From the NCBI GenBank assembly GCA_021157845.1, contig JAGGVU010000002.1, positions 31,376 to 95,375 on the forward strand: 64,000 nucleotides of DNA, in the 5' to 3' direction. The DNA is from Candidatus Aenigmatarchaeota archaeon (GTDB lineage Archaea > Aenigmatarchaeota > Aenigmatarchaeia > GW2011-AR5 > JAGGXF01). Below are positions 1 to 64,000 of this stretch, piece after piece (the stretch's first letter is position 1; every line of letters starts with the position of its first letter). The translations under genes were made by a program, and so were the position numbers. Under the pieces are notes generated by a model. The model did not search any database, was not told the DNA's origin, and worked only from the letters and a program-made list of their open reading frames with translations.

Positions 1-425
1 ACACTGTTGAGAAGATTTACACCAGTGTGGAAAAAATAGCTGGATGTAAACCGGTAATACTTATAGGTCAGGCAGGTTCAGCCGGCCTTAGCCAGAAAGA
101 GCAGGTTAAAAAAATAAACGAATTTGATATGGGATTCTATAACTGCCTTATATGCACAAGTATAGGAGAAGAAGGCCTGCACATGGGAACAGCGACAACA
201 GCAATATTTTACGAACCTGTACCTTCTGCAATACGGACTGTGCAGCGGCGCGGCAGAGTAGGCCGCGAGAAAGTGGGCAGATTATATATACTTATTACAG
301 CAGATACGCGAGACGAGGCTTATTTTTGGGCAGCATACCACAAGGAGAAAAAAATGAAAAAAATTCTTGACAAGATGAAGGAAAAAACGTTAAAGGATTT
401 AATTGAATCTGAGGAAGCGAGTTAA
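1..425 (+). CDS. Hef-type DEAD/DEAH helicase, C-terminal fragment (5'-truncated by window edge)
   Basis: Open frame continues to position 1 with no stop (frame of 27). Helicase C-terminal domain motifs are present, including motif VI QRRGRVGR. An XPF nuclease gene lies immediately downstream. Confidence 0.6.
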   Translation, partial: TVEKIYTSVEKIAGCKPVILIGQAGSAGLSQKEQVKKINEFDMGFYNCLICTSIGEEGLHMGTATTAIFYEPVPSAIRTVQRRGRVGREKVGRLYILITADTRDEAYFWAAYHKEKKMKKILDKMKEKTLKDLIESEEAS

Positions 426-469
426 ACTCCTTTGCCATATCTTTTAATTCTTAACCAAAAAATAAAATC

Positions 470-1144
470 ATGGCTGAAGAAAAAAATGGCAAAAGCGGCA
501 AGAAAGTAAAAATAATTATAGACATAAGAGAAAGAGCTATGAAAACATTTCTAAAAAGATATGACTGTATTTTTGAGGAAAAACAATTGCCTGTTGGCGA
601 TTTTGTCTTATCTGACAGGGCTGTGGCAGAAAGAAAAACTGTGAAAGATTTTGTTCAAAGCGTGTCAGATGGCCGACTGTTTAACCAACTTATAATGCTA
701 AAACAGGTACAGAGACCAATTCTTATTATAGAGGGTATGGATATTAACAGCCATAACAGGGATATACAGCCAAACGCTATACGGGGTGCCTTAGCATCTG
801 TGGTGATAGACTATCAGATTCCTATTTTATGGACTAGAAATATAGAGGAAACTGCAGCTCTTCTTTATCAAATAGCAAAAAGAGAGCAGCTGAAGAAAAA
901 GAGGCCTATAAGCATCAGGGTTAAGCACAGGTTTCGCTCACTCCGGGAGCAGCAGGAATTTTTGGTATGTGGCTTGCCATTAGTGTCAACAGTTCTTGCG
1001 AGGAGGCTTTTGGGTAAATTTGGCTCACCAGAGGCTGTTTTTAATGCGTCAGAAGAAGAGCTTCAGAAAGTAAAAGGCATCGGAAAGGAACTGGCTGCAA
1101 AAATTAAAAATGTGCTTGAAACAAAGTTTAAAACAGATAGATAA
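470..1144 (+). CDS. XPF/ERCC4-family nuclease with C-terminal HhH2 (Hef nuclease moiety)
   Basis: ERCC4 nuclease core (DIRE..GDFVLSDR..ERK) plus tandem helix-hairpin-helix (GLPLVS..LQKVKGIGKELAAKI). Confidence 0.7.
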   Translation: MAEEKNGKSGKKVKIIIDIRERAMKTFLKRYDCIFEEKQLPVGDFVLSDRAVAERKTVKDFVQSVSDGRLFNQLIMLKQVQRPILIIEGMDINSHNRDIQPNAIRGALASVVIDYQIPILWTRNIEETAALLYQIAKREQLKKKRPISIRVKHRFRSLREQQEFLVCGLPLVSTVLARRLLGKFGSPEAVFNASEEELQKVKGIGKELAAKIKNVLETKFKTDR

Positions 1145-1230
1145 AATTCTATTGAAATTTTCTCTTGTTATACCCAGTGGCATTTTAACTAAGAACTCAC
1201 TGAGTATATGGTTTTGGCTGAAAATACATA

Positions 1231-1276
1231 TTTGGCCAACTGATGTTAAACAGTTAAAACACAAAGGTATCATAGG
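1231..1276. repeat. dispersed short intergenic repeat, copy X
   Basis: TTTGGCCAACTGATGTTAAACAGTTAAAACACAAAGG is similar to 21874-21910. Confidence 0.45.
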
Positions 1277-1656
1277 ATAGCTGCAGCTAAATAGGTGTAA
1301 ACCTTTTGCTCAAATGTTTCATATCTTTTTTCCGTGTCCTTTATTAATAGAAGAGTCTCCCTTTTTATAATTTTTCCGTCTGGTATATATTTGGGGTCTA
1401 TTCCTTCAGCAGTCGCATCTATAATTTCTCCATCGTTTTTATTGTAATAATGAACAAAGGCATCTCTGCTATGTGGATTTCTTATATCACATCTTATAAT
1501 CTCTCCACCCATGGTTTCCTGAATCATTAAAGCTGTTACATCACATTGACCAATTGGTGACTTGTCACCTGCTGCTTCATCATGGCTATCGTGTGCTGTT
1601 TCCTTTGACCACGAATTCCTCAACGCCTCTTTTAAACATTTAGACAGGCAAGTCAT
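1270..1656 (-). CDS. hypothetical protein (HDSHDE motif, possible metal-binding)
   Basis: Clean 128-aa ORF, convergent with the XPF gene. No family recognised. Confidence 0.35.
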   Translation of the reverse strand: MTCLSKCLKEALRNSWSKETAHDSHDEAAGDKSPIGQCDVTALMIQETMGGEIIRCDIRNPHSRDAFVHYYNKNDGEIIDATAEGIDPKYIPDGKIIKRETLLLIKDTEKRYETFEQKVYTYLAAAIL

Positions 1657-1722
1657 TTCATGACCTCTTTTAATTAGCAGTAGGCCAATAATTTATTAAA
1701 GATTATTGGTAGGTTATCTATT

Positions 1723-2511
1723 ATGCTATATACATCCAATTCATTTGTGCCGTATAATTACCCGCTAAAAGAGGCAAAAGTAGCTTTTTTGGGTATACCG
1801 TTTTCATCCACATCTGTTAGCGGAACAAGTCAGTATGGTCCTTTGGTTGTCCGGGAATCATTAAAACTGATAGAGGGCTGGGATGGCAAGAAGAATGTAT
1901 TTCAAAAAATATGTGATGTTGGTGACCTTGAGATTGTTCCTGGCTCTTATGAGCTCACTGCAGAACGGCTGAGGGACACAATAAAAGATATAAGAGCTGC
2001 CAATCCCAATGCATTCCTGGTTTTTGTAGGCGGAGAACACCTTATAACGCTGCCAATAGTTGAGCAGCTGAAGCCGAAAACAATTGTCCAATTGGATGCT
2101 CATGCCGATTTGCGCCCGGAATTCTTGGGCCTGAAATACAGCCATGTGACATGGGCTTATCATGCTTCTAAGTTGTCACATATAATTCAGATAGGTGTTC
2201 GTTCATGGTCTGCTGATGACAGGCTGTCAATGGCTGAGCAAGTGGAAAACATAAAAAACCTGGAAGAAAAAAAATTAGAGGGTCCTGTACACCTGACAAT
2301 AGATATGGATGTTTTTGATCCGTCTTATGTCAGGACAGGATTGCCAGAGCCAGGCGGCCTGAAGCCAAAAGAGGTCTTTGGCCTGATTGATAAAATCTTT
2401 GACTACAAGGTTAAAAGCATGGATATAGTAGAGATAGCTGATCACTCCCTTCCGAGCAAAACCGGATTTCTGGCAGCACAGTTGATAAAGAGAGCTCTTT
2501 CTAAGTTATAG
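1723..2511 (+). CDS. agmatinase/arginase-family ureohydrolase
   Basis: Arginase-fold Mn-binding motifs GGEHLITLP, LDAHADL and DMDVFDP. Confidence 0.7.
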   Translation: MLYTSNSFVPYNYPLKEAKVAFLGIPFSSTSVSGTSQYGPLVVRESLKLIEGWDGKKNVFQKICDVGDLEIVPGSYELTAERLRDTIKDIRAANPNAFLVFVGGEHLITLPIVEQLKPKTIVQLDAHADLRPEFLGLKYSHVTWAYHASKLSHIIQIGVRSWSADDRLSMAEQVENIKNLEEKKLEGPVHLTIDMDVFDPSYVRTGLPEPGGLKPKEVFGLIDKIFDYKVKSMDIVEIADHSLPSKTGFLAAQLIKRALSKL

Positions 2512-2562
2512 CCTTTTTATGCTCAGTGATTAAAACAGACGTTGGTGAGCTACTCAATTAAA

Positions 2563-2620
2563 AGATATGTTGAATAGTTAAAGTAAATGCGACATCATAT
2601 GAAGACGTATACAAAGTTAT
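2563..2620. repeat. dispersed short intergenic repeat, copy Y
   Basis: AGATATGTTGAATAGTTAAAGTAAATGCGACATCATATGAAGACG...ACAAAGTTA is similar to 21884-21945. Confidence 0.45.
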
Positions 2621-2675
2621 ATATTTCTGATAAGAAATGAGGATAAAAATAAAAAAAAAAGAAAAAGAAAGGTTT

Positions 2676-2984
2676 CTAGTCAAAAAGCAATTTATACCCT
2701 GCCCAAAGACCGCCTATTACAACAGCAATAAAGGCCAAAACCTCTGCTATTGCTGGAAGTATGGCAGGCATTGCGAATCGTATTTGTGATGTTGGCCAAA
2801 AGTCAAAAACAGCAGCTACAAAGAATAGTAGAGCTCCTGTTGTTAGCCATGCAAATTGCTTTGTCAATCCTTTCTTTATCTTTGCATACTCAGCCAGTGC
2901 TATTCCTAATAGGATAGCTATGGCAAATCCTATCATACCCTCAAACATTTTGTTATCACCTAATGAGTTATCTGGATAACTCAT
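2676..2984 (-). CDS. small integral membrane protein, hypothetical
   Basis: 102 aa with 3 predicted TM helices. Confidence 0.4.
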   Translation of the reverse strand: MSYPDNSLGDNKMFEGMIGFAIAILLGIALAEYAKIKKGLTKQFAWLTTGALLFFVAAVFDFWPTSQIRFAMPAILPAIAEVLAFIAVVIGGLWAGYKLLFD

Positions 2985-3051
2985 ATAAAAGCTTTATTAT
3001 TCGTCAATTGACGATGCTAATCTTTTTATAGCGTAATTTGAACTCATTAAT

Positions 3052-3783
3052 ATGCTATACATAGTTGGTTTGGGACTTAGCGATGATGACATAACATTAA
3101 GCTGCCTAGAATCTGTCAAAAGTGCTGATATAATTTATATAGAAGATTATACAAATAAATGGCTGGGTTCTGCTTCTTTGTTGGAGAGGCTTACAGGAAA
3201 AAAGATAAAACATATTAGCCGAGAGGGGGTAGAGTCTGACAAATTAATTAAGGAGGCAAAAGCGAGAGATGTCGCACTGCTCATACCAGGAGACCCGTTT
3301 GCAGCTACAACACACTTTGAGCTTATAATAGAGGCAGCAAAGCAAAATATAAAATACAAAATAGTTCACGCTCCAAGTATATTCTCAGTTATAGCAGAAA
3401 CAGGGCTTCAGTTATATAAATTTGGTGAGACAATAACAATACCTTATTCGCATGGCAATTATAATCCCTCCTCATGGTTTGCCAAGATATCAAAAAATTT
3501 GTCTAACAAATTGCATACATTAATATTGCTAGATATACAAAATGGAAATTGCATGACTGTAAGAGAGGCATTGGAATCAATAGAAAATCTGGACAAGAAC
3601 AGGAGGATAGTAACTAAAAAAATAGTTGCATGCTCAAAATTAGGCACAGAACAGAGGAAAATAGTTTTTGGTTCTTTTCAAAAGCTTAAAAAAATAGATT
3701 TTGACATACCAGCATGTATTATAATTCCGGGCAATCTGCATTTCAAAGAGGAAGAAGCTTTAGCATTATGGTCTTGTGGCTGA
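3052..3783 (+). CDS. dphB: diphthine synthase (Dph5)
   Basis: Tetrapyrrole-methylase fold. N-terminus MLYIVGLGL is typical of archaeal diphthine synthase, and the ~240 aa length fits. Confidence 0.8.
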   Translation: MLYIVGLGLSDDDITLSCLESVKSADIIYIEDYTNKWLGSASLLERLTGKKIKHISREGVESDKLIKEAKARDVALLIPGDPFAATTHFELIIEAAKQNIKYKIVHAPSIFSVIAETGLQLYKFGETITIPYSHGNYNPSSWFAKISKNLSNKLHTLILLDIQNGNCMTVREALESIENLDKNRRIVTKKIVACSKLGTEQRKIVFGSFQKLKKIDFDIPACIIIPGNLHFKEEEALALWSCG

Positions 3784-4036
3784 TATAATGACAGAAGAAC
3801 ATCTTAGAAAGGAAACAGAAAAGTGGCTTAAAAAAATAAGAGATAAATTATCAGTAGTAGGCGCAAATGATGAAAAGGGCAAAGGCATACTAAAGAACAT
3901 AAACGCCTATGTGGAAGACTGTGAATATTTTATGAAAAGGGGTGATTTAATCAGGGCCTTTGAAGCTGTCATCTGGGCTTGGGCATATCTTGAAATATAT
4001 TCCGGCGAAGGAATTTTAAAATCCAAATCAGTCTAA
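3776..4036 (+). CDS. DUF357-like archaeal protein
   Basis: 86-aa ORF overlapping the dph5 stop by 8 nt. Helical, with the conserved archaeal pattern WAWAYLE. Confidence 0.45.
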   Translation: MADIMTEEHLRKETEKWLKKIRDKLSVVGANDEKGKGILKNINAYVEDCEYFMKRGDLIRAFEAVIWAWAYLEIYSGEGILKSKSV

Positions 4037-4241
4037 TTCTTTTGGGATAAGTGCATCTTCGATATCTTCGAGATTGAGCTTTAAACATGATACAAGTCCG
4101 CCAAACAAGGCATGCATAGATGAAATCTGACTATATAGACACTTATGACAGAATAATCAGATAATTTTCTTCCAACCAATTTACAATATTCTTTCGATGA
4201 TATTCTTAATATTTTTTCCACATATGATTAAGGATAAAAAC

Positions 4242-4421
4242 CTAAAACATAAAAATCCGCCTGAATATAAAAAACCAGAACGCAGCAGCAATCAGAAAGC
4301 TGACAATACCAGTTGCTATTTTCAAGAGTTTGTGGTCCATCTCCTTCCATTCTTCCTGCACAAGCTGGAAAAATGTTTTTGACACACCCTTTATATCTTT
4401 CACAATTTTTTTTATTGGCAT
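4242..4421 (-). CDS. small membrane protein, possible SecE/Sec61-gamma (59 aa; not in ORF track)
   Basis: Manual translation MPIKKIVKDIKGVSKTFFQLVQEEWKEMDHKLLKIATGIVSFLIAAAFWFFIFRRIFMF. Amphipathic N-terminus followed by a single C-terminal TM helix, which is the SecE architecture. Confidence 0.3.
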   Translation of the reverse strand: MPIKKIVKDIKGVSKTFFQLVQEEWKEMDHKLLKIATGIVSFLIAAAFWFFIFRRIFMF

Positions 4422-4720
4422 AATTATATCCTATTTACCATTGATTTAAAATTATTTACCTTTAAGTTTCTTTAGTGCAGCTACAATATAAATGTTCTCC
4501 GCCAATATTTTCCAGGTGCGCGATTTTTTGCCAAATTGCTTAACCAATACGCGGTTATACTGGGTTTGCTTTTTCTCTTTTTAAACAACTAATGAACTAA
4601 TCTTTAGCGATTATAATAGGACCGCACCAGCCAATAATTCGGGCATTCCTATATACTCGTTTCTTACATTTCGCTTCCAGAAAAAGGTGCTCCAAATTTT
4701 TCACCCATATACAAAATCCA

Positions 4721-5479
4721 CTATAATTTTTTTATCTTTCCTGGTTTTGGCTCAAAGCATACGCCATCTGTAAGCAACTCGTTTATGGCAGAGTCAATAT
4801 CACTTTCCTCAAGCCCAGCCGCTTCTATCAGCTTTGTATAGTCAGTGCCATCACCTTCATCCAACTCTTCTATTAATTTTAGAATTAGTTCTTTATTTTT
4901 TCTCCTGTCTGCGTTGTGCTTTTCTATTCCCAACTCTTTTGAGATTATTATTGCCTCAACCTGATCTGGGTCAAGATTATACTTCTTTTTCATAAGCTTT
5001 TTCAATTCATCTAAGTCAGCAGTTTCTTTTTCTTTTTCCAGAATAATTTTTTTTATGCTCTCCCATTCAGTTTTCTGTTTTTTTAGTTCTGCTTTTCTTA
5101 GTGTAAGCCAGTTCGGATCATCTATTTTTAGCACAGATTCTATAATTAGATGTATTTCATCATTCCATTTTCTTATTTTTCCTATTACATCAACAATATC
5201 CCCCTCTTCAACATGCTCGATAAGGGAAATATTTTTAAACACCTTTGCCCTTATAGTGTCTGTTTCATCATCTAATGTCAGCGCACCATATTGGCTATTG
5301 TCAGATACGAACTTGTTTACAACTGTGGCCATTATTCTGACACGCGACAATTTTTGTCCGGACTTTGTCAGTATATAATCTGGAATAAAGCCTTCCTGTT
5401 CTATATACTCCCCGTCAGTTATATCCTTGATATTGCACTTGATTGCTGTAAGCCTTTTCATCTCAGCCATTTTGTTCAC
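4721..5479 (-). CDS. OB-fold nucleic-acid-binding protein with C-terminal winged helix (RPA32-like)
   Basis: OB-fold signature (RVRIMATVV..LTLDDETDTIRAKVF) and a C-terminal wH. Adjacent to mcm. Confidence 0.5.
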   Translation of the reverse strand: MNKMAEMKRLTAIKCNIKDITDGEYIEQEGFIPDYILTKSGQKLSRVRIMATVVNKFVSDNSQYGALTLDDETDTIRAKVFKNISLIEHVEEGDIVDVIGKIRKWNDEIHLIIESVLKIDDPNWLTLRKAELKKQKTEWESIKKIILEKEKETADLDELKKLMKKKYNLDPDQVEAIIISKELGIEKHNADRRKNKELILKLIEELDEGDGTDYTKLIEAAGLEESDIDSAINELLTDGVCFEPKPGKIKKL

Positions 5480-5510
5480 CGTAACTTAAGTTTACCTTAA
5501 ATCTTTTTAT

Positions 5511-7511
5511 TCATAAGCGTTTTACATATCCATATTTAGGTTCAAAAATTATACCTTCTTTTTTTAATTTCTCAATCAAACTGTCTGCATCTTTTATTCC
5601 GCGCGTTTCTGCCTCTGCTTTTATATCTTCTACAGATACCTGTTCCTCTTCTTTTTCAAGCTCTTCTATTATGGCAAGGATCGCTCCTATTTTACTTCGC
5701 TGGCTTGTTGTTACACCTGATTCTATTCTATCTATATCAATTACTCCTGTTTCCTCTTCATAGCCAAGCTGCCTTAATGAATAACTCATCAATTTTATTG
5801 CTCTTTCAGCATCTTCTAATCTGACTTTTTTGTCAAGGCGTAATTTTGCACTTGCTTCTGCAAGTCTTATAAGTGCCTCGTACTGTCTGAGCGTTATAGA
5901 AACAACTCCAGCCTCTTCTCCGGTGTATTTATTTCTCATATCCACATAAAAATTTTTAAGACGATTGGCAGCCTCTTCTGTAAGCTCTATATCAGTGTAA
6001 TTCTTTTTTGCGTATGCAATATACTTTCTTAGAAGATCTGTGGGTATGACAGGGGTCGCAACAGTTAAGTCAGTTCTTGACTTCAATATATGGTTTGCTA
6101 TTTCTTCATCTCTTTCTTTATCAGGTATATCTCGCAGTGCAAACTTAAGGTCAAACCTTGACATTAATGTTTCAGGTATTTTAATTTGTTCAATTATAGA
6201 CATCATCGGATCAAACCTTCCGAAACTTGGGTTTGCAGCAGCAAGAATAGCAGTTCTGGCAGGTAGCGTTGCTGTTATAGATGCTTTCGCTATGCTTATC
6301 GTTTCTAGCGACATTGCCTCATGCATTGCTATCTGATCATCTTTATTCATTTTGTCAAATTCATCTATGCTCATTAGGCCTTTGTTTGCCAGGACAAGCG
6401 CACCAGCTTCAAGGACCCACCCTCCCAGTTCTTCATCTTTCCGCACGGTTGCTGTTAATCCAGCACCTGTTACACCCTTTCCAGATGCATATTTTCCCCT
6501 TGGCATTATGTCTGCAACAAGTTTCAGTAGCTGTGATTTTGCAACACCCGGGTCTCCTGTTATAAGAATGTGAATATTTCCACGGACCTTTGTTTTATCC
6601 GGCAGCCGGTGTTCAACCCCTCCGAACATTTGAAGTATTATCGCCTGTTTTATTTCATCATAGCCATAAATAGCCGGTGCAATCGATTGCGTGAGCTTTT
6701 CAAATATAAGAGGGTCATTTGCCATGGATTTGATTTTTTTTACATCCTCCTCACTGATTTTTATATCTTCAAATTCTTTTTCAGACGGCTCAACATAATT
6801 AGCCTCCAGCATTAGATTCATTTTTGTCGTTTTTTTTCCTTTTATCCTTTTTGGAAGTTCTTTGATAATTCCAACTATTTTTAGCCTGTTTCCGGGGTCT
6901 GTTCTTCTTTGCATATCTGTAGTTGTTAGGTCGTCTTTCAAGAAGACAGCAATTTCACCGGGCTTTTCACCTTCTGCTATTTCAAAAGGCTCTGAAATTC
7001 TCAGCCAGCGCACATCCATTTTTTTCTCTTCCTCTACATCAAAATTAGTCCTCCTCCCGCATTCGCAAAAGTTTGGCTTTTTAATTAATGTTCCGTCCTG
7101 TTTAACTTCTATCAAGGCACCACAGTCTGGACATTTATAAATTATGTCGTATATTTGCGGCATTACTTCTGATGCGCTTTTTACAACACCTTCTACGCAC
7201 AGAAGTTTGCCAATATGCCTTGAGCGCAGGCTCCTTATCCTGACTTCTTTTCTTTTTGGCAAATTTCTTATTCTGATAGCTATTTTTGAATATTCTGGCA
7301 AATCTATGTTTTTTAACGCTTCTTGAAACGCTTCGAGCGTTTCTGATGGTTGCTCAAGAAGTTCGTCAGCTAACAGGGGATCAAACCTGTCTAAAACAGA
7401 AAAATCTATTACAAGTGATGTGCCGCCTTCTTTTGCTAATTCGTAAAGCTTTGCTTCATATTCTCTTCTTAAGAATTCTTCTAACCGTTCTTTTAAATCC
7501 ACTGGCCACAC
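5511..7511 (-). CDS. mcm: minichromosome maintenance helicase MCM
   Basis: Zn finger CPDCG..CECG, Walker A GDPGVAKS, Walker B IDEFDKM, arginine finger region and C-terminal wH. 666 aa. Confidence 0.92.
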   Translation of the reverse strand: MWPVDLKERLEEFLRREYEAKLYELAKEGGTSLVIDFSVLDRFDPLLADELLEQPSETLEAFQEALKNIDLPEYSKIAIRIRNLPKRKEVRIRSLRSRHIGKLLCVEGVVKSASEVMPQIYDIIYKCPDCGALIEVKQDGTLIKKPNFCECGRRTNFDVEEEKKMDVRWLRISEPFEIAEGEKPGEIAVFLKDDLTTTDMQRRTDPGNRLKIVGIIKELPKRIKGKKTTKMNLMLEANYVEPSEKEFEDIKISEEDVKKIKSMANDPLIFEKLTQSIAPAIYGYDEIKQAIILQMFGGVEHRLPDKTKVRGNIHILITGDPGVAKSQLLKLVADIMPRGKYASGKGVTGAGLTATVRKDEELGGWVLEAGALVLANKGLMSIDEFDKMNKDDQIAMHEAMSLETISIAKASITATLPARTAILAAANPSFGRFDPMMSIIEQIKIPETLMSRFDLKFALRDIPDKERDEEIANHILKSRTDLTVATPVIPTDLLRKYIAYAKKNYTDIELTEEAANRLKNFYVDMRNKYTGEEAGVVSITLRQYEALIRLAEASAKLRLDKKVRLEDAERAIKLMSYSLRQLGYEEETGVIDIDRIESGVTTSQRSKIGAILAIIEELEKEEEQVSVEDIKAEAETRGIKDADSLIEKLKKEGIIFEPKYGYVKRL

Positions 7512-7709
7512 CCACTAAAATAACTAAACAAACCTAATTGATATGAATTAGATTAACTAATACAGTATTAATTATAAGATGTAAATCTTTTTTAGATTAA
7601 CCACGAGAAAACTATATATTTTTTCTCCCCAAGCAAACCTTTTTTAAACTTTATTACCTTATAAAATAATGAAAACACAACAACAAAATAATAACTATGG
7701 GGTGATAAA

Positions 7710-8063
7710 ATGAAATTCTGGAAAAGCAAAGAAGAAAAAGAGATATTGAAATATTTGATGCCAAAACTTGTCGTGGCAGCGAAGGAGATATTAAATGAAC
7801 AAATTTCCGACTACGACAATTTAGCGTATATAGTTGGATTAGATATAGATGAAACTAAACGGACTATAGCTGAAACTGAAGAGGTTATAGCTAACTTGAA
7901 GAAGGAAATAGCAGAAAAACGAGCTGCATTACCAGGATTAAAAGCCAGCGAAGAAAACTATAGAAAAAAGATAGAAGAATATGAGAAGCTAAAACGCATT
8001 TGTACTGAATATACAAAAAAATTAGAGAAAGACCCGAAAGTTATTCTTGAATTCCTAAAATAA
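7710..8063 (+). CDS. hypothetical coiled-coil protein
   Basis: 117-aa charged helical ORF, divergent from mcm. Confidence 0.4.
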   Translation: MKFWKSKEEKEILKYLMPKLVVAAKEILNEQISDYDNLAYIVGLDIDETKRTIAETEEVIANLKKEIAEKRAALPGLKASEENYRKKIEEYEKLKRICTEYTKKLEKDPKVILEFLK

Positions 8064-8087
8064 TCTCATTTCTTTTTTTTATTATTT

Positions 8088-8678
8088 TCAAGCCTTTAAT
8101 TGCCTTAGTTTTTTCTGCAGGATTTTTATGGCGGTCTTGACATCTGCAAGGCTTTTTGCACCTGCGCACACAACCCTTCCAGAGCTGAATAGCAGAAAAG
8201 CAACCTTTGGGTCAAGAATCCTGTAAACAAGACCTGGAAACTGCTCCGGCTCGTATTCACTTGATTCAAGCTCAAACGCAAGCCCATCCAAATTTAATTC
8301 TTTCTTTAAATCAACAGAAACAACTATATTCTCTATTTTTACTCGTATCTTATTTTCATTTACCCGCGCCCCACTTTTTTTAATGTTTTTTACAACTTTT
8401 TTCAGTGCAATTTTTGCCTTTCCTGTTGACCGCGCGCCAACGCAGATAATTTTTCCACTTCTGAATATGAGGGTTGCAACCTTCGGCTCGCTTATTCTGT
8501 AAACAAGGCCTGGAAACTGCTCTGGCTCGTATTCACTGTCCTCAAGCACAGTAAGAAGCTTATCAAGGGAAAGTGTTTTTTTCACATCTGTAGAAGCAAC
8601 AACATTTTCAACAACTATTTTTATCTTTTTTTTAGTGACCATTTTTTCACCCCACACATAAATGTTAAAATTATACAC
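8088..8678 (-). CDS. tbp: TATA-box binding protein
   Basis: Two direct repeats of the TBP fold (EPEQFPGLVYRI..V..LFSSGK.VC.GA.S). Confidence 0.9.
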   Translation of the reverse strand: MYNFNIYVWGEKMVTKKKIKIVVENVVASTDVKKTLSLDKLLTVLEDSEYEPEQFPGLVYRISEPKVATLIFRSGKIICVGARSTGKAKIALKKVVKNIKKSGARVNENKIRVKIENIVVSVDLKKELNLDGLAFELESSEYEPEQFPGLVYRILDPKVAFLLFSSGRVVCAGAKSLADVKTAIKILQKKLRQLKA

Positions 8679-8759
8679 TATTACTGTTAAAACTATATTT
8701 TAAAAACTTATTTAAATACTAAATTTTAATCTTTTAAAGAATTTTCTCCAATTTTTTTT

Positions 8760-9461
8760 ATGGATATTATAGCTCTTTTTTCAGGCGGCAAGGATTCAAC
8801 ATATGCCTCTTATCTTGCTAAAAAACAGGGGCATAATATAAAATACTTAGTGTCGATTATATCTGAGAATCCCGACTCTTACATGTTTCACACGCCCAAT
8901 ATCCTGTTAGCTGAAAAGCAGGCAGAGGCAATGAATATACCAATTATATTAAAGAGCACAAAAGGCGAGAAAGAAAAAGAATTACTAGACTTAGAATCAG
9001 CTATTGGTTTAGCAATAAAAAGAAATCATTCTATATCTGGCATTGTCTGCGGTGCTGTTGCTAGTGAATATCAGAGAAGCAGGGTTGCTGCAATTGCTGG
9101 TAAATTCAGCATTGCCCTGTTATCGCCGTTGTGGCACAAAGACCCTGAAAAACTTCTGACAGATATGATAACTGCGGGTTTTAAGATAATAATAACATCT
9201 GTGTCTGCCCAGGGTCTTGATAAGTCCTGGCTTGGCAGGATAATTGATAAAAGGGCTGTAAAAGATTTAGTGATATTAAACAAAGAATACGGTATTCATA
9301 TCTTGGCCGAAGGAGGCGAATACGAAACATTTGTTCTTGATTGCCCGTTATTCAACAAAAGAATAGAAATAGAAAAAGCAGAAAAACATTGGGATGATAA
9401 GCTGGGCTGTGGACGACTTGAAATAAAAAAGATAAGAACTGTCAGAAAGGCAGATACTTAA
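8760..9461 (+). CDS. diphthine-ammonia ligase (Dph6, MJ0570 family PP-loop ATPase)
   Basis: PP-loop SGGKDS and the MJ0570-family EGGEYETFVLD motif. Confidence 0.7.
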   Translation: MDIIALFSGGKDSTYASYLAKKQGHNIKYLVSIISENPDSYMFHTPNILLAEKQAEAMNIPIILKSTKGEKEKELLDLESAIGLAIKRNHSISGIVCGAVASEYQRSRVAAIAGKFSIALLSPLWHKDPEKLLTDMITAGFKIIITSVSAQGLDKSWLGRIIDKRAVKDLVILNKEYGIHILAEGGEYETFVLDCPLFNKRIEIEKAEKHWDDKLGCGRLEIKKIRTVRKADT

Positions 9462-9483
9462 ATTTTTTTGTTTCTCTATAATT

Positions 9484-10056
9484 ATGGTTAATGTTTATCC
9501 CAATGCAATAATATTATCTGGCTTGCCTGGCTCTGGAAAGTCAGTATTAGGAGATAGTTTAGTTGAAAAATACAATTTTGAAAAACATTCTATCGGTGAT
9601 TTATGGAGAAAGCAATATAAAACCCTCTATCCAGATGAAAAAATCAGTTTTGAAGAGTTTTGGAAAGAAACAATGCTAGAAGATAATGTTAAAATAAACG
9701 AAGAAGCACGAAAAATACTTGAAAAGAAAATCGCTAAAAATTCAAAAATAATAATTGAGGGTAGATATACGATTCCTTTTGCTAGTCTTCCTGTTTTTTC
9801 TGTTTTTGTCACGTGTAATTTATCCGTAAGAGCAGAGAGGGCGTTGAATGGGAAAAAATACAAAGGACGGTCGAAAGAAAAAATAGAGGAGATACTCAAA
9901 GAGCGCGAACAAGACGAACTGAACATGGGAAAAAAGATGTTTGGTGATGAATATGATTATAGGGATAGAAAATATTATGACCTTTATCTTGATTCCGGAA
10001 AAATGAAACTAGAGGAAGAAGTTTCTGAAGCTTTGAATAGTATTGATTTTGGATAA
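9484..10056 (+). CDS. P-loop NMP kinase, archaeal cytidylate kinase-like
   Basis: GLPGSGKS Walker A in a ~190-aa archaeal Cmk-like context. Confidence 0.5.
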   Translation: MVNVYPNAIILSGLPGSGKSVLGDSLVEKYNFEKHSIGDLWRKQYKTLYPDEKISFEEFWKETMLEDNVKINEEARKILEKKIAKNSKIIIEGRYTIPFASLPVFSVFVTCNLSVRAERALNGKKYKGRSKEKIEEILKEREQDELNMGKKMFGDEYDYRDRKYYDLYLDSGKMKLEEEVSEALNSIDFG

Positions 10057-10063
10057 CATAATA

Positions 10064-11347
10064 CTAAAATAATTCAGCCTTACAATCTTCTATTTTTTCG
10101 TAAATTTTTTCTTCGTCCAGACTAGTTTTTCTGTTTTTCATCAGCACTTTCCCATCAACTATTGTTGTGTCAACATTTTCACCGTGGCACGAGTAGACAA
10201 TAGTAGAATATGGGTTATGCATCGGCTTTAAGTTAGGGCTCTTAAGGTTGATTAAAATTAAATCAGCTTTCTTGCCAGATTCAATTACACCACTATTAAT
10301 GCCAAGCGCTTTTGCCCCGTTTATTGTTGCCATTTTTAGGCAAGTTTTTGCATCTAGTGCTAACGAATTTTTCATTGAAATCTTTTGCAGCAACGAAGCA
10401 GTTTTCATCTCTTCAAACATGTCTAGGTTGTTGTTAGAAGCAGCTCCATCTGTTCCCAGAGAGACATTTATACTTTTTTCAAGCATTTTAACAACAGGTG
10501 CTATACCTGCTGCAAGTTTCATATTGGAAACAGGATTATGAACAACAGATACCCCCCTTTTCGACAGTATGTCCATTTCTTTATCATTTAGCCAGCAGCA
10601 GTGCGCTGCTATGGTGCGGTTAGACATTAATCCGATATCATCAAGATATTCAACAGGCCTTTTTCCATGTTCTCTTAGGCAATCTTTTAGTTCTTTTTCT
10701 GTTTCAGAAACGTGAATATGAATCTTTTTGTTATAGTTATCAGCAAGTTCTTTTATTCTCACTAAAAGCTCTTCAGAGCAGGTATAAATAGCATGCGGCC
10801 CCAAAATCCACTCTATTCTCGAAGAATTTTTTATATTTTTTATTTTTTCTGTCATAGTTTTCAATCTCTTTTTCCAGTTTCCTTTGGAAGAAATAGCTCT
10901 TGTCAAACAGCCTCTTATTCCAGTCTTACCAACGCTTTTCGCAACTTCGTCCATAAAATAGTACATATCGTTAAAACATGTTGTGCCTGACTTTATCATT
11001 TCCAGGCATCCTAGCATTGAGCCCCAATAGACATGTTTTTCTGTCAGGCGATCTTCTACTGGAAAAATTTTTTCAAGCCATTTTTGTAATGGCAAATTAT
11101 CCTCATATCCGCGAAATAAAGTCATTGCCAAATGTGTATGGGCATTAATAAGGCCAGGCATAACAAGAAATCCAGAGGCGTCTATCACTTCATCTGTCTT
11201 GTCCATGCCCTTTGACGGGCCAATCTTTTTGATAATGTTACCTTCTATTAATATGCTCTGGTTTTTCTTTACCTCAGATGGTGTTATGATAAGTGACGCA
11301 TTTTTTATCAGCATATTTTTTCCTCGTTTCATTAATCTCTTTAGCAT
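10064..11347 (-). CDS. amidohydrolase, MTA/SAH deaminase (MtaD)-like
   Basis: N-terminal MPGLINAHTHLAMT metal-binding HxH and amidohydrolase-1 fold. 427 aa. Confidence 0.7.
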   Translation of the reverse strand: MLKRLMKRGKNMLIKNASLIITPSEVKKNQSILIEGNIIKKIGPSKGMDKTDEVIDASGFLVMPGLINAHTHLAMTLFRGYEDNLPLQKWLEKIFPVEDRLTEKHVYWGSMLGCLEMIKSGTTCFNDMYYFMDEVAKSVGKTGIRGCLTRAISSKGNWKKRLKTMTEKIKNIKNSSRIEWILGPHAIYTCSEELLVRIKELADNYNKKIHIHVSETEKELKDCLREHGKRPVEYLDDIGLMSNRTIAAHCCWLNDKEMDILSKRGVSVVHNPVSNMKLAAGIAPVVKMLEKSINVSLGTDGAASNNNLDMFEEMKTASLLQKISMKNSLALDAKTCLKMATINGAKALGINSGVIESGKKADLILINLKSPNLKPMHNPYSTIVYSCHGENVDTTIVDGKVLMKNRKTSLDEEKIYEKIEDCKAELF

Positions 11348-12369
11348 TAATCTTTTTTTAGGTGAACAGTAGTTGTCGGAAACGGTATATCTATTCCTTC
11401 TTTATTCAAGCGTTTATATATTGCTGTTGTAAGTTTATCCTTTACTGAAAATGTGCTTGGCGTCGGAAGCCAGCAAACTAAGAGAAAGTTAAGAGAAAAA
11501 TCGCCCATTTCGGTGAAATAAATTTTCGGCTCAGGCTGCTTCACAATATCTTCACACTTTTTTGTTTCGTCCAGAACAACCCTTTTAACCTTGTCAACAT
11601 CAGACCCATACGCTACACTGAATTTTATCTTTAGTTTTGTCTTTGGCTCAGGGTTATTCCAGTTTATTATTTTTGAGTTTGCTATAATAGAATTCGGTAT
11701 TGATAATTCGGTGTTATCAAATGTTTTTATTCTGGTTGATCTTACACCTATTTCTGTTACAAACCCCTGCTCGCCAGATTCTAGCTGTATTCTGTCGCCT
11801 ATTTTGAATGGCCTGTCAAAAAATAATGTCAGCCCACCGAAGAAGTTCGCTATAGTGTCCTTTGCTGCAAATGCAACTGCAAAGCCAGCTATGCCTGCTG
11901 ACGCAAGCAGCGGCGTTATCTCAATGTTCCATATTTTGAAGATGAACATTATCCCTATAAGGTACAGGGATATGCGCACAATATCCTTCAGAAGCGGTAG
12001 CATGTTGCGGCCAATATCAGACTTGGCATGCTCTGAAATTTTTGACCCGTATTGCTCTATGAAAAGATTTGTTACCCTGACAACGGCTGAAAGAATTATG
12101 ACGGCGAGAATGGTTAATAAGATATTATCTGTTACAGATGCTACCTTAGTGCTAATCTCAATATATTTTATTGCTGAATATGCACCAAAGAGAATTATTA
12201 TGAAAAATATCGGTGTCTTTAACTTTTTAGCAAGCTTATCGTCAAAATCAGTTTTTGTTTTTGATGTCAGTTTTGGCAGCAAATATTTGAACGTGTATGA
12301 TACTATGAGAGCTATGAAAAACGATGCGACAAAAATGCCAGCGCCAATCAGATATTTCTGCTCTAACAT
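11347..12369 (-). CDS. MscS-family mechanosensitive channel
   Basis: N-terminal TM helices plus the MscS beta-domain (PFKIGDRIQL..GFVTEIGVRSTRIKTFDNTELSIPN). Confidence 0.8.
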   Translation of the reverse strand: MLEQKYLIGAGIFVASFFIALIVSYTFKYLLPKLTSKTKTDFDDKLAKKLKTPIFFIIILFGAYSAIKYIEISTKVASVTDNILLTILAVIILSAVVRVTNLFIEQYGSKISEHAKSDIGRNMLPLLKDIVRISLYLIGIMFIFKIWNIEITPLLASAGIAGFAVAFAAKDTIANFFGGLTLFFDRPFKIGDRIQLESGEQGFVTEIGVRSTRIKTFDNTELSIPNSIIANSKIINWNNPEPKTKLKIKFSVAYGSDVDKVKRVVLDETKKCEDIVKQPEPKIYFTEMGDFSLNFLLVCWLPTPSTFSVKDKLTTAIYKRLNKEGIDIPFPTTTVHLKKD

Positions 12370-12471
12370 AGATAATCTTTAAATGAAATTTTTTTAAAGA
12401 CAATTTTTATTATTTATCTTTTATTATTTAATTCTTATTATTTATGCTAATTATAAAGAATAGATGATATC

Positions 12472-13758
12472 ATGAACATATATATAGAAACATATGGTTG
12501 TGCTGCGAACCAGTCAGACAGCGAGATAATGGCAGGCCTGCTTTCAAAGGCCGGCTTTGATATTGTACATAATATAGAGTTAGCTGATATTATTATAATA
12601 AACACATGTGTTGTCAAGGGAACAACAGAAAGGAAAATTCTTTTCAGAATAAAAGAACTGGCAGAAAAAAATAAGAAACTGATTATAGCCGGTTGCATGC
12701 CGGAAACAGAGCTGGATAAAATAAGAAAAATAACAGACGCATCTGTAATTGGGACCGACTCTACAAAAATCCTGAGTGTTGTAAGAAGGGTTTTAAACAA
12801 CGAGCATGTTATAGAAATTGGAACAAAATCAGAAAAAGTGTGCCTGCCAAAAATCATGGCAAATCCAGTAAGAGATATTGTGCAGATATCAGAAGGATGT
12901 TTGTCATTATGCTCATTTTGCCTGACCCGTATGGCAAGAAAAAATTTATTTTCTTACAGCCCAGAAAAAATCCTAAGGGAAATAAATGAGGCCCACAGTT
13001 CAGGCGTAAAAGAATTCTGGCTGACATCTCAGGATTGCGGGTGTTACGGATTTGATATAGGGACAACAATAACAAATCTGCTAAAGAAAATAACAACAGA
13101 AGTTAGAGGAAAGTACCGAATAAGAGTTGGCATGATGAATCCACAGCACATTCTAAATCAGCTTAATGAACTGGTGGAAATCTATAAAGATGCGCATATA
13201 TTCAAATTTTTGCATATACCTGTCCAGTCTGGCTCTGACTCGATACTAAAAGATATGAAAAGAGGATATAGCGTAAATGATTTTTTACACACTATTAAGC
13301 GATTCAGGCAGAAAATACCTGACATCACTCTTTGGACAGACGTGATTGTCGGCTATCCGACAGAAACAGATGACGATTTTTCCAAAACAGCCAGTTTGAT
13401 AAAAAAAATCATGCCAGATTATACAAATATATCACGCTTTACACCGCGGCCGCATACAAAAGCAGCTGGGTTAAAACAATTGCCATCTGAGACCAAGAAG
13501 CAAAGGAGCAGGGCAATGACCGAGCTTGTCAACAAAATTTGTCTTAATCAAAATAGGAAATGGGTCGGAAAGGAATGTGAAATTTTAATAGACGAATACA
13601 ACAGGCATCATAGGACATGGATTGGCCGCACCGCGTTTTACAAGCAGGTTGTTGTTAAGGCTAATGAGAAGAGTAATCGGAAATTTCACTTAGGCGACTG
13701 GCTGAATGTGAAGATAACAGATGCAGCACAGACGCATCTAGTAGGAGAGGTTATTTAG
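12472..13758 (+). CDS. tRNA methylthiotransferase (MiaB/MtaB-CDKAL1 family; radical SAM + TRAM)
   Basis: MTTase N-domain (YIETYGCAANQSDSE), radical-SAM CxxxCxxC (CLSLCSFC) and a C-terminal TRAM. Confidence 0.8.
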   Translation: MNIYIETYGCAANQSDSEIMAGLLSKAGFDIVHNIELADIIIINTCVVKGTTERKILFRIKELAEKNKKLIIAGCMPETELDKIRKITDASVIGTDSTKILSVVRRVLNNEHVIEIGTKSEKVCLPKIMANPVRDIVQISEGCLSLCSFCLTRMARKNLFSYSPEKILREINEAHSSGVKEFWLTSQDCGCYGFDIGTTITNLLKKITTEVRGKYRIRVGMMNPQHILNQLNELVEIYKDAHIFKFLHIPVQSGSDSILKDMKRGYSVNDFLHTIKRFRQKIPDITLWTDVIVGYPTETDDDFSKTASLIKKIMPDYTNISRFTPRPHTKAAGLKQLPSETKKQRSRAMTELVNKICLNQNRKWVGKECEILIDEYNRHHRTWIGRTAFYKQVVVKANEKSNRKFHLGDWLNVKITDAAQTHLVGEVI

Positions 13759-13981
13759 TCAGTTTACACAAATAGCTATTAAATATGTCAATATGTGCAC
13801 TGCAAGAATGGTAATCAGTTTAAGACATGCTCTTTATCGTAGATAAGTACTATATCTTTATAGAAACTTATGCACAAATTTATCAGTGTTTGATATTAAA
13901 ATAGGCAATAAGACAGCCAATAGATGATATAATTGCAAGGCGTTTAAAAAAATAGATTAAAGATAAAATCAGGCCCATACC

Positions 13982-14368
13982 TTACAGAACAGCAGCGATG
14001 ATTCTTCCAACTATTCCTGTCAGGGATAATATCTCATAAATAACAAATGCAAGCAGCGCAACTTTTAGTTTTGTCTTCATATCCGCATCCTTTTTAAGGA
14101 AAATTTCTCCAAGAATAAGCCACACAACTAATGGAAATAACTGGAGGCCGAACCTTATGGACACAAATGATGAAAGAAAGGATTGAGTTACTGGTGTAAG
14201 AAAATACGCGAGTATAGACATTATAAGAACATTCTTAGGCTCAAAACTATGTCCAATAAATTTGTCAGACAGGATAATTGCAGTAAATATGACTATCATT
14301 TCAACTATTAAGATAAGAACGCCGTTAATAGTGGCTGGCACAACTGAAAACAGGGAAGGTAAACTCAT
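13982..14368 (-). CDS. integral membrane protein, hypothetical
   Basis: 128 aa with 4 TM helices. Confidence 0.4.
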   Translation of the reverse strand: MSLPSLFSVVPATINGVLILIVEMIVIFTAIILSDKFIGHSFEPKNVLIMSILAYFLTPVTQSFLSSFVSIRFGLQLFPLVVWLILGEIFLKKDADMKTKLKVALLAFVIYEILSLTGIVGRIIAAVL

Positions 14369-14405
14369 AAAAATAATCTAACTTTATCAGATTTAAAGTT
14401 TACAG

Positions 14406-16226
14406 TCAGCCTTTTTTTATTTTTTTCAAGATGGAAGAAACTAATTTTCCATCTGCTCTGCGTCCGATCTTCTTCATCACTATTCCCATCAACGCGGAGT
14501 TGCCGAGAGTAGGGCTTTTTTCAACCACTTCTTTTACAATGTTTTTTATTTCGTCTTCTGAAAGTTTCTCATAGAGTTGAGCAGATTTTTTTATTTCTCC
14601 AGCTTTTGTTTTTTCTAGCAATTCAGGTATAGCATCTTTTGATATTCTTTTTTTCGCAATTAATTCAAATAAATCTATATAATCCTTTTCACCTAGTTCA
14701 ATTTTTACTCCCCTTCTTTTCAAATCTTTCAATACAGATGTAAATGTTGTTGCGACAAGAATCGGATCAACCTTAAATTTTTTAACAATACTCTCAAACA
14801 GGTTAAAATATTTTGACATGATAATCTGTTCAGCAATTTCTTTGGGCATTTCCTTCTTAAGCTTCTTTATCTTTTCTTCAATTGTTTCAGGTATTTTTAT
14901 TGTATTCAAATATTTGCGCGTCAATCGCACCGGAGGTATATCTGTCTCCGGATACAATCTGGCAGCACCAGGCATTGGCCTGAGAAATTTTGTGTTAGTT
15001 CCTTCCACACCCCTCACTTCATTTGGCACACCGTTTATAGCATACCTTGCCCTTTGTAGCACAAATCTCAGGGCACGGCTTGCTTTTTCAGGTTCAGCAA
15101 CAACAATTACAAAGGCATCCTGCTTTCTGCAATTGAGCGCTATTTTTGTTTGTTCAACCTCCTCTTTTGTTATCCCGTAAGCAGGTAGCTCGTCTGAATG
15201 GAATATACCGGAAACACCAGCTATTTTTGCATAATCAGATAACTCTGTGCCCAGACGTCTTCCAGGCTGAACTTCTTTACCTAAAAACCCTGCAAATCCC
15301 GGAAGCCTAACTCCCAAGACAACGCCATTTTTAAGCCCCTGTTTAATTATTTTTGACTTTGTATGTTCAAATGCCGATAGCACAGCAAAATCTGGAACAA
15401 GGTTTTCTTCGCTTGTTATTTTTTTTAGTTCTTTACTAATTTCCAAAAGGTTTTTCTGTCTTTTTACCTCGTTTTTGACAATGGCTGGCATCTCATCCAA
15501 ATTTTGCACGTGTTTTATTTCTACACGTGAGCCACCTCTTATAGAGACATTAATATCCTGCCTTATTGTTCCGAGACCGCGCCTGACTTTGCACGACCTG
15601 AGTATCATCCCAATTTTTTTTGCAACTTCTTTTACTTCTATTGGGTGATTGATATCAGGGCTTGTTGCTATTTCTACTTCTGCTATTCCCAATCTGTCAA
15701 GCCGGAATGTTGTGCTTTTTTCATCTTCTCTTATCCGCCTTCCAGCATCTTCTTCTATATTTATTGTTGGGATAAATATTTTTTTTCCATTTACCTCAAC
15801 AAACCCATCTGTTGCTATAAGTGCTGTCCGCTGAAATCCAGATGTGTTTGAGCCGTCAACAACTGTTTTTCTCATTACATGTATTTCATCAAGAGGCTCA
15901 GCGTTAAGTAGAAAAGCTACCTGCAAAGCAATGGTTAACGCCTCTTCATTCATCGGGTGCGGCGGTTCTGAATCTGTTTCAACTAGGCAGTTTGTATCAG
16001 AATACGCTTCATAAATATACATTTTATTTTTCTTTTCTTCATATAACGCAGCCTTGTCTTTTTTTTCTGTTTCTCCTGCAGCTGCTCTGAGCTTTCTTTT
16101 TATTATCAGGTCCGGATTCTCATGCCTAATGATGGCCGGGCAACTACAAAAAAGCTTGTGACTATCCAGTTCCTGATGTATTTCTATGCCAACTTTCAGC
16201 CCCAATTGTTTCCAGTTCTCATCCAT
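14406..16226 (-). CDS. gatE: Glu-tRNA(Gln) amidotransferase subunit E
   Basis: N-terminus MDENWKQLGLKVGIEIHQEL and a GatB/YqeY-like C-terminus. 606 aa. Confidence 0.9.
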   Translation of the reverse strand: MDENWKQLGLKVGIEIHQELDSHKLFCSCPAIIRHENPDLIIKRKLRAAAGETEKKDKAALYEEKKNKMYIYEAYSDTNCLVETDSEPPHPMNEEALTIALQVAFLLNAEPLDEIHVMRKTVVDGSNTSGFQRTALIATDGFVEVNGKKIFIPTINIEEDAGRRIREDEKSTTFRLDRLGIAEVEIATSPDINHPIEVKEVAKKIGMILRSCKVRRGLGTIRQDINVSIRGGSRVEIKHVQNLDEMPAIVKNEVKRQKNLLEISKELKKITSEENLVPDFAVLSAFEHTKSKIIKQGLKNGVVLGVRLPGFAGFLGKEVQPGRRLGTELSDYAKIAGVSGIFHSDELPAYGITKEEVEQTKIALNCRKQDAFVIVVAEPEKASRALRFVLQRARYAINGVPNEVRGVEGTNTKFLRPMPGAARLYPETDIPPVRLTRKYLNTIKIPETIEEKIKKLKKEMPKEIAEQIIMSKYFNLFESIVKKFKVDPILVATTFTSVLKDLKRRGVKIELGEKDYIDLFELIAKKRISKDAIPELLEKTKAGEIKKSAQLYEKLSEDEIKNIVKEVVEKSPTLGNSALMGIVMKKIGRRADGKLVSSILKKIKKG

Positions 16227-16423
16227 ACCCTTTTACCTCTTTTTTCAACAACCCTTACCCTGTGAAAGGGTATATCCTTTTGTAAAAATTTGTTAAGCGG
16301 AATTTTTATTATTCTTTGTTCAATCCTGTCCCAATATCCTATTTCATAATCTTCTGGGTTTTCCCTTTTATCCCATTTTATTTTATCTATCAACTCTTTG
16401 ATCGTTTTTATCAAAAATATCAC
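16196..16423 (-). CDS. DUF504-like small protein (IPFHRVRVV..GKRVWMR motif), translationally coupled between gatD and gatE
   Basis: 75-aa ORF that overlaps the gatD stop (ATGA) and the gatE start by 31 nt. Confidence 0.45.
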   Translation of the reverse strand: MIFLIKTIKELIDKIKWDKRENPEDYEIGYWDRIEQRIIKIPLNKFLQKDIPFHRVRVVEKRGKRVWMRTGNNWG

Positions 16424-17754
16424 ATCAAAAATGCATTTATTATCGATCTGCTTGTGATTTCTCCGGCAATATTTTCCATCATCATGGATTTGATTTTGTC
16501 AAAATCTTTTGTATGCCCTAATGCCCAGCATAATTTAACATATGCTGTTTCAGGCAACATATCCTGGCCTGGAATTGCGCCAGCATCGTAAAAAAGAATT
16601 CTTAGATTTGTATAGACATTTGGATTTATTCTTCCATATAGTGTCTGGGGAGCTATAACAACGGGTATTCCGTCTTTTGTCAGCTTTTTTATAACAGGAA
16701 TCCATGAATTTTTTGACTTTGTTGGAACATGGCCAAGCCCGGTGCCTTCTATTACAAATCCCTTGTACCCTTTTGATGCATAATATTCAAGCACATGGGG
16801 ATCTGAGCCTGGGTAAGCTTTTAGTAGTGCAACTTTTTTTTCAAATTTTGCATCGGCCTCCACCTTTTCACTATCGTTTCTTTTTTTGTAATTTTTGTTT
16901 ACTATCTCTATTTTGCCGTCATACCATATTTTTGCAAGTGGCAGTTCATTTATCGGTCTGAATGCGTCTCTTCTTGATGTGTGCATTTTTCTTACCTTTG
17001 TTCCCCTGCTAAACAGGCAATAGTCATCATTTATAGAGCCATGCATACATATTCCGACCTCTGCTATATCTGATGTTGCAACATAAGCAGAACACACAAG
17101 ATTCATTGTTGTATCAGCAGAGCCTCTGTCACTGCTTCTCTGTGCACCCACAAGAACAACAGGCTTATGAAGGTTTTTTAGTGCAAATGACAACGCAGCA
17201 GCTGTGTAGTGAAGTGTGTCTGTTCCATGTGTTATTATAACACTTTTATTACCTTTATTTAACAGTCTGGCTGTTTCTTTTGCTATTTTAGCCCAGTCAT
17301 CTGCATTCATATCTTCAGACATGCGTGCAAAAGGGGAAGATATTTCAGTCAGGTTTATTATTTCTCTGAGGCGTGGCGTGGTGTCAAGCAACTCATCTGG
17401 CTTTATAAGGGAGCGTACAGCACCGGTTTCGTAATCTATTTTGCTTGTTATTGTTCCACCTGTCGTTATTAACGCAACCTGTGGCTTGGTTTTGTCAAAA
17501 GAAAGAGCCGGTTTTTTTTCACTGGATTTTTTGGCCGGCTTAATTCTTCTAACAGATGCATTTCTGAAATCTATGCCAATATTGTACCCATTGGCCAGTT
17601 TTATGACGATACAGTTTGAGTCTCCCTGCGTCCTGGGCATTAACATACCTGTGTATGTTTTACTACCTTTTTTTATTTCTATTAAATCTCCAACACTAAT
17701 TTTTTGCGATTCTAGAGCATTTTTTATTTTTACAGAATAACCTTCAAATGTCAT
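16420..17754 (-). CDS. gatD: Glu-tRNA(Gln) amidotransferase subunit D
   Basis: Asparaginase-like domain (VALITTGGTITSK, HGTDTL) with an N-terminal GatD-specific domain. Confidence 0.9.
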   Translation of the reverse strand: MTFEGYSVKIKNALESQKISVGDLIEIKKGSKTYTGMLMPRTQGDSNCIVIKLANGYNIGIDFRNASVRRIKPAKKSSEKKPALSFDKTKPQVALITTGGTITSKIDYETGAVRSLIKPDELLDTTPRLREIINLTEISSPFARMSEDMNADDWAKIAKETARLLNKGNKSVIITHGTDTLHYTAAALSFALKNLHKPVVLVGAQRSSDRGSADTTMNLVCSAYVATSDIAEVGICMHGSINDDYCLFSRGTKVRKMHTSRRDAFRPINELPLAKIWYDGKIEIVNKNYKKRNDSEKVEADAKFEKKVALLKAYPGSDPHVLEYYASKGYKGFVIEGTGLGHVPTKSKNSWIPVIKKLTKDGIPVVIAPQTLYGRINPNVYTNLRILFYDAGAIPGQDMLPETAYVKLCWALGHTKDFDKIKSMMMENIAGEITSRSIINAFLM

Positions 17755-17902
17755 AATACTTATTCATGATAGGAGAATATAAAAATTTGTTTTATAAATA
17801 TACATATGTGATTAGGTCCATAGTGTTCGACAATTGTTAACTACTTTTGAGTAACGAAACCTTTAAATAGTCCCAAATCTATATATAAGACAGGTGATTT
17901 GT

Positions 17903-18265
17903 ATGAGTGAAATAAGTCCATCTGATGTTGTAAAAGATAATGATTTTGGAATGAATGGAAAATACGGTTGTGGACTGCTTGATTTAGTCAGAGGCATATA
18001 TGATAGAGTGGATATTTATCGTGGATATGAAGAGACCATTAAACCAAAAGACCTGACAGACTATAAAGCTAAAATTATCGAGTATCAAAGTGGTTTTGAT
18101 AAGCTTGCTAAGAAACTTTACGAATTAAGAAGGGATATAGAAAAATCACAAAAAAATAAACAGAAAAAACATGAATATGAAACAAATTTGAAGAAGATTG
18201 GGAAGGAATTTGGCTTTTTAGATTATCTAAACATTTACAAAAGTATGAATTCTCCTGACAATTAA
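17903..18265 (+). CDS. hypothetical protein
   Basis: ORF-track ORF 17894..18265. Internal ATG at 17903 is preceded by AGGTGA at a spacing of 5. Confidence 0.4.
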   Translation: MSEISPSDVVKDNDFGMNGKYGCGLLDLVRGIYDRVDIYRGYEETIKPKDLTDYKAKIIEYQSGFDKLAKKLYELRRDIEKSQKNKQKKHEYETNLKKIGKEFGFLDYLNIYKSMNSPDN

Positions 18266-18321
18266 TTTTTTCTTTTTTTAATTTTTAAATACTAAAACTT
18301 CCAATAACTATTAGTGTTTTT

Positions 18322-18915
18322 ATGGTCTCAGAAATAGCTGAAATGCTTTTTTATGATATTCTTCAGATACAGCCATCTGTCATGACTGGCATATTTCTTA
18401 AGGATTTGCTGAATTTTTTGATACTGCCAACAATTGTTTTGCTTATATTTCTCGACTTTGCGGCAACTAAGTTTATAGGTGAGGAGAAGAAAGTATATAG
18501 AAAAATTCTTATAGTGGCATTTTATCTTATAATTGTGACACAGGGTTTCTACGGCCCTTTTGCAACATTTGCTGCTAATTATATGGTGATATTTCTTATT
18601 TTGGCTGGAGCTCTTTTTTTTGTCGGAAAAATATTTGGTGGACAATCTGCTTCAACTATTGGTAGAAAAATCGGAGATCTAAGAAATAAAAAAATAGAAA
18701 GGGAAGAACTGCGAATAAGGGAAAAAATATTGGAAGATACAATAAATGATATAGAAAGGGAGATGAATAGAATTAACGAATTTATAAGGAATAGTAGAGG
18801 AGAGGAAAGGTCAAGACAGGAAAGAATATTCAACGAATTGAGAAGGGAATTATCAGAAAAGAAAAAAGAATTAGAAAGGCTCCAAAAGATAGAAAAAAGG
18901 TCGTTAAGATATTAG
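18322..18915 (+). CDS. membrane protein, paralog family member 0 (TM N-domain + charged coiled-coil tail)
   Basis: N-terminal ~110 aa resemble the three downstream paralogs. The C-terminal 80 aa are a highly charged coiled coil. Confidence 0.5.
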   Translation: MVSEIAEMLFYDILQIQPSVMTGIFLKDLLNFLILPTIVLLIFLDFAATKFIGEEKKVYRKILIVAFYLIIVTQGFYGPFATFAANYMVIFLILAGALFFVGKIFGGQSASTIGRKIGDLRNKKIEREELRIREKILEDTINDIEREMNRINEFIRNSRGEERSRQERIFNELRRELSEKKKELERLQKIEKRSLRY

Positions 18916-19353
18916 GTGGTTGAAATGTTTGCACAATTTGACATAAATCTGGTCGCTTCATTTTTATTTGTATTTGCTGTAGTTTATGCTGTCTTGATTT
19001 ATTCTGCTATTTTGAAGCAGAAAAACATAAATGTTTTATTGTCTTTAGTTATAGCCTTTTTTGCTGTTTCCTATCAGCCGTTTGTTTCTATGATAACAGA
19101 ATTTATGCCATTTGCAAGTATTATACTGGTTATTTTATTTTTTGTTTTGTTTCTGAAAAAAATATTTGACAAAGAGAAAACAAAAGGAAATAATGAAATT
19201 ATAGCAATTTTATTTATCCTTTTACTGGTTGTCGGCTCAACATGGGGTCAAATAAAAAGTTATTTGCCTTTTGCATCTGACAATATCCTCTGGATTATAG
19301 GCATATTAGCATTTTTATTAATGCTTTATGTTGGCACTAGCGGGGAAAAGTGA
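18916..19353 (+). CDS. membrane protein, paralog family member 1
   Basis: Shares the ..F..VLP..FA...Y..L...N...SLVIAFF...Y.PFG.. pattern with 19422 and 19972. Confidence 0.55.
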   Translation: MVEMFAQFDINLVASFLFVFAVVYAVLIYSAILKQKNINVLLSLVIAFFAVSYQPFVSMITEFMPFASIILVILFFVLFLKKIFDKEKTKGNNEIIAILFILLLVVGSTWGQIKSYLPFASDNILWIIGILAFLLMLYVGTSGEK

Positions 19354-19421
19354 AAGAGAGTGAATAAACTTATTTAAATATAATCGTAATATATTTACTA
19401 TACAATGAGAAAGGAGGTTTT

Positions 19422-19907
19422 ATGATGACATGGGCAGTTGCGTTTTTAGGCAATCTTCAGCAAATGGCGTTTTTTGATTTTGTCTTGCCATGGCTTTTGG
19501 CATTTGCAATAATGTTTGGGGTGCTTACAAAGTCAAATATATTCAAGGAAAAAAATGTTAATGGACTAATATCTTTGGTAATAGCATTCTTTTTGACTAA
19601 TTACACACCATACGGAACATCTTTAGGTGCGTTTTTCACAACACTTTCTGGTTCAGCTATTCTCGTACTCTCAGGGCTTTTGGTTGTCTTGCTGTTCGCA
19701 GGCCTCATGGGTCTAAAGCCAGAAGATATATTGGGTGGAAACAAAACAGCACTTGGGTTATTCCTCTTGATAATAGGAATAATATTATTTATATCAGCAG
19801 GTGGAGAATCAGTTATCGGTGTTAATCTTGGAGGAGAAACACTGTCAGCATTATTTATGGTGTTGATAATAGCAGTTGCAGTGATGTTTGTAACCAAAGG
19901 CCAATAG
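19422..19907 (+). CDS. membrane protein, paralog family member 2
   Basis: FDFVLPWLLAFAIMFGVL...LISLVIAFFLTNYTPYG. Four TM helices. Confidence 0.55.
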   Translation: MMTWAVAFLGNLQQMAFFDFVLPWLLAFAIMFGVLTKSNIFKEKNVNGLISLVIAFFLTNYTPYGTSLGAFFTTLSGSAILVLSGLLVVLLFAGLMGLKPEDILGGNKTALGLFLLIIGIILFISAGGESVIGVNLGGETLSALFMVLIIAVAVMFVTKGQ

Positions 19908-19971
19908 ATTTATTAAAACATTTGACTTTGTTGAAGCCGGAAAAATATGAGTCAGAGGAGACGAAAATTAA

Positions 19972-20502
19972 ATGGCGTTCATAAATGAGTTTTTAGTTTA
20001 TCTTGAGCAAATGGATTTTTACAGCTTTGTTCTGCCCTTTATATTTAGTTTTGCCATTGTTTATTCGCTGTCACTCAAGGTTTTTGGCGGAAAAGACTCA
20101 AAAAGTGGTAATGCTGTTTCAACTATAATTGCATTAGTTTTTTCTTTTTACCTGACAGCTTATACACCATTTGGTACTACACTTTCAGCATTTTTCACGC
20201 AATTCTTTGGTCAAATGTCTATAGTAATAATTTCAGCCCTTTTTGTGCTGATTTTATTTGGGCTCGCAGGCTTAAGATTTTTCAGGGGAGAAGGCGGCGA
20301 GGGAATTTTTGATAAATACAAGAACCCGATTATATTGTTTATATTTCTTATAGTAGGAATTTATTTCATAAGCGCAGGAGGATTTTCTTTAAATATAAGC
20401 AGTAGCCTAACAAGAACAGCTATACTTTTATTTGTCATAATAATGGCAGTTCTGTTTGTTACAGGAAGCGAAGGAAAAACATCCGAAAAACCAGCCAAAT
20501 AG
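19972..20502 (+). CDS. membrane protein, paralog family member 3
   Basis: FYSFVLPFIFSFAIVYSL...IIALVFSFYLTAYTPFG. Four TM helices. Confidence 0.55.
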   Translation: MAFINEFLVYLEQMDFYSFVLPFIFSFAIVYSLSLKVFGGKDSKSGNAVSTIIALVFSFYLTAYTPFGTTLSAFFTQFFGQMSIVIISALFVLILFGLAGLRFFRGEGGEGIFDKYKNPIILFIFLIVGIYFISAGGFSLNISSSLTRTAILLFVIIMAVLFVTGSEGKTSEKPAK

Positions 20503-20579
20503 CCAGTAAAAAGAAGATGACCTGACAAAAATAATATTTCTTTATGTTTGGCAGGCAGTTTCTATATAATACCAAAGAG

Positions 20580-21317
20580 CTATCTCCCATCAGTGCTATC
20601 TTTCTGCTCTTCAAATCCAGATGCCTCTACTTCCTGATAAAGGCCTTTTCGCGGATTTTCCTCTTTATTTTCAACAAGTTCTTGCAGCTTCTGGATATTT
20701 TGCGTCATGGATGGCAAAACCTGTTTAAATGTTTTTTCCATCGCTCCTATTCGCGCTTCTATATCATCTATCCTTTCAGTCAAATTTTTTAGTTCATTTT
20801 TTAGCTCTGTATTGTCATTTGCTTTTGGGATTTCTATCTTGTTTATCTTTTCTCGTAGATTATCCCTTAGTATCAGGAAATCCTTGTTTAATTTTTTTAT
20901 TTGGTCGTCAATTTTTTTCCATTTTTCTTCGACAACGCCTTCTATCAGCTCCTCAAGAATCTCAGCAGAATCGCCGTATTCATCCACACCAGCTGATAGG
21001 TCAGGCACCGGTTCGGGACTTTCGCCAGAAGCGGTTGATAATGCTTGCTCTAAATTATCTGTCGGCTGTTGAGGAGGTGGCTGCTCTCCAAGACCAGCGG
21101 TTGTTGAGTAAAATTGGGGAACCGGTTCTTTTTTTTCTTCCTTTTTCTCAGTCAGGACACCACCTTTTATTGCCTGCATCATACCTTTTTCAATTTCCTT
21201 ATAATTATAACCTTTGGATTTTAGCTCTTTTATAATATCTGTTTCCTGCATACCTTTTGCAGACATTTCCTTTATATCATTCTCTACGTTTTTTTCCTTT
21301 TTATGCAAAAAAAACAT
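20580..21317 (-). CDS. coiled-coil protein with P/Q-rich linker, hypothetical
   Basis: 245-aa ORF with an N-terminal small domain, a PPPQQP linker and a C-terminal coiled coil. Confidence 0.45.
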   Translation of the reverse strand: MFFLHKKEKNVENDIKEMSAKGMQETDIIKELKSKGYNYKEIEKGMMQAIKGGVLTEKKEEKKEPVPQFYSTTAGLGEQPPPQQPTDNLEQALSTASGESPEPVPDLSAGVDEYGDSAEILEELIEGVVEEKWKKIDDQIKKLNKDFLILRDNLREKINKIEIPKANDNTELKNELKNLTERIDDIEARIGAMEKTFKQVLPSMTQNIQKLQELVENKEENPRKGLYQEVEASGFEEQKDSTDGR

Positions 21318-21335
21318 TCATACCCCCTCCGATAA

Positions 21336-21740
21336 TTACTTTAGTCCTAATTTTCTATCTAACTCATCCCTTGTTACAAATTTTTGGCTTATTGGGTTTA
21401 TCAAATCAAACATGCTTTCCAATTCCTTTACATCTCTTTTTGTTGCGGTCTTTTCAAATTTCTCAAATATTTTTTCTATAAGATTTTGTACCTTTACCAT
21501 TTCGTTTTCCAGATTTTTCAACCTTGACTCAACAGCGGTCAACTTCTCCTTTAATGCTTTTTGATGATTAAATTCACGCTGCTCCAAAGAATTAAGCCGC
21601 GATTCAAGAGAGTCAAGCTTTTGCTCCACAGTCCGGAGACGCCTGTTTTCTCTATTAGAGCGCCTGACAAGTTCTTTCATTACCAACGCGCTTTGATTTT
21701 CAGCCATACAAGTTATCAACACCTGAAGATGTAATTTCAA
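21336..21740 (-). CDS. coiled-coil protein, hypothetical
   Basis: Heptad-rich ORF (repeated LxxLESRL). The true start may be the internal Met at about 21707. Confidence 0.45.
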   Translation of the reverse strand: MKLHLQVLITCMAENQSALVMKELVRRSNRENRRLRTVEQKLDSLESRLNSLEQREFNHQKALKEKLTAVESRLKNLENEMVKVQNLIEKIFEKFEKTATKRDVKELESMFDLINPISQKFVTRDELDRKLGLK

Positions 21741-21873
21741 TATCCTATAAGAATCATTTATTTCTTCCCATATTTATAATTTATTATGTTCAGTGGCGGT
21801 CGCAAAAAACACGCATTGTTAATCTCCTTCGGCTATTTGGATGCGTCGCATATGGTTTTGGTCGAAGAGATAT

Positions 21874-21950
21874 TTTTGGCCAAATAGATGATAAACAGTT
21901 AAAACAAACATAAATGCGATATCATATGTCGCTGACAAAGTTAAAACAAA
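21874..21950. repeat. dispersed short intergenic repeat, copy Z (contains both X-like and Y-like halves)
   Basis: TTTGGCCAAATAGATGATAAACAGTTAAAACAAACATAAATGCGATATCATATGTCGCTGACAAAGTTAAAAC. Confidence 0.45.
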
Positions 21951-22009
21951 TCTTTTTTAATTATGAAATTTAAATAAGATTAGAACTTACCCTTTAATAA
22001 ACTACCAAA

Positions 22010-24271
22010 GTGATAATTTGTATGGTTTGTGAATATTCTTACGATCCAAACACGAGAAAGATGCGTGTTGATTGTTTGGGATGCATATATGGAGCCAGTA
22101 TAGAAGATTCGCCAGAATGCATGTCAAGAACCATTGAAAAGCTTATGGAAGTTGGCCGAACTACCGGAGTTATACTTGCTGAAACAAGAGAATATGAGTA
22201 TGATGAGAGAAATACTGCGCTTCTTTTGGAAATTGCGCAGGCAGTTATAAAAATAGTAAAAACAGAAAAGCTTACTGCTATTAAAAATCTTGGAATAACA
22301 GAATGTGAAAAATGTGTTCCGCGCAGATTCAGCAAAATGCAGGACATTGTTTCAACACTTAAGTCAGACCCCATAGACGCTTATAAAATGCTTTTGAGAG
22401 AGATAAGACACGTCAATATGAATATAAAAAAAACACAAAATCCTCTTTGCATAAAATGTTATAACCATTACCTTAATCGTGCACTTATCCCGATAAAAAA
22501 TATCATTGAACCTTTACGTTTAATACAGTTATCTGCTGATAAAATAAAAAAGTCCGGCGACAGATCGATATACCGGGAGATATTTCACCCAACAATACGG
22601 CCGAATTTTATGTTTACAAGGTTTATATCTTTGCCGCCTGCCAATGCAGAGCCGCTTGACAGGTATACAGTAGGGGATGGAAATAGCGTTCAGATAGTTA
22701 AAATCCCTGGAAAGGTAAGGTTGTTATATCATATATCTCCATCTGAATTTAATTTAACAGAAGACGAATATATGTTGCTTGACAGCGCAAGAAACTATTT
22801 GTCAGAGCATAAACCAAAGGAAGCAGAACTAACCGATCCAGAAAGAATCAGGGAGCGATTTTATAATATAAATTTTGATTTATTAAATGAGCTGGCAGAA
22901 AGATACGGTAAGACCATACCTGCAAAAAGGTTGTCCAAGCTTGCGTCTATATTAACACGATATACAGCTGGGTTTGGTGTGCTTGAGCTATTGCTACAGG
23001 ATGAGAAGATACAGGATATTTCTATTAATTCGCCGGTTTCACAAAGTCCGATATATATATTTCACTCAGATTTTGGAGAATGTGAAACTAATTTGGTAGT
23101 TAGCCCGAAAGATGCGGAATCATGGGCAACAAGATTTAGACTTATGTCAGGTCGGCCTTTAGACGAGGCAAACCCAGTCTTGGACACAGAACTGATAGTG
23201 CCTGGTGGCAGGGCAAGGGTGGCTGCTATTACGCGCTCGCTGTCGCCAGAAGGGTTGGGGTTTGCTTTGCGCCGTCACAGGGAAAAACCATGGACATTTC
23301 CATTATTTATAAAAAACAAAATGTTGAACCCGCTGGGTGCAGGATTAATATGGTTTATAATAGATGGAGCAAGAACATTCTTGGTCGCAGGAACGCGGTC
23401 TTCGGGCAAAACTTCATTTTTAGGTTCGATGATGCTGCAAATAATGCCAAGTACAAGGATAATAACAGTGGAAGATACGCTTGAACTTCCGGTAGTTGCA
23501 CTGAAAAAATTAGGTTATGATATAGAAAGGTTAAAAAGCAGGTCAGTTATTACGCAGGTTAAGACAGAGTTACCAGCTGAAGAAGCTCTAAGAACATCGT
23601 TACGACTGGGAGATTCTTCTCTTATAATAGGTGAAGTAAGGTCAAGAGAGGCATTGGCATTGTACGAAGCTATGAGAATAGGCGCCCTTGCAAATGTTGT
23701 TGCCGGAACAATACATGGTGATTCACCATATGGTGTTTTTGATAGGGTTGTGAATGACCTTGGAGTTCCTGCTACAAGTTTCAAAGCCACAGATATAATA
23801 ATAATAGCTAATAGGCTTAAAACACCAGATGGTCTTCATAGCTTTAGGCGCATAACAGAGATAACCGAGCTGAGAAAACATTGGACAGAAACACCAGAAA
23901 AAGGAGGGTTTGAGCCTCTGATGCAATATTCTGCAAAAGATGATGAACTAAAGCCTACACCGACATTGCTGACAGGTGAAAGCACTATTCTGAACAACAT
24001 CAGTCAGAATATAAGAGAATGGCGGGGAAATTGGGATGCAATATGGTCTAATATAAATTTAAGAGCAAAAATTCTAAATCTTATAGTTGAAAGTGCAAAA
24101 AAAACAAATGATGATTCTCTTTTAGAAGCTCCGTTTGTTATGCAGTCAAACAATATTTATCATTTGTTGTGTGACGAGGTAAGAAAGGAAGTCGGAAGTC
24201 TTGATTCTGATATGATTTATGATAAATACGTTGCTTGGATAAAAGAGCAGATTAGAAAAAAGGAATTATAA
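22010..24271 (+). CDS. type IV pilus/archaellum-family secretion ATPase (FlaI/PilB/VirB11 superfamily) with Cys-rich N-terminal extension
   Basis: Walker A GTRSSGKTSF, Walker B-like IIGEVRSREA and a His box TIHGDSPYG. 753 aa, with about 250 extra N-terminal residues containing CxxC..CxxC..C. Confidence 0.8.
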   Translation: MIICMVCEYSYDPNTRKMRVDCLGCIYGASIEDSPECMSRTIEKLMEVGRTTGVILAETREYEYDERNTALLLEIAQAVIKIVKTEKLTAIKNLGITECEKCVPRRFSKMQDIVSTLKSDPIDAYKMLLREIRHVNMNIKKTQNPLCIKCYNHYLNRALIPIKNIIEPLRLIQLSADKIKKSGDRSIYREIFHPTIRPNFMFTRFISLPPANAEPLDRYTVGDGNSVQIVKIPGKVRLLYHISPSEFNLTEDEYMLLDSARNYLSEHKPKEAELTDPERIRERFYNINFDLLNELAERYGKTIPAKRLSKLASILTRYTAGFGVLELLLQDEKIQDISINSPVSQSPIYIFHSDFGECETNLVVSPKDAESWATRFRLMSGRPLDEANPVLDTELIVPGGRARVAAITRSLSPEGLGFALRRHREKPWTFPLFIKNKMLNPLGAGLIWFIIDGARTFLVAGTRSSGKTSFLGSMMLQIMPSTRIITVEDTLELPVVALKKLGYDIERLKSRSVITQVKTELPAEEALRTSLRLGDSSLIIGEVRSREALALYEAMRIGALANVVAGTIHGDSPYGVFDRVVNDLGVPATSFKATDIIIIANRLKTPDGLHSFRRITEITELRKHWTETPEKGGFEPLMQYSAKDDELKPTPTLLTGESTILNNISQNIREWRGNWDAIWSNINLRAKILNLIVESAKKTNDDSLLEAPFVMQSNNIYHLLCDEVRKEVGSLDSDMIYDKYVAWIKEQIRKKEL

Positions 24272-24283
24272 GAGGCAGAAGAA

Positions 24284-26323
24284 ATGGGATGGTTTGACAA
24301 CACCTTCGATGATAAAAAGGATAAAAAAAATATAAACAAAAAAAAAGAGCCACCGAAGGAACTTCAGACGCCAGAAACAAGAGAGTATAAAATTTTCAAG
24401 GAAGAAGAATTTTTTTTTGCCAAACATACGCTCTATGAAAAAGCATGTGCTATTGCAGAGAAGATATTGAAAATCAGCCCAGATAAAAAAACAGGATATC
24501 AGTTGGATAGGGCAATAAAGTTTACACATTTAAAATGCACAAAAGAGGGCGTGACATCGTTAGCATCTTTATTTTTATTTTTTTGGACATTCTTAATATT
24601 TTTTCTGGTTATCACAAAGTATATAACTGGGGTCGGAATATCCCTTATACTTGGTGGACTTATTTTTATTATCATTTCACCATTTGCTTATTATTTGTAT
24701 AAATATCCGCTTCACCTGAAAAAAAAATATGAGATTCATATAGGCAGTGAAATAGTGATGCTTATTCTGTATATGGTCATATATATGAAGGATCATGCTA
24801 ACTTAGAGGGGGCATTGGACTTCTCAGCCAAAAATTTAAGAGGGCCCCTTTCTTATGATATCAGGAAACTTTTATGGGATATTGAAGTTGGTGTCTACAA
24901 AACACCGGAAGAGGCGTTAATAGAATATGCATCCAATTGGAGAGAAAATAAAGAGTTTGTAGAGTCTATACAAACAATAATTTCCAGCCTTGCACAAACA
25001 GAAGACCGGCGGATAATCGTTTTAGACCAAGCCATGAATATAATCCTGAACGGAACAAGGGAGCGCGTAAAGAGATATAGCTATAAATTAAAAATGCCAA
25101 TTATGGTTGTTAACGCACTCGGAATAACGTTGCCAATCATGGGATTGGTTATGTTTCCAGTTATTGCTATATTTCTTTCAGACATATTCAAGCCAATAAT
25201 GCTGTTTGTGGGGTATGATGTATTGTTGCCTATACTGCTGTTTTTTATAATAGTAAATATTCTTGAAACCAGGCCTGTTACATTCAGTAAAATAGATATA
25301 TCTGACAATCCTTCGGTTCCTGCAGAGGGCAAGTTTAATCTGAAGCTTAAGAATATAACAAAGGAAGTTCCAGCATGGCCATTTGCTATTTTTATTGCGT
25401 CTCTTTTCTTTTTAGGAGGGCTATTCCTTTTCACAAAAGAGGCAGAAGGGCTGATAGCTTCTGTTTTAATGATAGCAGGTATAAATTTTGGGATAATGGT
25501 GTATAACTATCTTTTATCTTTCCAGCTTATCAAAATCAGGAAAGAGACAAGAGAAATAGAAGGGCAGTTTGCAGAGGCCTTATTCCAACTGGGCAACAGG
25601 GTTTCGTCGGGCGCTCCTATCGAAATTGCTCTTGAGAGAAGTGTTGCTGATATGGAGAATCTGACAATAAAAAACCTTTTCAAATCTGCGCTCTCAAATA
25701 TGCAGAATCTTGGTCTTACATTTGAGGGCTCATTTTTTGACAGGAAATACGGTGCTATAAAGCAGTATCCTTCAAAGCTGATAAAATCTGTTATGAGGTC
25801 CGTCATAGACTCAAGTAAAAAGGGTGTTCAGCTTGCTGCCACATCAATGCTTAACATATCGCGATATTTAAGAGATATACATGAAACACAGGAAGAAATT
25901 GAGGAAGAAATGGGGGATATCATAAGTTCTTTGAAATTTCAGGCGTTCTTTTTATCACCACTGGTTAGCGGCGTTGTTGTAACAACAGCTACTATAATAA
26001 TCAGAATATTAAATCAGCTACACCAGACAGTTGGCGGAATGACAAATGTTCCTGGTGGCGGATTCGGGACAAGTTTACTTGGTGCATGGGGACAAATACC
26101 AATTAACCCGGGCGCTTTTCAGCTTATAGTTGGCCTTTATCTTGTTGAGACACTTTTGCTGCTTTCTATGTTTATCAGCGGGATAGGAACTGGTGAAGAT
26201 AAAATAGGTAAAAGAGATCTCACAGCAAGTATTTTATTAATAGGATTTATAGTATATATAATATCATTGGGAATAACTTTATTAGTATTCGGCCCAATGG
26301 TTGCGATAGGTGTTGCGGTATGA
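24284..26323 (+). CDS. polytopic membrane platform protein (FlaJ/TadC/PilC-like)
   Basis: 679 aa with more than 9 TM helices and two cytoplasmic helical domains. Sits immediately downstream of the ATPase. Confidence 0.6.
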   Translation: MGWFDNTFDDKKDKKNINKKKEPPKELQTPETREYKIFKEEEFFFAKHTLYEKACAIAEKILKISPDKKTGYQLDRAIKFTHLKCTKEGVTSLASLFLFFWTFLIFFLVITKYITGVGISLILGGLIFIIISPFAYYLYKYPLHLKKKYEIHIGSEIVMLILYMVIYMKDHANLEGALDFSAKNLRGPLSYDIRKLLWDIEVGVYKTPEEALIEYASNWRENKEFVESIQTIISSLAQTEDRRIIVLDQAMNIILNGTRERVKRYSYKLKMPIMVVNALGITLPIMGLVMFPVIAIFLSDIFKPIMLFVGYDVLLPILLFFIIVNILETRPVTFSKIDISDNPSVPAEGKFNLKLKNITKEVPAWPFAIFIASLFFLGGLFLFTKEAEGLIASVLMIAGINFGIMVYNYLLSFQLIKIRKETREIEGQFAEALFQLGNRVSSGAPIEIALERSVADMENLTIKNLFKSALSNMQNLGLTFEGSFFDRKYGAIKQYPSKLIKSVMRSVIDSSKKGVQLAATSMLNISRYLRDIHETQEEIEEEMGDIISSLKFQAFFLSPLVSGVVVTTATIIIRILNQLHQTVGGMTNVPGGGFGTSLLGAWGQIPINPGAFQLIVGLYLVETLLLLSMFISGIGTGEDKIGKRDLTASILLIGFIVYIISLGITLLVFGPMVAIGVAV

Positions 26324-26451
26324 GGAAAGGATATACGCTTAACCTCTGGTTGATTATTATTTTAATAATTTTTTGCCTGGCTTTAATTTATTTTTTAGTG
26401 CTTAGAGAAAAAATTTTATCGAATGTCCTGGATGTGGTTTCATGGAAATAA
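26320..26451 (+). CDS. small pilin-like protein (43 aa; not in ORF track)
   Basis: MRKGYTLNLWLIIILIIFCLALIYFLVL.. shows a class-III signal-peptide pattern (RKG then a hydrophobic stretch). ATG overlaps the upstream stop (ATGA). Confidence 0.3.
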   Translation: MRKGYTLNLWLIIILIIFCLALIYFLVLREKILSNVLDVVSWK

Positions 26452-26612
26452 AACATAAAGGACTGGCAACTGATTTGGCAGCAAAGATAATTTTATTTGT
26501 TATGGTTGCTGCGGTTGTAATTTTTATTTATTTAGCTGCTACCAAATCATTTTTCCCTCAGTCGGGTCAAAATATATTTGTTTCGTTTTGGAAAGCAATA
26601 TTTGGTGCCTGA
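26442..26612 (+). CDS. small pilin-like protein (56 aa; not in ORF track)
   Basis: MEIKHKGLATDLAAKIILFVMVAAVVIFIYL.. has a KG motif followed by a hydrophobic helix. Overlaps the previous ORF. Confidence 0.3.
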   Translation: MEIKHKGLATDLAAKIILFVMVAAVVIFIYLAATKSFFPQSGQNIFVSFWKAIFGA

Positions 26613-26629
26613 CAAATTGGGATGTTTAA

Positions 26630-27631
26630 ATGAGAAAAAAAGGTCAATTTAGCTTTACAAAAGCCATTATTATTTTAGTAGTAGTTATTGCACTGTCTCT
26701 CTTGATATTATCAAAAGTAAGGGTGTTTAGCAGAGATTCGCTGAATGGAAAAATAAACTTAAATTTTGTTGAACTTCTAAATACGCCAGATATTTCAGGT
26801 TCTGTTTCTATGTCAGGAACAGATGCACAGGGAAACAGCCAGTATGAATATAATTTTAATGTTGGAAATATGGAGCTAAAGTATCATGGTGCTGATGAGA
26901 CAACTGTTATAATTATTTTTACATTTAAAGGCCCAACTGACAAGACACTTCCAATTGGCGAAATAAAACTAATACCAAACGAAATGGCTGAAATCGATCC
27001 GCCTGCTGTAAAATTTCAGATGTCATTAAAATCAGGAATTTTTGCTCAGGCGCCCCCTTCGTTTAATGGAAAAATAAACAGCACTGCTGGTGGTGTTTAT
27101 GTTGGAAATTTTTCAATATATGCAAGAATAAAGGAATGTAAGGAAACGACAAGCAGCGTAACAGGTCAAACAAAAAAGGAATCAAAAATAGATTTTGACG
27201 TCTACGGAAGGACAAATGAAACATCAGATATAGAGCAATTGGGAACGATCAGTTTTTGCTGCAGCTATGACAGCTATGGCAGTTCTAATAATATTTGTAC
27301 AGACTGCAAAGGGAATGAAACAACAACACAAACACTGGCAAATTTACCGGGCAATGGTGAGGTAGCTATCTCATATACTGGCATATGCGGCGAAGACATC
27401 ATGGCCGACCAAGGCATACCTATTACATATAATTGGGTAGATGTAGGAATAGATGCAAAAGGTGGGTACAAAAAAAGTTTAGAGAATTATAAAACTGTAT
27501 ATATAAGGTTTTTTAAAAAAAGCAGCTGCGTGGAAAATAATGGCAATGATTTATCTCAGCTTATGGGCAAATGTGCTGCTGATAATTATTTGGGAATGCG
27601 GTCTTTTGAAGCAGATGTGAAAGAAATATAA
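26630..27631 (+). CDS. large Cys-rich pilin-like protein with class III signal peptide
   Basis: N-terminus MRKKGQFSFTKAIIILVVVIALSLLIL. 333 aa with 8 Cys in the C-terminal half. Confidence 0.6.
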   Translation: MRKKGQFSFTKAIIILVVVIALSLLILSKVRVFSRDSLNGKINLNFVELLNTPDISGSVSMSGTDAQGNSQYEYNFNVGNMELKYHGADETTVIIIFTFKGPTDKTLPIGEIKLIPNEMAEIDPPAVKFQMSLKSGIFAQAPPSFNGKINSTAGGVYVGNFSIYARIKECKETTSSVTGQTKKESKIDFDVYGRTNETSDIEQLGTISFCCSYDSYGSSNNICTDCKGNETTTQTLANLPGNGEVAISYTGICGEDIMADQGIPITYNWVDVGIDAKGGYKKSLENYKTVYIRFFKKSSCVENNGNDLSQLMGKCAADNYLGMRSFEADVKEI

Positions 27632-27651
27632 TTATTTAATGATGATGCAAA

Positions 27652-27786
27652 ATGAAAAAATTTTTATGGGCTATAATATTGCTTGTTGCTGCAGTTTTTA
27701 TACTAACGCTATTTATACTGAAAGCTAAAAATATGGGCATAAGCCTTATTGAATATATAGCTGGTCTGAATCTGTTTGGTGGTTAA
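27652..27786 (+). CDS. small hydrophobic protein (44 aa; not in ORF track)
   Basis: MKKFLWAIILLVAAVFILTLFIL.. fills an otherwise noncoding gap within the operon. Confidence 0.25.
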   Translation: MKKFLWAIILLVAAVFILTLFILKAKNMGISLIEYIAGLNLFGG

Positions 27787-27927
27787 ATGGAAATGCAGGG
27801 TTTTTTGGTAAGGCTATTGATAATGCTTGCGGTGCTTGCACTTATTTTTTTACTGCTTAAAGGGATTGTACCGGGTTTTGATGAGTCAGTCAAAAATTTA
27901 GTATGTTATGCTTTTGGAAATTGTTAA
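27787..27927 (+). CDS. small hydrophobic protein (46 aa; not in ORF track)
   Basis: MEMQGFLVRLLIMLAVLALIFLLL.. In the same frame as the next pilin-like gene, separated by a single TAA. Confidence 0.25.
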   Translation: MEMQGFLVRLLIMLAVLALIFLLLKGIVPGFDESVKNLVCYAFGNC

Positions 27928-27936
27928 GGTGATATT

Positions 27937-29130
27937 ATAAATAAAAAAGGAGATATTGAGATAGGGCTGGCACAGATTATACAAGTTATTATAGCATTAC
28001 TTGTTATTGCAACGCTTGTTTCAATTTTCAATACAGGAGCCGCTGCCACCCGTGAACAAACAGCCTTTGTCACTGCACAGGCACTCGCTGCACGCATAAA
28101 TGAGGCGTGTTTAGACACAAGTCAAGAGAGTTTAGGCACAAGTCAAGAGATGGAGATAAATATTCCGCAAGGAAAGATAATGCCATCTGTAAATTCACTT
28201 GATCCCGGAACAACTGTCGAAGGCGCTTATATAAAGATGCTTGCAGACCCAGAATTTGTTCTTTATTACGAGAGTTTTCCAATAGGCGATGATATTTCAT
28301 GGACATTATACACAGACCTTCCTTATACTGTCTATGCTTCGCTTAACGACAGCAGGCAAACTATACAAAATTTTAACGAGCTGGAAGCAGATTTTGTTTC
28401 CAATGTTAAAAAAGAGGTCAGTGACTACCTTTTAACAAAGGGGGTTGATGATGATTATCTCAAAGACGTTGAAAACATGAATGTCTTCCTGACAAATAAA
28501 TTAGTTGGAGGCGAACTGGGCAGCTGGCATCATACGAGCGTTGCAGACATTTTTAATATTTCTTTTACAGGGTTTAATCTTGCTAAAGCTTCATCAATCA
28601 AATATTTAGCATGTGGGGATAATGCACTTTGCCTTAAAACTCATAAAAATATCTATAGATTTCCGCTTACTAATTGCGACGGTATAGATTCAATAGAATT
28701 GCACACAGACAGCTTTTGGTCTTTTGGTCACCAGCGGGGGTTTGGGCTGGCTAGTCCATGTAAGTTAAAGGTGAAAATTTACAGGGCAAGTGGAAATAAT
28801 TGTTATTGCCACCAAAAACTATCTACCCCGATTTTTAATGTCTCGGAAAATGGAACTGCCACAACTATCGGAAAGAGAACAATGTGTTTTAATGAGCTTG
28901 GTGAAGAAAAGGCAGATAATAATTTTCAGTGTATAATAGTTGAGGCAGTTGGCGGAGCAAAAGACGGAACATTTTGTTATGTAAAAGACAGAAGCTGGAC
29001 GTACAACAATATAGCTGAAGATTTAGAACTGGTTAAAAGCAGTAATAACATTTATCCTGTTCTTAAACCACCGAGGCACTGGAGAGGTAAGCTTGGACTT
29101 AAAAATATATTCTGGCGGTGGCCCGACTGA
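27937..29130 (+). CDS. large Cys-rich pilin-like protein; pilin-type N-terminus lies upstream of the first ATG (28150), candidate non-canonical ATA start
   Basis: In-frame upstream sequence reads (I)NKKGDIEIGLAQIIQVIIALLVIATLVSIF, matching the class-III signal peptides of neighbouring genes. AGGTGA lies 4 nt before the ATA at 27937. The ORF track gives only 28150..29130. Confidence 0.45.
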   Translation: MNKKGDIEIGLAQIIQVIIALLVIATLVSIFNTGAAATREQTAFVTAQALAARINEACLDTSQESLGTSQEMEINIPQGKIMPSVNSLDPGTTVEGAYIKMLADPEFVLYYESFPIGDDISWTLYTDLPYTVYASLNDSRQTIQNFNELEADFVSNVKKEVSDYLLTKGVDDDYLKDVENMNVFLTNKLVGGELGSWHHTSVADIFNISFTGFNLAKASSIKYLACGDNALCLKTHKNIYRFPLTNCDGIDSIELHTDSFWSFGHQRGFGLASPCKLKVKIYRASGNNCYCHQKLSTPIFNVSENGTATTIGKRTMCFNELGEEKADNNFQCIIVEAVGGAKDGTFCYVKDRSWTYNNIAEDLELVKSSNNIYPVLKPPRHWRGKLGLKNIFWRWPD

Positions 29131-29543
29131 TGTCAAAGGGTGCAGGAGCTCTGATAAAAGAGGTTTTATGCATAGTTATAGGGCTTATTATTTTTGCACT
29201 TTTCGCAGTTCCTATAATGCAGGCTACAGGCAACACAATTGCTGAAGCAGGTATGAACCTAAACGCAAGGTATCATTGCGAGCAAATAGCCGGAATATTG
29301 AACATGTTATCGTCTTCTGATAATATGACAGTATTTTATAAAATTCCTTCAGAAAAATGTAATGTGAATATAAATGTTAATAATTCAAAAAGTGTGGAAG
29401 TTTTTATTGACCAGTCAAGCTATCAAAAATCTTTCATCGACAGCAGCATCGAAATTGTTCCTGCTAGTTTTTCCTGTAAAAATGGTGCTGCATCTTTGAA
29501 ATTTGAAAAAAAAGGAGACAAAATTTTAATAACAGGTGGATAA
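29130..29543 (+). CDS. pilin-like protein with class III signal peptide
   Basis: MSKGAGALIKEVLCIVIGLIIFALFAV. The ATG overlaps the upstream TGA. Confidence 0.55.
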   Translation: MSKGAGALIKEVLCIVIGLIIFALFAVPIMQATGNTIAEAGMNLNARYHCEQIAGILNMLSSSDNMTVFYKIPSEKCNVNINVNNSKSVEVFIDQSSYQKSFIDSSIEIVPASFSCKNGAASLKFEKKGDKILITGG

Positions 29544-30287
29544 ATGGATATAGTAAAGACAATACTTTTGGTTATACGCATGGTTGCTTTTGGAGCTTTT
29601 ATTGTGTTTTTCTTTACAAACCTATTTAATGTAACTATATCTGCGGATAGTCACGACAGTGAAAGATTTTCAGTAGAGATATCTGAAAACCTTTTAGCTT
29701 CTGATCTGACAAATGGATATGCAGTTTTTGACACTGCCAAGTTAGACGAACTCGATAAGAAGCATATAGAGCCGATATACAGCTGTGAATTTGTTTATTT
29801 GGCGAACATAACTGATTTAGAAACTCATGATTACTGGCTGATTGGTTCTGACTTTGGGCATATAGTTAACAGTCTTGTCTTGCCCGTTAAAATTAATAAT
29901 AGCGGTTCAATACATAAAGGCAGTATGCTGTTATACATAATGGAAAACCCATTCTCAAAAGTGAGCTGCCTTTTGAACAAAGCTGAAGAAGAGGGGCAAT
30001 CAAGCCTGACACTTGACTGGAGCAAGGGCACTGTAAAAAATCCCAAGAAAGCAAAAGAATTAGAAGTTGAAATAAAATGGTTTGGTAATTATTTTTGTGT
30101 CATTGACAAATATAATACAATAGCAACATTTAATTTATATTATCCAAAACCGACCACTGTTTATATGTGTAGATATTCATCAACACCGCTGAGAGATTTC
30201 AGCTATGAAAAACCAATTAAAACACTTATTGCCATAAGAGAAAACGGGAAATTAAAGTTAGAAGCAGAAGGTTTTAATGATGAATAA
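29544..30287 (+). CDS. pilus-associated protein with N-terminal signal anchor
   Basis: MDIVKTILLVIRMVAFGAFIVFFF. Start is coupled directly to the upstream stop. Confidence 0.5.
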   Translation: MDIVKTILLVIRMVAFGAFIVFFFTNLFNVTISADSHDSERFSVEISENLLASDLTNGYAVFDTAKLDELDKKHIEPIYSCEFVYLANITDLETHDYWLIGSDFGHIVNSLVLPVKINNSGSIHKGSMLLYIMENPFSKVSCLLNKAEEEGQSSLTLDWSKGTVKNPKKAKELEVEIKWFGNYFCVIDKYNTIATFNLYYPKPTTVYMCRYSSTPLRDFSYEKPIKTLIAIRENGKLKLEAEGFNDE

Positions 30288-30795
30288 AATGCGATATATG
30301 ATAAAAGGCATGAGAAGTAGAAAAGGTGTTGCACCAATAGCTGATATGATTGTCACATTTGTCATAGTTCTTGCTGTTGTAATAAGCGTTGTTGCAATAC
30401 TTTTTTACACAACAGCAAAGGACAAACTACACACGCCGGCCGGGATAAACTACAATATAGATCTTGTGGTTGTCACAACCGAACCTTATTATTTTTCATT
30501 TTTATTTAATGAGCCGTTTTTAAGAGAAATTACCCGTGCAGCATACTCTTATCCAGCTTTAAGCCCGGATCCGGATTTGTCAATTAGATGTAAGAATATA
30601 TTTTCCCCGTATAATATGCTGAAATATAGCTTGTCAATAGAAGATTATATAGTATGCAATTTTACTGAGAATAAAAATATAGAGGGTGCTCAAATAGAAA
30701 TACCGTTAATATTTGAAAGAAGTGTAAAATATGCAAAACTGGAAACAAAGATGAAGGAGCCAGAAATTCCAGACATAGGTGTTAGGATCAAATAA
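30277..30795 (+). CDS. pilin-like protein with class III signal peptide
   Basis: ..MRSRKGVAPIADMIVTFVIVLAVVISVVAIL. True start is probably one of the internal Met codons. Confidence 0.5.
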   Translation: MMNKMRYMIKGMRSRKGVAPIADMIVTFVIVLAVVISVVAILFYTTAKDKLHTPAGINYNIDLVVVTTEPYYFSFLFNEPFLREITRAAYSYPALSPDPDLSIRCKNIFSPYNMLKYSLSIEDYIVCNFTENKNIEGAQIEIPLIFERSVKYAKLETKMKEPEIPDIGVRIK

Positions 30796-30805
30796 GGTGT
30801 ATAGA

Positions 30806-31510
30806 ATGAGTAAAGGATTTGCAACAGCAGTTATTGTGGCAATATTCATAGCTGCTGCTGCTATCGCAGGATTTGTTATTATGGATAACAAAATGAACCG
30901 GGAAAAAGAGATAATTATGAAAGAGCAGGAAATAATCTTAAGTGATGTTAATTTTCACCTTGCTGACCAGTCTCTTAAGGAGGGATATTATCTAACAACT
31001 GTTCAGATTATTTATGATTTGTGCAGCAATGGCTTTGGCAACACAATTTGGTATAACGGGACAAAGAATATACCTTCCCTTGGTGAAATAGAATCAAAAA
31101 CAGAGGAATCTATAAAAAACAATGCATATCAGGGAGAATTTATTATGAACGGCGTAAAAATAAGGGTAGACAAACTGTCAGCAAATGTCAATATAACTGA
31201 TAGACTGACCTATAACATAAGCTCTGTTATATCTGTAATCAAGCCCTCGACAGCTGGGCCAACAACAAAAAGTGGCAGAAGAGATTATTATGGCCTAATA
31301 AATGTTGACATACCAGATATGATTACCAAGGGAGAATGCGTTATAGATGCGCTATCATCTGGACTAGCTCCAAATTGTGGTTCTGGCATAACAATAGAAG
31401 ATGGAACAGAAAAAACAATAAAGATAAAATCTGCATCGCAAAATTATTTTTACGACGGAGAAAAGTTCACACAAAAGCCATTTGAGCTTGTTATTAAATT
31501 CAAAGAGTAA
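30806..31510 (+). CDS. pilin-like protein with class III signal peptide
   Basis: MSKGFATAVIVAIFIAAAAIAGFVI. AAGGTG lies 6 nt upstream of this ATG. The ORF track starts at 30779. Confidence 0.55.
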   Translation: MSKGFATAVIVAIFIAAAAIAGFVIMDNKMNREKEIIMKEQEIILSDVNFHLADQSLKEGYYLTTVQIIYDLCSNGFGNTIWYNGTKNIPSLGEIESKTEESIKNNAYQGEFIMNGVKIRVDKLSANVNITDRLTYNISSVISVIKPSTAGPTTKSGRRDYYGLINVDIPDMITKGECVIDALSSGLAPNCGSGITIEDGTEKTIKIKSASQNYFYDGEKFTQKPFELVIKFKE

Positions 31511-31570
31511 ATCACATAAGATGAAAAAAAATTATAAAAAGGGATACGAATATAATTAATCTGTGAGCAT

Positions 31571-31888
31571 ATGAATAAAGGTATATCACTTCCAGTAAAT
31601 ATGGTTATAATTCTTATAATAGCTGTCATTGTTTTAGGCGTTTCTTTGGCATTTCTTCTTAAGATTGGCTCGCGAGGGATGGACGAAGCAGCAAACAGGC
31701 AGCTGGCAAATAAATTATGCACTCAATATGTGGGAAAAGACCCTACCTGCTCAGATACAAGCAAAGCAGATAGCGAGCTTTTGGAAAAATTGGCATCAAC
31801 ATGTGCAAAACTTAATTATACCGAGTGTTTAGATATAGCAGATGTTTCTTGTGTTAAAAAATGCTGTTCATTATTCTGCTCGGAATAA
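31571..31888 (+). CDS. small Cys-rich pilin (candidate major pilin), paralog of 37107..37442
   Basis: MNKGISLPVNMVIILIIAVIVLGVSLAF, with a Cys-rich C-terminus. 105 aa. Has its own A/T-rich TATA-like upstream element. Confidence 0.6.
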   Translation: MNKGISLPVNMVIILIIAVIVLGVSLAFLLKIGSRGMDEAANRQLANKLCTQYVGKDPTCSDTSKADSELLEKLASTCAKLNYTECLDIADVSCVKKCCSLFCSE

Positions 31889-31962
31889 ATGTCACTACTC
31901 TGATGCTCGGCTTCACCTCACGCCCAAAGTTTTTCTAACGAAAAACCTTCGTAAAATGGCAT
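31889..31962. repeat. cassette-spacer repeat family, copy E0 (partial)
   Basis: Shares GCTCGGCTT, CACCCAAA, GCATATGTT and GGCCCGCA(A/G)A blocks with E1 to E4. Confidence 0.4.
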
Positions 31963-32046
31963 ATGTTATATTCAATTTGCGTTGGCCCGCAAAGCCTAAA
32001 TTTTAAAACCGAAAACTTTATATATAATCGTTACAAAAGTAACAAT

Positions 32047-32595
32047 ATGGTCAAAAAAGTTTCAATATGGTTAACTTTGGAACCATTGTTATATGCCGAG
32101 CCAAAACATCTTGCTGAGATATCAAAAAAGCTCAAAAGACCGCACACGACTATAAGAAAACAACTTGCAGTATTTGAAAACATTGGACTATTAGAGAAAG
32201 AAAAAAAAGGAAGGCAAACACTTTACCAACTGAAAAAAATCCCTTTGTTTGTGGATTACTTAACAATAATTGAGAAGGAAAAGCTAATTGAAAGATGTAA
32301 AGAGGAGTTAGTTTTAAAAGAAATAATAGAGCAGTTACATTCCTTTAATAATCCTATTATTATTTTTGGTTCGGCTGTAGATTCAGTAAAAAAAGCAGGA
32401 GATGTGGATATTCTTGTTGTTGGAAAATTTAACAGAGAAAAAATTAAACTTCTTGAGAAAAAACTTAATTTGAAATTTCATATTATAAATGTAAAATCAT
32501 TAAAAGAAATAAGTGAAACATTAAAAAAAGAAATCATAAAAAAGCATTTGATTATCCAAAAAAGCGAGGAATGGATAAAATGGTTAGTAAGTTGA
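32047..32595 (+). CDS. minimal nucleotidyltransferase (MNT) with N-terminal wHTH, antitoxin-like
   Basis: NTase motif GSAVDSVKKAGDVDILVV. Internal ATG at 32047 (MVKKVSIW); the ORF track starts at 31963. Confidence 0.55.
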   Translation: MVKKVSIWLTLEPLLYAEPKHLAEISKKLKRPHTTIRKQLAVFENIGLLEKEKKGRQTLYQLKKIPLFVDYLTIIEKEKLIERCKEELVLKEIIEQLHSFNNPIIIFGSAVDSVKKAGDVDILVVGKFNREKIKLLEKKLNLKFHIINVKSLKEISETLKKEIIKKHLIIQKSEEWIKWLVS

Positions 32596-33047
32596 AATGG
32601 TGTTTCAGGAAGAGAGAAGTTAAACTTATCGAGCCTAACGAAAATCTATCAAATGAATATTTGAAAAGTGCTGAAGAAACCTTGCTTGTTTTGAGAGACA
32701 TTAAAGGAAAATCAAATATGTGGTTAGCAACAACAAAATACTATTCTGAATATTTTGCACTTTATGCTTTGTTAATGCGTATAGGCATTAAATCGGAGAT
32801 CCATGATTGCACTATAGAGATTGTGAAGTTTCTTGAAGAACAAAATGTTATTGAAATGGGGATTGCAAAAATACTTGAGAATGATAAAAGTTTAAGAATC
32901 GATAACCAATACTATTTGAAAAATAAGAAGGTATTTGTAGATTACAATAACTTAAGGGATTTGATTTTTAAAATCAAAGAAATAATAAACACAATAACCA
33001 ACGAAAAAATTGAGGAAATAAGAAGAAAAATCAGAGAAATAGTTTAG
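32571..33047 (+). CDS. HEPN-domain protein, toxin-like partner of MNT
   Basis: HEPN helical pattern (YYSEYFALYALLMRIGIKSEIHD). Overlaps the MNT gene by 25 nt. Confidence 0.5.
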   Translation: MDKMVSKLKWCFRKREVKLIEPNENLSNEYLKSAEETLLVLRDIKGKSNMWLATTKYYSEYFALYALLMRIGIKSEIHDCTIEIVKFLEEQNVIEMGIAKILENDKSLRIDNQYYLKNKKVFVDYNNLRDLIFKIKEIINTITNEKIEEIRRKIREIV

Positions 33048-33276
33048 CTCTCCGATCTCGGCTTCTCTGGGCCGAAGGCTCAGGTCACTTGACAGTGATT
33101 TAACGGTTACGCTCAGTTGCACCTTGTTTCGCCCAAATTTGCTTTTAGTCAACTTCGCTTAATCGCATATGTTCAATCGAGAATAAGTCCTAAATAATTG
33201 AAAGGGCAATTTCTAAAAAGTGGGAGGGGCTCGCCTACCGATATATTTAAATAAAAGTGTTAGTTAAGTTATAAAT
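33048..33276. repeat. cassette-spacer repeat family, copy E1
   Basis: Carries CGATCTCGGCTTCT, a GC hairpin, GCTCAGGTCACTTGACAG (33078-33095), ATTTAACGGTT and ACTTCGCTTAATCGCATATGTT (33152-33173). GC-rich relative to flanking sequence. Confidence 0.55.
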
Positions 33277-35022
33277 ATGATTAAATTAAAAGAGGTTATA
33301 ATTCTATTTTCAGTATTTTTAACGATAATTCAATCTGTTTCTGCTATCTCAAATGTTCAACATTCTGTAGATGGAAATAAAGTTACCTTAACTTATCAAG
33401 GGATTCCTCCATTTTGGATAAATATAAGAGGAGATACAAACATCGGGCAAGCAGGAGGATATTTATGGGCAAAAACATACTCAAAATCATTTAGTTATGA
33501 TATGAGTTTTGCTATTAATCCTTCTAAGAAATTTTATTATGGCATTAAAGATACAAGTTGGAGTTCTCCAACTGTTTTTAATTTAGGTGAAGTTCAAAAA
33601 AATGGATTAATTATTATTAATAAAAATGCTGATGGTAAGAATTACGCTAAACAAATTGCTCAGAATAGGGGTTGGGGATTTATTGAGTTAGAATCTTCAG
33701 ATATTAACTATATTAAAAACACCGTAAAATCATTTTATAATGAAAATAACAACGAATTTCTATTAATAATTGGTGATTTTAATGAAATACCTCTTAAAGA
33801 CACTGGAACACAACAATTTGGTTCTCAAGTTTATATTACAGACCCTCAATTGTATGGGGACATAAATGGAGATGGTTATGTTGATTTAAGCATTGGTAGA
33901 ATTCCTTTCTCATCCAAAATTTTATTGGAAAAATATTTTGATAATCTCCAAATTTCAGGTGAGAATGTATATATTGAAAATTATCCTTTTGGTAGCAGCT
34001 ACGATAATCTCCCATACGATGGATCTACATCAGGAGAATACATTGCTTCATTTTGTTTAAAAAAAGAATTGCCTCAATTGCAACCATATCGATTTAGAAG
34101 CAAAAATCAATTGATTAATGATTATCGGAGTTCTTCAGTAGTGCTTTTGAATACTCATGGCTCTTGGAGTGGTTTTAGTGTTAAGACTGAAGAGGAATTT
34201 AGAAACAAACAAACGCATTCTTTGGGTATTAATGACTTATGTGGCACGCAACAAGAAGATTGTTTTACTAATAGACCCATTTTTCTGCATTTTTCCTGCT
34301 TGAATGCAAGAAAATTAGGTATTGATCTCATAAAAAGAGGAGCTTCTGCTTTCATTGGGAATTATAATACTGGAGGTTATACTCCTAAAGGATTTTTATC
34401 TGAACTAGCTACAGGAAAACCTGTTGGTACTGTTATGAAAAATCAAATAAATAGAAAATTAAGCCATAATTTAGCTCTTAAAATGATTGTTGAAAATAGA
34501 GGAGAAAGAGAGAATGTTAATATAATTAATGAAAATATTGAAATATTTGATGATTATGGCGCTATCATGTATGGAGACCCAACACTTACTGTTAATATTC
34601 AAAAAGGTTCGGAAAATGTTAATATCCTTGAAGATCATAACAACAAAGTTGTAACAATCAAGATTAATAAAAACCCGGAGTTCATTCTTGATCCAGAACA
34701 TGGTGAAGACTATTATGGGATTCTTTGTTATAATAGCGTAAATTTAGATTCTTTGAAACACATAGATAAATCTTCATGGGAACAAACGTTTAATTCTTCA
34801 CACATGGCTACATTTCTTATACCAATAAATGATAATTCAATACAAGAGATTACTTCAGTTAAGATTAAATTAGAAGATCAATATGAGACTATATATGATA
34901 ACTCTATAAACTATTATTTATTCAAAGGAATAGACAAACAATTTTTATATTTAGATCTAGGTTATGATTCTCCTTTTATACCTTCAAATAAAGATTTAGA
35001 AATTCAAATTTACTATAATTAA
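33277..35022 (+). CDS. secreted protein with Sec signal peptide; possible C25/caspase-fold cysteine peptidase
   Basis: Signal peptide MIKLKEVIILFSVFLTIIQSVSA. His-Gly (LLNTHGS) and a downstream Cys (HFSCLN) spaced like the gingipain catalytic dyad. 581 aa. Confidence 0.4.
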   Translation: MIKLKEVIILFSVFLTIIQSVSAISNVQHSVDGNKVTLTYQGIPPFWINIRGDTNIGQAGGYLWAKTYSKSFSYDMSFAINPSKKFYYGIKDTSWSSPTVFNLGEVQKNGLIIINKNADGKNYAKQIAQNRGWGFIELESSDINYIKNTVKSFYNENNNEFLLIIGDFNEIPLKDTGTQQFGSQVYITDPQLYGDINGDGYVDLSIGRIPFSSKILLEKYFDNLQISGENVYIENYPFGSSYDNLPYDGSTSGEYIASFCLKKELPQLQPYRFRSKNQLINDYRSSSVVLLNTHGSWSGFSVKTEEEFRNKQTHSLGINDLCGTQQEDCFTNRPIFLHFSCLNARKLGIDLIKRGASAFIGNYNTGGYTPKGFLSELATGKPVGTVMKNQINRKLSHNLALKMIVENRGERENVNIINENIEIFDDYGAIMYGDPTLTVNIQKGSENVNILEDHNNKVVTIKINKNPEFILDPEHGEDYYGILCYNSVNLDSLKHIDKSSWEQTFNSSHMATFLIPINDNSIQEITSVKIKLEDQYETIYDNSINYYLFKGIDKQFLYLDLGYDSPFIPSNKDLEIQIYYN

Positions 35023-35223
35023 AACGGCGATCTCCGACTTCTTCGCAACATTCGGTTGCTCGACCGCTCCAAGTATTCGCGGGGACTTAACAGGCATTAA
35101 ACGGCTCGGCTTTTGCAGAGCCTCCACCCAAACTTTGCCTAATGGCAAAACTTCGCTTAATCGCATGTGTTAGGCGTAATTGCTCGACCGCACAATAAAT
35201 TTTTATAGAAACAAGTTTAGTTA
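35023..35223. repeat. cassette-spacer repeat family, copy E2
   Basis: Carries CGATCTCCGACTTCT, the hairpin GCAACATTCGGTTGC (35045-35059), ACTTAACAGG, ATTAAACGGCT, CACCCAAACTTTGCC and ACTTCGCTTAATCGCATGTGTT (35150-35171). Also the imperfect inverted pair GCCTAAT...GTTAGGC (35137-35175). Confidence 0.55.
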
Positions 35224-35787
35224 ATGATTATGAAACAATTAACTGAAATTGGAAAATTCTTGAAGGAAAAATCAAATGATAAAGCAAAAGAAAGTTGGAG
35301 AAAATTTGTTCCAACTTCAGAAAAAGTTTATGGAGTATATCTTGCTGAAATAAATAAAATTATTTCAAAATATATCTCTGGCGGTTTTAAACTTGTTGAA
35401 GAATTATGGAAAAGCGGTTATTTAGAAGAAAGAATTCTGGCTGCAAAAATCTTAGGAAAGATTTGTAAAAAAGACCCAGAAAAAACTTTAGGCTTAATTA
35501 AAAATTTTGTTGATGACATTACAGACTGGGCTGTATGCGATACCTTAGCAATCCAAGGAATCAGACCAATAGCAAAAATAAAACAAAAAGAAATTTTTGA
35601 ATTCTCAAGAAAATTGGTGAAATCTAAAAACCCTTGGAAAAGGAGGTTTGGAATTGTTTTGTTGATTAATTTCAAAAAAGATAAAACTTTGAAAAAAGAA
35701 ATTGAGAAAATCATAAAAAATGTTGAAGACGACAAAGAACATTATGTTAAAAAAGCTATAGACTGGGTTAAAAGAGAACTAAAATAG
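35224..35787 (+). CDS. HEAT-like repeat protein, DNA alkylation repair (AlkD/AlkC-like)
   Basis: All-helical 187 aa with the spacing of the DNA_alkylation family. Confidence 0.35.
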   Translation: MIMKQLTEIGKFLKEKSNDKAKESWRKFVPTSEKVYGVYLAEINKIISKYISGGFKLVEELWKSGYLEERILAAKILGKICKKDPEKTLGLIKNFVDDITDWAVCDTLAIQGIRPIAKIKQKEIFEFSRKLVKSKNPWKRRFGIVLLINFKKDKTLKKEIEKIIKNVEDDKEHYVKKAIDWVKRELK

Positions 35788-35887
35788 TGCCGCCCCGCAA
35801 CCCAAAATCCTTGAATTTTGCCCTACAGAAGGCATACATCTTTTATATTTCAATCCACTTTTCTCTTTAATAAATTTATAAATTGTT
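35788..35887. repeat. cassette-spacer repeat family, copy E4 (3' half only)
   Basis: CAACCCAAAATCC...TTTTGCCC matches the CACCCAAACTTTGCC block of E2. Confidence 0.35.
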
Positions 35888-35905
35888 TTGAATTTACTTA
35901 TTATT

Positions 35906-36337
35906 ATGAAGATTGTAATTTGTGCCGGTTTAGAATTTACATATCAAATAAAAGAAGTTGCCGAACAATTAATTAAACTAGGGCATGAAGTTGTGATACC
36001 TAAAACCGCTGAAATGATTCTGAACGGAGAGGTAACATTAAAACAAATTAAACAAGAAAAAGAAAATGGTGAAATTTCAAATAGAGCAAAGAAATATGAT
36101 GTTATAAGATACTATTTTGAAAAAATTAAAAATGCTGATGCAATTCTTGTTTTGAACTATGAAAAAAGAGGAATTAAAAATTACATTGGAGGAAACGTTT
36201 TTCTTGAAATAGGATTTGCACATGTATTGGGTAAAAAAATATTCTTACTAAACGAAATCCCTGATATGTTCTATAAAGACGAAATTGAATCTATGGACCC
36301 AATAGTATTAAAAGGAAACTTAAATAAAATCAAATAG
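35906..36337 (+). CDS. nucleoside 2-deoxyribosyltransferase-like protein
   Basis: Rossmann-like N-terminus KIVICAG and a GNVFLEIGFAHVLGKKIF motif matching the NDT/DUF4406 consensus. The ORF track starts at 35888. Confidence 0.45.
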   Translation: MKIVICAGLEFTYQIKEVAEQLIKLGHEVVIPKTAEMILNGEVTLKQIKQEKENGEISNRAKKYDVIRYYFEKIKNADAILVLNYEKRGIKNYIGGNVFLEIGFAHVLGKKIFLLNEIPDMFYKDEIESMDPIVLKGNLNKIK

Positions 36338-36605
36338 ACGGACTTCTGCGGTTGCCTTCGGCAATCCTTGCCATCGGTATCGCTCAGGTCACTTAACAGC
36401 CGTTATTATTCAATCGGCGTCGGCCCGCAGAAATTTATAAACTAGCCAAAAATAGGTTAATCATCCGAAATATTAGGTCGCTTACGATTGTCGGGTTTAT
36501 TTTTGTTTAGTTGCATTTTAATCGTTTAAAAAGGTTTAAAAACATTTCTTTCATACACTATATGAGTTTATTCATAGATAATGCAATGTAAAGGAGGTTT
36601 TTAAG
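36338..36605. repeat. cassette-spacer repeat family, copy E3
   Basis: Carries GACTTCTGCGG, the hairpin GTTGCCTTCGGCAA (36351-36364), GCTCAGGTCACTTAACAG (36382-36399), TTCAATCGGCG and GGCCCGCAGA. Confidence 0.55.
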
Positions 36606-36908
36606 ATGGCAGAGGAACAAGGAATTGAAAAAAAAGAAAAGCAAGACAATGTGATTTTTGTTGGGAAAAAGCCCAATATGTCCTATGTGCTTGCAGCAGT
36701 TACACAATTCGGTGATGGGCAGAATGAAATATATATAAAAGCAAGAGGAAGGTCTATCAGCAAAGCTGTTGATGTCGCAGAAATTGTTAAAAACAAGTTT
36801 GTTCAGGATGCAAAGGTAAAAGACGTAACAATCGGAACAGACGCAGTAGAGAATGAAAACAAAGAAAAAATCAATGTTTCAACAATTAGCATAACTCTTG
36901 GAAAGTAA
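36606..36908 (+). CDS. albA: chromatin protein Alba
   Basis: NVIFVGKKPNMSYVLAAVTQF...IYIKARGRSISKAVDVAEIVKNKF. AAGGAGG Shine-Dalgarno upstream. Confidence 0.85.
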   Translation: MAEEQGIEKKEKQDNVIFVGKKPNMSYVLAAVTQFGDGQNEIYIKARGRSISKAVDVAEIVKNKFVQDAKVKDVTIGTDAVENENKEKINVSTISITLGK

Positions 36909-37048
36909 CTTTTTTCTTTTTTTTCTTTTATTAAGTTTTTACTAATTTTAGGTTAGTTAGAAGATCTTTATACTCAGTGCCAAAAGCCGCGCGTGGAAAC
37001 TACTTTGGTCAAAATAGAGTAACTTCTCGTTATGTATCGACAATCATC

Positions 37049-37066
37049 ACAAACTTTATATACAAC
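37049..37066 (+). promoter_or_regulatory. TATA-like element (CTTTATATAC) upstream of pilin paralog, followed by AGGAGG Shine-Dalgarno
   Basis: A/T-rich TATA-like box about 45 nt upstream of the ATG at 37107. Shine-Dalgarno GCAGGAGG lies 7 nt before the ATG. Confidence 0.3.
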
Positions 37067-37106
37067 GAAATATAATTTATTCTTACGAACTGCAGGAGGT
37101 TGTTTT

Positions 37107-37442
37107 ATGTCTAAGAAAGGAATAAGTCTGCCCATTAACATGCTTGTAATTTTAGCAGTAGCTGTTATTGTTCTACTGGCTGTAGTTGCATTCTTTTTTT
37201 CTAATGTAGTTAAGGGTGGTGAAAGTGTAAGTCTCTCAGACGCGTGGGGCGACGCATGTATACGTGTGACAACTACATATGGATGTTCAGTAGATAGTGT
37301 AAACTCGGCTTTAGATGCTGGAACGTTTCTTGTTCGATATGGAAATGGAACCAGACCGTTTGATGAGATATGTCAAATAAAACTTGGAACAACTGATATA
37401 GCAACATGTATTTCCGATTGCGGATGCAAAGTCACTGAATAA
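37107..37442 (+). CDS. small Cys-rich pilin (candidate major pilin), paralog of 31571..31888
   Basis: MSKKGISLPINMLVILAVAVIVLLAVVAF, nearly identical in its signal region to the 31571 product. Internal Met of ORF 37032. Confidence 0.6.
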   Translation: MSKKGISLPINMLVILAVAVIVLLAVVAFFFSNVVKGGESVSLSDAWGDACIRVTTTYGCSVDSVNSALDAGTFLVRYGNGTRPFDEICQIKLGTTDIATCISDCGCKVTE

Positions 37443-37482
37443 ACCTTGCACTAATATGGTTTTGTAGCTAATTTTATATAAA

Positions 37483-38601
37483 GTGAAAAATATGGCTAGT
37501 GTAACACCTTGGGAAATCAAAGGAAAAATAGATTATAACAAGCTAATAAAAGAGTTTGGGCTGAAACCACTTCATAATCTTCCAAAGCAATTCTACAGAC
37601 ATTTTTTGTTCAGACGAAACATAATTTTTGCTCACAGGGATTTTAAAAGGATAGTGGATGCCGTTGAGCAAAAGAAGCCGTTTGCCATGATGACCGGTCT
37701 CATGCCTTCTGGTAAATTTCATTTCGGTCACAAAGTAGTTGCTGACCAGATTATTTTTTATCAGTCAATTGGGGCAAGGGTTTACATAGCTGTTGCAGAT
37801 ATCGAGGCATATAATACTAGAAACAAGGATATTAGCGAACTGCATAAGACAGCAATTAACGAATATCTCACAAACTATATTGCTCTTGGCCTAAATATCA
37901 AAAAATGCGACTTCTATTTCCAATCAAGTCGCTCTAAAGATGCAGATAAGGCAAACGCATATTATAGATTAGCTACTATGCTGGCAAGACACGCAACTTT
38001 TAACGAGTTTAGGGCTGTTTACGGTGAAATAACTATTGGAAAGATTATGTCTTCATTGCTACAGGCAGCAGACATGCTGCATCCACAACTTCCAGAATTC
38101 GAGGGAGGGCCCCTGCCAGTAGTTATTCCTGTCGGTTGCGACCAAGACCCGCACATCAGGCTAGCAAGAGATATTTCTCAGCGTGCCAGATTCTTTAATT
38201 TTATGCAGATAAGCTCTACATACCACAAATTTTTGCCCGGGCTAAAAGGAGGAAAAATGTCTTCAAGCGACCCCAATTCATACATAGCGCTGACAGACTC
38301 ACCAGAGCAAGTAGCCATAAAAATTAAAAAACATGCTTTCAGTGGAGGTCGCGGATCATTGGAAGAACATAGAAAAAAAGGCGGAAATCCGGATATAGAT
38401 GTATCTTTTCAGCTATTGAATTACGGGCTTGAGCCTAATGATAAAAATTTACAAAAGATTAGTGACGATTATAAATCCGGAAAACTGCTTTCCGGCGAGC
38501 TGAAGCAGATAGTAATAGAAAAAATAACCAAATTTCTTAAAGAGCACCAAAAGAAAAGAAAGAAGGCAAAGGCCAAACTGGAAAAGCTTGATTTATTCTA
38601 A
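37483..38601 (+). CDS. trpS: tryptophan--tRNA ligase (archaeal/eukaryotic type)
   Basis: N-terminal VTPWEIKG..IDYNKLIKEFG, HIGH motif FHFGH and KMSKS motif KMSSS. 372 aa. Confidence 0.8.
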   Translation: MKNMASVTPWEIKGKIDYNKLIKEFGLKPLHNLPKQFYRHFLFRRNIIFAHRDFKRIVDAVEQKKPFAMMTGLMPSGKFHFGHKVVADQIIFYQSIGARVYIAVADIEAYNTRNKDISELHKTAINEYLTNYIALGLNIKKCDFYFQSSRSKDADKANAYYRLATMLARHATFNEFRAVYGEITIGKIMSSLLQAADMLHPQLPEFEGGPLPVVIPVGCDQDPHIRLARDISQRARFFNFMQISSTYHKFLPGLKGGKMSSSDPNSYIALTDSPEQVAIKIKKHAFSGGRGSLEEHRKKGGNPDIDVSFQLLNYGLEPNDKNLQKISDDYKSGKLLSGELKQIVIEKITKFLKEHQKKRKKAKAKLEKLDLF

Positions 38602-39576
38602 TTTTTTCAAAACAAAAAAATATCTTGATAAAGATTTATGTACCCGTTGATATATCATGTATTTTATCTCCAGCCCAATCTTTTTCACTTTTTTTATGAA
38701 TGTTTTTGTAATCTTGTCAGGAACAACAATAACTATTTTTCCATCAGGCTTGGTGACTTCATATATAGATTCTATGGATTTACTATAAAGATGCACAACA
38801 TTTTTTTTGAATAGTGATGTCGATATGCCATAGGGCGGGTCTGTGACAACGGCATCAAATGTTCTTTTCCACACACGCTTTAAATCAGTTGCATCACCCT
38901 GCTTGAATATGCCCCTTAGTTTGAAATAGCTAAAATTTTTCTTGGCACCTTCTATCATTTCCTTTGACATGTCAGAGCCATAGCATCTTAGTCCTACTAT
39001 GCCTGCCTCCTTAAGAAGCAGACCAGTGCCACAGAACGGGTCTAGCACACAGCCATGTCTAAGACCTGTCAGATTAGCCATAGCTCTGGCTATCCTTGGA
39101 TCTAGTGTTATCGGTTTTCTATATGGGGCGGATGGTTTTAAAAAACCTTTATCAATATCAAACATTTTTTCTGTTATAATTATGTCTTTTGTCAGGATAA
39201 AAATTGTTATAATCTTTTCTGGATTTTCTAAGTCAACTCTTTTAGTGCTGTTATTCCACACAGCATCTGTAATCTTTTTTTTGTCCTTTTCTGAAATTTT
39301 CTGGTTTATTGTTTTTATCCTGACAGCGAATTTTTTTCTTATTTTTGGCATAGATGCTATTTTTTCATAGATGCGGCTTTTTTTTGTTTTGGTAAGAATC
39401 TTATGAACAGAATGTGCCATCCCGAGTTTATCTAGATTTGCAATCTTGTTTTTATTAGTGTCAAAAAATATGAACGGCCACTTCTTTTCATAAGAGCATG
39501 ACAATAATTTTAGTTTTGTCTCTGCCTCTGCTTCGGCCAACTTCGGAAAAAGCCCTGATAAATATATTAAATACAT
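38593..39576 (-). CDS. THUMP-domain tRNA (guanine-N2)-methyltransferase (Trm11/Trm14 family)
   Basis: N-terminal THUMP-like region, SAM-binding motif VLDPFCGTG and catalytic motif DPPYG. Confidence 0.7.
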   Translation of the reverse strand: MYLIYLSGLFPKLAEAEAETKLKLLSCSYEKKWPFIFFDTNKNKIANLDKLGMAHSVHKILTKTKKSRIYEKIASMPKIRKKFAVRIKTINQKISEKDKKKITDAVWNNSTKRVDLENPEKIITIFILTKDIIITEKMFDIDKGFLKPSAPYRKPITLDPRIARAMANLTGLRHGCVLDPFCGTGLLLKEAGIVGLRCYGSDMSKEMIEGAKKNFSYFKLRGIFKQGDATDLKRVWKRTFDAVVTDPPYGISTSLFKKNVVHLYSKSIESIYEVTKPDGKIVIVVPDKITKTFIKKVKKIGLEIKYMIYQRVHKSLSRYFFVLKKLE

Positions 39577-39680
39577 TTAAAATACCTCGCAATATTTGAT
39601 ATGTCACTATTTAACCAGCTTATAAAAGCACGTGCAAGATTGAATAATAAATATTTATATAGCCCGTATAAAATAAATTT

Positions 39681-41048
39681 ATGAACCTTAATAAGATAAA
39701 GCAAAATGTTCTGAGGGTTATAAAGCCTACAAAAAAGGAAAGAGAATTTCTAGACTCGTTTATAAAAGAGCTTCTGTCCATGGCAAAACTAAAATGTGAA
39801 AAATATCGTGCAGATGCTATTATAGTCGGGTCAACCGGAAAGCAGACATGGTTGAGAGGAGACTATGATATAGATATGTTCTTAATGTTTCCATATTCCC
39901 TGTCAAGAGAAGCGCTGGAAGAGAAGGGAATGAAATTGGCGAAGCTGATAGCAAAAAGGTTCACAAATGAGATAAAAATAAGTTACGCTGAGCATCCATA
40001 CGTTCAGGCCTATATAAATAGAAATGGCTACAAATTCAAGGTAGATATAGTTCCGTGCTATATGATAAGGAAGGGTCAAAAAATAAAATCCGCAGTTGAT
40101 CGTTCACCCCTTCATTTATCGTACATACTCCAAAATATGAATCCAACGCTTCGGGATGAAGCACGATTACTAAAGCAGTTTTGCAAAGGAATTGGTGTTT
40201 ATGGGAGTGATACGAAAAATTGTGGAGTTTCTGGATATGTTTTAGAGATATTGACTATGTTCTACGGAAGATTTGAAGATACACTTCAAAATATATCAAA
40301 ATGGTCATATGGAACTAGAATAGATTTAGAGGGAAAAAGCAAGAAGCGCTTTAAAGACCCGTTAATCGTTATTGATCCAACAGATAAAAACAGAAATGCG
40401 GCCGCAGCTTTAAGTGCAGAAAATTTTATGAAATTAATCAAAAAAAGCAAAGATTTCCTTTCTAACCCAAGTGAAAAATTTTTCTTTCCCACAAAAAACA
40501 AACTAACAAAATATCAGTTACAGTTGCTCAAAAAAAGAGGAACAAAATTCTTGGCAATAATTTTTGACAAACCGAAAGTAGTGGACGATATAGTTTATCC
40601 ACAACTCAGAAAAACAAGAAAACGAATAAAAAAACTTTTAGAGCAACAGGAATTTAGGGTTATTCGCGATACGGTGTGGTGCTCAGAATCAAAGTGCCTA
40701 ATTGTGATCGAATTAGAAGTTTGGTCGCTTCCAAAAATAAAAAAAATTATAGGCCCAGAAGTTTGGTATAAAAAAAGGAGTGAGGAGTTCTTATCTAAGT
40801 ATAAAAATTATGCCTCATTTGTAGAAAACAACAGATGGGTTGCGGAAAAAGAAAGAGAATTTTTAACAGCATCGAAATTTTTAGGCTATATAATAAAATC
40901 AGAAAAAATAGAAAATCTTGGATTTGGAAGTTATGTAGCACAGAAACTAAAAAAAGGAAAAATAGTCGAACACGAAGATTTCTGGACATTTGTTGAGCAC
41001 AATAAAATGTTTTCAAATTTTCTAAGAGAAAAATATTTCGAGAGCTGA
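39681..41048 (+). CDS. cca: CCA-adding tRNA nucleotidyltransferase, archaeal class I
   Basis: GSTGKQTWLRGDYDIDMFLMF class-I NTase motif. 455 aa. Confidence 0.85.
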   Translation: MNLNKIKQNVLRVIKPTKKEREFLDSFIKELLSMAKLKCEKYRADAIIVGSTGKQTWLRGDYDIDMFLMFPYSLSREALEEKGMKLAKLIAKRFTNEIKISYAEHPYVQAYINRNGYKFKVDIVPCYMIRKGQKIKSAVDRSPLHLSYILQNMNPTLRDEARLLKQFCKGIGVYGSDTKNCGVSGYVLEILTMFYGRFEDTLQNISKWSYGTRIDLEGKSKKRFKDPLIVIDPTDKNRNAAAALSAENFMKLIKKSKDFLSNPSEKFFFPTKNKLTKYQLQLLKKRGTKFLAIIFDKPKVVDDIVYPQLRKTRKRIKKLLEQQEFRVIRDTVWCSESKCLIVIELEVWSLPKIKKIIGPEVWYKKRSEEFLSKYKNYASFVENNRWVAEKEREFLTASKFLGYIIKSEKIENLGFGSYVAQKLKKGKIVEHEDFWTFVEHNKMFSNFLREKYFES

Positions 41049-41184
41049 TTCGTAAATAAGTTTCAGTTTACTCTCCATTTTATATATCAAATTAACTTGG
41101 CCTAAACCAGTTGCTTTAGGTGGTAATTGGTAGAATCATTTTTGCGCATCAAATTAACTTTGTGACCTCACGGCCCGTTTTAGT

Positions 41185-41577
41185 TTACTCTTCTTTCTTT
41201 TCTGCGGGAGTTTGCTCTCTATGTATTTTCGCGTATTCGGGTGTTATAATAACCCAGTCATCGCTTACCCCAGCTATATCTCCATTAAGGGCAAGACATG
41301 TTTTTCTTATTCTTGCAATAGCTCTTTTTAATTCTCCCATGTCTTTTTCTTTTAGCTCTTTTATTCGTACAAGAACGACATACCCTTCTCTAACTTTTCT
41401 TTGAATTCTATCAGAATCAGCATAATCTTCTAGTTTGTCAACAGCTATCATCATCTTTCCAGATTCACCAGATTTTTCTGCAAAATCTAATTCAATATAT
41501 TCATCTTCAACAGGTTCTTCGTCTCTTCTTAGTTTTCTAAAAATATTTTCTAATACCACAAAATCCACCTCTTTCAA
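41185..41577 (-). CDS. sepF: SepF-like cell division protein
   Basis: DUF552/SepF core pattern (MMIAVDKLEDYAD...VVLVRIKEL...IAGVSDDWVIITP). Confidence 0.55.
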   Translation of the reverse strand: MKEVDFVVLENIFRKLRRDEEPVEDEYIELDFAEKSGESGKMMIAVDKLEDYADSDRIQRKVREGYVVLVRIKELKEKDMGELKRAIARIRKTCLALNGDIAGVSDDWVIITPEYAKIHREQTPAEKKEE

Positions 41578-41652
41578 TTATTACGTCATAATTAATTAAC
41601 AATATTTATTCTTTGATATATAAATATTTAAGTTAATCTTTTTAAATATTAG

Positions 41653-41931
41653 CTAATTGCCTTTCTTTCTTTTCTGCTTTTCGTTCAAAACTTCGAGCAT
41701 AGAAATAATGTTCCAGATTTGCGTCCTTGTGTATGTAGGTATATTTGTATCGTTGGAGGCTTCTTCTAAAATAGAAATAGCAGAATTGATTTTTACTAGC
41801 GCATCCTTTGATTTATCAGTTAAATCATTTTGAGCGATTTCTATAGAATTTCTAACATTTTTCGGCACAGTTCTATCATTTTTTATCTGTTCGAGCAGTT
41901 CATTTATTTTTGCTATGCTCATGCCGATCAC
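41653..41931 (-). CDS. UPF0147-family archaeal protein
   Basis: ..SIEIAQNDL...AISILEEASNDTNIPTYTRTQIWNIISMLE matches the UPF0147 consensus. Confidence 0.6.
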   Translation of the reverse strand: MIGMSIAKINELLEQIKNDRTVPKNVRNSIEIAQNDLTDKSKDALVKINSAISILEEASNDTNIPTYTRTQIWNIISMLEVLNEKQKRKKGN

Positions 41932-41960
41932 CTTGCTACAGATATTTTTTTAAAAACAAA

Positions 41961-42275
41961 TCATTGCTGAAATTTTTTTTGCATTTCTTGTAATTTTGCT
42001 TTTACATTTTTCTCCTGCGCTTGAATAGTTTTTAACCTCAATGTTATTTCTTCTTTTTTATCTTCCAACTCTTCTTTAATATTCTTCTTACTGGTTTCAA
42101 CCATAATTGGACCAATTGCTTTATAGATTTTGCCAGTTGTGTTTTCAATCTCTTCTAACGCCCGCTGGATATCATTTTGCTCTATTAAAAGAGTTTGTTT
42201 TTGTAACATAATATTTTGCAATTGCTGGCTAAATATTTGAAATTGTAATGCTAATTCTTCTTGCTCCTTTTTCAT
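41961..42275 (-). CDS. pfdB: prefoldin beta subunit
   Basis: Two coiled-coil helices flanking a beta-hairpin (KIYKAIGPIMVE). Confidence 0.65.
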   Translation of the reverse strand: MKKEQEELALQFQIFSQQLQNIMLQKQTLLIEQNDIQRALEEIENTTGKIYKAIGPIMVETSKKNIKEELEDKKEEITLRLKTIQAQEKNVKAKLQEMQKKFQQ

Positions 42276-42289
42276 TTTATTTCCCTATC

Positions 42290-42520
42290 CTATAACTCTG
42301 TTTCCATTAATTTTTTAATTAATTTTATTTTTTCAATATACGAATTTAGGCAAGCCTGAAGACCTGCTAAATCCTTGGCTTCTATGTCCAAAACTAAATT
42401 TTTATTTTTTTTAAAAGCCTTTGCTGAAAATTTTGTTCCATCTTCATTTTCCAAAATCTTTAAAATATCATTAATTTTCTTCATTCTTATTTCAAGCTTG
42501 GCTTTTAACTTTTCACTCAT
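42290..42520 (-). CDS. pcc1: KEOPS subunit Pcc1
   Basis: AKLEIRM...DIEAKDLAGLQACLNSYIEKIK matches the Pcc1 consensus. Confidence 0.6.
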   Translation of the reverse strand: MSEKLKAKLEIRMKKINDILKILENEDGTKFSAKAFKKNKNLVLDIEAKDLAGLQACLNSYIEKIKLIKKLMETEL

Positions 42521-42607
42521 GCTATCAGGTTTTGGCTTTATTTATACCCAGAGTAACCAATTCTAATTTATTTGGATTAGTTCGGTGTCATTCATCAAGC
42601 CAGATAA

Positions 42608-42733
42608 TTATACTGCTGGAACTCTTTTTTTAAATAAAGGTCTGGTCTTTATGATAATTTTGAATCCACAAAACGGGCAGGTTACCTTTCCCAGTTCGTC
42701 AAATTCTTTACCGCATTTAATACATTTATACAT
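42608..42733 (-). CDS. rpoP: DNA-directed RNA polymerase subunit P (Rpb12 homolog; 41 aa, not in ORF track)
   Basis: Manual translation MYKCIKCGKEFDELGKVTCPFCGFKIIIKTRPLFKKRVPAV shows the CxxC...CxxC zinc ribbon of RpoP. Sits in the conserved position between L37ae and Pcc1. Confidence 0.6.
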   Translation of the reverse strand: MYKCIKCGKEFDELGKVTCPFCGFKIIIKTRPLFKKRVPAV

Positions 42734-42859
42734 ACATGTCCCCTTAATTTTTATAATTTTAAGCCATTGGTACGCTAAATATTGTTAACAAATCTTTTAA
42801 AGTTGATCGTGATGTCAGCCATCTGTATGCCATGATTCAGCTGTTTTCTTTTTTATATA

Positions 42860-43075
42860 TCACTCTCGAAATTCAAAAGCACCTGAGGCGAACTTTTTCC
42901 CGCATTTTTTACAGATCCATACACCTGCTGCTACCCTTCTAACAGCTCTTCTTGAGCATGCTGGGCACATATATTTCTTTTTTGACTTTCTTTTAACTTC
43001 TATAATTTTGTCTCTTATTTTCTTACCATACTTGGATCCAAATTGTCCTGCGCTTTTTGATTTCATAATATTCAA
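42860..43075 (-). CDS. rpl37ae: ribosomal protein L37Ae (eL43)
   Basis: CPACS...C..CGKKFASGAFE zinc ribbon. 71 aa. Confidence 0.85.
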   Translation of the reverse strand: MNIMKSKSAGQFGSKYGKKIRDKIIEVKRKSKKKYMCPACSRRAVRRVAAGVWICKKCGKKFASGAFEFRE

Positions 43076-43165
43076 CCTTGGGTATAATTTAACTTTCTAA
43101 ATTAAATAAATAAAAATGCTTTTAAAGTTTTATAATTGCTTTATTTTAGGCATAGCCTAAAAACA

Positions 43166-45034
43166 TCATTTAAACCTTATGGTTTCTAAATTTCTCGGCA
43201 CTAAAGTTTCTACTTTTAGCGTATTATATAACGTCTTTGCAAGTTCTATGGCCCTCGTCTTTTCACCATGGTCTATCAATATTCTTTTTGGTTTGGGAAT
43301 ATTTTTAGCGAAGTTTACTAACTGATTGTGATCACTGTGGCCGCTCAAGCCGTTTACAGTTTCTATCTGACACTTGAGTTCAAGCATTTCAGTCGTTCCA
43401 TCATTTTTTTCCATTTGAACAGTTTTCCACCCCTTTTGTATTCTTCTGCCCATCGTGCCTTCTGCTTGGTATCCTACAAATATCAATACATTCTTCTCAT
43501 CTGATGCAAATCTTTTTAAATAACTTATAACAGGCCCACCATTAAGCATACCAGAGGACGATATGACGACACATGGCGTTTTTTGATTTAGTACAACATC
43601 TCTTTCTTTTTGGGAACCAATTGCTTTAAGTCGCTTATCTGTAAACGGGTTTTCACCCCTGTGAAGTATTTTTGTCTGAACGCTACGTGATAAAAATTCT
43701 GGATATGCCGTATGTATGGCAGTTGCGTCCCATAACATTCCGTCAAGATAAATCGGAACATCTATATCGCTTTCAGTAACTATTTTTATAACTTCCTGCC
43801 CCCGGCCAACTGCAAACGATGGTATCAGAACTTTACCATTGTTTTTTATTGTCTTTTTTATGATGTCAATTAATAATTTTTCAGCGTCCTCTCTTTTTGG
43901 CTGGATGCAGTCATAACCGCCGTATGTAGATTCAATTATCATACCTTCTACTCTAGCAAAGTTAGTCGATGCTCGTTTAAGCAGCGAATTTGTCCCATAT
44001 TTAAAATCACCTGTGTAGAGTATATTATATAACCCGTTTCCTATATGAACATGAACTAAAGAAGATCCAAGTATGTGCCCGGCATTCTCCAGCGTTAATC
44101 TCATATCAGGCGTTATATCTGAGACTTCTCCGTATCCGAGAGGTATTGAATGTTTTATCATTTCCTCTATACCCTTTGATGTAAACGGTTCTTTCTTATT
44201 TTCACGCTGACATATCTGTATATAATCCAATAAAAGCATAGTTGTTAAATCTCTTGTAGGAGCTGTAGAATATAATGGGCCTCTATAGCCGTACTCGTAT
44301 AAATATGGTATTAAGCCAGAATGGTCCATATGTGCGTGTGATAATATAATAGCATCTAAGTCCTGAATATGAAACTCAGGTGCTTCGAGGTATGGAAATG
44401 GCTTTTTTGACGATCCAAGAGATATCCCACAATCTAGCAAAACCTTACTGTTATTTGTCTGGAGAAATATACAAGACCTGCCAACTTCTCTAAAGCCTCC
44501 AAGTGCAGTTGCTCGTATCCATTCAACATCTTTTGTTTCTGAATATATTTTCACGCCAAGTTCATGGAGAAATTTTTTTCTATATGCAGCCTCATTATGA
44601 AGCATTTTTCTTATTCCCCGTATTAATTCTGATTCAATTATTCCAGCTCTTTTTACAACAGGAGTCCAGTAAGTTTTATTTTTTATTTCGCGTAGTGTTG
44701 AGCCGGCCTTTCCTATTACTAAGCCGGGTTTCTGTGCGTGTATTATTATTTTATTGAATTCTGGCTCAAAATAGATATCTTTTATTTCCGCCTCTTTCGT
44801 TACAAAGTTTTTTACAAATTCTTTGGTTTTTTCTTCATCTTTTATTAAGCTCGGGTCTGCTCTAACCTCTATTCTTTTCTTTACTTTTTCAACAATCTTT
44901 TTGATTGCCTTTGTTGAATTTTTAAAGAACTCTCTATTTTTTGTGTATAAGATTATCTCGCTCCCTTCAAAGCAAACTTCAGATATCATTGCATCTTTTG
45001 GCAGCAGTTCTTTTATTTCATCTAGAATTTTCAT
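43166..45034 (-). CDS. aCPSF1/FttA beta-CASP ribonuclease with N-terminal KH domains
   Basis: Two KH domains, metallo-beta-lactamase HAHMDHSG, then beta-CASP and RMMBL. 622 aa. Confidence 0.85.
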   Translation of the reverse strand: MKILDEIKELLPKDAMISEVCFEGSEIILYTKNREFFKNSTKAIKKIVEKVKKRIEVRADPSLIKDEEKTKEFVKNFVTKEAEIKDIYFEPEFNKIIIHAQKPGLVIGKAGSTLREIKNKTYWTPVVKRAGIIESELIRGIRKMLHNEAAYRKKFLHELGVKIYSETKDVEWIRATALGGFREVGRSCIFLQTNNSKVLLDCGISLGSSKKPFPYLEAPEFHIQDLDAIILSHAHMDHSGLIPYLYEYGYRGPLYSTAPTRDLTTMLLLDYIQICQRENKKEPFTSKGIEEMIKHSIPLGYGEVSDITPDMRLTLENAGHILGSSLVHVHIGNGLYNILYTGDFKYGTNSLLKRASTNFARVEGMIIESTYGGYDCIQPKREDAEKLLIDIIKKTIKNNGKVLIPSFAVGRGQEVIKIVTESDIDVPIYLDGMLWDATAIHTAYPEFLSRSVQTKILHRGENPFTDKRLKAIGSQKERDVVLNQKTPCVVISSSGMLNGGPVISYLKRFASDEKNVLIFVGYQAEGTMGRRIQKGWKTVQMEKNDGTTEMLELKCQIETVNGLSGHSDHNQLVNFAKNIPKPKRILIDHGEKTRAIELAKTLYNTLKVETLVPRNLETIRFK

Positions 45035-45195
45035 TTTAACAACCTTTATTATATTTTATTATTATTTGACAGGTAGCTGTTCTCATATAGCTTTGATATT
45101 TTTGATATTATTATGGGTCTTCTTTTTCTTCACATTTTCGTTTGTGTTAATTTTTTTAGTCTACAACTATTTTCTTTAAACAGAAAAAAATCAGA

Positions 45196-45822
45196 TCATT
45201 TAATCAGCTGATTTATCTTTTTTTCATCAACAAACTCAAATCCTTTGTCAGTTATTGTTGCAATACGTATTTTCTTTCCACCTGAGGCAGTGTCACGCTC
45301 TCTTGCAACCTTTACAGAGTTTGCAGCCAGTTTAATGCCCTCTTCTACATTCATGGTTTCTTTATACTCGTTCTCTAGCAGCCCATATGCAAATGGGGAG
45401 CCAGACCCAGTTGATATGAACTTGTCTTCTATACTAGAGCCATCAGGAAAAAGGCTATATAGGTGAAATCCTGTGTTGTCCTTTCCGCCAACAAGCATGA
45501 CAGCCATTATTGGAAAATACCGGTTTTGGTGTAGAATGTTTGACAAAAGCGTTGAAACAGCATTTACTGTTATTTCTCCACGCTCCATCTTATATAAATT
45601 TATTTGTGCTTTGATAATTCTCAGAAGGTTTTGTATGTCTCCAACACCACCTGCAGTTGTTATTCCGATGAAGTCATCGATTTTAAAAACTTTGTGTACC
45701 TCTTTATGAGCTATCATGTATCCCATTGTTGCTTTTGATTCGCTGGCAAGCACTACACCATCTTTACATACCAGACCAACGGTTGTTGTCCCGGTTTTTA
45801 AGATTTGTTTTTTATCTTCCAT
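45196..45822 (-). CDS. psmB: proteasome subunit beta
   Basis: Propeptide followed by TTTVGLVCKDGVVLASE. Confidence 0.9.
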   Translation of the reverse strand: MEDKKQILKTGTTTVGLVCKDGVVLASESKATMGYMIAHKEVHKVFKIDDFIGITTAGGVGDIQNLLRIIKAQINLYKMERGEITVNAVSTLLSNILHQNRYFPIMAVMLVGGKDNTGFHLYSLFPDGSSIEDKFISTGSGSPFAYGLLENEYKETMNVEEGIKLAANSVKVARERDTASGGKKIRIATITDKGFEFVDEKKINQLIK

Positions 45823-45909
45823 AATTAACCACTGTTCTAATAAACCAATTCTAGAATTTGTATTGTTAATACTTAAAATAGTAAACTATTTAAATGTTCG
45901 CAATTCTGT

Positions 45910-46101
45910 CTATTTTTTTATAAGTTTTCTTCCCCTATCTGTTATGACTAAAAAATCCTTTTCCCTATAGATGAGTTGCATAATTTCCATGGATTTTATA
46001 AATTCAACAACATCCCCCGTCTTCATTTTCAGTTCTTTTGCTACTTTTTCAACAGTTTTTGGCTCTTTCTTTAGCGACTTCAATATTTCCTGAATGGTCA
46101 T
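45910..46101 (-). CDS. small winged-helix protein, hypothetical
   Basis: 63-aa ORF with an HTH-like central helix. Confidence 0.35.
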   Translation of the reverse strand: MTIQEILKSLKKEPKTVEKVAKELKMKTGDVVEFIKSMEIMQLIYREKDFLVITDRGRKLIKK

Positions 46102-46133
46102 AGTTATCTATTGGTGAAAAAGTTTTTATTAGT

Positions 46134-46547
46134 TTATTCTACGGATTTGCTTTTGATTTCCCTTAATATTTTTTCAAATTCTGACTGAAGCCCTTTATTA
46201 AAACATTTTATAGGTATTTTGTTTTTTAGGCAAAGCTTAATTTCTTCTCTCATTCCAGCAGAAATTTTTGGGCCACACAGCCATAATTCATCTATGAACC
46301 CTCTTTTCAGAAATTCGTTTCCTGCAGAGATCCCCAGCATCCTTTCCTCTTTTATATTATCATCCAGATACTGGTTTGCAACAACATAATGTGCAAATGG
46401 AATTATTTTTTGGCTATGCACTTTTTTACAAATAGTAAGTATTTTTTTGATATTCCCCTCAACATCCCCGTTTATCGGGTGCGCTATATAAACAATTTTT
46501 TTATTCACTGCCTTATCTTGTTTTGGTTGCATGCTAAGGATATGCAT
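46134..46547 (-). CDS. nucleoside 2-deoxyribosyltransferase-like (DUF4406-like) protein
   Basis: KIVYIAHPI..GD.. followed by IDELWLCGPKISAGMREEIKLCLKNKIPIK, resembling the DUF4406 pattern. Confidence 0.35.
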   Translation of the reverse strand: MHILSMQPKQDKAVNKKIVYIAHPINGDVEGNIKKILTICKKVHSQKIIPFAHYVVANQYLDDNIKEERMLGISAGNEFLKRGFIDELWLCGPKISAGMREEIKLCLKNKIPIKCFNKGLQSEFEKILREIKSKSVE

Positions 46548-46798
46548 ATAAAATATTAAAATATGATGCTAAAGCCCGTTTAATGTTATACAATAATGAA
46601 AAAGGAATAAAACAAAAAGCAGCCGCAAAAATATTATCTTTTTTTAAGAATGAATGAAGAAAAATCAACCAGACCAATGATATTTTTGCTGTGAGCTAAC
46701 ATTTGGCAGTTTCATCAGATAGAGGCCTGAATACAGCATTATTGTCTAATGAGTAAATTAGAATAAGGATTATTTTCAGCTGCTTTTATAAGGATAGA

Positions 46799-46978
46799 TG
46801 GGTCCAGGGAGATTTGAACTCCCGTCTGAAGCTGTTTTTAATCCTTTACATTAACCCGAAGCTGTAAAGGACTGCCCAAAGCTCCGATCCTAGACCAAAT
46901 TGCCCAAGCCAAAGATTTCTCTTTTCCCTTGAGGATTTTCTCTTTTTAAAGAGAAAAGGCTCACTAGACTATGGACCC
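46799..46978 (-). tRNA. tRNA-Pro(UGG)-like gene with two putative introns (~67 nt in D-loop, 41 nt at 37/38)
   Basis: 5' acceptor GGGTCCA pairs with 3' TGGACCC, discriminator A. T-arm GGGAG-TTCAAAT-CTCCC. Inferred mature sequence GGGTCCA TA GTCT AGTTGGTCTA GGAT C GGAGC TTTGGGA GCTTC AGAC GGGAG TTCAAAT CTCCC TGGACCC A. Intron 2 carries an 8-bp hairpin CCTTTACA/TGTAAAGG. Confidence 0.5.
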
Positions 46979-47032
46979 ATGTATCAATAAAATAGCAAGA
47001 AGACATTTAAAACTTTTTCGTCAAGGTTAATT

Positions 47033-47848
47033 ATGAACTTGAAGCAAATACTATCAAAGAAGTTAAATGTCAAAAAGGAAAAGCTGCCAAAAAGTTTTGA
47101 CCAGATTGGTTCTATATCTATAATAGATATCCCCGATGAGCTAAAAAAATATGAGAGGATTATTGGCCAAGAATTAATCAGGCTACATAAAAATATCAAA
47201 ACTGTTTATAAAAAGGGCTCGGCACGGAGTGGTATATACAGAACAAGAAAACTGAACTACTTGGCAGGAGAACGAACAGAAATAACAGAGCACAAAGAGT
47301 TTGGCTGTAAATTAAGAATGAATATTAGAAGATGTTATTTCTCGCCAAGAGAAGGAACAGAGCGCTCAAGGTTAATAAAACAAATTAGAAAAGGCGAGAC
47401 AATAATGGTCTTTTTTGCAGGTATAGGTCCGTACCCCATACTAATAAGTAGGCGCACCAAGGCAAAAAATATAATAGGGATAGAGCTGAACCCTGTAGCT
47501 GTGAAATATTTCAGGGAGAATGTGAAGATAAATAAAGCAAAAAATGTCAGTGTAATAGAAGGGGATGTTAGAAAAAAGGCCAGAAAATTTTATGGTTTAT
47601 GTGACAGGGTTATAATGCCTTTGCCTGAGACGGGTTATAAATATTTGGAAGAAGCTATAAAATGTTTAAAAAAAGAAGGAACAATAAATTTTTATTGCTT
47701 TTCACCAGATGATTTAAGCTCGATAAAAGAGAAAATAATGCGCGCAGGAAAAAGGTTGACTAGAAAAGTAAAAATCATTGAACAAAGAAAGGTTCTTCCG
47801 TATAATGCAAGAATATCTAAATGGCGAATAGATATAAGGGTATATTAA
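47033..47848 (+). CDS. tRNA (guanine37-N1)-methyltransferase Trm5 / Taw2-family
   Basis: Met-10+ like SAM motif VFFAGIGPYPI and the NPVA motif (ELNPVAVKYF). Confidence 0.7.
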   Translation: MNLKQILSKKLNVKKEKLPKSFDQIGSISIIDIPDELKKYERIIGQELIRLHKNIKTVYKKGSARSGIYRTRKLNYLAGERTEITEHKEFGCKLRMNIRRCYFSPREGTERSRLIKQIRKGETIMVFFAGIGPYPILISRRTKAKNIIGIELNPVAVKYFRENVKINKAKNVSVIEGDVRKKARKFYGLCDRVIMPLPETGYKYLEEAIKCLKKEGTINFYCFSPDDLSSIKEKIMRAGKRLTRKVKIIEQRKVLPYNARISKWRIDIRVY

Positions 47849-48077
47849 ATTTTATTTTTGCTTTTCAACATGCTTTCAGATAAATGCCATTATAAAATTT
47901 TCTGAGCCGCATAAAAATTGCAAAAACATCTCATAAGCAGTTGTCAACAAGTGACATGCTTTCTATATTCAGCGAACTTACTGACACGCACCACATAAAG
48001 ACATACAAATGATATCGTAACACACTCAATTTTAAATTCTTAAATAGCTTTTTGCCTTATTCATTATAGATGATAAA

Positions 48078-48599
48078 ATGATAGTCGTTTTGCGGTTAGG
48101 TCACCGCTTAGGCAGGGACGCAAGAATTTCTACACATGTGGGACTTGTGGCAAGGGCCTTTGGAGCTGATTTTTTAATTATCAGCGGAGAGCATGATAAA
48201 AAGGTGATAGAAAGTATAACGAATGTTAGTGACGAATGGGGCGGGCATTTTGATACTGTTTATAAGAAAAAATGGGAGCAATGTATTAGCGAATATAAGA
48301 AGAAAGGGTTTTCTATAATTCATTTAACTATGTATGGTCTGCCTATCCAAAATAAAATTAATGAAATCAGGAAAAAGAAAAATCTTCTGATCGTAGTTGG
48401 TGGCCAAAAAGTTCCTGGTGAAGTATATAAAATCAGTGACTACAATATTGCCATCACAAACCAGCCGCATTCAGAAGTCGCGGCATTAGCTGTGTTTTTA
48501 CACGAATATTTTTCAGGTACTGAACTGGACAGACAATGGAAAGATGCTAGTAAGAAAATAATTCCGCAGAAAAGAGGAAAGCAAGTTATTAACCAATAA
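48078..48599 (+). CDS. tRNA (cytidine56-2'-O)-methyltransferase aTrm56 (SPOUT)
   Basis: VLRLGHRLGRDARISTHVGLVARAFGA matches the aTrm56 N-terminal consensus. Confidence 0.7.
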   Translation: MIVVLRLGHRLGRDARISTHVGLVARAFGADFLIISGEHDKKVIESITNVSDEWGGHFDTVYKKKWEQCISEYKKKGFSIIHLTMYGLPIQNKINEIRKKKNLLIVVGGQKVPGEVYKISDYNIAITNQPHSEVAALAVFLHEYFSGTELDRQWKDASKKIIPQKRGKQVINQ

Positions 48600-48605
48600 T
48601 GTTAA

Positions 48606-49322
48606 TTAATAATTGGCCCTTATTTCTGTTTTGACAAATTTTTCAGCGATAGATTTGAACGTATTTAATTCTGCAACTGAAAAGGATTTTTTCTTTTCGT
48701 ATTCTGGGTTTATGCAGTTTTGTGGAACAAAGTTTTGTATTACAAATTTCTTGGCACCCTTGATATATTTCACTATCGCTTCAATATCTTCTTTGGTGTG
48801 GAGGCCAGGCACAGCAGTTGTTCTGAACTCATAAGCCACACCACTTTTTATTATAATAGAAACGCTTCTTTTTATCTTTTTTAATTTTTCATCTGTTATT
48901 TTAATTCCACACGCCTTGGAATATTTCTCTTTAGTTAGGGGAGATTTTATGTCCATAGCAATAAAGTCAACAAGATTTTGGCTAACGATCTCTTCTAATT
49001 TTTCAGGAAAACTTCCGTTTGTGTCTAATTTAACGAGATAGCCAAGTTCTTTAATTTTTTTAATGAAACTTACCAGATCTGTTTGCAGGCATGGTTCGCC
49101 GCCGGTTATTTCAACAGCTTCGAGAAGGTTTTTTCTTTTTTTCAAAAAATCGAAAATCTCCCCTTCTTTTATATGGTTTAGTTGCTTTATTTTTTTTTCA
49201 AGGACAAGCTGGCTGTTATGACAGAACGGACATCTGAAATTACAACCAATCGTAAAAATTATACATGATATTTTCCCGGGATAGTCTATCAAGGAAATTT
49301 TCTGAAGCCCTCCTATTAACAT
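48606..49322 (-). CDS. nrdG: anaerobic ribonucleotide reductase activating protein (radical SAM, NrdG-like)
   Basis: CNFRCPFCHN radical-SAM cluster motif. Adjacent to nrdD. Confidence 0.7.
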   Translation of the reverse strand: MLIGGLQKISLIDYPGKISCIIFTIGCNFRCPFCHNSQLVLEKKIKQLNHIKEGEIFDFLKKRKNLLEAVEITGGEPCLQTDLVSFIKKIKELGYLVKLDTNGSFPEKLEEIVSQNLVDFIAMDIKSPLTKEKYSKACGIKITDEKLKKIKRSVSIIIKSGVAYEFRTTAVPGLHTKEDIEAIVKYIKGAKKFVIQNFVPQNCINPEYEKKKSFSVAELNTFKSIAEKFVKTEIRANY

Positions 49323-49537
49323 ATTATCACATTTTTCAAAACCAGCTAAAATTAGGCAGGATTAGTTTTAGCTTCTTCAACCTGTTTATCAAAGGTTTTT
49401 CTGTCTTCGAATTCTGCCTGTTTGCCGTCATTCCACTGGCTGACTGGCCTTAGATATCCAACAACCCGCGAAAAAACCTCACATCTCGTTTTTGTCATTT
49501 TTATTCCTCCCTCCTTTCTAAATAACTAAAATAAAAA

Positions 49538-52500
49538 TTAATTCTCTGTAGCACAAATTGGGCAGTAATAATGTTTTCCAGGTATATAGCCGTGTATAGG
49601 GCATATGCTAAATGTTGGTGTTATGGTAAAGTATGGAAGCCTGAAATTTTCTGCTATCTTTCTTATAAGATTTTTCGTAGCTTCTGGGGATGGCATGCTC
49701 TCGCCTATAAATCCATGCAAAACTGTCCCACCTGTATATTTACATTGTAGGTTATCCTGAAGTTTCAAAGCTTCAAAAATGTCATCCGTGTAGTCAACTG
49801 GCAGTTGTGTTGAATTTGTATAGTACGGTGCTGCACCTCTTCTATAATTTTCTTCGTTTGCAACTATTATGTCCGGATAATTTTTTTTGTCAAGCCGCGC
49901 AAGCCTATGAGACGCCCCTTCTGCTGGTGTTGCCTCGAGGTTATATATATTTCCTGTTTCCTGTTGATAGCTCTGGAGTTTATTTCTCATAAAGTCCAAA
50001 ACCTTCTCAGCAAATTTTCTGCCTTTTTCGTCTGCTATATTTACGCCCATAAAATTTAGTAGGGCTTCGTTCATACCAATTAGTCCAATCGTTGAGAAAT
50101 GGTTTTTCCAATATTTCCCTGTTTTTTGTTTTATACTTCTCAAATAAAATCTGGAATATGGATACAGCCCCTTTTCAGTGAAATTTTCAATAATTTTTCT
50201 TTTGATTTCAAGGCTTTTTTTTGCCAGGTCCATATTTTTTTCAAGTTTCTCAAAAAACTCTTCTTCTGTTTTTGACATGTACCCTATTTTTGGCATGTTT
50301 ATGGTTACCACGCCTATAGAACCTGTGAGCGGATTAGCACCAAACAGTCCGCCGCCCCTTTTTTTTAATTCTCTATTGTCTATTCTAAGCCGGCAGTTGT
50401 GCGTAAGAATACCAGTAGTTCCTACTGTAAACATTGGCTCCCCGTTCTCAACTTCAAAGCAATAAGCAGTATTGTTTTTTAATTGCTTAATAGACTTGAT
50501 CTTTATCCAAAGCTTGTTGTCATGTTTAAACCAGAAATCACCATAGTTATTTCTATTTAGTTGATAGACTAAAACGGAATAGTTCGGTTCTTCACCTAAT
50601 CTACCGTCTCTACTGTCCTCATATACAGATGTGGTTGTTCCTAAAGTAGCTGCAAGCATATTAAGTGTTTCTAACATTTTCTTGGATGATGTGTATATTC
50701 TGTTGCGATTTCCTCCATCTGTTGCATAGTGCCCTTCCAATACACCCTTTCTAAATTCCAAACTCATTCCAAATATTCTACTTTTATAATGCTTCTCTCT
50801 TTTTATTCCAGAAACAAAGTCTTTACAAAGTCCTACAGCAGCTTTTGAATGTATTCTAAGTGTAAAGAGTTTAGTGTCGTCATACTCCTTTGTTGTACAA
50901 TGCGCCCCAAAATATTTTTCGGCAATTTGTTTTAGTTTTTTTGCAACAGTCTTTTTTTCTCCGGCTCCTAAAGAAAACACAACTGTTGTTTCTCTATCTA
51001 ATGATCCATCACCCGCATAAGCACCTACAAAATATCCCAAGTCAGCATTTCCACCATTTCCTTCGTACACATTAAGAGAATAGGGAAGATACATGCCTTC
51101 TTCCAATTGCTCTCCTTTCAATTCTTCTACCACCGCGTCTGGCCCTCTCATTACAAAATTGAGATGTTCACTAGACATTTTTATTTTATGACCATTTTCG
51201 AGAGCAATTTCAATCATTTTTTGATTTGGGAATTTGTTAAACTTGCCTTTTACAAATTTTCCATCACTGTAAATTTCATATTTCTCAGTCTTAGAATTAC
51301 CTTCATAGATGTTTCTAATGCTTGAATATTCCAACCTCCTTCCTCTATTTGATTTTATCAATACCTTTTCTTCGCCATCTAGCGGACACATACTTCTTAC
51401 GTCATCTGGCTTCATGTCACTATTTATAAAATTAGCGAAATATGGAACTCCGTACTTTGCAGTCATTTCCCAAAGTGGTTTATAGTCTTCTTTATCCCAC
51501 TCAAAATTTTTCGTTATGTTATATGTTGGAATTGGGAATGTGAACACCCGGCCTTTTGCATCACCTTCTAGCATCATTTCAGCAAACGCCCTGTTTATCA
51601 TATTCATCTCTTTCTGAAAGTCAGAGTAGGATTCTTTCTGCGGCTTTCCACCAATTATTACTGGCTCGTTTTTCATGTAGCTTGGAACTTCCAAATCGAG
51701 CGTTATGTTTGTAAAAGGAGTGTTCCCTGTTATGAAGACTTTGCCATTTCTTCTTGCTATTACAGTCTCATTTTTTGTGTTTGGGCACCATATTATCCCG
51801 TTATAGTTTACTTTTGTTATTTTCTGTATATACGTTTCCTTGTGTTTGATAAGTCTAAGGACATAAATATCTTTACTGCCGATTGTTGGCTTTCTTTTCA
51901 AGACAGTAAATCCGTACCCAGCGTTAACTGCTATGATTTGCAGTGCATCTAAAATTTCCAAATTCGTCGTCGCAATTTTGCAATTTTCGAACCCATCTGC
52001 CTTAAGGTAAGTTTGAATAAATAACTTAGACTGCCGTTCGTTCATATTTAATAAAATATCAGGTACAAAACTGATATTATCTCTAGTTCCAAACCATTTG
52101 TGAATTTTTCTGGAACTTTTTGCGTCAAGCCTAAGTCTTGCGACTTTACCATCAAAAGCAGCAGACTCATATTCAGAGTATTTTAGTTTGAAATGTTTCA
52201 GAAGTTTGATTATTTCTTTATAGTTCTTTTTGTTTTTTTCTTTCGACTGGTAAATACTTATCCTGTAGCAGTGTCTATATTTTGTTGGTCTTTCTATTGT
52301 TCCTTCGCTTATAATCCATGCCATTAATTTTATTTGTTCATCACTGATTGTTGCCTCTTTGTTTGAATTTTTTCCAGCGATAGGAATAATAAAAGGTGAT
52401 TTTAATTTTATGACGTCTTCTATCGGTTCAAGTATATATGCGCTGGTTTGAAAATTTTTTCTAACAACCCTATGTTTTGGCGATATTAATTGATCTTGTA

Positions 52501-53485
52501 CATGATTTTTCAGATTATACATTATTCCCTTATAATGCTTTTTGAAAACTCTTCTGACACGCTGATTTTCTATTTTGCCTGTTTTTACATTAAATGTCTT
52601 TATTATACTCCCTCTTTTTATTTCGTCATATCTGGCCCAGCCTTCTGGTGTCAATATTTCCGTATCTTCTGATACACACTGAAACCCAACCCTTGTCGGC
52701 ACATTTATGTTAAATAGAAATTCCTGCATCGCCTGCTTAACCTGTTTGTAGTTTAGATTGTCATAGCGAATAAATGGCGCAAGAAGCGTATCAAAATTTG
52801 AAAAAGCCTGTGCACCCGCTGCCTCGCCCTGCAGTGTATAGAAAAAATTTATTATCTGGCCAAGTGCAACCCGCAGATGTTTTGCAGGTTTGGTTTCTAT
52901 TTTTCCGCTCACACCTTTGAAGCCTGATAAGAGAAGGTCCTGCAAATCCCATCCTACGCAGTATGCACCAAATATTCCCAAATCATGAATATGAAAATCG
53001 CCGCTATTATATGCCTGTCTGATTTCTGGTGGATATATTTTATTCAGCCAATAGTTAGAAATAATTTTTGATGAGATATGAAAATTTAAGCCCTGCAAGG
53101 AATAAGTCATATTGCTATTCTCACGCACGCGCCAGTCCTTTTCATCAAGATACTTATCAACAACACTGAGGTCGCCAACCATCCTTCTAAGTTCTCTCAG
53201 TTCTTTATGCTGTTGTCTGTATAATATGTATGCTTTGGCAGTTTTTGCGTGGCCGTTTTCTATTAAAACCTTTTCAACTATATCCTGTATTTCCTCAACT
53301 GTAGGTTCTCTGCTAATGCCATCATATTTTTTTTCTAATATTTCTACAACTTGGGCAGATAGTTTTTTAGATAACTCTTTATCTTTTCCACCAACTGCCT
53401 GTGCAGCTTTCCAAATGGCTTCTGTTATTTTATTCGGTTCAAAATCAACAATTCTTCCATCCCGCTTTTTGATTTTTTTTATCAT
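49538..53485 (-). CDS. nrdD: anaerobic ribonucleoside-triphosphate reductase NrdD (class III) interrupted by two inteins
   Basis: ATP-cone N-terminus, C-terminal ..TFSICPIHGY..CPIC glycyl-radical/Zn-ribbon region. Extein total is about 665 aa out of 1315. Confidence 0.85.
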   Translation of the reverse strand: MIKKIKKRDGRIVDFEPNKITEAIWKAAQAVGGKDKELSKKLSAQVVEILEKKYDGISREPTVEEIQDIVEKVLIENGHAKTAKAYILYRQQHKELRELRRMVGDLSVVDKYLDEKDWRVRENSNMTYSLQGLNFHISSKIISNYWLNKIYPPEIRQAYNSGDFHIHDLGIFGAYCVGWDLQDLLLSGFKGVSGKIETKPAKHLRVALGQIINFFYTLQGEAAGAQAFSNFDTLLAPFIRYDNLNYKQVKQAMQEFLFNINVPTRVGFQCVSEDTEILTPEGWARYDEIKRGSIIKTFNVKTGKIENQRVRRVFKKHYKGIMYNLKNHVQDQLISPKHRVVRKNFQTSAYILEPIEDVIKLKSPFIIPIAGKNSNKEATISDEQIKLMAWIISEGTIERPTKYRHCYRISIYQSKEKNKKNYKEIIKLLKHFKLKYSEYESAAFDGKVARLRLDAKSSRKIHKWFGTRDNISFVPDILLNMNERQSKLFIQTYLKADGFENCKIATTNLEILDALQIIAVNAGYGFTVLKRKPTIGSKDIYVLRLIKHKETYIQKITKVNYNGIIWCPNTKNETVIARRNGKVFITGNTPFTNITLDLEVPSYMKNEPVIIGGKPQKESYSDFQKEMNMINRAFAEMMLEGDAKGRVFTFPIPTYNITKNFEWDKEDYKPLWEMTAKYGVPYFANFINSDMKPDDVRSMCPLDGEEKVLIKSNRGRRLEYSSIRNIYEGNSKTEKYEIYSDGKFVKGKFNKFPNQKMIEIALENGHKIKMSSEHLNFVMRGPDAVVEELKGEQLEEGMYLPYSLNVYEGNGGNADLGYFVGAYAGDGSLDRETTVVFSLGAGEKKTVAKKLKQIAEKYFGAHCTTKEYDDTKLFTLRIHSKAAVGLCKDFVSGIKREKHYKSRIFGMSLEFRKGVLEGHYATDGGNRNRIYTSSKKMLETLNMLAATLGTTTSVYEDSRDGRLGEEPNYSVLVYQLNRNNYGDFWFKHDNKLWIKIKSIKQLKNNTAYCFEVENGEPMFTVGTTGILTHNCRLRIDNRELKKRGGGLFGANPLTGSIGVVTINMPKIGYMSKTEEEFFEKLEKNMDLAKKSLEIKRKIIENFTEKGLYPYSRFYLRSIKQKTGKYWKNHFSTIGLIGMNEALLNFMGVNIADEKGRKFAEKVLDFMRNKLQSYQQETGNIYNLEATPAEGASHRLARLDKKNYPDIIVANEENYRRGAAPYYTNSTQLPVDYTDDIFEALKLQDNLQCKYTGGTVLHGFIGESMPSPEATKNLIRKIAENFRLPYFTITPTFSICPIHGYIPGKHYYCPICATEN
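50396..51388 (-). mobile_element. intein 2 in NrdD (331 aa, LAGLIDADG homing endonuclease) inserted at SM/CRLR catalytic motif
   Basis: Begins CPLDGEEKVLI. Block B GHKIKMSSEHLNFV. LGYFVGAYAGDGS LAGLIDADG motif. Ends GILTHN followed by C. Confidence 0.7.
51722..52678 (-). mobile_element. intein 1 in NrdD (319 aa, LAGLIDADG homing endonuclease)
   Basis: Begins CVSEDTEILTPEGW (block A). Block B ..SPKHRVV. LAGLIDADG-like motifs LMAWIISEGT and YLKADGFE. Ends KVFITGN followed by Thr, i.e. penultimate Gly instead of His. Confidence 0.6.
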
Positions 53486-53943
53486 TTTTTCACCCCTTTT
53501 AGTGAACTTATTTCGTTTTCAAACGATTCTATATCTTCAAAAGATCTATACACCGACGCAAATCTAATATAAGCAACTTTGTCAAGTTTCTTAAGTTTCT
53601 TTACAACCATTTCACCAATAACAGAACTTTCTATCTCCCTTTGTCCGGTTTTTCTGATATCCTTCTCAATCTTGTCAACCATTTTTTCTATTTTATCATA
53701 ACCTATTGGCCGTTTTTCACACGCCTTTTTTATACCTGCCAATATTTTCTCCCTATTAAATTCCTCTCTTCGTCCATCTTTTTTTATCACAACTATGTCT
53801 ATAGAAGGTCTTTCATATGTTACGAAACGTTTGCCACATTTTTCACACTCGCGGCGCCTTTTTATCGCACCCTCGACTTCCCTTGTTTCAAGAACTTTTG
53901 TCTCTTTATATGAGCAAAAAGGACACTTCGTAATTACCACCAA
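53482..53943 (-). CDS. nrdR: transcriptional repressor NrdR (zinc ribbon + ATP-cone)
   Basis: CPFC..TKV..R......RRRECEKCGKRF.TYE zinc ribbon followed by an ATP-cone. Its stop overlaps the nrdD start. Confidence 0.75.
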   Translation of the reverse strand: MVVITKCPFCSYKETKVLETREVEGAIKRRRECEKCGKRFVTYERPSIDIVVIKKDGRREEFNREKILAGIKKACEKRPIGYDKIEKMVDKIEKDIRKTGQREIESSVIGEMVVKKLKKLDKVAYIRFASVYRSFEDIESFENEISSLKGVKK

Positions 53944-54133
53944 ATAACACTATATATAGAATTTCAGACCACACCATACACTACATATAGTGATATAGAA
54001 CAATATATTGTATACGCCAGTATATATAGATTTTTGTCTTACAGCATATATTTTTTGCAACAACTAAGATTTTTTTACAATTTCAGCATCTTTAAAAATA
54101 TTAGAAGCAATTTTCTTACTAATTAATTGTAAA

Positions 54134-55009
54134 GTGATAAATATGAATAAAAAAATAACAAGCGGACTTTCTCTGGCAGAGGCCGTAATAAACACCTCGT
54201 ATATGGTAGAAAGCGAGCTTGGTCTGCGCGAATTAAAACAAATAAACTGGTATCATGACAAAATAAATGAAATAGCAGGCGAACTGAAAAAGAGGGTAAA
54301 CAAATACAGAACAGTAGAAGATGTTATTACGAATTATATTTATTCCAACTATCCAGACGTAAGTTTTATTACACAGCACCTGGACAAAAGCAGGTTTGAA
54401 TATAGTGAAGAAAATAGTAGCTGTGTTGTTTGTGCTTCTCTGTTTCTTTCTTTGGCAGAAAAATTAGATTATGAATTGTTTGAGAACTCTTATTTAGCTA
54501 GCATGCACGATTTTTATGGCAACGGTCACTTGTTTATAAGGAAATATGAAAATGGGGCTAGTAAAAATATAGACTTTGCTATGGTTAGAAAAAGGCCATT
54601 CCCGACTACAAGGGATTATAGGCTATACAAAAAGGGTAAGAAAAAAATTATATTTCACACCGAAGCTAATAATCTTTCTTATCTTAGGACATATCACCAG
54701 TTTCCAACCACAGAAGAAAAAAAATTAATATTTGCCGAAATAGCAAATGAAGCTGGTTGGATAGCTTGGGATAAAAAAAGAATTGATGACGCCTTAAAAT
54801 ATTTGAATTATGCACTGCGTTTTTCTTCCTTACCTGATATATTTATTAATAAGATTGAATTGCTTTGCGAAGGAAATCGGATAGCTGATGCAATAGCATG
54901 TTGTAAAGAAGCAATAAAAATAGCAAAGAAGAATTACGATCCGATATGCATCAGCTACTTTGAAGAGGCCCTGGAAGATTTGAAACATGACAAGCGGACG
55001 CCTGAGTGA
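54134..55009 (+). CDS. hypothetical protein (helical repeat C-terminus)
   Basis: 291-aa ORF, no family recognised. Confidence 0.4.
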   Translation: MINMNKKITSGLSLAEAVINTSYMVESELGLRELKQINWYHDKINEIAGELKKRVNKYRTVEDVITNYIYSNYPDVSFITQHLDKSRFEYSEENSSCVVCASLFLSLAEKLDYELFENSYLASMHDFYGNGHLFIRKYENGASKNIDFAMVRKRPFPTTRDYRLYKKGKKKIIFHTEANNLSYLRTYHQFPTTEEKKLIFAEIANEAGWIAWDKKRIDDALKYLNYALRFSSLPDIFINKIELLCEGNRIADAIACCKEAIKIAKKNYDPICISYFEEALEDLKHDKRTPE

Positions 55010-55021
55010 AAAATAAACGGC

Positions 55022-55387
55022 TCAGTAGGAAACCTCCCAGCTATATTCATTTAGGTACACAAATATGTCTTCTTCGCTAAGGTCCGAGAGGTGAGGATTT
55101 TCTTTCTTTACATAGTTTACAATCATCTTTTCTATATCCTCCTCAGTAAGGAATATATAATTTCCTTTACCTAGACATACACGTCCATAAGTTTTTCGAA
55201 AAAGAAGCCCTCTCCGTCCGAATTCTATATCTTCTGGGCGTATTTTCTCTATTTGTTCTGATTTATATGTATTTTTTATTGTTTTATTCTTTTTCAACCC
55301 ATCTGCTATTATCCTTTTTACTTCGTCTTCCTCAAATACTTTGTTGTAACCTATTTCCATATTTATCACCTCAAAAAAATTATACAT
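55022..55387 (-). CDS. hypothetical protein
   Basis: 121-aa ORF, no family recognised. Confidence 0.35.
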   Translation of the reverse strand: MYNFFEVINMEIGYNKVFEEDEVKRIIADGLKKNKTIKNTYKSEQIEKIRPEDIEFGRRGLLFRKTYGRVCLGKGNYIFLTEEDIEKMIVNYVKKENPHLSDLSEEDIFVYLNEYSWEVSY

Positions 55388-55438
55388 ATTTGACCAGAAA
55401 ACCTTAAAAAACTGCCATTTATAGGTAATAAATAAAAA

Positions 55439-56356
55439 TTATTTCGTTAAGAGTACGACCCTGCTTTCCTTTTTTTCGTCTGTGATTTTATATGACGAAT
55501 TCTGCTCAATGGCCTCAGCGAATTTCATTATTTCTTCATGCCGCGGCATGAACTTTAATCCAAGCCGCTCTCTGGAAAAGCCAACAGCCATGTATGCTTT
55601 CGCCTCTACAAATCTCGGGTTGGTCTTTTCTATTATTTCAGCATATTGTTCAGGCTTTATCATGTTTAACCCTTTAACAAGTGTCAGCCTTATAACAGAA
55701 CGGTTAAACTGGCTGAGCATGGACAAGGATTTTTTCAGCCGTGTCCAGCCGTCAGATATTATCGGCTGACAGGTTTTTTTATATATTTCCTCGTCAGGTG
55801 CAGCTACTGTTATGTAAAGTTGGTATGGCTGGTGTTCCAAGAGCCTCTCAATCATTTCAGGTCTTGTGCCGTTTGTCACGAGAAACGATGTCATGCCTCT
55901 GCTGTTCACGAGGTCTACGAACTCCGGCAGCTTTGGATATAGGGTCGGCTCACCTGCTAAAGAGATAGCAACCTGGTTTGGATTCATGGCCTCTTTAAAC
56001 TTTTTTTCGCTTACTTTTGGATTTCCCTTGAACCCCTGCAAGATTTCACGCTGGGCATTTATGCAATCATCCAATATTTGCTCCGGCTCGTCTATTGGTC
56101 CTACCCATTCAGGATATGTTATATTTGTGTCTCGCCAGCAAAATCGGCAGCGCTGGGTGCAGAAAGGAAGTGCTGGTGTCATCTGTAAACACCGGTGAGA
56201 TGAAATTCCATAGAATTTTTCCTTATAGCACACATTTCTGCCGCGCAATGATTCTCGTGTCCAGTTGCATATTTTTATTGCGGAATGCTTCGAAGGGCCT
56301 GCAAATCTGTACCCAATCTTTTCCAGTTTTTTTATCGTTTCTTCGTTAACTATCAT
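55439..56356 (-). CDS. taw1: tRNA 4-demethylwyosine synthase Taw1 (TYW1, radical SAM)
   Basis: CTQRCRFCWR radical-SAM motif plus the additional N-terminal Cys cluster. ~305 aa, as expected for archaeal Taw1. Confidence 0.8.
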   Translation of the reverse strand: MIVNEETIKKLEKIGYRFAGPSKHSAIKICNWTRESLRGRNVCYKEKFYGISSHRCLQMTPALPFCTQRCRFCWRDTNITYPEWVGPIDEPEQILDDCINAQREILQGFKGNPKVSEKKFKEAMNPNQVAISLAGEPTLYPKLPEFVDLVNSRGMTSFLVTNGTRPEMIERLLEHQPYQLYITVAAPDEEIYKKTCQPIISDGWTRLKKSLSMLSQFNRSVIRLTLVKGLNMIKPEQYAEIIEKTNPRFVEAKAYMAVGFSRERLGLKFMPRHEEIMKFAEAIEQNSSYKITDEKKESRVVLLTK

Positions 56357-56408
56357 AGAAGAAATAATTACTCAAATCTTTAAAAGAGTTTTTCATTAAT
56401 TTCTAGTT

Positions 56409-57233
56409 ATGTCTTTCAAGCAAAAACTCGCTGACAAAACAGGCCTGCCACTGAAAGCGCTGCCTTCTAGCTATCAGAGAATAGGAGATATAATACTAAT
56501 CAAGCTTTTCGGCGAAGCTGCACGACAAAAGAAGAAAATAAGCAAAGCGATTTTAGAGATGTTCCCATACATAAAAACGGTTTGCAGTATAAAAGGAATT
56601 TCAGGCGAGTACAGAGAGCCAGTTGTAGAGCTAATAGCTGGAGATAAAAGCACTATCACGATTCATAAGGAGCACGGCTGTCTATTTAAACTGGATGTAA
56701 GAAAAATAATGTTTTCAAAAGGGAACTTATCAGAGCGTCGCCGACTTGTTGGTCAGGTTAGGCCGGGTGAGACAATAGTTGATATGTTTGCTGGAATTGG
56801 CTATTTTTCCATAGGCATAGCCAAGAATACAAAAGCCAAAAAAATTTATGCAATAGAGAAGAATCCGGTTTCTTTTGGCTATCTGAAAGAGAACATAAAG
56901 CTAAACAAGATAAAAAACATTAAGCCAATTTTAGGAGATTGCAGAGATGTAAAAATAAAAGAAAAGGCAGACAGAGTAATAATGGGCTATTTTCCCGGAA
57001 CAGAGCGATTTCTCTCAACAGCTCTCTCTTTTCTAAAGGACAGTGGAATTATTCATTATCATAATATTTACAAAGAAAATGAACTATGGAAAAACCCCCT
57101 GGAAGAACTAAAAAAAACAGCTGATAAAAATTCCTATTCAATAAAGGTCCTTAAAAAGAAAAAAGTCAAAAGCGTTGCGCCACACGTATATCATATAGTT
57201 ATAGATTGTCTATGCGAAAGGAAAAAGTTATAA
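56409..57233 (+). CDS. Trm5/Taw2-family SAM-dependent tRNA modification enzyme (second paralog)
   Basis: VDMFAGIGYFSIGIA and IEKNPVSF motifs. Divergent from taw1. Confidence 0.7.
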   Translation: MSFKQKLADKTGLPLKALPSSYQRIGDIILIKLFGEAARQKKKISKAILEMFPYIKTVCSIKGISGEYREPVVELIAGDKSTITIHKEHGCLFKLDVRKIMFSKGNLSERRRLVGQVRPGETIVDMFAGIGYFSIGIAKNTKAKKIYAIEKNPVSFGYLKENIKLNKIKNIKPILGDCRDVKIKEKADRVIMGYFPGTERFLSTALSFLKDSGIIHYHNIYKENELWKNPLEELKKTADKNSYSIKVLKKKKVKSVAPHVYHIVIDCLCERKKL

Positions 57234-57263
57234 ATAGTTTTCTTTCTCTACGATAGTTCTGAA

Positions 57264-58034
57264 GTGATTAACATGGATAAACTAAATATTGAGCTGGTTG
57301 TAACGGATTTTAACGGTGTTATTTATAAAAACCACACAGAGGCAGATTTATGGCAAAATTTGGATTTAGAGTTAATCAAAGATGAGTTAAAGGAGCTCGA
57401 CGTTTTCCAAGCTGCCAAATATATAAAAACAGGTCTAAAACTAAAGAAATTAGTCATTGATTATAAAAATAATAAAATAGACTATGGAAAAATATTTGAC
57501 ATCTTTAATGAGGAAATCCTTTCCGGTTTGGATATAAAATATGTAAATAATTATATAACTAAAAAATATGTTAAATTGGGTAAGGAAAAAATTAATCGTA
57601 ATTTTCTTGGCGTAATAAAAGACATTAAAAATTATGGAAAGAAAACGGCAATCCTTTCAAGCGGCTGTCATGAAGGTATTGAAGCATTGCTTAGAGAGGT
57701 TGGGGCCGAGTATTTTGATGAAATTTGGGCAAATAAAATAAAAACAGATGAAAATGGGGTAATTGATAAATTTGAACTTAAAATATCTGATAACAACGGG
57801 TGTAAAAAGGGTAAGATATTGGAAGAGATGTTAGATAAGAAAGGTATTGATAAATGTAATACTGCATATATAGGGCACGGCCCAGAAGACAAAAGTGCAT
57901 TGAAAATAGTCGGGCATCCAATTATTTATGGTAGTCCTGTGGATGAGTCACTTTTAGAAGAGTTTGACCATTCTGCATTTGTTCCAAAGGACGAGCAGGA
58001 GCTAAAGCGATATATTCTTGGATTATCTTCTTAA
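57264..58034 (+). CDS. HAD-like hydrolase fold protein (atypical motif I DFNGV)
   Basis: Motif II ILSSG, a downstream Lys, and motif IV-like IGHGPEDKSAL. Confidence 0.4.
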   Translation: MINMDKLNIELVVTDFNGVIYKNHTEADLWQNLDLELIKDELKELDVFQAAKYIKTGLKLKKLVIDYKNNKIDYGKIFDIFNEEILSGLDIKYVNNYITKKYVKLGKEKINRNFLGVIKDIKNYGKKTAILSSGCHEGIEALLREVGAEYFDEIWANKIKTDENGVIDKFELKISDNNGCKKGKILEEMLDKKGIDKCNTAYIGHGPEDKSALKIVGHPIIYGSPVDESLLEEFDHSAFVPKDEQELKRYILGLSS

Positions 58035-58105
58035 TCACTTAAAAAGAAAAAGGACAGCACTGCCAAGAAGGCAGCGCTGTCGAGTTATGGGGTGTGGTCA
58101 GTATA

Positions 58106-59218
58106 CTATCTTATAATTTCTATACCAAGGTCTTTTTCCATGGCAGGTATTCCTTCTTCTGTGCGTTCTTCACACGGACCCAAGATATATGGAGACTTTA
58201 CACCGGTAACAATAGTTATTACCTGTATCTTTCCTTCATACTCTGGCAGAACTCTTGCTCCCCATATAACCTGCGCTTCTGGGTCAAGATGCTTTGAAAC
58301 AGTTTCTCCTATTATATTTATTTCATCTAGTCGCATATCTTCGCCGCCTATGATTTGAATCAATGCTCCTGTTGCTCCGGAATAATCAACCTCAAGTAGC
58401 GGGTGGTTCAAAGCTTTTGCAACAGCTTCTTCTGCCCTGTGCTGTGAATTTGAGCTGCCTACTCCAATAGCAGCTACTCCGCCAGACCTCATTACAGCTT
58501 TTACATCTGCATAGTCCAAGTTTACCAAGGAAGGTTGTGCTATGGTTTCAGTAATGCCTTTTATCATTGTTGAAATCAATTCGTCTGCCAGTGCAAACGC
58601 TTCTTTTAAAGGCATGTTGCCAGCAAGTTTTAGCAGTTTTTGATTTTCCATAACAATTACGGTATCACAAACTTCCCTCAGTTGCATTAGTCCGTCTTCT
58701 GCTTTTCCTATTCTGGCACCCTCTATCTTAAATGGAAGTGTGACCGCAGCGATTACTATCGCTCCTTGCTCTTTTGCTATGCGCGCTATAACAGGCGCAG
58801 CTCCAGTTCCAGTTCCTCCTCCAAGTCCACATGTTATAAACACAAGATCAGCATTTTTTAAAGCATCTTTCAGTTCGCCTTTTGATTCTTCAGCTGCTTT
58901 TTTTCCTATATTTGGATAACCACCAGCGCCAAGACCTTTTGTAAGTTCTTTACCTATCAAAAGTTTTTGATCAGCCTTTGATATGTGCAAATGTTTGGCA
59001 TCAGTATTCACGATAATTGTTTTCGCACCGTGAACTCCCATTTTTGTTAGTCGTGTTACACTGTTGTTACCAGCGCCGCCAATACCCATGACAACTATTT
59101 TGGCATTTTGCGACAGGTATTCATCCTCTATCTCATTTGATTCTTCTTTTGTTTCAGACATCCAATCTTTTGTTTCTTCTGCGTCAAATGCAGACCGTAT
59201 TAGATTTTCCATATCCAC
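58106..59218 (-). CDS. ftsZ: cell division GTPase FtsZ
   Basis: GIGGAGNN tubulin signature, NTDAKHL and GLGGGTGTGAAPVIA. Confidence 0.9.
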   Translation of the reverse strand: MDMENLIRSAFDAEETKDWMSETKEESNEIEDEYLSQNAKIVVMGIGGAGNNSVTRLTKMGVHGAKTIIVNTDAKHLHISKADQKLLIGKELTKGLGAGGYPNIGKKAAEESKGELKDALKNADLVFITCGLGGGTGTGAAPVIARIAKEQGAIVIAAVTLPFKIEGARIGKAEDGLMQLREVCDTVIVMENQKLLKLAGNMPLKEAFALADELISTMIKGITETIAQPSLVNLDYADVKAVMRSGGVAAIGVGSSNSQHRAEEAVAKALNHPLLEVDYSGATGALIQIIGGEDMRLDEINIIGETVSKHLDPEAQVIWGARVLPEYEGKIQVITIVTGVKSPYILGPCEERTEEGIPAMEKDLGIEIIR

Positions 59219-59627
59219 ACCTTCCTATATTTTTTATTATATATTTTTTCAAACCGAAAGCCTTTTATAAAACTCCAGTTAATTTATACTACATAAGAGT
59301 CATTTTTGGAAAGAATGTCCAACTTTCCAGAAACAGCAATTCCACTCACAAAATTAAAATCAACTTGAAACCCAACACAAAACCGATTGTCCAGATCGGT
59401 AAAATCACGTTGTCCAGACGTGATGTGTCTTTTTCTGTAACCGTCTATAAAATTTACAAACAAATTACTATTTCTATTTTGTTTTAACCCCTTTATATAA
59501 TTTTTGGTTGTGACAAGGTCAGACAAAATGTAAAATAATCAATTAAAATAAACTGAATTATATAATTTTTAGCCATTCAGGATTTATTCATCTTTATTAG
59601 CGAACATTCCTTTGCGAAAATCTAATA

Positions 59628-60395
59628 TCAATTTCTTCTCAAAAGAATGATATTATCCATGCTTGATTTGGACAGACGTTTTGGATATCTGGATTTGGAA
59701 AAACCAGTAAACCAGCCAAGAAATTCAAACCTGTTGTTTAGCTTCAGAAGAGTTAAAAATTCTTGGGGAAAAATAAGTTTTCTGTCGCATTTTCTTTTCA
59801 AGAGCAATCTTTTTCCGCGATCATTTACTTCTAGCTTTAATTTTTCTGTTATTATTTGGTTCAGACTATCTTTCAATTCAACTCTGTAAGTTGTCTTGAC
59901 TTTAATTCCGTCTTTTGACATAGTCCAGCTTTGCGGCTTAAAATTTAGCCAGTCCAATGTAAAGTTTTCAATCAAATATAATCCTCCTTTCCTTAGCGAG
60001 TGTGCTACTGAGTTTAGATGCTTTAAAAAATCCTCGTTGTTTTTAATATACCCAATTGTTCCCATCATAATAAATACAAAATCAGCCTTTTTCTTTATGT
60101 GAAAATCTATCATATCTGCTTTTACTGTTTCTATCTTTATTCCTTTTTCCTTTCCTTTTTGTTCTAAATATTTCAGCATTTTGGAGCTTGAATCTAGGCC
60201 AACTGCTTCGTATCCTCTTTTTGCAATTTCTCTTAACTGTAAACTTGGCCCGCAACCAATGTCAAGAAATCTTTTGACTTTTATCTTGCTAAATTTTTTT
60301 ATAAACTTTTCAAATAAATCCACTTGCTTTTCTGCATTTACAAAACTAAATGCGATTTCGTAATAAAGTGGATTTTTGTAAATAACCATAAACAT
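59628..60395 (-). CDS. class I SAM-dependent methyltransferase
   Basis: Motif I LDIGCGPS in a Rossmann MTase fold. Confidence 0.6.
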   Translation of the reverse strand: MFMVIYKNPLYYEIAFSFVNAEKQVDLFEKFIKKFSKIKVKRFLDIGCGPSLQLREIAKRGYEAVGLDSSSKMLKYLEQKGKEKGIKIETVKADMIDFHIKKKADFVFIMMGTIGYIKNNEDFLKHLNSVAHSLRKGGLYLIENFTLDWLNFKPQSWTMSKDGIKVKTTYRVELKDSLNQIITEKLKLEVNDRGKRLLLKRKCDRKLIFPQEFLTLLKLNNRFEFLGWFTGFSKSRYPKRLSKSSMDNIILLRRN

Positions 60396-60438
60396 AGTTA
60401 TCTGCTGTTTATAAAAAATTTACTAGTCAATAATAATT

Positions 60439-60864
60439 ATGAAATACGATATCTTTTTGGCCGGACCATGGGAAAATTTTGCACCAGCCCCGTATAAGCG
60501 CAAGATCAAGGAAGCATTTAAGGATAAAAAAATTTACGACCCTGAGAAAGAATGTCTGAATTTTTATGATGATGTGCACGCAGTTCTTAGAAAAGATTGG
60601 TTTGCTCTTAACTATGATGCTTTGTCAAATTCTTTGTCAATGGTTGCATTGGTGCCACAATTCCCATTTCCAGGTGTCGGCCCTGAAACAGGCATTTTTT
60701 ATTCATCCCATTGTAAAAAGGCGGGTGAGCCTCTTGAAGAGCTTATAATAATCTGGCCAGAAACTGTTAAACCGGATTATGGAAAAAGAGTTGTCAGGCA
60801 GATGGGACATTTGGTAAAAGATACAAATGAAGCTATTTTAAAACTTAAGGCTGTTTTAGAATAA
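60439..60864 (+). CDS. nucleoside 2-deoxyribosyltransferase-like / YtoQ-like protein
   Basis: N-terminus MKYDIFLAGPW and ..GPETGIFY.. resemble NDT-fold families. Confidence 0.35.
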   Translation: MKYDIFLAGPWENFAPAPYKRKIKEAFKDKKIYDPEKECLNFYDDVHAVLRKDWFALNYDALSNSLSMVALVPQFPFPGVGPETGIFYSSHCKKAGEPLEELIIIWPETVKPDYGKRVVRQMGHLVKDTNEAILKLKAVLE

Positions 60865-60899
60865 TCAATATCTTAATCAAATATCTAATAGCAAATTAG

Positions 60900-61115
60900 A
60901 TGAGGGGTGTAAAAATGTGTTTTCGTAAAATATGGGAAAAAAATCGGAAAAAGATGAGCTTTTCTGACTTTGTCTCGTTAAAGCTTAGTTGTACAGCTTT
61001 TGGTGTACTACTGGCAGCGATATTTCCGAGATTAATAGAAATTAATATCTGGTGGATTGTTGCAGTTTTTATAGTATTTGGGCTGAAGCCGTTTTATCAT
61101 ATGTTTGTGAAATAA
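60900..61115 (+). CDS. small membrane protein, hypothetical
   Basis: 71 aa with 2 TM helices. Confidence 0.3.
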   Translation: MRGVKMCFRKIWEKNRKKMSFSDFVSLKLSCTAFGVLLAAIFPRLIEINIWWIVAVFIVFGLKPFYHMFVK

Positions 61116-61150
61116 TCGTTTGAGCCAGCTTGTATCAAATTGACTCTCAC

Positions 61151-62449
61151 TTACATATCAAAGTACTTGTCTATTTCCCAGTCTGTCACATACTTGTTAA
61201 ATGCGTCTATCTCATTTTTCTTTGCTTTTATGTATTCATCAAACATGTGCTTGCCAAGTGCTTCTTTGACTACCAGATCATTTTTCATTTCTTTTAACGC
61301 TTCGCCAAGGGATCTTGGCAATATCTCTATTCCTGCTTCTTCTATTTCTTTTTCTGATAATTCATAGATATTCCCTCTGAATATTTCTGGTGGTTCCATC
61401 TCTTTTTCAATTCCGTCTAGGCCTGCCCAGAGTTGCACAGCAAATGTCAGATAAGGATTGCACAACGGGTCAGTTGACCTATATTCTATTCTTGTTTTTT
61501 TCCAGTCACCAAAAGTATTTGGAACTCTTATCAAATCAGACCTGTTTCCTCTTCCCCATGTTATATAAACAGGAGCTTCGTAACCGGGCATAAGTCTTTT
61601 GTATGAGTTGATGGTCGGGTTTGATATAGCGGTTATCGCTCTTGCATGCTTAAGCAGGCCTGCTATGAAATGCTCGGCTGTTTTTGACAAGCCAAATTCT
61701 CTATTTTCATCATAAAACGAATTAACCTTTTTATTTTCCCACAAGCTCATATTTGTGTGCATGCCGCTTCCATATGCGTCTTTAGATAATTTCGGCATAA
61801 ACGTCACACTAAGGTTTTTTCTTGCAGCCAACTCTCGTATAGCTATTTTTGTTAAAATGATATTGTCTGCAGTTTTGAGCGCTTTGTCATATTTTATATC
61901 AATTTCATGCTGGCCCTCTCCACACTCGTGATGCGAACTTTCTGGTGTTATATCCATCTCTTCAAGTGCTTCCATAAGTTCGTCTCTTAAGTTTGCTATC
62001 TCACTTGCCGGAGAATGATCAAAATAACCTTTTCTGTCCTTTTGCGGAACAGGTCTTCCATTACCATCTAGTTTTGTTATGTAAAACTCAAATTCAGGTC
62101 CTGTGTAAAAACCAAACCCCATGAGTCTTGCTTTATTCTCAGCCCTCTTAAGAATAAACCTTGGGTCTCCTTCAAACGGCTCATCATTTCTGTAAACATC
62201 TCCAAAAACTACTGCTTTCTTTTTATTCCAATATAGTTTTTTAAGTGTGTTTGGGTTTGGCTTAATCCGCATGTCACTTTCTGATATTCTTACAAATGCC
62301 TCAATGGAAGAACCATCAAATGTTATGCCATTTTCTACAGCCTTTTCATACTCGCTTGCAGGTATTGTTTGTACTTTCGGAATACCATAAATATCAACAA
62401 AAGATATATCAACTATTTTTACTCCTTCAGGAAGACTCATATCTGCCAC
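61151..62449 (-). CDS. glnA: glutamine synthetase
   Basis: GS beta-grasp N-domain and catalytic domain. 432 aa. Confidence 0.85.
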   Translation of the reverse strand: MADMSLPEGVKIVDISFVDIYGIPKVQTIPASEYEKAVENGITFDGSSIEAFVRISESDMRIKPNPNTLKKLYWNKKKAVVFGDVYRNDEPFEGDPRFILKRAENKARLMGFGFYTGPEFEFYITKLDGNGRPVPQKDRKGYFDHSPASEIANLRDELMEALEEMDITPESSHHECGEGQHEIDIKYDKALKTADNIILTKIAIRELAARKNLSVTFMPKLSKDAYGSGMHTNMSLWENKKVNSFYDENREFGLSKTAEHFIAGLLKHARAITAISNPTINSYKRLMPGYEAPVYITWGRGNRSDLIRVPNTFGDWKKTRIEYRSTDPLCNPYLTFAVQLWAGLDGIEKEMEPPEIFRGNIYELSEKEIEEAGIEILPRSLGEALKEMKNDLVVKEALGKHMFDEYIKAKKNEIDAFNKYVTDWEIDKYFDM

Positions 62450-62592
62450 ACCCCTTGATAAAATAATTCTATTCCTTTTATGTAAATATAAAGATTTTAT
62501 GCTAATTATAAAACAAATAACTAATTAAATAAGTTTTAAATATCTGTTTGTCTAATATTTAATCAATTTATGCCGCAAAGGTGTATATTTGT

Positions 62593-63039
62593 ATGGTTAT
62601 AGATGAAAAGGACAGAAAAATTCTACGCGAGCTTTTAAGAGATTCACGACAATCATTTCGGAGAATAGCCAGAAAAGTCGGGCTAACAACAAGCACAGTA
62701 GTAAAGCGATATAAGAATCTGAAAAAAGAGGGCATAATAAAAAAATCCACGGTCTTGGTAGATGCTGAAAAAATTGGTTATCCCCTGACAGCTACTATTG
62801 AGATTCGCATTTCAAAAGGCAAACTGAGTGAAGTAGAAAAGCATATATCAAAAAAATACAATGTAATAGCTGTTTATGATGTAACAGGTGAATTTGATGC
62901 TTTGATAATAGCACGATTCAGAAACAGAAAGGAATTGAACAGTTTTGTTAAATCGCTTTTATCCACAGAATATATTGAGCGGACAAACACACACTTTGTT
63001 CTCAACACCATAAAAGAAGATTTTAGCATACTGATTTGA
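62593..63039 (+). CDS. Lrp/AsnC-family transcriptional regulator
   Basis: HTH (DEKDRKILRELLRDSRQSFRRIARKVGLTTSTVVKRYKNL) plus RAM domain. The ORF track starts at a GTG at 62581. Confidence 0.75.
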   Translation: MVIDEKDRKILRELLRDSRQSFRRIARKVGLTTSTVVKRYKNLKKEGIIKKSTVLVDAEKIGYPLTATIEIRISKGKLSEVEKHISKKYNVIAVYDVTGEFDALIIARFRNRKELNSFVKSLLSTEYIERTNTHFVLNTIKEDFSILI

Positions 63040-63119
63040 GCTGATTAAGAGACTGCAGAAAACGACAAACATCAACTATATATATTTGCTATAATTAAGT
63101 AATAAATGAGGTGATAATT

Positions 63120-64000
63120 ATGAAAACATATCTTCTTAATGCTGGTGGGACAATAGCGTCCACTGAGACAGGAAGTGGAAGAGATTCCACAATGACTGTA
63201 GAGGAATTGGTTGAATATGTTCCAAAATTGAATAAATTTGATATAGAGACAAAAGATGTTTTTATAAAAGACAGCTCTAACATAAAGCCAGCTGACTGGT
63301 CTGTTATTGCAGAAAAAGTTGATAAAGCATTTAAAGAGGGCGCAGAGGGGATCGTGATTGCACATGGGACAGATACAATGGCCTATTCTGCATCTGCTTT
63401 GTCATTTATGTCTTCTCTTGATATCCCAGTTATTTTTACGGGCGGGCAGAAGTCGATAGGAGAAAAAGAGACAGACGCAAAGGATAATCTTTATAACTCT
63501 GTTTTAGCTGCCCAGCAACTGCCACCGTCTGTTTATCTGGTTTTTGACAACTCAATTTTTCTTGGCTGCACAACAACAAAAATAGATTCAATTGGATATC
63601 ACGCTTTTGAGACAAACTGGAAGCCGGTTGGAAAAATCTCTGGAGAGAATATTGAATTAGACAGCGATGCTGTAAATAAAATAAAAGGCCTGGATTTTGA
63701 AAACAATGAGATGGATATAAATATAGATACAAGTGTCGGGTTGCTTAAGATTTATCCCGGATTTGATACGCAATTGATTGATGCGGTGCTGTCAGACAAG
63801 AGAGGTCTAATAGTCGAAGGGCTTGGAGCAGGAAACTGCCCAGTAGGATATACTGATATAGTTGATAAAATTAAATATTGGAGCAAGCAGGAAAAGATAA
63901 TAGGAATAGTTACACAATGTCCGTTTGGTGCTTCAACTGGAGAATATGCAGCAGGAAAAGAAATAATCGACGCCGGCGCGATATCACTTGGAAAGATGAC
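63120..64000 (+). CDS. L-asparaginase (type I), 3'-truncated by window end (not in ORF track)
   Basis: Manual translation MKTYLLNAGGTIAST...HGTDTMAYSASALSF shows the TGGTIA and HGTDT asparaginase motifs. GAGGTGA lies 5 nt upstream. Open to the window end. Confidence 0.7.
   Translation, partial: MKTYLLNAGGTIASTETGSGRDSTMTVEELVEYVPKLNKFDIETKDVFIKDSSNIKPADWSVIAEKVDKAFKEGAEGIVIAHGTDTMAYSASALSFMSSLDIPVIFTGGQKSIGEKETDAKDNLYNSVLAAQQLPPSVYLVFDNSIFLGCTTTKIDSIGYHAFETNWKPVGKISGENIELDSDAVNKIKGLDFENNEMDINIDTSVGLLKIYPGFDTQLIDAVLSDKRGLIVEGLGAGNCPVGYTDIVDKIKYWSKQEKIIGIVTQCPFGASTGEYAAGKEIIDAGAISLGKM

Follow-up and report, generated by a model that had tools for sequence, protein, structure and literature searches.

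Results

Four co-oriented gene units between a pilus operon and Alba

A segment of the genome of a Candidatus Aenigmatarchaeota archaeon, bounded by an archaeal pilin-like gene and an Alba chromatin protein gene, carries four co-directional gene units (31889–36431), and behind every unit comes a spacer that is homologous to the others and locally GC-rich (Table 1). The segment lies in a 64,000-nt stretch of assembly GCA_021157845.1 (contig JAGGVU010000002.1, positions 31,376–95,375, forward strand; hereafter the window), from whose first letter all island coordinates are counted. ORF calls and Pfam searches agree with the genes and gene order proposed in an earlier note on this DNA, and move the start of the nucleotidyltransferase from 31963 to ~32047. 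Its HEPN-like partner matched no Pfam family, and the sequence after the MNT gene differs in L012-type strains. The cassette-4 gene was also called on three related contigs (L001, L002 and L010), and exact-sequence queries found no record for either the C25 peptidase or the HEPN ORF. No tRNAs were found in the 64-kb window.

Table 1. Genes and element copies of the island and its flanks, in window coordinates.
Feature	Coordinates	Strand	Basis
Left flank, archaeal pilin-like core gene	31571..31888	+	ORF call; last gene of T2SSE/T2SSF pilus-type operon (Pfam context upstream)
E0, 5'-truncated element	31881..31967	+	CM R1 29.6 bits, E 0.0025; repeat family D1
Cassette-1 leader	31968..32046	+	Tail ATATTCAATTTGCGTTGGCCCGCA, then A/T-rich TATA-like box
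Cassette-1 gene a, wHTH + nucleotidyltransferase, MNT-type antitoxin-like	32047..32595	+	Pfam NTP_transf_2 22.7 bits (cut-off 21), TrmB/HTH
Cassette-1 gene b, HEPN-like partner ORF	32571..33047	+	ORF call; position only
E1, near full-length element	33048..33185	+	CM R1 67.8 bits, E 9e-12
Cassette-2 gene, secreted C25-type peptidase-like, 581 aa	33277..35022	+	Pfam Peptidase_C25, E 3e-8
E2, full-length element	35023..35183	+	CM R1 55.3 bits, E 5e-9
Cassette-3 gene, DNA_alkylation (AlkD-like)	35224..35787	+	Pfam, E 1.8e-32
E4, strongly decayed 3'-half remnant	35788..35850	+	Direct reading: CCCAAAAT ... GGCATACATCTTTTATATTTCAAT
Cassette-4 gene, nucleoside 2-deoxyribosyltransferase-like, 143 aa	35906..36337	+	Weak Pfam Nuc_deoxyrib_tr, E 1.8e-4, below cut-off
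E3, internally deleted element	36338..36431	+	Blocks in common with E1 and E0
Right flank, Alba chromatin protein, core gene	36606..36908	+	Pfam Alba, E 7e-21

Spacers as copies of one element

The earlier note had described five homologous spacers, all far more GC-rich than their surroundings. The covariance model CM R1 recognised three of them with significance (E0, E1 and E2; matches at 31881, 33081 and 35079), whereas E3 and E4 are discernible only by eye, as deletion remnants, with ~20 bits for homologs of E3 and no significant CM R1 score for E4. The window thus holds at least two sites within 4 kb, the density that marks a CALIN-type array. Spacer GC is 42–52%, against ~20–35% in the adjacent genes, although coding sequence elsewhere reaches as high a GC content in places. 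The blocks shared among spacers are genuine: ACTTCGCTTAATCGCATRTGTT, GCTCAGGTCACTTRACAG and GCGTYGGCCCGCARA each occur twice in the 64-kb window, where 0.00, 0.05 and 0.11 occurrences are expected, respectively, and neither a block search nor CM R1 found element copies or shared blocks in the window outside the island. A further block, CGATCTCSGRCTTCT, had been reported from both E1 and E2; it is present in E2, but E1 differs by an indel.

The copies differ in what they preserve. E1 comprises a 5' domain (33048–33080) and a 3' domain (33081–33185) with its GTT core at 33171–33173, cassette 2 beginning at 33174, and 25 of its 32 model pairs are intact. In E2 (97% identity to its L001 counterpart), a 5' domain with the hairpin GCAAC/GTTGC precedes a 3' domain (35079–35183; GTT core 35169–35171), and the long helix is partly mismatched (23/32 pairs intact). 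E0 retains the junction CCCAAAG, the P_b hairpin and CCTTCGTAAAATGGCATATGTT, ends at the GTT core (31965–31967) and has 20 of 32 pairs intact. E3 keeps the 5' domain, the hairpin TTGCC/GGCAA and ..TCACTTAACAGCCGTT, joined straight to the tail ATTATTCAATCGGCGTCGGCCCGCA; the cassette-1 tail is common to E3 (repeat family D14) and to three other loci (L036, L028 and L070). E4 is 95–100% conserved in sister strains.

Folded as single sequences, E1 and E2 performed no better than shuffles on either strand (z −1.07 to +0.67), so that structure becomes visible only through covariation across the family. Minus-strand ORFs run through E1 (32952–33152) and E2 (34996–35166), and decayed coding sequence was considered as an origin; it was rejected because substitutions across the family follow helix covariation.

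Cassette content varies between strains

Comparison of related contigs supports the cassette-array reading put forward in the earlier note, as cassette content varies between strains with an identical Alba protein. That protein is encoded on 17 contigs, with variable content upstream, and an identical pilin-like protein is encoded on nine, with E0 after it in all nine. In L001 and L002, E3 is directly followed by an additional 136-aa gene and a UDG segment, while L009, L002 and L010 have the same E3 element with an internal deletion different from that of the window. This presence/absence polymorphism after E3 breaks ~27 nt past the GTT core, after the tail and not at the core itself. Contigs also break within the island.

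A covarying element family in archaeal genomes

A 21-nt block from E0–E2 matched 46 genome loci with conserved flanks, ~40 of which are archaeal MAGs from several phyla. These revealed an element of ~200 nt, variable in its 5' domain and conserved in its ~100-nt 3' domain, in many archaeal MAGs, mostly DPANN. The 3' domain is built from an outer helix (xTAACA/TGTTAx), a 3-nt bulge, an 11-bp helix and a three-way junction, with CCCAAAT and ACTTC as invariant single-stranded motifs. Across 31 sequences, 85.9% of cells were paired, compared with ~40% in slid controls; across 92 sequences the value was 86.2%, compared with 33–44%, and double-change cells numbered 675 against 214 in shuffles, with none of 500 shuffles reaching the observed count. 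The covariance proposed from the window copies is thereby upheld, as is the hairpin with changing but paired stems, which recurs after GACTTCT in family members as GGGCT/AGCCC, GGCTCC/GGAGCC, GCAAC/GTTGC and TTGCC/GGCAA. No pairing of the terminal 5' and 3' sequences was found (mean z −0.07), and a helix closing the two ends of the element, or a TIR, was accordingly rejected.

Arrays adjoin a divergent XerA-like recombinase

In relatives, the element recurs in arrays of up to six copies (L033, six; L044, five; L047, four; L036, three within 1.5 kb), and copies within one locus always share the same orientation. The gene directly 5' of an element is co-oriented with it in 31 of 48 cases and opposite in 17; in classical integrons, co-orientation of genes with the cassette site is higher. 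TATA-like boxes across the family peak 20–40 nt past the GTT.

A tblastn search with one ORF from L026 revealed six genome loci in which the arrays adjoin the gene, or gene remnants, of a XerA-like tyrosine recombinase (261 aa), always divergently oriented. Among 98 neighbouring ORFs, Pfam analysis detected no enrichment of recombinases, TnpB or reverse transcriptases. We then used the recombinase protein to collect 80 metagenome loci, 63 with close relatives and 17 with more distant recombinases. All 52 element copies fall in the 63 close-relative loci, and every one is found on the strand opposite the recombinase gene, in the sequence upstream of it (52 in 150 kb, compared with 0 in 188 kb downstream). 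Where upstream sequence exceeds 2.5 kb, 19 of 21 loci have at least one copy.

This arrangement bears on another suggestion of the earlier note, namely MITE/REP-like dispersed repeats or generic terminators that are dense in the island by chance. Such sequences are likewise short, GC-rich, intergenic and repeated, some with hairpins, but the copies described here are clustered on one strand within the island, co-oriented, and restricted to one side of a particular recombinase gene, they have neither terminal pairing nor TIRs, and a pattern scan of 2.9 million viral contigs returned 0 matches. We regard this explanation as very improbable.

Between 100 and 135 nt upstream of the recombinase start, relatives carry an attI-like site, a hairpin followed by TGTT, which has only the 3' end of the element in common with it. 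The same cassette start, CAACGAAATTTTTTCTTCGGCTAAAATTTAAATC, follows TGTT in three left contexts, two attI-like sites and one element; this result concerns one cassette family, whose middle differs between loci. A cargo gene shared by L036 and L056 (77% identical) was tried as a boundary marker and proved uninformative, its homology being confined to the ORF.

The best-matching family of the recombinase is archaeal XerA (NF040815, 206.7 bits), and among solved structures the protein is closest to XerA 4A8E and 5HXY. Against TIGR02249 it scored 179.8 bits (cut-off 265) in two stretches, with ~30 profile positions skipped, and it aligns to IntI4 (2A3V) in two stretches and to XerA in one. Given this gap in the IntI profile and the two-stretch match, the predicted protein lacks the IntI-specific insertion.

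The recombinase might then be the housekeeping XerA, the adjoining site the chromosomal dif, and the cassettes serially integrated dif mimics with a folded single-stranded site, as in IMEX-like elements. CTX phage in Vibrio exploits Xer/dif through a folded single-stranded attP, and XerS/difSL and XerH/difH are precedents for a site directly adjoining its recombinase gene. The XerA score, however, is under the curated cut-off of 220, and frameshifts or fragmentation affect four of the six genome copies, a state not expected of an essential gene. The site, moreover, is a hairpin plus TGTT and not two inverted 11-bp arms (no dif-like 11-6-11 site was recognised), and the 17 more distant Xer-like loci are without elements. 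Exploitation of Xer/dif therefore appears unlikely.

Possible folding of the bottom strand

The hairpin loops suggest that the element may act as folded single-stranded DNA, probably formed by the bottom strand. On that strand, 31 of 37 triloops and 11 of 13 tetraloops of the P_b and P_a hairpins are GNA or GNNA, giving 42 such loops, compared with 0 on the top strand. Closure by C:G is found in 28 of 30 P_b loops and in only 3 of 12 P_a loops, the remaining P_a loops being closed by T:A. A·C mismatches outnumber G·T mismatches (69 to 37), a modest bias, as 14 of the 69 come from one column.

Covariation alone cannot separate RNA from single-stranded DNA, and many copies begin directly past a stop codon, with a TATA-like box upstream of the element in a few single-copy loci. 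The family might thus be a structured RNA (a 3'-UTR element, a processing element or an independent small RNA) that rides with accessory genes and is near the recombinase only secondarily. Against this, Rfam searches of the window, the island and 18 related loci gave no match by gathering score and only chance-level E-values; the sense strand shows no G·U excess; and its TNC/TNNC loops are no known stable RNA loops, whereas the antisense GNA/GNNA loops are of DNA type. An RNA motif would also sit poorly with the elements that follow an opposite-orientation gene, and would leave unexplained why the elements keep so strictly to one position and orientation with respect to the recombinase, and why a half-site lies at the recombinase promoter. 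We consider an RNA motif quite unlikely.

The sites differ from canonical attC

The earlier note had pointed to integrons, citing an imperfect pair GCCTAAT...GTTAGGC in E2 (35137–35175) as resembling R''/R' core sites. Canonical integrons do occur in Archaea (PMC9668308), and the TAAC...GTTA core of the element resembles R''/R' (RYYYAAC/GTTRRRY). The outer helix of the family, however, pairs ACTTAACA (35087–35094) with TGTTA (35168–35172), and the proposed R''/R' pair scored 5.9 bits (E 8) under the attC model. This proxy model, R2, was built from eight validated sites (attCaadA7 and seven archaeal attCs; PMC9668308, Data S9/S10) and stands in for IntegronFinder's model. With default filters, R2 found no element in 371 kb; with filters switched off, it found none in 57 kb plus the island; and 257 kb of recombinase-linked arrays likewise gave none. 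Within the island it reached 9.8 bits at most (E 0.6). Together with the predicted lack of the IntI insertion in the linked recombinase, and with the location of the UBA148 integrons found by IntegronFinder on contigs other than the element-carrying one (PMC9668308), these results make a canonical CALIN with IntI-type attC sites a highly doubtful reading.

Discussion

A probable orphan array of an integron-like system

Collectively, our results indicate that the region is probably an orphan, partly decayed cassette array of an archaeal integron-like site-specific recombination system. The co-oriented, CALIN-like array with structured, recombination-site-like ends that the earlier note proposed is supported by family covariation and recombinase-linked arrays, while membership in the canonical integron class is not supported. 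The system is apparently non-canonical and undescribed, as a literature search of incomplete coverage found no description of it.

Each cassette would start just past the conserved GTT core with a short tail (AnnTnCAAT and a GC-rich stretch), followed by a TATA-like box of its own, by one or two genes and finally by a ~200-nt element whose conserved 3' domain terminates in ...ATATGTT. Intact systems have, divergently encoded at the array head, a dedicated XerA-like tyrosine recombinase. This enzyme would carry out strand exchange at the GTT core, with the hairpin-plus-TGTT site beside its own gene (the attI analogue) as one partner and a folded cassette element (the attC analogue), probably the bottom DNA strand, as the other. 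Such exchange would insert, excise and reorder cassettes.

That recombination occurs in these systems is inferred, and the window copies are probably no longer active. The search for a flanking recombinase found none in the 64-kb window by tblastn, nor an attI-like site, so that activity of the island cannot be claimed. With no recombinase in 64 kb, mismatches in E1 and E2, and truncation of E0, E3 and E4, the region is best read as a strain-variable accessory island extending from the pilus operon to the Alba gene.

Comparison with known systems

Integrons combine an IntI integrase, an attI site and attC cassette arrays, and include the Vibrio superintegron, with its homologous VCR sites, and CALINs. 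The systems described here share with them a recombinase gene divergent from the head of a co-oriented array (seen here in relatives); a distinct site by the recombinase that has only the crossover end in common with the cassette sites; short, mostly single-gene cassettes of ~0.4–2 kb, including toxin–antitoxin-like pairs; sites that are similar within a lineage and keep their structure by compensatory changes; a GTT/TAAC core; a bottom strand that probably folds; and orphan arrays without an integrase. They differ in their recombinase, which is XerA-like, 261 aa long and predicted to lack the IntI-specific insertion, and in their sites, in which ~100 nt with an 11-bp helix, a 3-nt bulge, a three-way junction and CCCAAAT/ACTTC, plus a ~100-nt 5' domain, take the place of the R/L boxes and variable tip of canonical attC. 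In addition, the attI analogue is itself a hairpin, cassettes apparently have their own TATA-like boxes, and the canonical attC model misses the sites.

The archaeal integrons of Ghaly et al. 2022 (PMC9668308), found by IntegronFinder, have canonical attCs of 57–100 nt (nnCTAACAAnTC...GTTAGGC) and IntIs with the extra domain. Hosts overlap with ours (Nanoarchaeota, Aenigmatarchaeota, Halobacteriota and Asgard), and in both cases most arrays are CALIN-type on MAG contigs; the elements here, however, form another sequence and structure family. With XerA/dif and IMEX, our systems have in common a recombinase nearest XerA and a chromosomal site that would pair with a folded single-stranded partner. 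Unlike them, they form many-cassette arrays with their own structured sites, and their recombinase copies are often pseudogenised and score under the XerA cut-off.

Integrons are the textbook bacterial device for gene capture and shuffling, and in Archaea few canonical ones are known, with integrases in very few genomes. If confirmed, the present systems would make archaeal cassette platforms far commoner than detectors report, especially in small-genome DPANN dependent on gene exchange, and their defined DNA sites and small recombinase could become genetic tools for archaea. For annotation, they account for the GC-rich "spacers" and the assembly breaks in accessory islands of these genomes. 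Confirmation would also mean that integron-style recombination is possible without the IntI-specific domain, which bears on the evolution of integrons from Xer recombinases. There is perhaps an even chance that the arrays constitute a second integron-type gene-capture lineage, native to DPANN and other archaea, with a XerA-like recombinase lacking the IntI insertion, three-way-junction single-stranded sites, a hairpin attI and cassettes with their own promoters, which IntegronFinder would miss; such a lineage might be sister to bacterial integrons or their precursor.

Genes and spacers of the island

The chromosome around the island (31889-36431) has ~30% GC, and the wider 64 kb encodes MCM, TBP, FtsZ, aTrm56, a CCA-adding enzyme and proteasome subunits. 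The island lies between a pilin-like gene closing a T2SSE/T2SSF operon, on its left, and the Alba gene on its right. The + strand encodes all of the cargo: a wHTH-nucleotidyltransferase, overlapped by a HEPN-like ORF with no Pfam match; a C25-type peptidase and an AlkD-like protein, both called by Pfam; and a nucleoside-deoxyribosyltransferase-like protein with a weak Pfam match. Because the ATG at 31963 falls inside a repeat, we place the real start of the nucleotidyltransferase at ~32047. GC content is 42-52% in the spacer behind each unit and 20-35% in the adjoining genes, and the blocks common to the spacers are confined to the island within the 64 kb, far above shuffled expectation. ORF and Pfam calls, GC content and shared blocks thus bear out an earlier note describing co-directional units that each precede a GC-rich homologous spacer. 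Two of its details did not hold: CGATCTCSGRCTTCT, listed as a block of several spacers, fits E2 only, and E1 and E2, proposed to be folded, fold singly no better than shuffles. Minus-strand ORFs of 66 and 56 aa through E1 and E2 probably arise from the GC-richness of the repeat and do not represent genes.

Features of the island, its relatives and their surroundings (window coordinates unless a locus handle is given)
Feature	Position	Details
E0	31881-31979	R1 29.6 bits, E 0.0025; 20/32 model pairs kept
E1	33081-33185	R1 67.8 bits, E 9e-12; 25/32 model pairs kept
E2	35079-35183	R1 55.3 bits, E 5e-9; 23/32 model pairs kept
E1 first hairpin	33056-33076	GCC-GAA-GGC, top strand
Cassette 1 (GTT reading)	31968-33173	MNT/HEPN
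Cassette 2 (GTT reading)	33174-35171	peptidase
Cassette 3 (GTT reading)	35172-~35843	AlkD-like
Cassette 4 (GTT reading)	~35844-~36404	NDT-like
ORF through E1	32952-33152	minus strand, 66 aa
ORF through E2	34996-35166	minus strand, 56 aa
Pilin-like gene downstream of Alba	37032-37442	136 aa in window, L001, L009; 111 aa in L002, L004-L008; 106 aa in L003
Extra segment after E3	L001:1904-2978	136-aa gene, collapsed element (..GACTTCCTC..TTGTTCAATGGAATTGAACAGCGATTATGTGCAC), reverse-oriented UDG-family gene
Phage-like coding sequence	L007:1-1376	GC-rich
Tyr/Trp-tRNA synthetase gene	L003:1377-2491	called as 225 and 114 aa
Stretch AAGAAAAAACTACGGCAACAAAA(A)TTTTCGGCGCC	L024:3640-3680; L027:1373-1410; L059:4482-4520; L026 ~830	minus strand in L026

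A covarying element family

A degenerate 21-mer from the block common to E0, E1 and E2, searched in one genome per prokaryotic species, matched 46 loci, ~40 of them archaeal MAGs (Aenigmatarchaeota, Woese-/Pacearchaeota, Micrarchaeota, Altiarchaeota, Methanosarcinales, UBA148, Methanophagales and one Asgard genome) and a few from MAGs labelled bacterial. The element-bearing MAGs labelled Saccharibacteria, Falkowbacteria or simply 'bacterium' (L016, L042, L021, L036, L047) point either to a system that extends to CPR bacteria or to mis-binned DPANN DNA.

Conserved flanks around the 21-mer delimit a ~200-nt element of two parts. The variable 5′ domain begins directly after the preceding stop codon with a GACTTCT-like sequence, followed by a hairpin whose stem changes in sequence while staying paired, a feature first noticed in the spacers and now confirmed across the family. 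In E1 this hairpin reads GAA where most family members and E3 have TTC, and its loop orientation is therefore inverted in that copy. The well-conserved 3′ domain (~100 nt) comprises an outer helix (xTAACA/TGTTAx), a 3-nt bulge (ATA), an 11-bp helix (variants GCGATTTAACG/CGTTAAATCGC, GCCGTTTTACG/CGTAAAACGGC and CGATTAAGAG/CTCTTAATCG), and a three-way junction of hairpin P_a, single-stranded CCCAAAT, hairpin P_b and invariant ACTTC.

Covariance analysis of spacers and homologs, which the earlier note had proposed, revealed strong covariation. In a 31-sequence alignment 85.9% of cells were paired (slid controls, ~40%) with 178 double-change cells versus 61 in shuffles; with 92 sequences the values were 86.2% (33-44%) and 675 versus 214, and in both alignments the observed double-change value was reached in 0/500 shuffles. 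R1, a covariance model of the 3′ domain, recovers E1, E2 and E0 (Table), the family median being 27/32 intact model pairs; E3 and E4 are deletion remnants of the element. Rfam scans of the window and related loci found no matching family. Separately, a conserved stretch, AAGAAAAAACTACGGCAACAAAA(A)TTTTCGGCGCC, lies 5′ of the element in several unrelated genomes, directly preceded in L024 and L027 by a hairpin and TATA-like box; it could be a promoter, the end of a small ORF or an extension of the element.

The probable folded strand

Covariation alone cannot discriminate between RNA and single-stranded DNA. Within well-supported helices, A.C mismatches exceed G.T (69 versus 37, p 0.002; one column supplies 14 A.C), whereas the reverse would be expected of a sense-strand RNA. 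The P_b and P_a loops read TNC on the top strand in 31/37 triloops and TNNC in 11/13 tetraloops, equivalent to GNA and GNNA on the bottom strand; 0 loops are GNA or GNNA on the top strand. The closing pair is C:G in 28/30 P_b and 3/12 P_a loops, the remaining P_a being T:A. Triloops of the form C-GNA-G, for example d(GCGAAGC), are unusually stable as DNA hairpin loops, and so are loops of the GTTA type. Mismatch bias and loop motifs, both sequence-derived, favour the bottom DNA strand as the folded partner, and we regard a structured RNA, with which the covariation is equally compatible, as improbable.

Arrays and a linked recombinase

Genomes other than this one carry the element in co-oriented arrays, its copies 0.4-2 kb apart (six in 6.7 kb in L033, five in L044, four in L047, three in 1.5 kb in L036). 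A Pfam survey of genes neighbouring elements found no enriched enzyme. One ORF in the array locus L026 encodes a 261-aa tyrosine recombinase, and tblastn with this protein identified homologs or remnants adjoining arrays in five further loci, divergent from the array every time; several copies are frameshifted or fragmentary. We then searched 80 metagenome loci encoding relatives of the L026-type recombinase with R1. All matches (52/52) lay on the opposite strand, upstream of the recombinase start codon, at a density of 52 in 150 kb upstream versus 0 in 188 kb downstream, with at least one copy in 19/21 loci having >2.5 kb of upstream sequence. The 17 of these loci with more distant recombinases (<48% identity, 92 kb) yielded no element. 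Viewed beside this placement, a MITE/REP family, which the homologous repeats had brought to mind, is very hard to credit.

The recombinase is closest to archaeal XerA (NF040815, 206.7 bits versus a cut-off of 220): PDB 4A8E and 5HXY align in one stretch, integron-integrase models in two stretches only, with the IntI-specific insertion skipped. This kinship would accommodate a variant of Xer/dif-IMEX, which we consider unlikely. The best explanation, and in our judgement a likely one, makes the island an orphan array within a non-canonical integron-like system whose driver in other genomes is a XerA-like recombinase.

Inferred exchange point and proposed cassette limits

A conserved site 100-135 nt upstream of the recombinase start, the attI analogue, consists of a hairpin with a lineage-dependent stem (AAACGCA/TGCGTTT, TTAAGCGA/TCGCTTAA or TTTCCCGAAA/TTTCGGGAAA), followed by ..AATAG or ..ATTG, then TGTT, then AnnnnCAAT; it has only the 3′ end of the cassette element in common with it. 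One cassette start, CAACGAAATTTTTTCTTCGGCTAAAATTTAAATC, recurs directly behind TGTT after two different attI-like types (L063, L069) and after a full element (L033), with homology starting at GTT; the exchange point would therefore lie at or just after GTT. In relatives, the XerA-like recombinase would thus catalyse exchange at GTT between the attI-like hairpin-TGTT site and the folded cassette element. Downstream of GTT come AnnTnCAAT and a GC-rich stretch (window instances ATATTCAATTTGCGTTGGCCCGCA and ATTATTCAATCGGCGTCGGCCCGCA); lying after the exchange point, this tail is part of the next cassette. Across the family, TATA-like boxes are most frequent 20-40 nt past GTT, so that cassettes seem to carry their own promoters.

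Strain variation

As the earlier note remarked, no integrase is in view: tblastn of the 64 kb with the L026 type found no recombinase, and the stretch contains no attI-like site. Island content differs among strains with identical Alba, in line with the cassette variability that the note proposed to look for. Directly after E3, strains L001 and L002 carry an additional gene of 136 aa, accompanied by a collapsed element of its own, and a reverse-oriented UDG gene, the left break in L001 falling after GCAGAAA, ~27 nt beyond the GTT core. E3 itself exists in two forms, each derived from one ancestral full element by a different internal deletion: ..TAACAGCCGTT joined to the tail in the window, and ..GCTTCGTAAAACGGCATATGTT in L009, L002 and L010. 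Strain L012 has different sequence downstream of the MNT gene, and contig ends of related strains fall inside the island. The island in the window therefore varies between strains and is probably a relic of CALIN-like type. The integron analogy is tempered by the L001/L002 polymorphism, which breaks after the tail and not at GTT, and by gene orientation, 31/48 genes 5′ of an element being co-oriented with it family-wide.

The pilin-like gene downstream of Alba also varies among identical-Alba strains, a second variable spot beside the island (Table). In strain L007, phage-like sequence abuts the Alba ribosome-binding site, a junction that looks more like a chimera of the assembly than a genuine variant of the island, and the split synthetase gene downstream of the island in L003 suggests a frameshift or assembly error.

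Comparison with canonical integrons

Canonical attC sites and IntI integrases characterise the integrons described to date in Archaea (PMC9668308). A full-text literature search, incomplete in coverage, found no description of the present system. In genome UBA148 the present element is on contig 33, unlike the integrons called on contigs 23 and 63 (PMC9668308). The earlier note had suggested an attC model as a check; our proxy, R2, was built from eight validated attCs (attCaadA7 and seven archaeal sites from the recombination assay of PMC9668308), and matched no present element in 371 kb with default filters, in 57 kb plus the island with filters off, or in 257 kb of recombinase-linked arrays. 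A canonical CALIN would share the orphan-array layout, but with no R2 match and a linked recombinase without the IntI-specific insertion it is highly improbable. The integron/CALIN-like reading of the earlier note therefore stands as to kind, an orphan cassette array, but not as to family, the recombinase being XerA-like and the element unmatched by R2. One feature that the proposed non-canonical integron-like system would share with integrons is the exchange point, likewise placed at or just after GTT.

Follow-up and report, generated by a model that had tools for sequence, protein, structure and literature searches.

A stretch of minus-strand DNA at positions 46799-46978 of the window, by which we mean the whole 64,000-nucleotide sequence analysed, is very likely a functional tRNA-Pro(UGG) gene of Aenigmatarchaeota, a DPANN lineage, interrupted by two protein-spliced archaeal introns. 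Standard tRNA finders miss the gene because these two introns interrupt the proline tRNA. The parts of the locus, given in window coordinates and, where needed, in positions of its 180-nt core, are as follows:

46964..46978, minus strand: exon 1, tRNA positions 1-15, GGGTCCA TA GTCT AG
46900..46963, minus strand: intron 1 as best read, 64 nt, core 16-79, between positions 15 and 16, relaxed HBh' motif
46875..46899, minus strand: exon 2, tRNA positions 16-37, UUUGGUCUA GGAU C GGAGC UUUGGG
46834..46874, minus strand: intron 2, 41 nt, canonical position 37/38, hBHBh' geometry
46799..46833, minus strand: exon 3, tRNA positions 38-73, A GCUUC AGAC GGGAG UUCAAAU CUCCC UGGACCC A

The minus-strand letters of the locus run GGGTCCATAGTCTAG...GGGAGTTCAAATCTCCCTGGACCCA and comprise a discriminator A at 46799, a T-arm GGGAG TTCAAAT CTCCC and an acceptor stem paired at seven of seven positions, GGGTCCA (46972-46978) with TGGACCC (46800-46806), so that acceptor and T-arm span 180 nt. 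The original prediction had started from exactly these elements, a perfect acceptor stem, a discriminator A and a T-arm lying 180 nt apart, and all of them are present when the minus-strand sequence is re-read. Both strands of the 64-kb window (128 kb of strand) were scanned for a 5-bp T-stem with a TTYRANY loop combined with a fully paired 7-bp acceptor, where the acceptor needed at least six Watson-Crick pairs and its partner strand had to lie no more than 400 nt upstream. The sole match was 46799-46978, and hence the pairing of acceptor and T-arm is real and not a matter of chance.

Exon 1 contributes the acceptor 5' strand, U8, A9, the D-stem 5' strand, A14 and G15, as read from the sequence and from the ARAGORN cloverleaf obtained after splicing. 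Exon 2 carries the remainder of the D-loop with G18 and G19, the D-stem 3' strand, the 5' strand of the anticodon stem, U33, the anticodon UGG and G37, while exon 3 ends without an encoded CCA, the following bases being TCT. Excision of both inserts in silico creates the predicted ligated junctions ...GUCUAG-UUUGGUCUA... and ...UUUGGG-AGCUUC..., and ARAGORN calls the product tRNA-Pro(UGG) in its 75-nt and 74-nt versions alike. The Pro isotype and UGG anticodon proposed from the letters alone are thereby recovered by a tRNA finder once the inserts are removed. In the ARAGORN fold the spliced sequence forms a cloverleaf: its acceptor stem has 7 bp, the D, anticodon and T arms are all in place, and the 7-nt anticodon loop contains U33. 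It retains the conserved nucleotides U8-A14, G15-C48, G18, G19, A21, U33, U54-A58, C56 and G53-C61. It also displays the Pro-type features G35, G36, G37, A73 and G1-C72 together with the T-loop UUCAAAU; G35, G36, G37, A73 and G1-C72 would be expected to act as identity elements for ProRS.

ARAGORN detects no tRNA either in the 64-kb window or in the unspliced 180-nt core, whether or not intron mode is switched on, and Rfam, searched with the unspliced genomic sequence, returns nothing at the gathering threshold, nor at E<=0.5 across the whole window. By a covariance criterion of the Rfam RF00005 or tRNAscan-SE type, the genomic sequence does not score as a tRNA, the covariance search having been made on the unspliced letters only; this miss reflects the introns, and the exons are not at fault. 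A sub-threshold Rfam match of the tmRNA clan to the 3' part of the locus (25.5 bits, cut-off 47) was rejected on account of its score and of the archaeal context. Group I self-splicing introns possess a ribozyme core (P3-P9) of more than ~200 nt and typically interrupt the anticodon loop of tRNAs from bacteria or organelles; such an origin was rejected for the present inserts, which measure 41 and 64 nt and have no Rfam intron match. Likewise rejected was a split or permuted tRNA gene, as the three exons are collinear on one strand within 180 nt.

The tRNA locus shares a 54-nt spacer with the divergently oriented trm5 gene, and the following neighbouring features of the window are relevant to its interpretation:

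47033..47848, plus strand: trm5, tRNA m1G37 methyltransferase, PF02475 and PF25133, divergent from the tRNA
48078-48599, after trm5: trm56, PF01994
47005..47019, minus strand: putative BRE/TATA, GAAAAAG TTTTAAAT, inside the 54-nt spacer, 27-41 nt upstream of tRNA position 1
39681-41048, within the window: archaeal class I CCA-adding enzyme gene

The Pfam matches PF02475 and PF25133 bear out the earlier assignment of the neighbouring gene as Trm5. Besides Trm5 and Trm56, the window, which has a GC content of 35%, encodes TBP, aCPSF1, a proteasome beta subunit and an intein-containing NrdD. Among reference genomes the closest Trm5 belongs to a Candidatus Aenigmatarchaeota MAG (54% identity), and the named Trm5 homologues come nearly all from Aenigmatarchaeota. 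DPANN had been mentioned from the outset among the groups with non-canonical tRNA introns, and the host lineage indeed falls within it.

Splice motifs were sought as a 4-bp central helix H, an inner helix h' and an outer helix h, with a 3-nt bulge located 3' of each H strand and the cut following the second bulge nucleotide. The top BHB match in the 180 nt places the cuts after core 104 and core 145, on either side of intron 2. Its outer helix is the 5-bp anticodon stem GGAGC/GCUUC; its central helix joins UUUG (46877-46880) to AAAA (46836-46839) by three A-U pairs and one G.A mismatch; the bulges read G G / C and A C / A, the slash marking the cut; and the 11-bp inner helix is formed by AGUCCUUUACA (46863-46873) and UGUAAAGGAUU (46840-46850). 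Intron 2 is a near-strict bulge-helix-bulge, with strict-type hBHBh' geometry despite the G.A mismatch, and the motif was matched by none of 20,000 insert shuffles. With only intron 1 removed, ARAGORN -i again identifies this tRNA and places an intron of the same 41 nt after G37.

Comparison with relatives confirms the 37/38 boundaries, because orthologues in the same slot, divergent from trm5, read the predicted junction CGGAGCTTTGGGAGCTTCAGAC verbatim and unbroken, and because a free gapped alignment of the unspliced gene with two orthologues opens a single 41-nt gap exactly at 37/38. At the level of sequence, the exact 37/38 junction is therefore established. The alternative register (105,144) was rejected, as it would produce an anticodon loop of 9 nt. 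The original prediction had likewise placed a 41-nt intron between positions 37 and 38, in agreement with the BHB scan, the shuffles, ARAGORN -i and the orthologue junctions. Both hairpins that it listed, TTTTCTCTTT/AAAGAGAAAA and CCTTTACA/TGTAAAGG, are present, the second growing to 11 bp (AGTCCTTTACA/TGTAAAGGATT).

For the D-loop insert, a 64-nt intron at 15/16 is the favoured reading, its exact cut register being predicted from motif geometry and orthologues. In the BHB scan, cuts after core 15 and core 79 represent the sole register yielding a tRNA-like D-loop, and, owing to a T run, cuts at 15/16 and at 16/17 give one identical product. The central helix pairs GUCU (46966-46969), the D-stem 5' strand (G10-U13), with GGGC (46902-46905) at four of four positions, with G.U pairs at two; A14 G15 / U makes up the 5' bulge, GAGCC (46958-46962) and GGCUU (46906-46910) form an inner helix of 5 bp, and the 3' bulge is A A / U, with the single pair A9-U81 as outer closure. 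The strict hBHBh' geometry is absent from intron 1, where the 3' bulge is not enclosed and the outer helix amounts to one A-U pair; the relaxed HBh' geometry is present, comprising a 4-bp H, one enclosed 3-nt bulge and an inner helix. Motifs of the BHB type, on which the original prediction depended, are in this way found at both junctions, strict-like at 37/38 and relaxed HBh' in the D-loop. Hairpins UUUUCUCUU/AAGAGAAAA and AAAGA/UCUUU lie within the intron. An equivalent motif at any usable junction was reached by 56-111 of 20,000 insert shuffles (p about 0.003-0.006).

Excision of 64 nt leaves a mature D-loop of 11 nt, AGTTTGGTCTA (AGUUUGGUCUA), and a tRNA of 75 nt, which aligns gap-free to L140, L131 and L017, intronless tRNA-Pro genes with 11-nt D-loops of the form AGYYTGGTCTA. 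The registers (16,78) and (17,77) were rejected, since they leave D-loops of 13 or 15 nt that are found in no orthologue. The original prediction recognized two introns, one of them in the D-loop, and to this extent it is borne out; its size of about 67 nt for the D-loop insert is not, as BHB geometry and orthologues favour 64 nt, and the 74-nt product it described in fact requires the removal of 65 nt. We consider it unlikely that the same gene is spliced at these earlier boundaries, with a 65-nt (to about 67-nt) insert leaving to give a 74-nt tRNA with the 10-nt D-loop AGTTGGTCTA. ARAGORN accepts that product as tRNA-Pro(UGG) as well, and the spliced D-loops of the relatives L134 and L137 are also 10 nt long; however, a 65-nt excision fits no BHB register, the usable ones in the scan being 64, 62 and 60 nt, and the 74-nt product needs a gap against L140, L131 and L017. 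A mature length of 74 nt is hence acceptable to the tRNA finder, but motif geometry and orthologue alignment favour 75 nt.

A more sceptical reading takes only the 37/38 insert as a true EndA intron and has the 64-nt D-loop insert retained as an expansion or removed independently of a BHB. We regard this as very improbable. It draws on a motif without outer helix, on the poor cutting of such substrates reported for strict alpha4-type EndAs (PMC5829648, PMC3241643), and on the absence of the motif from the minimum-energy fold of the full 180-nt precursor, which pairs the intron 3' end with the D-arm 3' strand instead and lies 7.8 kcal/mol below the double-BHB fold. Yet the HBh' of intron 1 is the minimum-energy fold of the isolated 77-nt local substrate, the layout of H, bulge and h' is significant against shuffles, BHB-type introns occur in the same arm of relatives, and the layout is duplicated in an independent 15/16 intron. 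Retention would moreover place a 64-nt expansion between G15 and U16, which would disrupt the D-loop/T-loop core, and we know of no tRNA class with such an expansion. The independent example is a 32-nt intron at 15/16 in an unrelated metagenomic tRNA-Phe (L075), laid out as intron 1 is, with an H of GCUC/GAGC formed between the D-stem 5' strand and the intron, a bulge AG/A, a 5-bp inner helix and no outer helix; the architecture proposed for intron 1 thus recurs.

Direct repeats, GTCTAG and ACAGCTTC, had also been described as flanking the two inserts, a claim that their positions contradict. GTCTAG stands at core 10 and 84, and ACAGCTTC at core 114, where it lies in the loop of the intron hairpin, and at core 144, where it spans the 3' junction. 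By our estimate, roughly one sequence of 180 nt in four would contain an 8-mer repeat by chance, and on the grounds of position and chance expectation the repeats were rejected as insertion footprints. The GTCTAG repeat represents the usual self-similarity of the tRNA-Pro D-arm and is also seen in L017. Inspection of either intron by eye revealed no C/D-box motifs (RUGAUGA, CUGA).

Six contigs, drawn from five or more metagenome samples, carry the whole gene with 100% identity. Syntenic loci were reached through Trm5 homologues. In three relatives this slot, again divergent from trm5, is occupied by a tRNA-Pro(UGG), and the spliced product is 79-89% identical to the syntenic tRNA-Pro genes of L134, L137 and L140. 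In L140/L141, where Trm5 is 54% identical, an intronless 75-nt tRNA-Pro(UGG) lies divergently upstream of trm5, and L140 additionally has aCPSF1 and proteasome genes upstream, as does the window. Trm5 is 59% identical in L134-L136, which have ProRS nearby, and 57% identical in L137-L139; in both groups the slot contains, in addition to the tRNA-Pro(UGG), another tRNA-Pro whose anticodon is AGG, both free of anticodon-loop introns and with one D-arm insert of 19 or 28 nt each, for which the best BHB register is 22/23. ARAGORN accepts the insert-free products of L134-L139. L134 and L137 show a swap of the two intron types between their UGG and AGG paralogues.

All three groups resemble the window in the UGG anticodon, the orientation relative to trm5, a variable loop AGAC and an upstream AAAAAGTTTTA element, which in L134, L137 and L140 takes the form AAAAAGTTTTA(A/T)A and again lies between tRNA-Pro and trm5. 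This element fits an archaeal BRE/TATA and may function as one for either the tRNA or trm5. The anticodon stem GGAGC/GCUUC is common to the window, L134-L136 and L137-L139, whereas L140 has GGGGC/GCCUC. The groups differ from the window in their introns, none in L140/L141 and one at 22/23 in L134-L139 as against two in the window (15/16 and 37/38), and the intron sequences are unrelated. That orthologues have no intron or a single one at 22/23 indicates fast intron turnover.

In L133, Trm5 is 96% identical, and the tRNA gene matches the window without a difference through exon 1, the 64-nt intron and the D-stem, followed by an anticodon arm of the CGG type and then a different intron before the contig ends inside the gene. 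L133 represents a paralogue, or else its assembly is a chimera joined across the 5' part that the copies share. Intron 1 is 100% identical in L001-L006 and L133; beyond the same-population contigs and L133, no further copies of either intron were detected in the window or the retrieved loci. The 15/16 intron has no carrier at intermediate distance, and as its only further copy (L133) is identical, covariation support is lacking.

Synteny of tRNA-Pro and trm5 is confined to a sub-clade, as no tRNA adjoins the gene for the Trm5 homologues P0005, P0006, P0007 and P0018. A search of reference genome contigs with Trm5 as the query gave two distant loci (L007, L008), both without an upstream tRNA. 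Metagenome contigs were also searched with a pattern of T-arm plus NNNNCCCA, which supplied L017, L131, L075, L062 and L096 as comparators; no copy of the tRNA-Pro gene was among the matches listed.

The conserved slot bears on whether the locus is a decaying pseudogene, inactivated by its inserts, with a functional tRNA-Pro(UGG) encoded elsewhere in the genome. The failure of ARAGORN and Rfam to recognize the gene and the weakness of the D-loop motif would be in keeping with decay, but the three exons are intact, with all conserved tRNA nucleotides and perfect stems, and the splice-competent motifs around both inserts far exceed what shuffling would produce. The slot is, furthermore, orthologous to that of the relatives' tRNA-Pro(UGG), where introns also occur, and the promoter-like upstream element is conserved, which together make a pseudogene quite improbable in our judgement.

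For a functional, twice-interrupted tRNA-Pro(UGG) gene, the exons, motifs, orthology and synteny observed here lead us to infer transcription, EndA cleavage and ligation along the following lines. Transcription from the TATA/BRE ~30 nt upstream would generate a precursor of ~180 nt plus leader and trailer, in which EndA would recognize two BHB-type motifs and cleave after the second nucleotide of each 3-nt bulge. The near-strict hBHBh' at 37/38 would release the 41-nt intron and the relaxed HBh' at D-loop position 15/16 the 64-nt intron, whose 3' end (GGGC) would mimic the D-stem 3' strand by pairing with G10-U13. The three exons would be joined by an RtcB-type ligase, the ends trimmed by RNase P and RNase Z, and CCA added by the CCA-adding enzyme encoded in the window, and the resulting 75-nt tRNA with G37 would be a substrate for the neighbouring Trm5, which would methylate G37. 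A Pfam scan of 20 window ORFs detected neither EndA nor RtcB, and a tblastn search with M. jannaschii EndA was likewise negative; this result says little, since the window covers a mere portion of the genome.

Archaeal tRNA genes with several introns, as many as three in one gene, have been amply documented, and non-canonical positions on record include 20/21 and 22/23 (PMC4090602, PMC4033280, PMC3239211) as well as 25/26 among others (reviewed in PMC4090602). The pre-tRNA-Glu(UUC) of Methanopyrus kandleri resembles the window gene in combining a strict-type BHB at 37/38 with a relaxed HBh' D-loop intron, and in both genes removal by EndA and joining by a ligase are expected; the M. kandleri intron, at 20b/21, is cleaved by archaeal EndA in vitro, and relaxed D-loop introns of this HBh' kind need broad-specificity enzymes (PMC5829648). 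Compared with it, the D-loop intron of the window lies at 15/16, in a tRNA-Pro, and is long at 64 nt, and the host is a mesophile-like, AT-rich DPANN archaeon with 35% GC. Aeropyrum pernix pre-tRNA-Thr2(UGU) also has a D-loop intron, which is cleaved in vitro by EndA alone and so shows that guide RNAs and modifications can be dispensable for the processing of D-loop introns (PMC3241643). There the motif is a canonical BHB and the enzyme a CSL-bearing (alpha-beta)2 EndA (PMC3241643), whereas the window motif is relaxed and its splicing is deduced from sequence.

Within the same superphylum, disrupted tRNAs have been described together with the epsilon2 EndA of ARMAN-2 (PMC3239211) and with L3-loop alpha4 EndAs (PMC5829648), and they share with the window gene non-canonical introns, an unusual tRNA-Pro and incomplete sets from standard predictors. 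DPANN with an L3-loop EndA show more tRNA disruption and incomplete predicted tRNA sets (PMC5829648). The genomes treated there are those of Micrarchaeota/ARMAN, Pace-, Woese- and Nanohaloarchaeota, and the accessible text of PMC3239211 and PMC5829648 mentions neither an Aenigmatarchaeota tRNA set nor a 15/16 intron. The phenomenon is thus already known, and the gene is an unannotated multi-intron archaeal tRNA, a gain for annotation and not new biology. At 15/16 the intron mimics the D-stem 3' strand, and this insertion site may fall outside the standard catalogues of intron positions.

In this genome, tRNA-Pro(UGG), an essential decoder, is invisible to ARAGORN and Rfam, and consequently tRNA counts, completeness estimates and codon-usage inferences understate the tRNA sets of Aenigmatarchaeota and other DPANN MAGs. 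Hidden disrupted tRNA genes have already been suspected in DPANN (PMC5829648). The orthologue series of no intron, one at 22/23, and two at 15/16 and 37/38, anchored by the divergent trm5, supports recent gain and turnover of non-canonical tRNA introns, and the locus predicts that the splicing endonuclease of the lineage accepts relaxed HBh' substrates. More speculatively, and as a possibility that we rate as less than even, tRNA introns might still be gained, lost and transferred so actively in Aenigmatarchaeota that the lineage is a hot spot on a par with Thermoproteales. This reading is suggested by the occurrence of zero, one (22/23) or two (15/16 and 37/38) introns in one syntenic slot, by the swapping of intron types between UGG and AGG paralogues of two relatives, by the joining of an identical 64-nt intron to a CGG anticodon arm in a near-identical strain, and by the chance that 15/16 is an uncatalogued insertion site. 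If it were true, the EndA of the lineage must be of broad specificity, and many 'missing' tRNAs would be hidden multi-intron genes.

The modification made by Trm5, m1G37, matters especially for tRNA-Pro in keeping the reading frame. The conserved association between the tRNA-Pro and trm5 genes is in itself a small but suggestive functional linkage.

The trm5 gene, which encodes the m1G37 methyltransferase, and the tRNA-Pro gene are divergent neighbours in four lineages, namely the window and the relatives' loci L134, L137 and L140. In each of them the element AAAAAGTTTTA(A/T)A is conserved within the short spacer common to the two genes. The ProRS gene is also found close by in L134. This neighbourhood may point to co-regulation of the tRNA with its modifying enzyme.

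Window 46979-47032, spacer between tRNA-Pro and trm5
Window 47033-48599, trm5, then trm56

Adjoining tRNA-Pro(UGG), L134 and L137 carry a second tRNA gene with the anticodon loop TTAGGGA, identified by ARAGORN as tRNA-Pro(AGG); A34 is uncommon among archaeal tRNAs.

L134 ~2200-2330, reverse complement, tRNA-Pro(AGG)
L137 ~50-150, reverse complement, tRNA-Pro(AGG)

A comparison of L134 with L137 revealed that the D-arm introns at 22/23, one of 19 nt with the hairpin GUCU-UUCG-AGAC and the other of 28 nt with the hairpin GGCGC-GAAG-GCGCC, are swapped between the UGG and AGG genes, which points to a transfer of introns, or to gene conversion, between these paralogues. Since tRNA-Pro(AGG) is reported from at least ARMAN-4 and another ARMAN lineage as well (Fujishima et al. 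2011, PMC3239211), this tRNA may be a DPANN-wide trait.

The corresponding slot was also present in L133, from a strain with 96% identity in Trm5.

L133 1-130, reverse complement, tRNA-Pro slot

Here exon 1, the 64-nt D-loop intron and the D-stem are identical to those of the window tRNA-Pro(UGG) gene. What follows the D-stem is an anticodon arm of the CGG type (GGGCC UUCGGG), whose intron differs from that of the window gene, and L133 stops ~30 nt further on. Either this is a tRNA-Pro(CGG) paralogue that has the D-loop intron in common, or the assembly is chimeric across the repeat.

D-loop introns seem to be common in environmental archaea, as introns of 21-32 nt were found, among the matches listed, in three unrelated archaeal tRNA-Phe(GAA) genes on metagenome contigs (L075, L062 and L096; Ga0315289_10447151, Ga0315289_10002745 and one more). 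All three have a motif of the relaxed bulge-helix-bulge (HBh') type, without the outer helix, and their best-scoring registers differ, with cuts after gene positions 15, 21 and 20, respectively.

Across the whole 64-kb window, no tRNA gene besides tRNA-Pro was detectable. The window also holds a cluster of tRNA-related genes (37483-41048) and, elsewhere, an anaerobic ribonucleotide reductase ORF that matches intein and LAGLIDADG domains in Pfam.

Window 37483-38601, class I Trp/Tyr-tRNA synthetase
Window 38593-39576, minus strand, RMKL-like methyltransferase domain protein (PF01170/UPF0020)
Window 39681-41048, CCA-adding enzyme
Window 48606-49322, NrdD activase, adjoining NrdD
Window 49538-53485, minus strand, NrdD, 1315 aa (Pfam)

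What the first reader, a model, noticed from the sequence alone, without database searches (positions are those of the whole stretch)
49538..53485. NrdD carrying two LAGLIDADG inteins, one at the catalytic Cys motif; first intein ends in Gly-Asn rather than His-Asn
The 1315-aa class III ribonucleotide reductase is about twice normal length. Insert 1 (aa 270-588, nt 51722-52678) runs from CVSEDTEILT to KVFITGN followed by Thr, and contains LAGLIDADG-like blocks. Insert 2 (aa 700-1030, nt 50396-51388) runs from CPLDGEEKV to GILTHN followed by Cys. It carries LGYFVGAYAGDGS and splits the conserved ..SM / CRLR.. active-site region, as inteins characteristically target catalytic sites. Intein 1 has a non-canonical penultimate residue (Gly instead of His), which in other inteins alters C-terminal cleavage chemistry.
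Basis: partly seen in the sequence, partly recalled or inferred. Interest (0 to 1): 0.5.

Follow-up and report, generated by a model that had tools for sequence, protein, structure and literature searches.

The report
Two inteins in archaeal NrdD
An archaeal anaerobic ribonucleotide reductase gene carries two self-splicing protein inserts, and the second, wedged between two essential cysteines, starts with proline rather than a nucleophile, so it probably splices by the rare 'class 3' route not previously described in this enzyme or in archaea.

Summary
The 1315-aa NrdD ORF (49538-53485, minus strand) and both inserts are real. Each insert folds as a HINT splicing domain plus a LAGLIDADG endonuclease.

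It is an ordinary Cys1 intein. Its Gly-Asn end is conserved across its family and has known precedents.

Insert 2 was mis-delimited by one codon. A 97.5-99% identical strain that lacks it reads ATG TGT|TGC CGG, so the insert is P701-N1030 (50396-51385). Cys700 belongs to the host enzyme. Splicing restores the SMCCRLR motif, and both of these Cys residues are essential in T. maritima NrdD.

Insert 2 therefore has no N-terminal nucleophile. It has Pro1, His at B:10, Cys at F:4, Thr-His-Asn and Cys+1. That is most of the class 3 signature, but Trp B:12 is missing.

In 42 diverged Pro1 relatives the F:4 Cys is invariant. In Cys1 relatives, including phage NrdD inteins at the same site, it varies. 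No specific sequence affinity to canonical class 3 inteins was detected.

The best reading is a class-3-like intein of probably independent origin, found in DPANN archaea and CPR bacteria. The splicing mechanism is inferred, not demonstrated.

The parts
49538..53485 (-). nrdD precursor ORF, 1315 aa: three extein segments plus two inteins
52679..53485 (-). Extein segment 1 (aa 1-269): ATP-cone and the N-terminal part of the NrdD barrel, ending ...PTRVGFQ
   Evidence: The profile of intein-free homologues covers aa 1-270.
51722..52678 (-). Intein 1 (aa 270-588, 319 aa). Key residues: Cys1 = C270, His B:10 = H338, Cys F:4 = C567, T586-G587-N588. The +1 residue is T589.
   Evidence: Boundaries restore VGFQ|TPFTN, as in 114 of 120 homologues. 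AF2 pLDDT 91.9. Foldseek matches TliVMA, PI-PfuI and PI-SceI inteins at E 1e-15 to 1e-12. TIGR01445 matches at residues 1-64.
51857..52363 (-). Approximate LAGLIDADG endonuclease domain of intein 1 (intein residues about 106-274). Motifs: LMAWIISEG (E394) and YLKADG (D497).
   Evidence: Helical core in the AF2 model. Match to I-DmoI. W121, E125 and G126 are invariant in family alignment A2.
51386..51721 (-). Extein segment 2 (aa 589-700): TPFTNITL...DDVRSM-C700. Its last codon, TGT at 51386-51388, is the first Cys of the host Cys-Cys pair.
   Evidence: the profile piece covers 588-700
50396..51385 (-). Intein 2 (aa 701-1030, 330 aa). Key residues: Pro1 = P701 (51383-51385), Ser B:7 = S771, His B:10 = H774 (51164-51166), Asn B:12 = N776, Cys F:4 = C1009 (50459-50461), T1028-H1029-N1030 (50396-50404).
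   Evidence: Exactly this 990-nt stretch is absent from the 97.5-99% identical contig L001. Pfam Intein_splicing 41.3 bits and LAGLIDADG_3. AF2 pLDDT 89.7. Foldseek TliVMA intein E 2e-19, TM 0.80. Block positions fixed by alignment to gp41-1 and gp41-1_WCT.
50561..51073 (-). Approximate LAGLIDADG endonuclease domain of intein 2 (intein residues about 105-275). Motifs: LGYFVGAYAGDGS (D826) and GHYATDGG (D923).
   Evidence: G117, G121 and G127 are invariant in the family.
49538..50395 (-). Extein segment 3 (aa 1031-1315 plus stop). It starts with C1031 (TGC, 50393-50395), which is the +1 splicing nucleophile and the residue aligned to the T4 C290 / T. maritima C330 radical cysteine. It ends with the Zn-ribbon CPIHG...CPIC.
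49352..49498 (-). Separate 48-aa gene encoding the NrdD glycyl-radical motif (CEVFSRVVGYLRPV...). It lies 39 nt after the nrdD stop and has its own Shine-Dalgarno sequence.
   Evidence: Pfam NRDD model positions 531-562, E 1.4e-10. The same layout occurs in an Aenigmarchaeota MAG.
48606..49322 (-). nrdG, the radical-SAM activase of NrdD
   Evidence: TIGR02495 NrdG2, 3.4e-65
53482..53943 (-). nrdR regulator. Its stop overlaps the nrdD start by 4 nt.
   Evidence: TIGR00244, 2.8e-56; coordinates

Best explanation
**What it is.** The gene encodes a class III ribonucleotide reductase catalytic subunit. It must be matured by two independent protein-splicing events to give a 666-aa enzyme. The host is an archaeon, most likely of the phylum Aenigmatarchaeota.

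**Intein 1 (C270-N588).** This is a conventional class 1 intein with a LAGLIDADG endonuclease. The proposed steps are:
1. Cys270 makes the N-S acyl shift.
2. Thr589 takes over the N-extein.
3. Asn588 cyclises without help from a penultimate His. Gly587 is the family norm.
4. An O-N shift seals ...VGFQ-TPFT...

**Intein 2 (P701-N1030).** It sits between the two essential cysteines of the finger-loop motif SMC|CRLR and has no N-terminal nucleophile, because residue 1 is Pro. The most likely mechanism is the class 3 route:
1. The block F cysteine Cys1009, assisted by His774, attacks the Cys700-Pro701 peptide bond and forms a thioester-branched intermediate.
2. The N-extein is passed to Cys1031. 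This is the +1 residue and also the future thiyl-radical cysteine.
3. Asn1030 cyclises, assisted by Thr1028 and His1029.
4. An S-N shift restores ...SM-Cys-Cys-RLR...

Both inteins carry apparently intact homing endonucleases. Intein 2 is present in one of two near-identical strains and absent from the other, so it was gained or precisely lost recently.

**Shown versus inferred.** Shown: the boundaries, the folds, residue conservation and covariation, and the presence/absence polymorphism. Inferred: that splicing occurs, and that Cys1009 is the first nucleophile.
For: **Boundaries**
- Nucleotide alignment with L001 defines the insert as 50396-51385, flanked by TGT and TGC.
- 117 of 120 homologues read RSMCC[RH]LR and 3 read RSMC-P....
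- T. maritima NrdD has C329-C330, and both Ala mutants are inactive (PMC4493059).
- Phage homologues at the same site read ...SC|CF(D/G/S)...THN|CR, so Pro701 aligns with their Cys1.
- TIGR01445 aligns L702 to model position 2.

**Class-3-type features**
- The class 3 prototype MP-Be DnaB starts with Pro1 and needs Cys F:4, His B:10 and Thr G:5 (PMC2807308).
- The profile alignment to gp41-1_WCT puts N776, C1009 and T1028 on the grafted W, C and T columns.

**Covariation**
- All 42 Pro1 cluster representatives have Cys F:4, T-H-N, Cys+1 and His B:10.
- 18 of 80 Cys1 relatives have Asp, Ser or Val at F:4 (Fisher p = 3e-4).
- Among 43 Pro1 sequences averaging 32% identity, only 13 positions are invariant. 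They include P1, H74, C309, T328, H329 and N330.

**Folds and host**
- Fold evidence.
- Selection between strains: exteins omega 0.014, intein 1 omega 0.20.
- The operon is complete: nrdR, nrdD, glycyl-radical ORF, nrdG.
- The host is archaeal: aCPSF1, aTrm56, Taw1 and Taw2 lie on the same contig. The closest genome copy is in an Aenigmatarchaeota MAG at 94-97% identity.
Against: - No experiment shows splicing, and no coordinates were available to measure the Cys1009-to-junction geometry.
- Several parts of the canonical class 3 signature are missing. B:12 is Asn or Gln, never Trp. B:7 is Ser rather than the class 3 Asp. The +1 residue is Cys, which is seen in only one characterised class 3 intein, Bvi IcmO.
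- Most Cys1 relatives also carry Cys F:4, so this Cys predates the loss of Cys1 and could have another role.
- The Fisher test ignores phylogeny.
- With Cys+1 present, a class 2-type direct attack cannot be excluded from sequence alone.
- dN/dS for the C-terminal half of intein 2 against the Aenigmatarchaeota copy is high (0.7, small counts).
Confidence: 0.68

Rival explanations
1. Intein 2 splices by a class 2 (KlbA-like) route. Cys1031 (+1) attacks the Cys700-Pro701 peptide bond directly. Cys1009 only assists, as Asp F:4 does in KlbA.
For: The N-terminal nucleophile is absent and Cys+1 is present and invariant. Class 2 inteins use Cys+1 (PMC4031507 and PMC5222942).
Against: - Class 2 inteins are all KlbA orthologues with Ala1, Asp F:4 and Ser G:6. 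Here the residues are Pro1, Cys F:4 and His G:6.
- F:4 Cys is strictly invariant only when residue 1 is Pro.
Confidence: 0.15
2. One reading: intein 2 is a class 1 intein that runs from Cys700 (as Cys1) to Asn1030, and the mature enzyme reads ...RSM-CRLR...
For: A Cys directly precedes the insert, and a Cys-to-Asn span looks canonical. An N-S shift at Met699-Cys700 is chemically possible.
Against: - The intein-less allele in a 98-99% identical strain keeps both Cys codons, TGT and TGC.
- None of 120 homologues has a single Cys.
- C329A is inactive in T. maritima NrdD.
- The product scores 11 bits lower.
- Cys1 homologues at this site show three Cys, with Pro aligned to their Cys1.
- The block A register fits Pro as position 1.
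Confidence: 0.04
3. Intein 2 is splicing-dead because it lost Cys1. This nrdD copy is then a non-functional precursor or pseudogene that is tolerated by the cell.
For: Loss of the residue 1 nucleophile inactivates ordinary inteins. Occasional family members show disabling changes, for example P0169 with its terminal Asn replaced by Tyr in the intein 1 family.
Against: - The 3948-nt ORF is intact.
- The extein omega is 0.014 between strains.
- Pro1, Cys F:4 and THN|C are conserved in 42 clusters sharing under 50% identity, across archaea and bacteria.
- The operon is complete and translationally coupled.
Confidence: 0.06

Closest known systems
Clostridium phage c-st (and D-1873) NrdD intein, plus unannotated homologues in Desulfovibrio phage SRB7757 and a gut phage
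   Same: It uses the same insertion point between the two finger-loop cysteines. It has the same architecture of HINT plus LAGLIDADG at about 330-350 aa. Identity is about 28-31% over the full length. Cys at F:4, THN and Cys+1 are shared.
   Different: The phage inteins start with a canonical Cys1 (...SC|CF...). The window's intein starts with Pro. The phage copies are annotated only as a putative intein or an NrdD-related protein, and no mechanism has been studied.
Class 3 inteins (mycobacteriophage Bethlehem DnaB, M. smegmatis DnaBi1, M. chimaera DnaB1)
   Same: Both have a non-nucleophilic residue 1, and the prototype also has Pro1. Both have Cys at block F position 4, His B:10, and Thr-His-Asn at the C-terminus (PMC2807308, PMC6195587, PMC7664689).
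   Different: - B:12 is Asn or Gln instead of Trp.
- Block B reads SxxH rather than DxxH.
- The +1 residue is Cys rather than Ser or Thr.
- The host is NrdD rather than a helicase or ATPase P-loop.
- The hosts include archaea and CPR bacteria.
- No detectable specific sequence similarity to solved class 3 inteins was found.
Bvi IcmO intein
   Same: It is a class 3 intein with Cys at +1, so both branched intermediates would be thioesters (PMC5222942).
   Different: It carries the full WCT triplet, is a mini-intein, and sits in a bacterial IcmO ATPase.
gp41-1 intein (class 1) and its engineered gp41-1_WCT variant
   Same: It is the closest solved splicing domain by sequence (E 1e-8 to 9e-11). 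It shares the SxxH block B and the THN end.
   Different: Natural gp41-1 has Cys1 and Asp F:4. Grafting WCT plus C1A onto it did not give productive splicing (PMC7664689). It is a split mini-intein without an endonuclease.
Inteins that lack the penultimate His (for comparison with intein 1)
   Same: These inteins end in X-Asn with X not His. Reviews note that several inteins lack this His (PMC7664689). Chen, Benner & Perler 2000 and Wang & Liu 1997 are cited in PMC4031507. From my own knowledge, the C. eugametos ClpP intein has a penultimate Gly.
   Different: Here Gly-Asn is the conserved state of a whole family resident in NrdD (18/20). Paralogues at another NrdD site end SGN|C.

Membership tests
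Intein (HINT splicing domain with nested LAGLIDADG homing endonuclease): both inserts | HINT fold interrupted by a two-motif LAGLIDADG domain | tested here: met
   AF2 pLDDT 91.9 and 89.7. Foldseek top hits are the TliVMA, PhoVMA, PI-PfuI and PI-SceI inteins, with E 1e-15 and 2e-19.
Intein (HINT splicing domain with nested LAGLIDADG homing endonuclease): both inserts | In-frame insertion at a conserved host site, with intein-free alleles that are collinear once the insert is removed | tested here: met
Intein (HINT splicing domain with nested LAGLIDADG homing endonuclease): both inserts | C-terminal Asn followed by Cys, Ser or Thr, and a block B His | tested here: met
   N588|T589 with H338 for intein 1; N1030|C1031 with H774 for intein 2
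Intein (HINT splicing domain with nested LAGLIDADG homing endonuclease): both inserts | Protein splicing demonstrated | not testable with these tools
   Needs expression of the precursor or proteomics.
Class 1 intein | Cys, Ser or Thr at intein position 1 | tested here: met
   This row is for intein 1, which has Cys270. Intein 2 does not meet the feature: position 1 is Pro701.
Class 3 intein (Tori et al. 2010 definition): intein 2 | Non-nucleophilic N-terminal residue | tested here: met
   Pro701, invariant in 43 of 43 sequences of the Pro1 group. The prototype also has Pro1.
Class 3 intein (Tori et al. 2010 definition): intein 2 | Cys at block F position 4 | tested here: met
   C1009 aligns with the grafted Cys107 of gp41-1_WCT. 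It is present in 42 of 42 Pro1 representatives.
Class 3 intein (Tori et al. 2010 definition): intein 2 | Thr at block G position 5 | tested here: met
   T1028, invariant
Class 3 intein (Tori et al. 2010 definition): intein 2 | Trp at block B position 12 | tested here: not met
   N776 in the window. The Pro1 group has Asn (22) or Gln (20) and never Trp.
Class 3 intein (Tori et al. 2010 definition): intein 2 | Ser or Thr at +1 | tested here: not met
   Cys1031. Only Bvi IcmO is a known exception.
Class 3 intein (Tori et al. 2010 definition): intein 2 | Membership of the monophyletic, phage-derived lineage found in helicase and ATPase genes | tested here: inconclusive
   No solved class 3 intein appears among the PDB sequence hits. 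The nearest relatives are Cys1 NrdD inteins. No joint phylogeny with canonical class 3 sequences was built.
Class 3 intein (Tori et al. 2010 definition): intein 2 | Block F branched thioester intermediate | not testable with these tools
   A biochemical assay is needed.
Class 2 intein (KlbA type): intein 2 | Ala1, Asp F:4, Ser G:6 and orthology to KlbA inteins | tested here: not met
   The residues are Pro1, Cys F:4 and His G:6, and the host is NrdD.
Class III ribonucleotide reductase NrdD (host protein) | Full-length match to curated NrdD models after the inserts are removed | tested here: met
   NF006126 scores 1018 bits against a cut-off of 548. There is a single 1333-bit match to the profile of 108 homologues. 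Identity to the 665-aa P0003 is 80%.
Class III ribonucleotide reductase NrdD (host protein) | Glycyl-radical motif and a cognate radical-SAM activase | tested here: met
   The motif is on a separate 48-aa ORF. NrdG2 is adjacent.

The most novel reading that the evidence does not exclude
The intein family at the NrdD Cys|Cys site preserves three states at one insertion point: Cys1 with Asp F:4, Cys1 with Cys F:4, and Pro1 with Cys F:4. On this reading it records a natural transition from class 1 to a class-3-type mechanism. That would be a second, independent origin of block-F-nucleophile splicing, now spread through DPANN archaea and CPR bacteria. Three cysteines (-1, F:4 and +1) are packed at the junction of an oxygen-sensitive radical enzyme. 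They could also make maturation redox-gated, as shown for the class 3 DnaBi1 intein.
Probability: 0.4. Interest if true: 0.75.

Novelty: new variant of a known kind. Interest (0 to 1): 0.6.

Why it matters
Reviews describe class 3 inteins as a single, monophyletic invention of phage origin. They are said to be confined to helicase and ATPase genes of bacteria and phages. One structural study argued that class 3 could hardly evolve from class 1.

If this NrdD intein splices through its block F cysteine, three things follow:
- The mechanism extends to archaea and CPR bacteria, and to a metabolic radical enzyme.
- The Trp of the 'WCT' signature is shown to be dispensable.
- A set of natural homologues at one insertion site (Cys1/Asp, Cys1/Cys, Pro1/Cys) becomes available to test directly how the N-terminal nucleophile can be lost.

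There is also a practical point for annotation. Automatic Cys-to-Asn intein delimitation mis-trims this family by one residue and deletes an essential active-site cysteine from predicted mature NrdDs.

Nucleophile-free inteins that tolerate Cys at both -1 and +1 may also interest protein engineers.

Tried and rejected
- **Single-sequence PDB searches.** phmmer of each insert against PDB sequences gave nothing significant. Family profiles and structure prediction were needed instead.
- **Pfam on insert 1.** It gave only a sub-threshold Intein_splicing hit (E 0.0036). The fold search settled the question.
- **RNA scans.** Rfam and tRNA scans of the whole window found nothing, so they gave no taxonomic help. 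Protein markers were used instead.
- **Genome scan with a profile.** It was rerun with the single sequence.
- **Tori & Perler 2011.** PMC3133030, on the expanded definition of class 3, is not in the library. The definitions came from PMC2807308, PMC5222942 and PMC4031507.
- **Co-conversion.** I looked for a co-conversion tract around the intein 2 site between the two strains and found none. SNPs cluster in the endonuclease domain of intein 1.
- **Other inteins.** A six-frame screen of the window for further inteins found none.
- **Cys700 as Cys1.** Considered and rejected (see the rival explanations).
- **Intein 1 as class 3.** It has Cys F:4, Thr G:5 and Thr+1. I rejected this because it keeps Cys1, and F:4 is Ser in 3 of 20 relatives and Asp in paralogues.
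- **Prior descriptions.** Literature searches for a Pro1 or class 3 NrdD intein, or for class 3 inteins in archaea or DPANN, found none. A 2023 paper says class 3 inteins are known only from bacteria and phages.

Full report
**1. The observation**

The window has an uninterrupted ORF of 1315 codons at 49538-53485 on the minus strand.

NrdD profiles match the protein in three separate pieces. Pfam NRDD scores E 7e-170. NCBIfam NF006126 scores 1018 bits against a cut-off of 548. An N-terminal ATP-cone is present, and Intein_splicing and LAGLIDADG_3 hits fall inside the second gap.

The gene sits in an operon:
- nrdR (53482-53943), whose stop overlaps the nrdD start by 4 nt;
- nrdD;
- a 48-aa ORF;
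- nrdG (48606-49322).

**2. Host organism**

The same contig encodes aCPSF1 (843 bits), archaeal tRNA Cm56 methyltransferase, Taw1/TYW1, Taw2 and FtsZ. The host is therefore an archaeon.

The closest genome copy of insert 2 (94-97% identical) is in a Candidatus Aenigmatarchaeota MAG. The nearest intein-free NrdDs come from Aenigmarchaeota, Pacearchaeota and Woesearchaeota. The window has no tRNA gene and no Rfam hit.

**3. Insert 1 (aa 270-588; 51722-52678)**

Removing exactly C270-N588 gives ...PTRVGFQ|TPFTNITL... Of the 120 closest NrdDs, 114 read VGFQ[TS]PF at this point and 6 carry the same insert.

Sequence profiles alone are weak here: TIGR01445 E 1.6e-4 and Pfam Intein_splicing E 0.0036. 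The AlphaFold model built from 14 homologues is confident (pLDDT 91.9, pTM 0.89). It matches endonuclease-bearing inteins (TliVMA, PhoVMA, PI-PfuI, PI-SceI) at E 1e-15 to 1e-10, and its central domain matches I-DmoI.

Key residues are Cys1 (C270), His B:10 (H338), T586-G587-N588 and Thr+1 (T589).

The Gly-Asn end is not a lesion:
- 18 of 20 family members end TGN|T. The two exceptions look degenerate.
- Paralogues at another NrdD site end SGN|C.
- Inteins without the penultimate His are documented (PMC7664689; references in PMC4031507).

The family occurs in NrdDs of DPANN archaea, CPR bacteria, Omnitrophica, Methanophagales and Methanoculleus, and once in a DNA methylase. Natural mini-intein derivatives exist (P0081, P0161).

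Between the window and a 98% identical strain, intein 1 has omega 0.20 and the exteins have omega 0.014. The other strain's copy has G498R in the second LAGLIDADG motif. This fits a fixed intein whose endonuclease is under relaxed constraint. I read intein 1 as an ordinary class 1 intein.

**4. Insert 2: the boundary correction**

Intein-free relatives read ...RSMCCRLR... with two cysteines. That includes P0001, whose exteins are almost identical to the window's. The window reads ...RSM-C-PLDG...THN-C-RLR...

The contig encoding P0001 (L001) is syntenic with the window and 97.5-99% identical to it over about 9 kb. It lacks exactly window 50396-51385, which is 990 nt. Its junction is ATG TGT|TGC CGG. 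The window's is ATG TGT|CCG CTA ... CAC AAC|TGC CGG. The insert is therefore P701-N1030. Cys700 is the -1 extein residue and Cys1031 is the +1 residue.

Independent support:
- Of the 120 nearest NrdDs, 117 have RSMCC[RH]LR, 3 have RSMC-P..., and none has one Cys.
- A more distant NrdD clade shows the same pattern. P0132 and P0133 read ...SN-C-P...THN-CRL, and intein-free T. maritima NrdD reads AVAS-C329-C330-RL.
It assigns residue 700 to the middle extein piece.
- TIGR01445 aligns L702 to model position 2, so P701 occupies position 1.
- Phage homologues at the same site have three cysteines...ALAS-C|C-FDGQQKTL...GIITHN|C-RL... Pro701 aligns with their Cys1.

Aurelius et al. 2015 align T. maritima 328-SCCR-331 with T4 288-MGCR-291, where C290 is the radical cysteine. 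They found both C329A and C330A inactive (PMC4493059).

**5. Insert 2: what kind of intein**

Pfam Intein_splicing (41.3 bits, above the cut-off) and LAGLIDADG_3 hit it. The AlphaFold model is confident (pLDDT 89.7, pTM 0.90) and matches the TliVMA intein at E 2e-19 with TM 0.80.

A profile of the splicing domain alone finds gp41-1 as the closest solved intein. The engineered gp41-1_WCT scores best (E 9e-11). Its grafted Trp (B:12), Cys (F:4) and Thr (G:5) fall on N776, C1009 and T1028. Wild-type Asp107 falls on C1009.

Intein 2 therefore has Pro1, Ser B:7, His B:10, Asn B:12, Cys F:4, Thr-His-Asn and Cys+1.

Tori et al. 2010 defined class 3 inteins by two features: a non-nucleophilic residue 1 (Pro1 in the prototype MP-Be DnaB intein), and a Trp B:12 / Cys F:4 / Thr G:5 triplet that co-varies with it. 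Cys F:4 is the obligate first nucleophile (PMC2807308). Intein 2 meets the Pro1, Cys F:4 and Thr G:5 criteria. It does not meet three others:
- Trp B:12;
- Ser or Thr at +1;
- the class 3 DxxH block B.

**6. Family-wide test**

An exhaustive search of 1.84 billion cluster representatives with P701-N1030 found 357 relatives at E <= 1e-3. Of 124 full-length domains:
- 108 sit at the NrdD Cys|Cys site: 42 with Pro1 and 66 with Cys1;
- 2 more sit at that site, but residue 1 is a gap in the alignment;
- 5 sit one residue upstream (SM|C...HN|CCR);
- 9 are in other proteins.

All 42 Pro1 representatives have Cys F:4, Thr-His-Asn, Cys+1 and His B:10. Their B:12 is Asn (22) or Gln (20).

Among the 80 Cys1 relatives, F:4 is Cys in 62 and Asp, Ser or Val in 18. 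The Fisher test gives p = 3e-4, uncorrected for phylogeny.

The 43 Pro1 sequences average 32% pairwise identity. Only 13 of 330 positions are invariant among them, and these include P1, H74, C309, T328, H329 and N330. In the Cys1 set C309 is not invariant.

In a neighbour-joining tree the Pro1 sequences form two coherent groups, Pro/Asn/Cys (which includes the window) and Pro/Gln/Cys. Cys1 lineages separate the two groups. The Cys1/Asp F:4 group lies next to the second one. I treat that topology as indicative only.

Named genomes that carry the Pro1 form include Aenigmatarchaeota, Woesearchaeota and Nanoarchaeia (archaea), and Paceibacterota and Patescibacteria (CPR bacteria). All read RSMC|P...YCF...THN|CRL.

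**7. Mechanism**

Pro701 cannot make the N-S acyl shift of class 1. Two routes remain.

*Class 3 route (favoured, about 0.65-0.7).* Cys1009, assisted by His774, attacks the Cys700-Pro701 bond. The N-extein passes to Cys1031. Asn1030 cyclises, and an S-N shift restores Cys-Cys. I favour this for two reasons:
- Cys F:4 becomes strictly invariant exactly where residue 1 is non-nucleophilic.

*Class 2 route (about 0.15).* Cys1031 attacks directly. The family lacks the class 2 hallmarks Ala1, Asp F:4 and Ser G:6.

A dead intein is unlikely, given the conservation, the intact ORF, the extein omega of 0.014 and the complete operon. None of these steps has been observed. They are inferences from sequence.

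**8. Mobility**

Both LAGLIDADG motif pairs look intact: GDG and TDGG in intein 2, SEG and ADG in intein 1.

Intein 2 is present in the window and in the Aenigmatarchaeota MAG, but absent from the 98-99% identical L001 strain. This is a recent gain by homing or a precise loss. No co-conversion tract is visible.

**9. Comparison with what is known**

Inteins in RNR genes are common, and a putative intein in phage c-st nrdD has been noted before (PMC3653736). The two-intein NrdD as such is a new member of a known kind.

The Pro1 intein is different. Reviews describe class 3 inteins as monophyletic, phage-derived and resident in helicase or ATPase genes, and name Bvi IcmO as the only one with Cys+1 (PMC4031507, PMC5222942). 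[quoted passage not shown]

My literature searches found no description of a nucleophile-less NrdD intein. Solved class 3 inteins are not detectable by sequence from this family. Its nearest relatives are Cys1 inteins at the same site.

I therefore file intein 2 as something that works like class 3, but I do not place it in the canonical WCT lineage. It is a new variant, plausibly of independent origin.

**10. Limits**

- There is no biochemical evidence.
- I had no access to model coordinates.
- The covariation test is not corrected for phylogeny.
- The tree is a simple NJ tree.
- The key 2011 paper on the expanded class 3 definition could not be read.

Noticed in passing
window 49352-49498 (-); also L011 4576-4725: The NrdD ORF stops right after its Zn-ribbon. 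The glycyl-radical motif (MTKTRCEVFSRVVGYLRPVSQWNDGKQAEF...) is encoded by a separate 48-aa gene 39 nt downstream, after two in-frame stops and with a strong Shine-Dalgarno sequence. It matches NRDD model positions 531-562 (E 1.4e-10). The same nrdR-nrdD-49-aa-nrdG layout occurs in an Aenigmarchaeota MAG. Many close homologues also end just after CPxC. This may be a stand-alone glycyl-radical subunit for a class III RNR, and I did not check whether it has been described.
   Followed up: partly
window 53482-53943 (-): A bacterial-type NrdR regulator (TIGR00244, 2.8e-56) is encoded in this archaeal contig. Its stop overlaps the nrdD start by 4 nt. The same pairing is seen in L001 and L011.
   Followed up: no
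homologues P0030/P0031, P0061, P0152, P0161, P0164, P0224, P0240, P0304: NrdD in these lineages is an intein hot-spot. Besides the two sites used here, relatives carry inteins at GAY|CVGWD, at ...GE|SAGAQA and AQAF|SNFD, at PYF|C..., and at SM|CC, which is one residue upstream of the intein 2 site. Some proteins carry two or three inteins.
   Followed up: partly
L001 gene codon 498 (window equivalent 51992-51994): The sister strain's copy of intein 1 has Gly to Arg in the second LAGLIDADG motif (KADGFE becomes KADRFE). SNPs between the strains cluster in the endonuclease domain of intein 1 (15 of 41 SNPs within 300 nt). This suggests the endonuclease is decaying after fixation.
   Followed up: partly
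P0081 (832 aa) and P0161: Natural mini-intein derivatives of intein 1 sit at the same GFQ|TPF site. Their endonuclease domain is deleted, but CxSEDTEIL...IIWCPNT...VFITGN|T is retained.
   Followed up: no
window 1-64000: The entire 64-kb window has no tRNA gene and no Rfam family at gathering threshold.
   Followed up: no
intein 1, window 51785-51787 (C567) and 51719-51730: Intein 1 also has Cys at block F position 4, Thr at G:5 and Thr at +1, which is three parts of the class 3 signature, but it keeps Cys1. Relatives have Ser at F:4 (3 of 20) and paralogues have Asp, so this Cys is probably not essential.
   Followed up: partly
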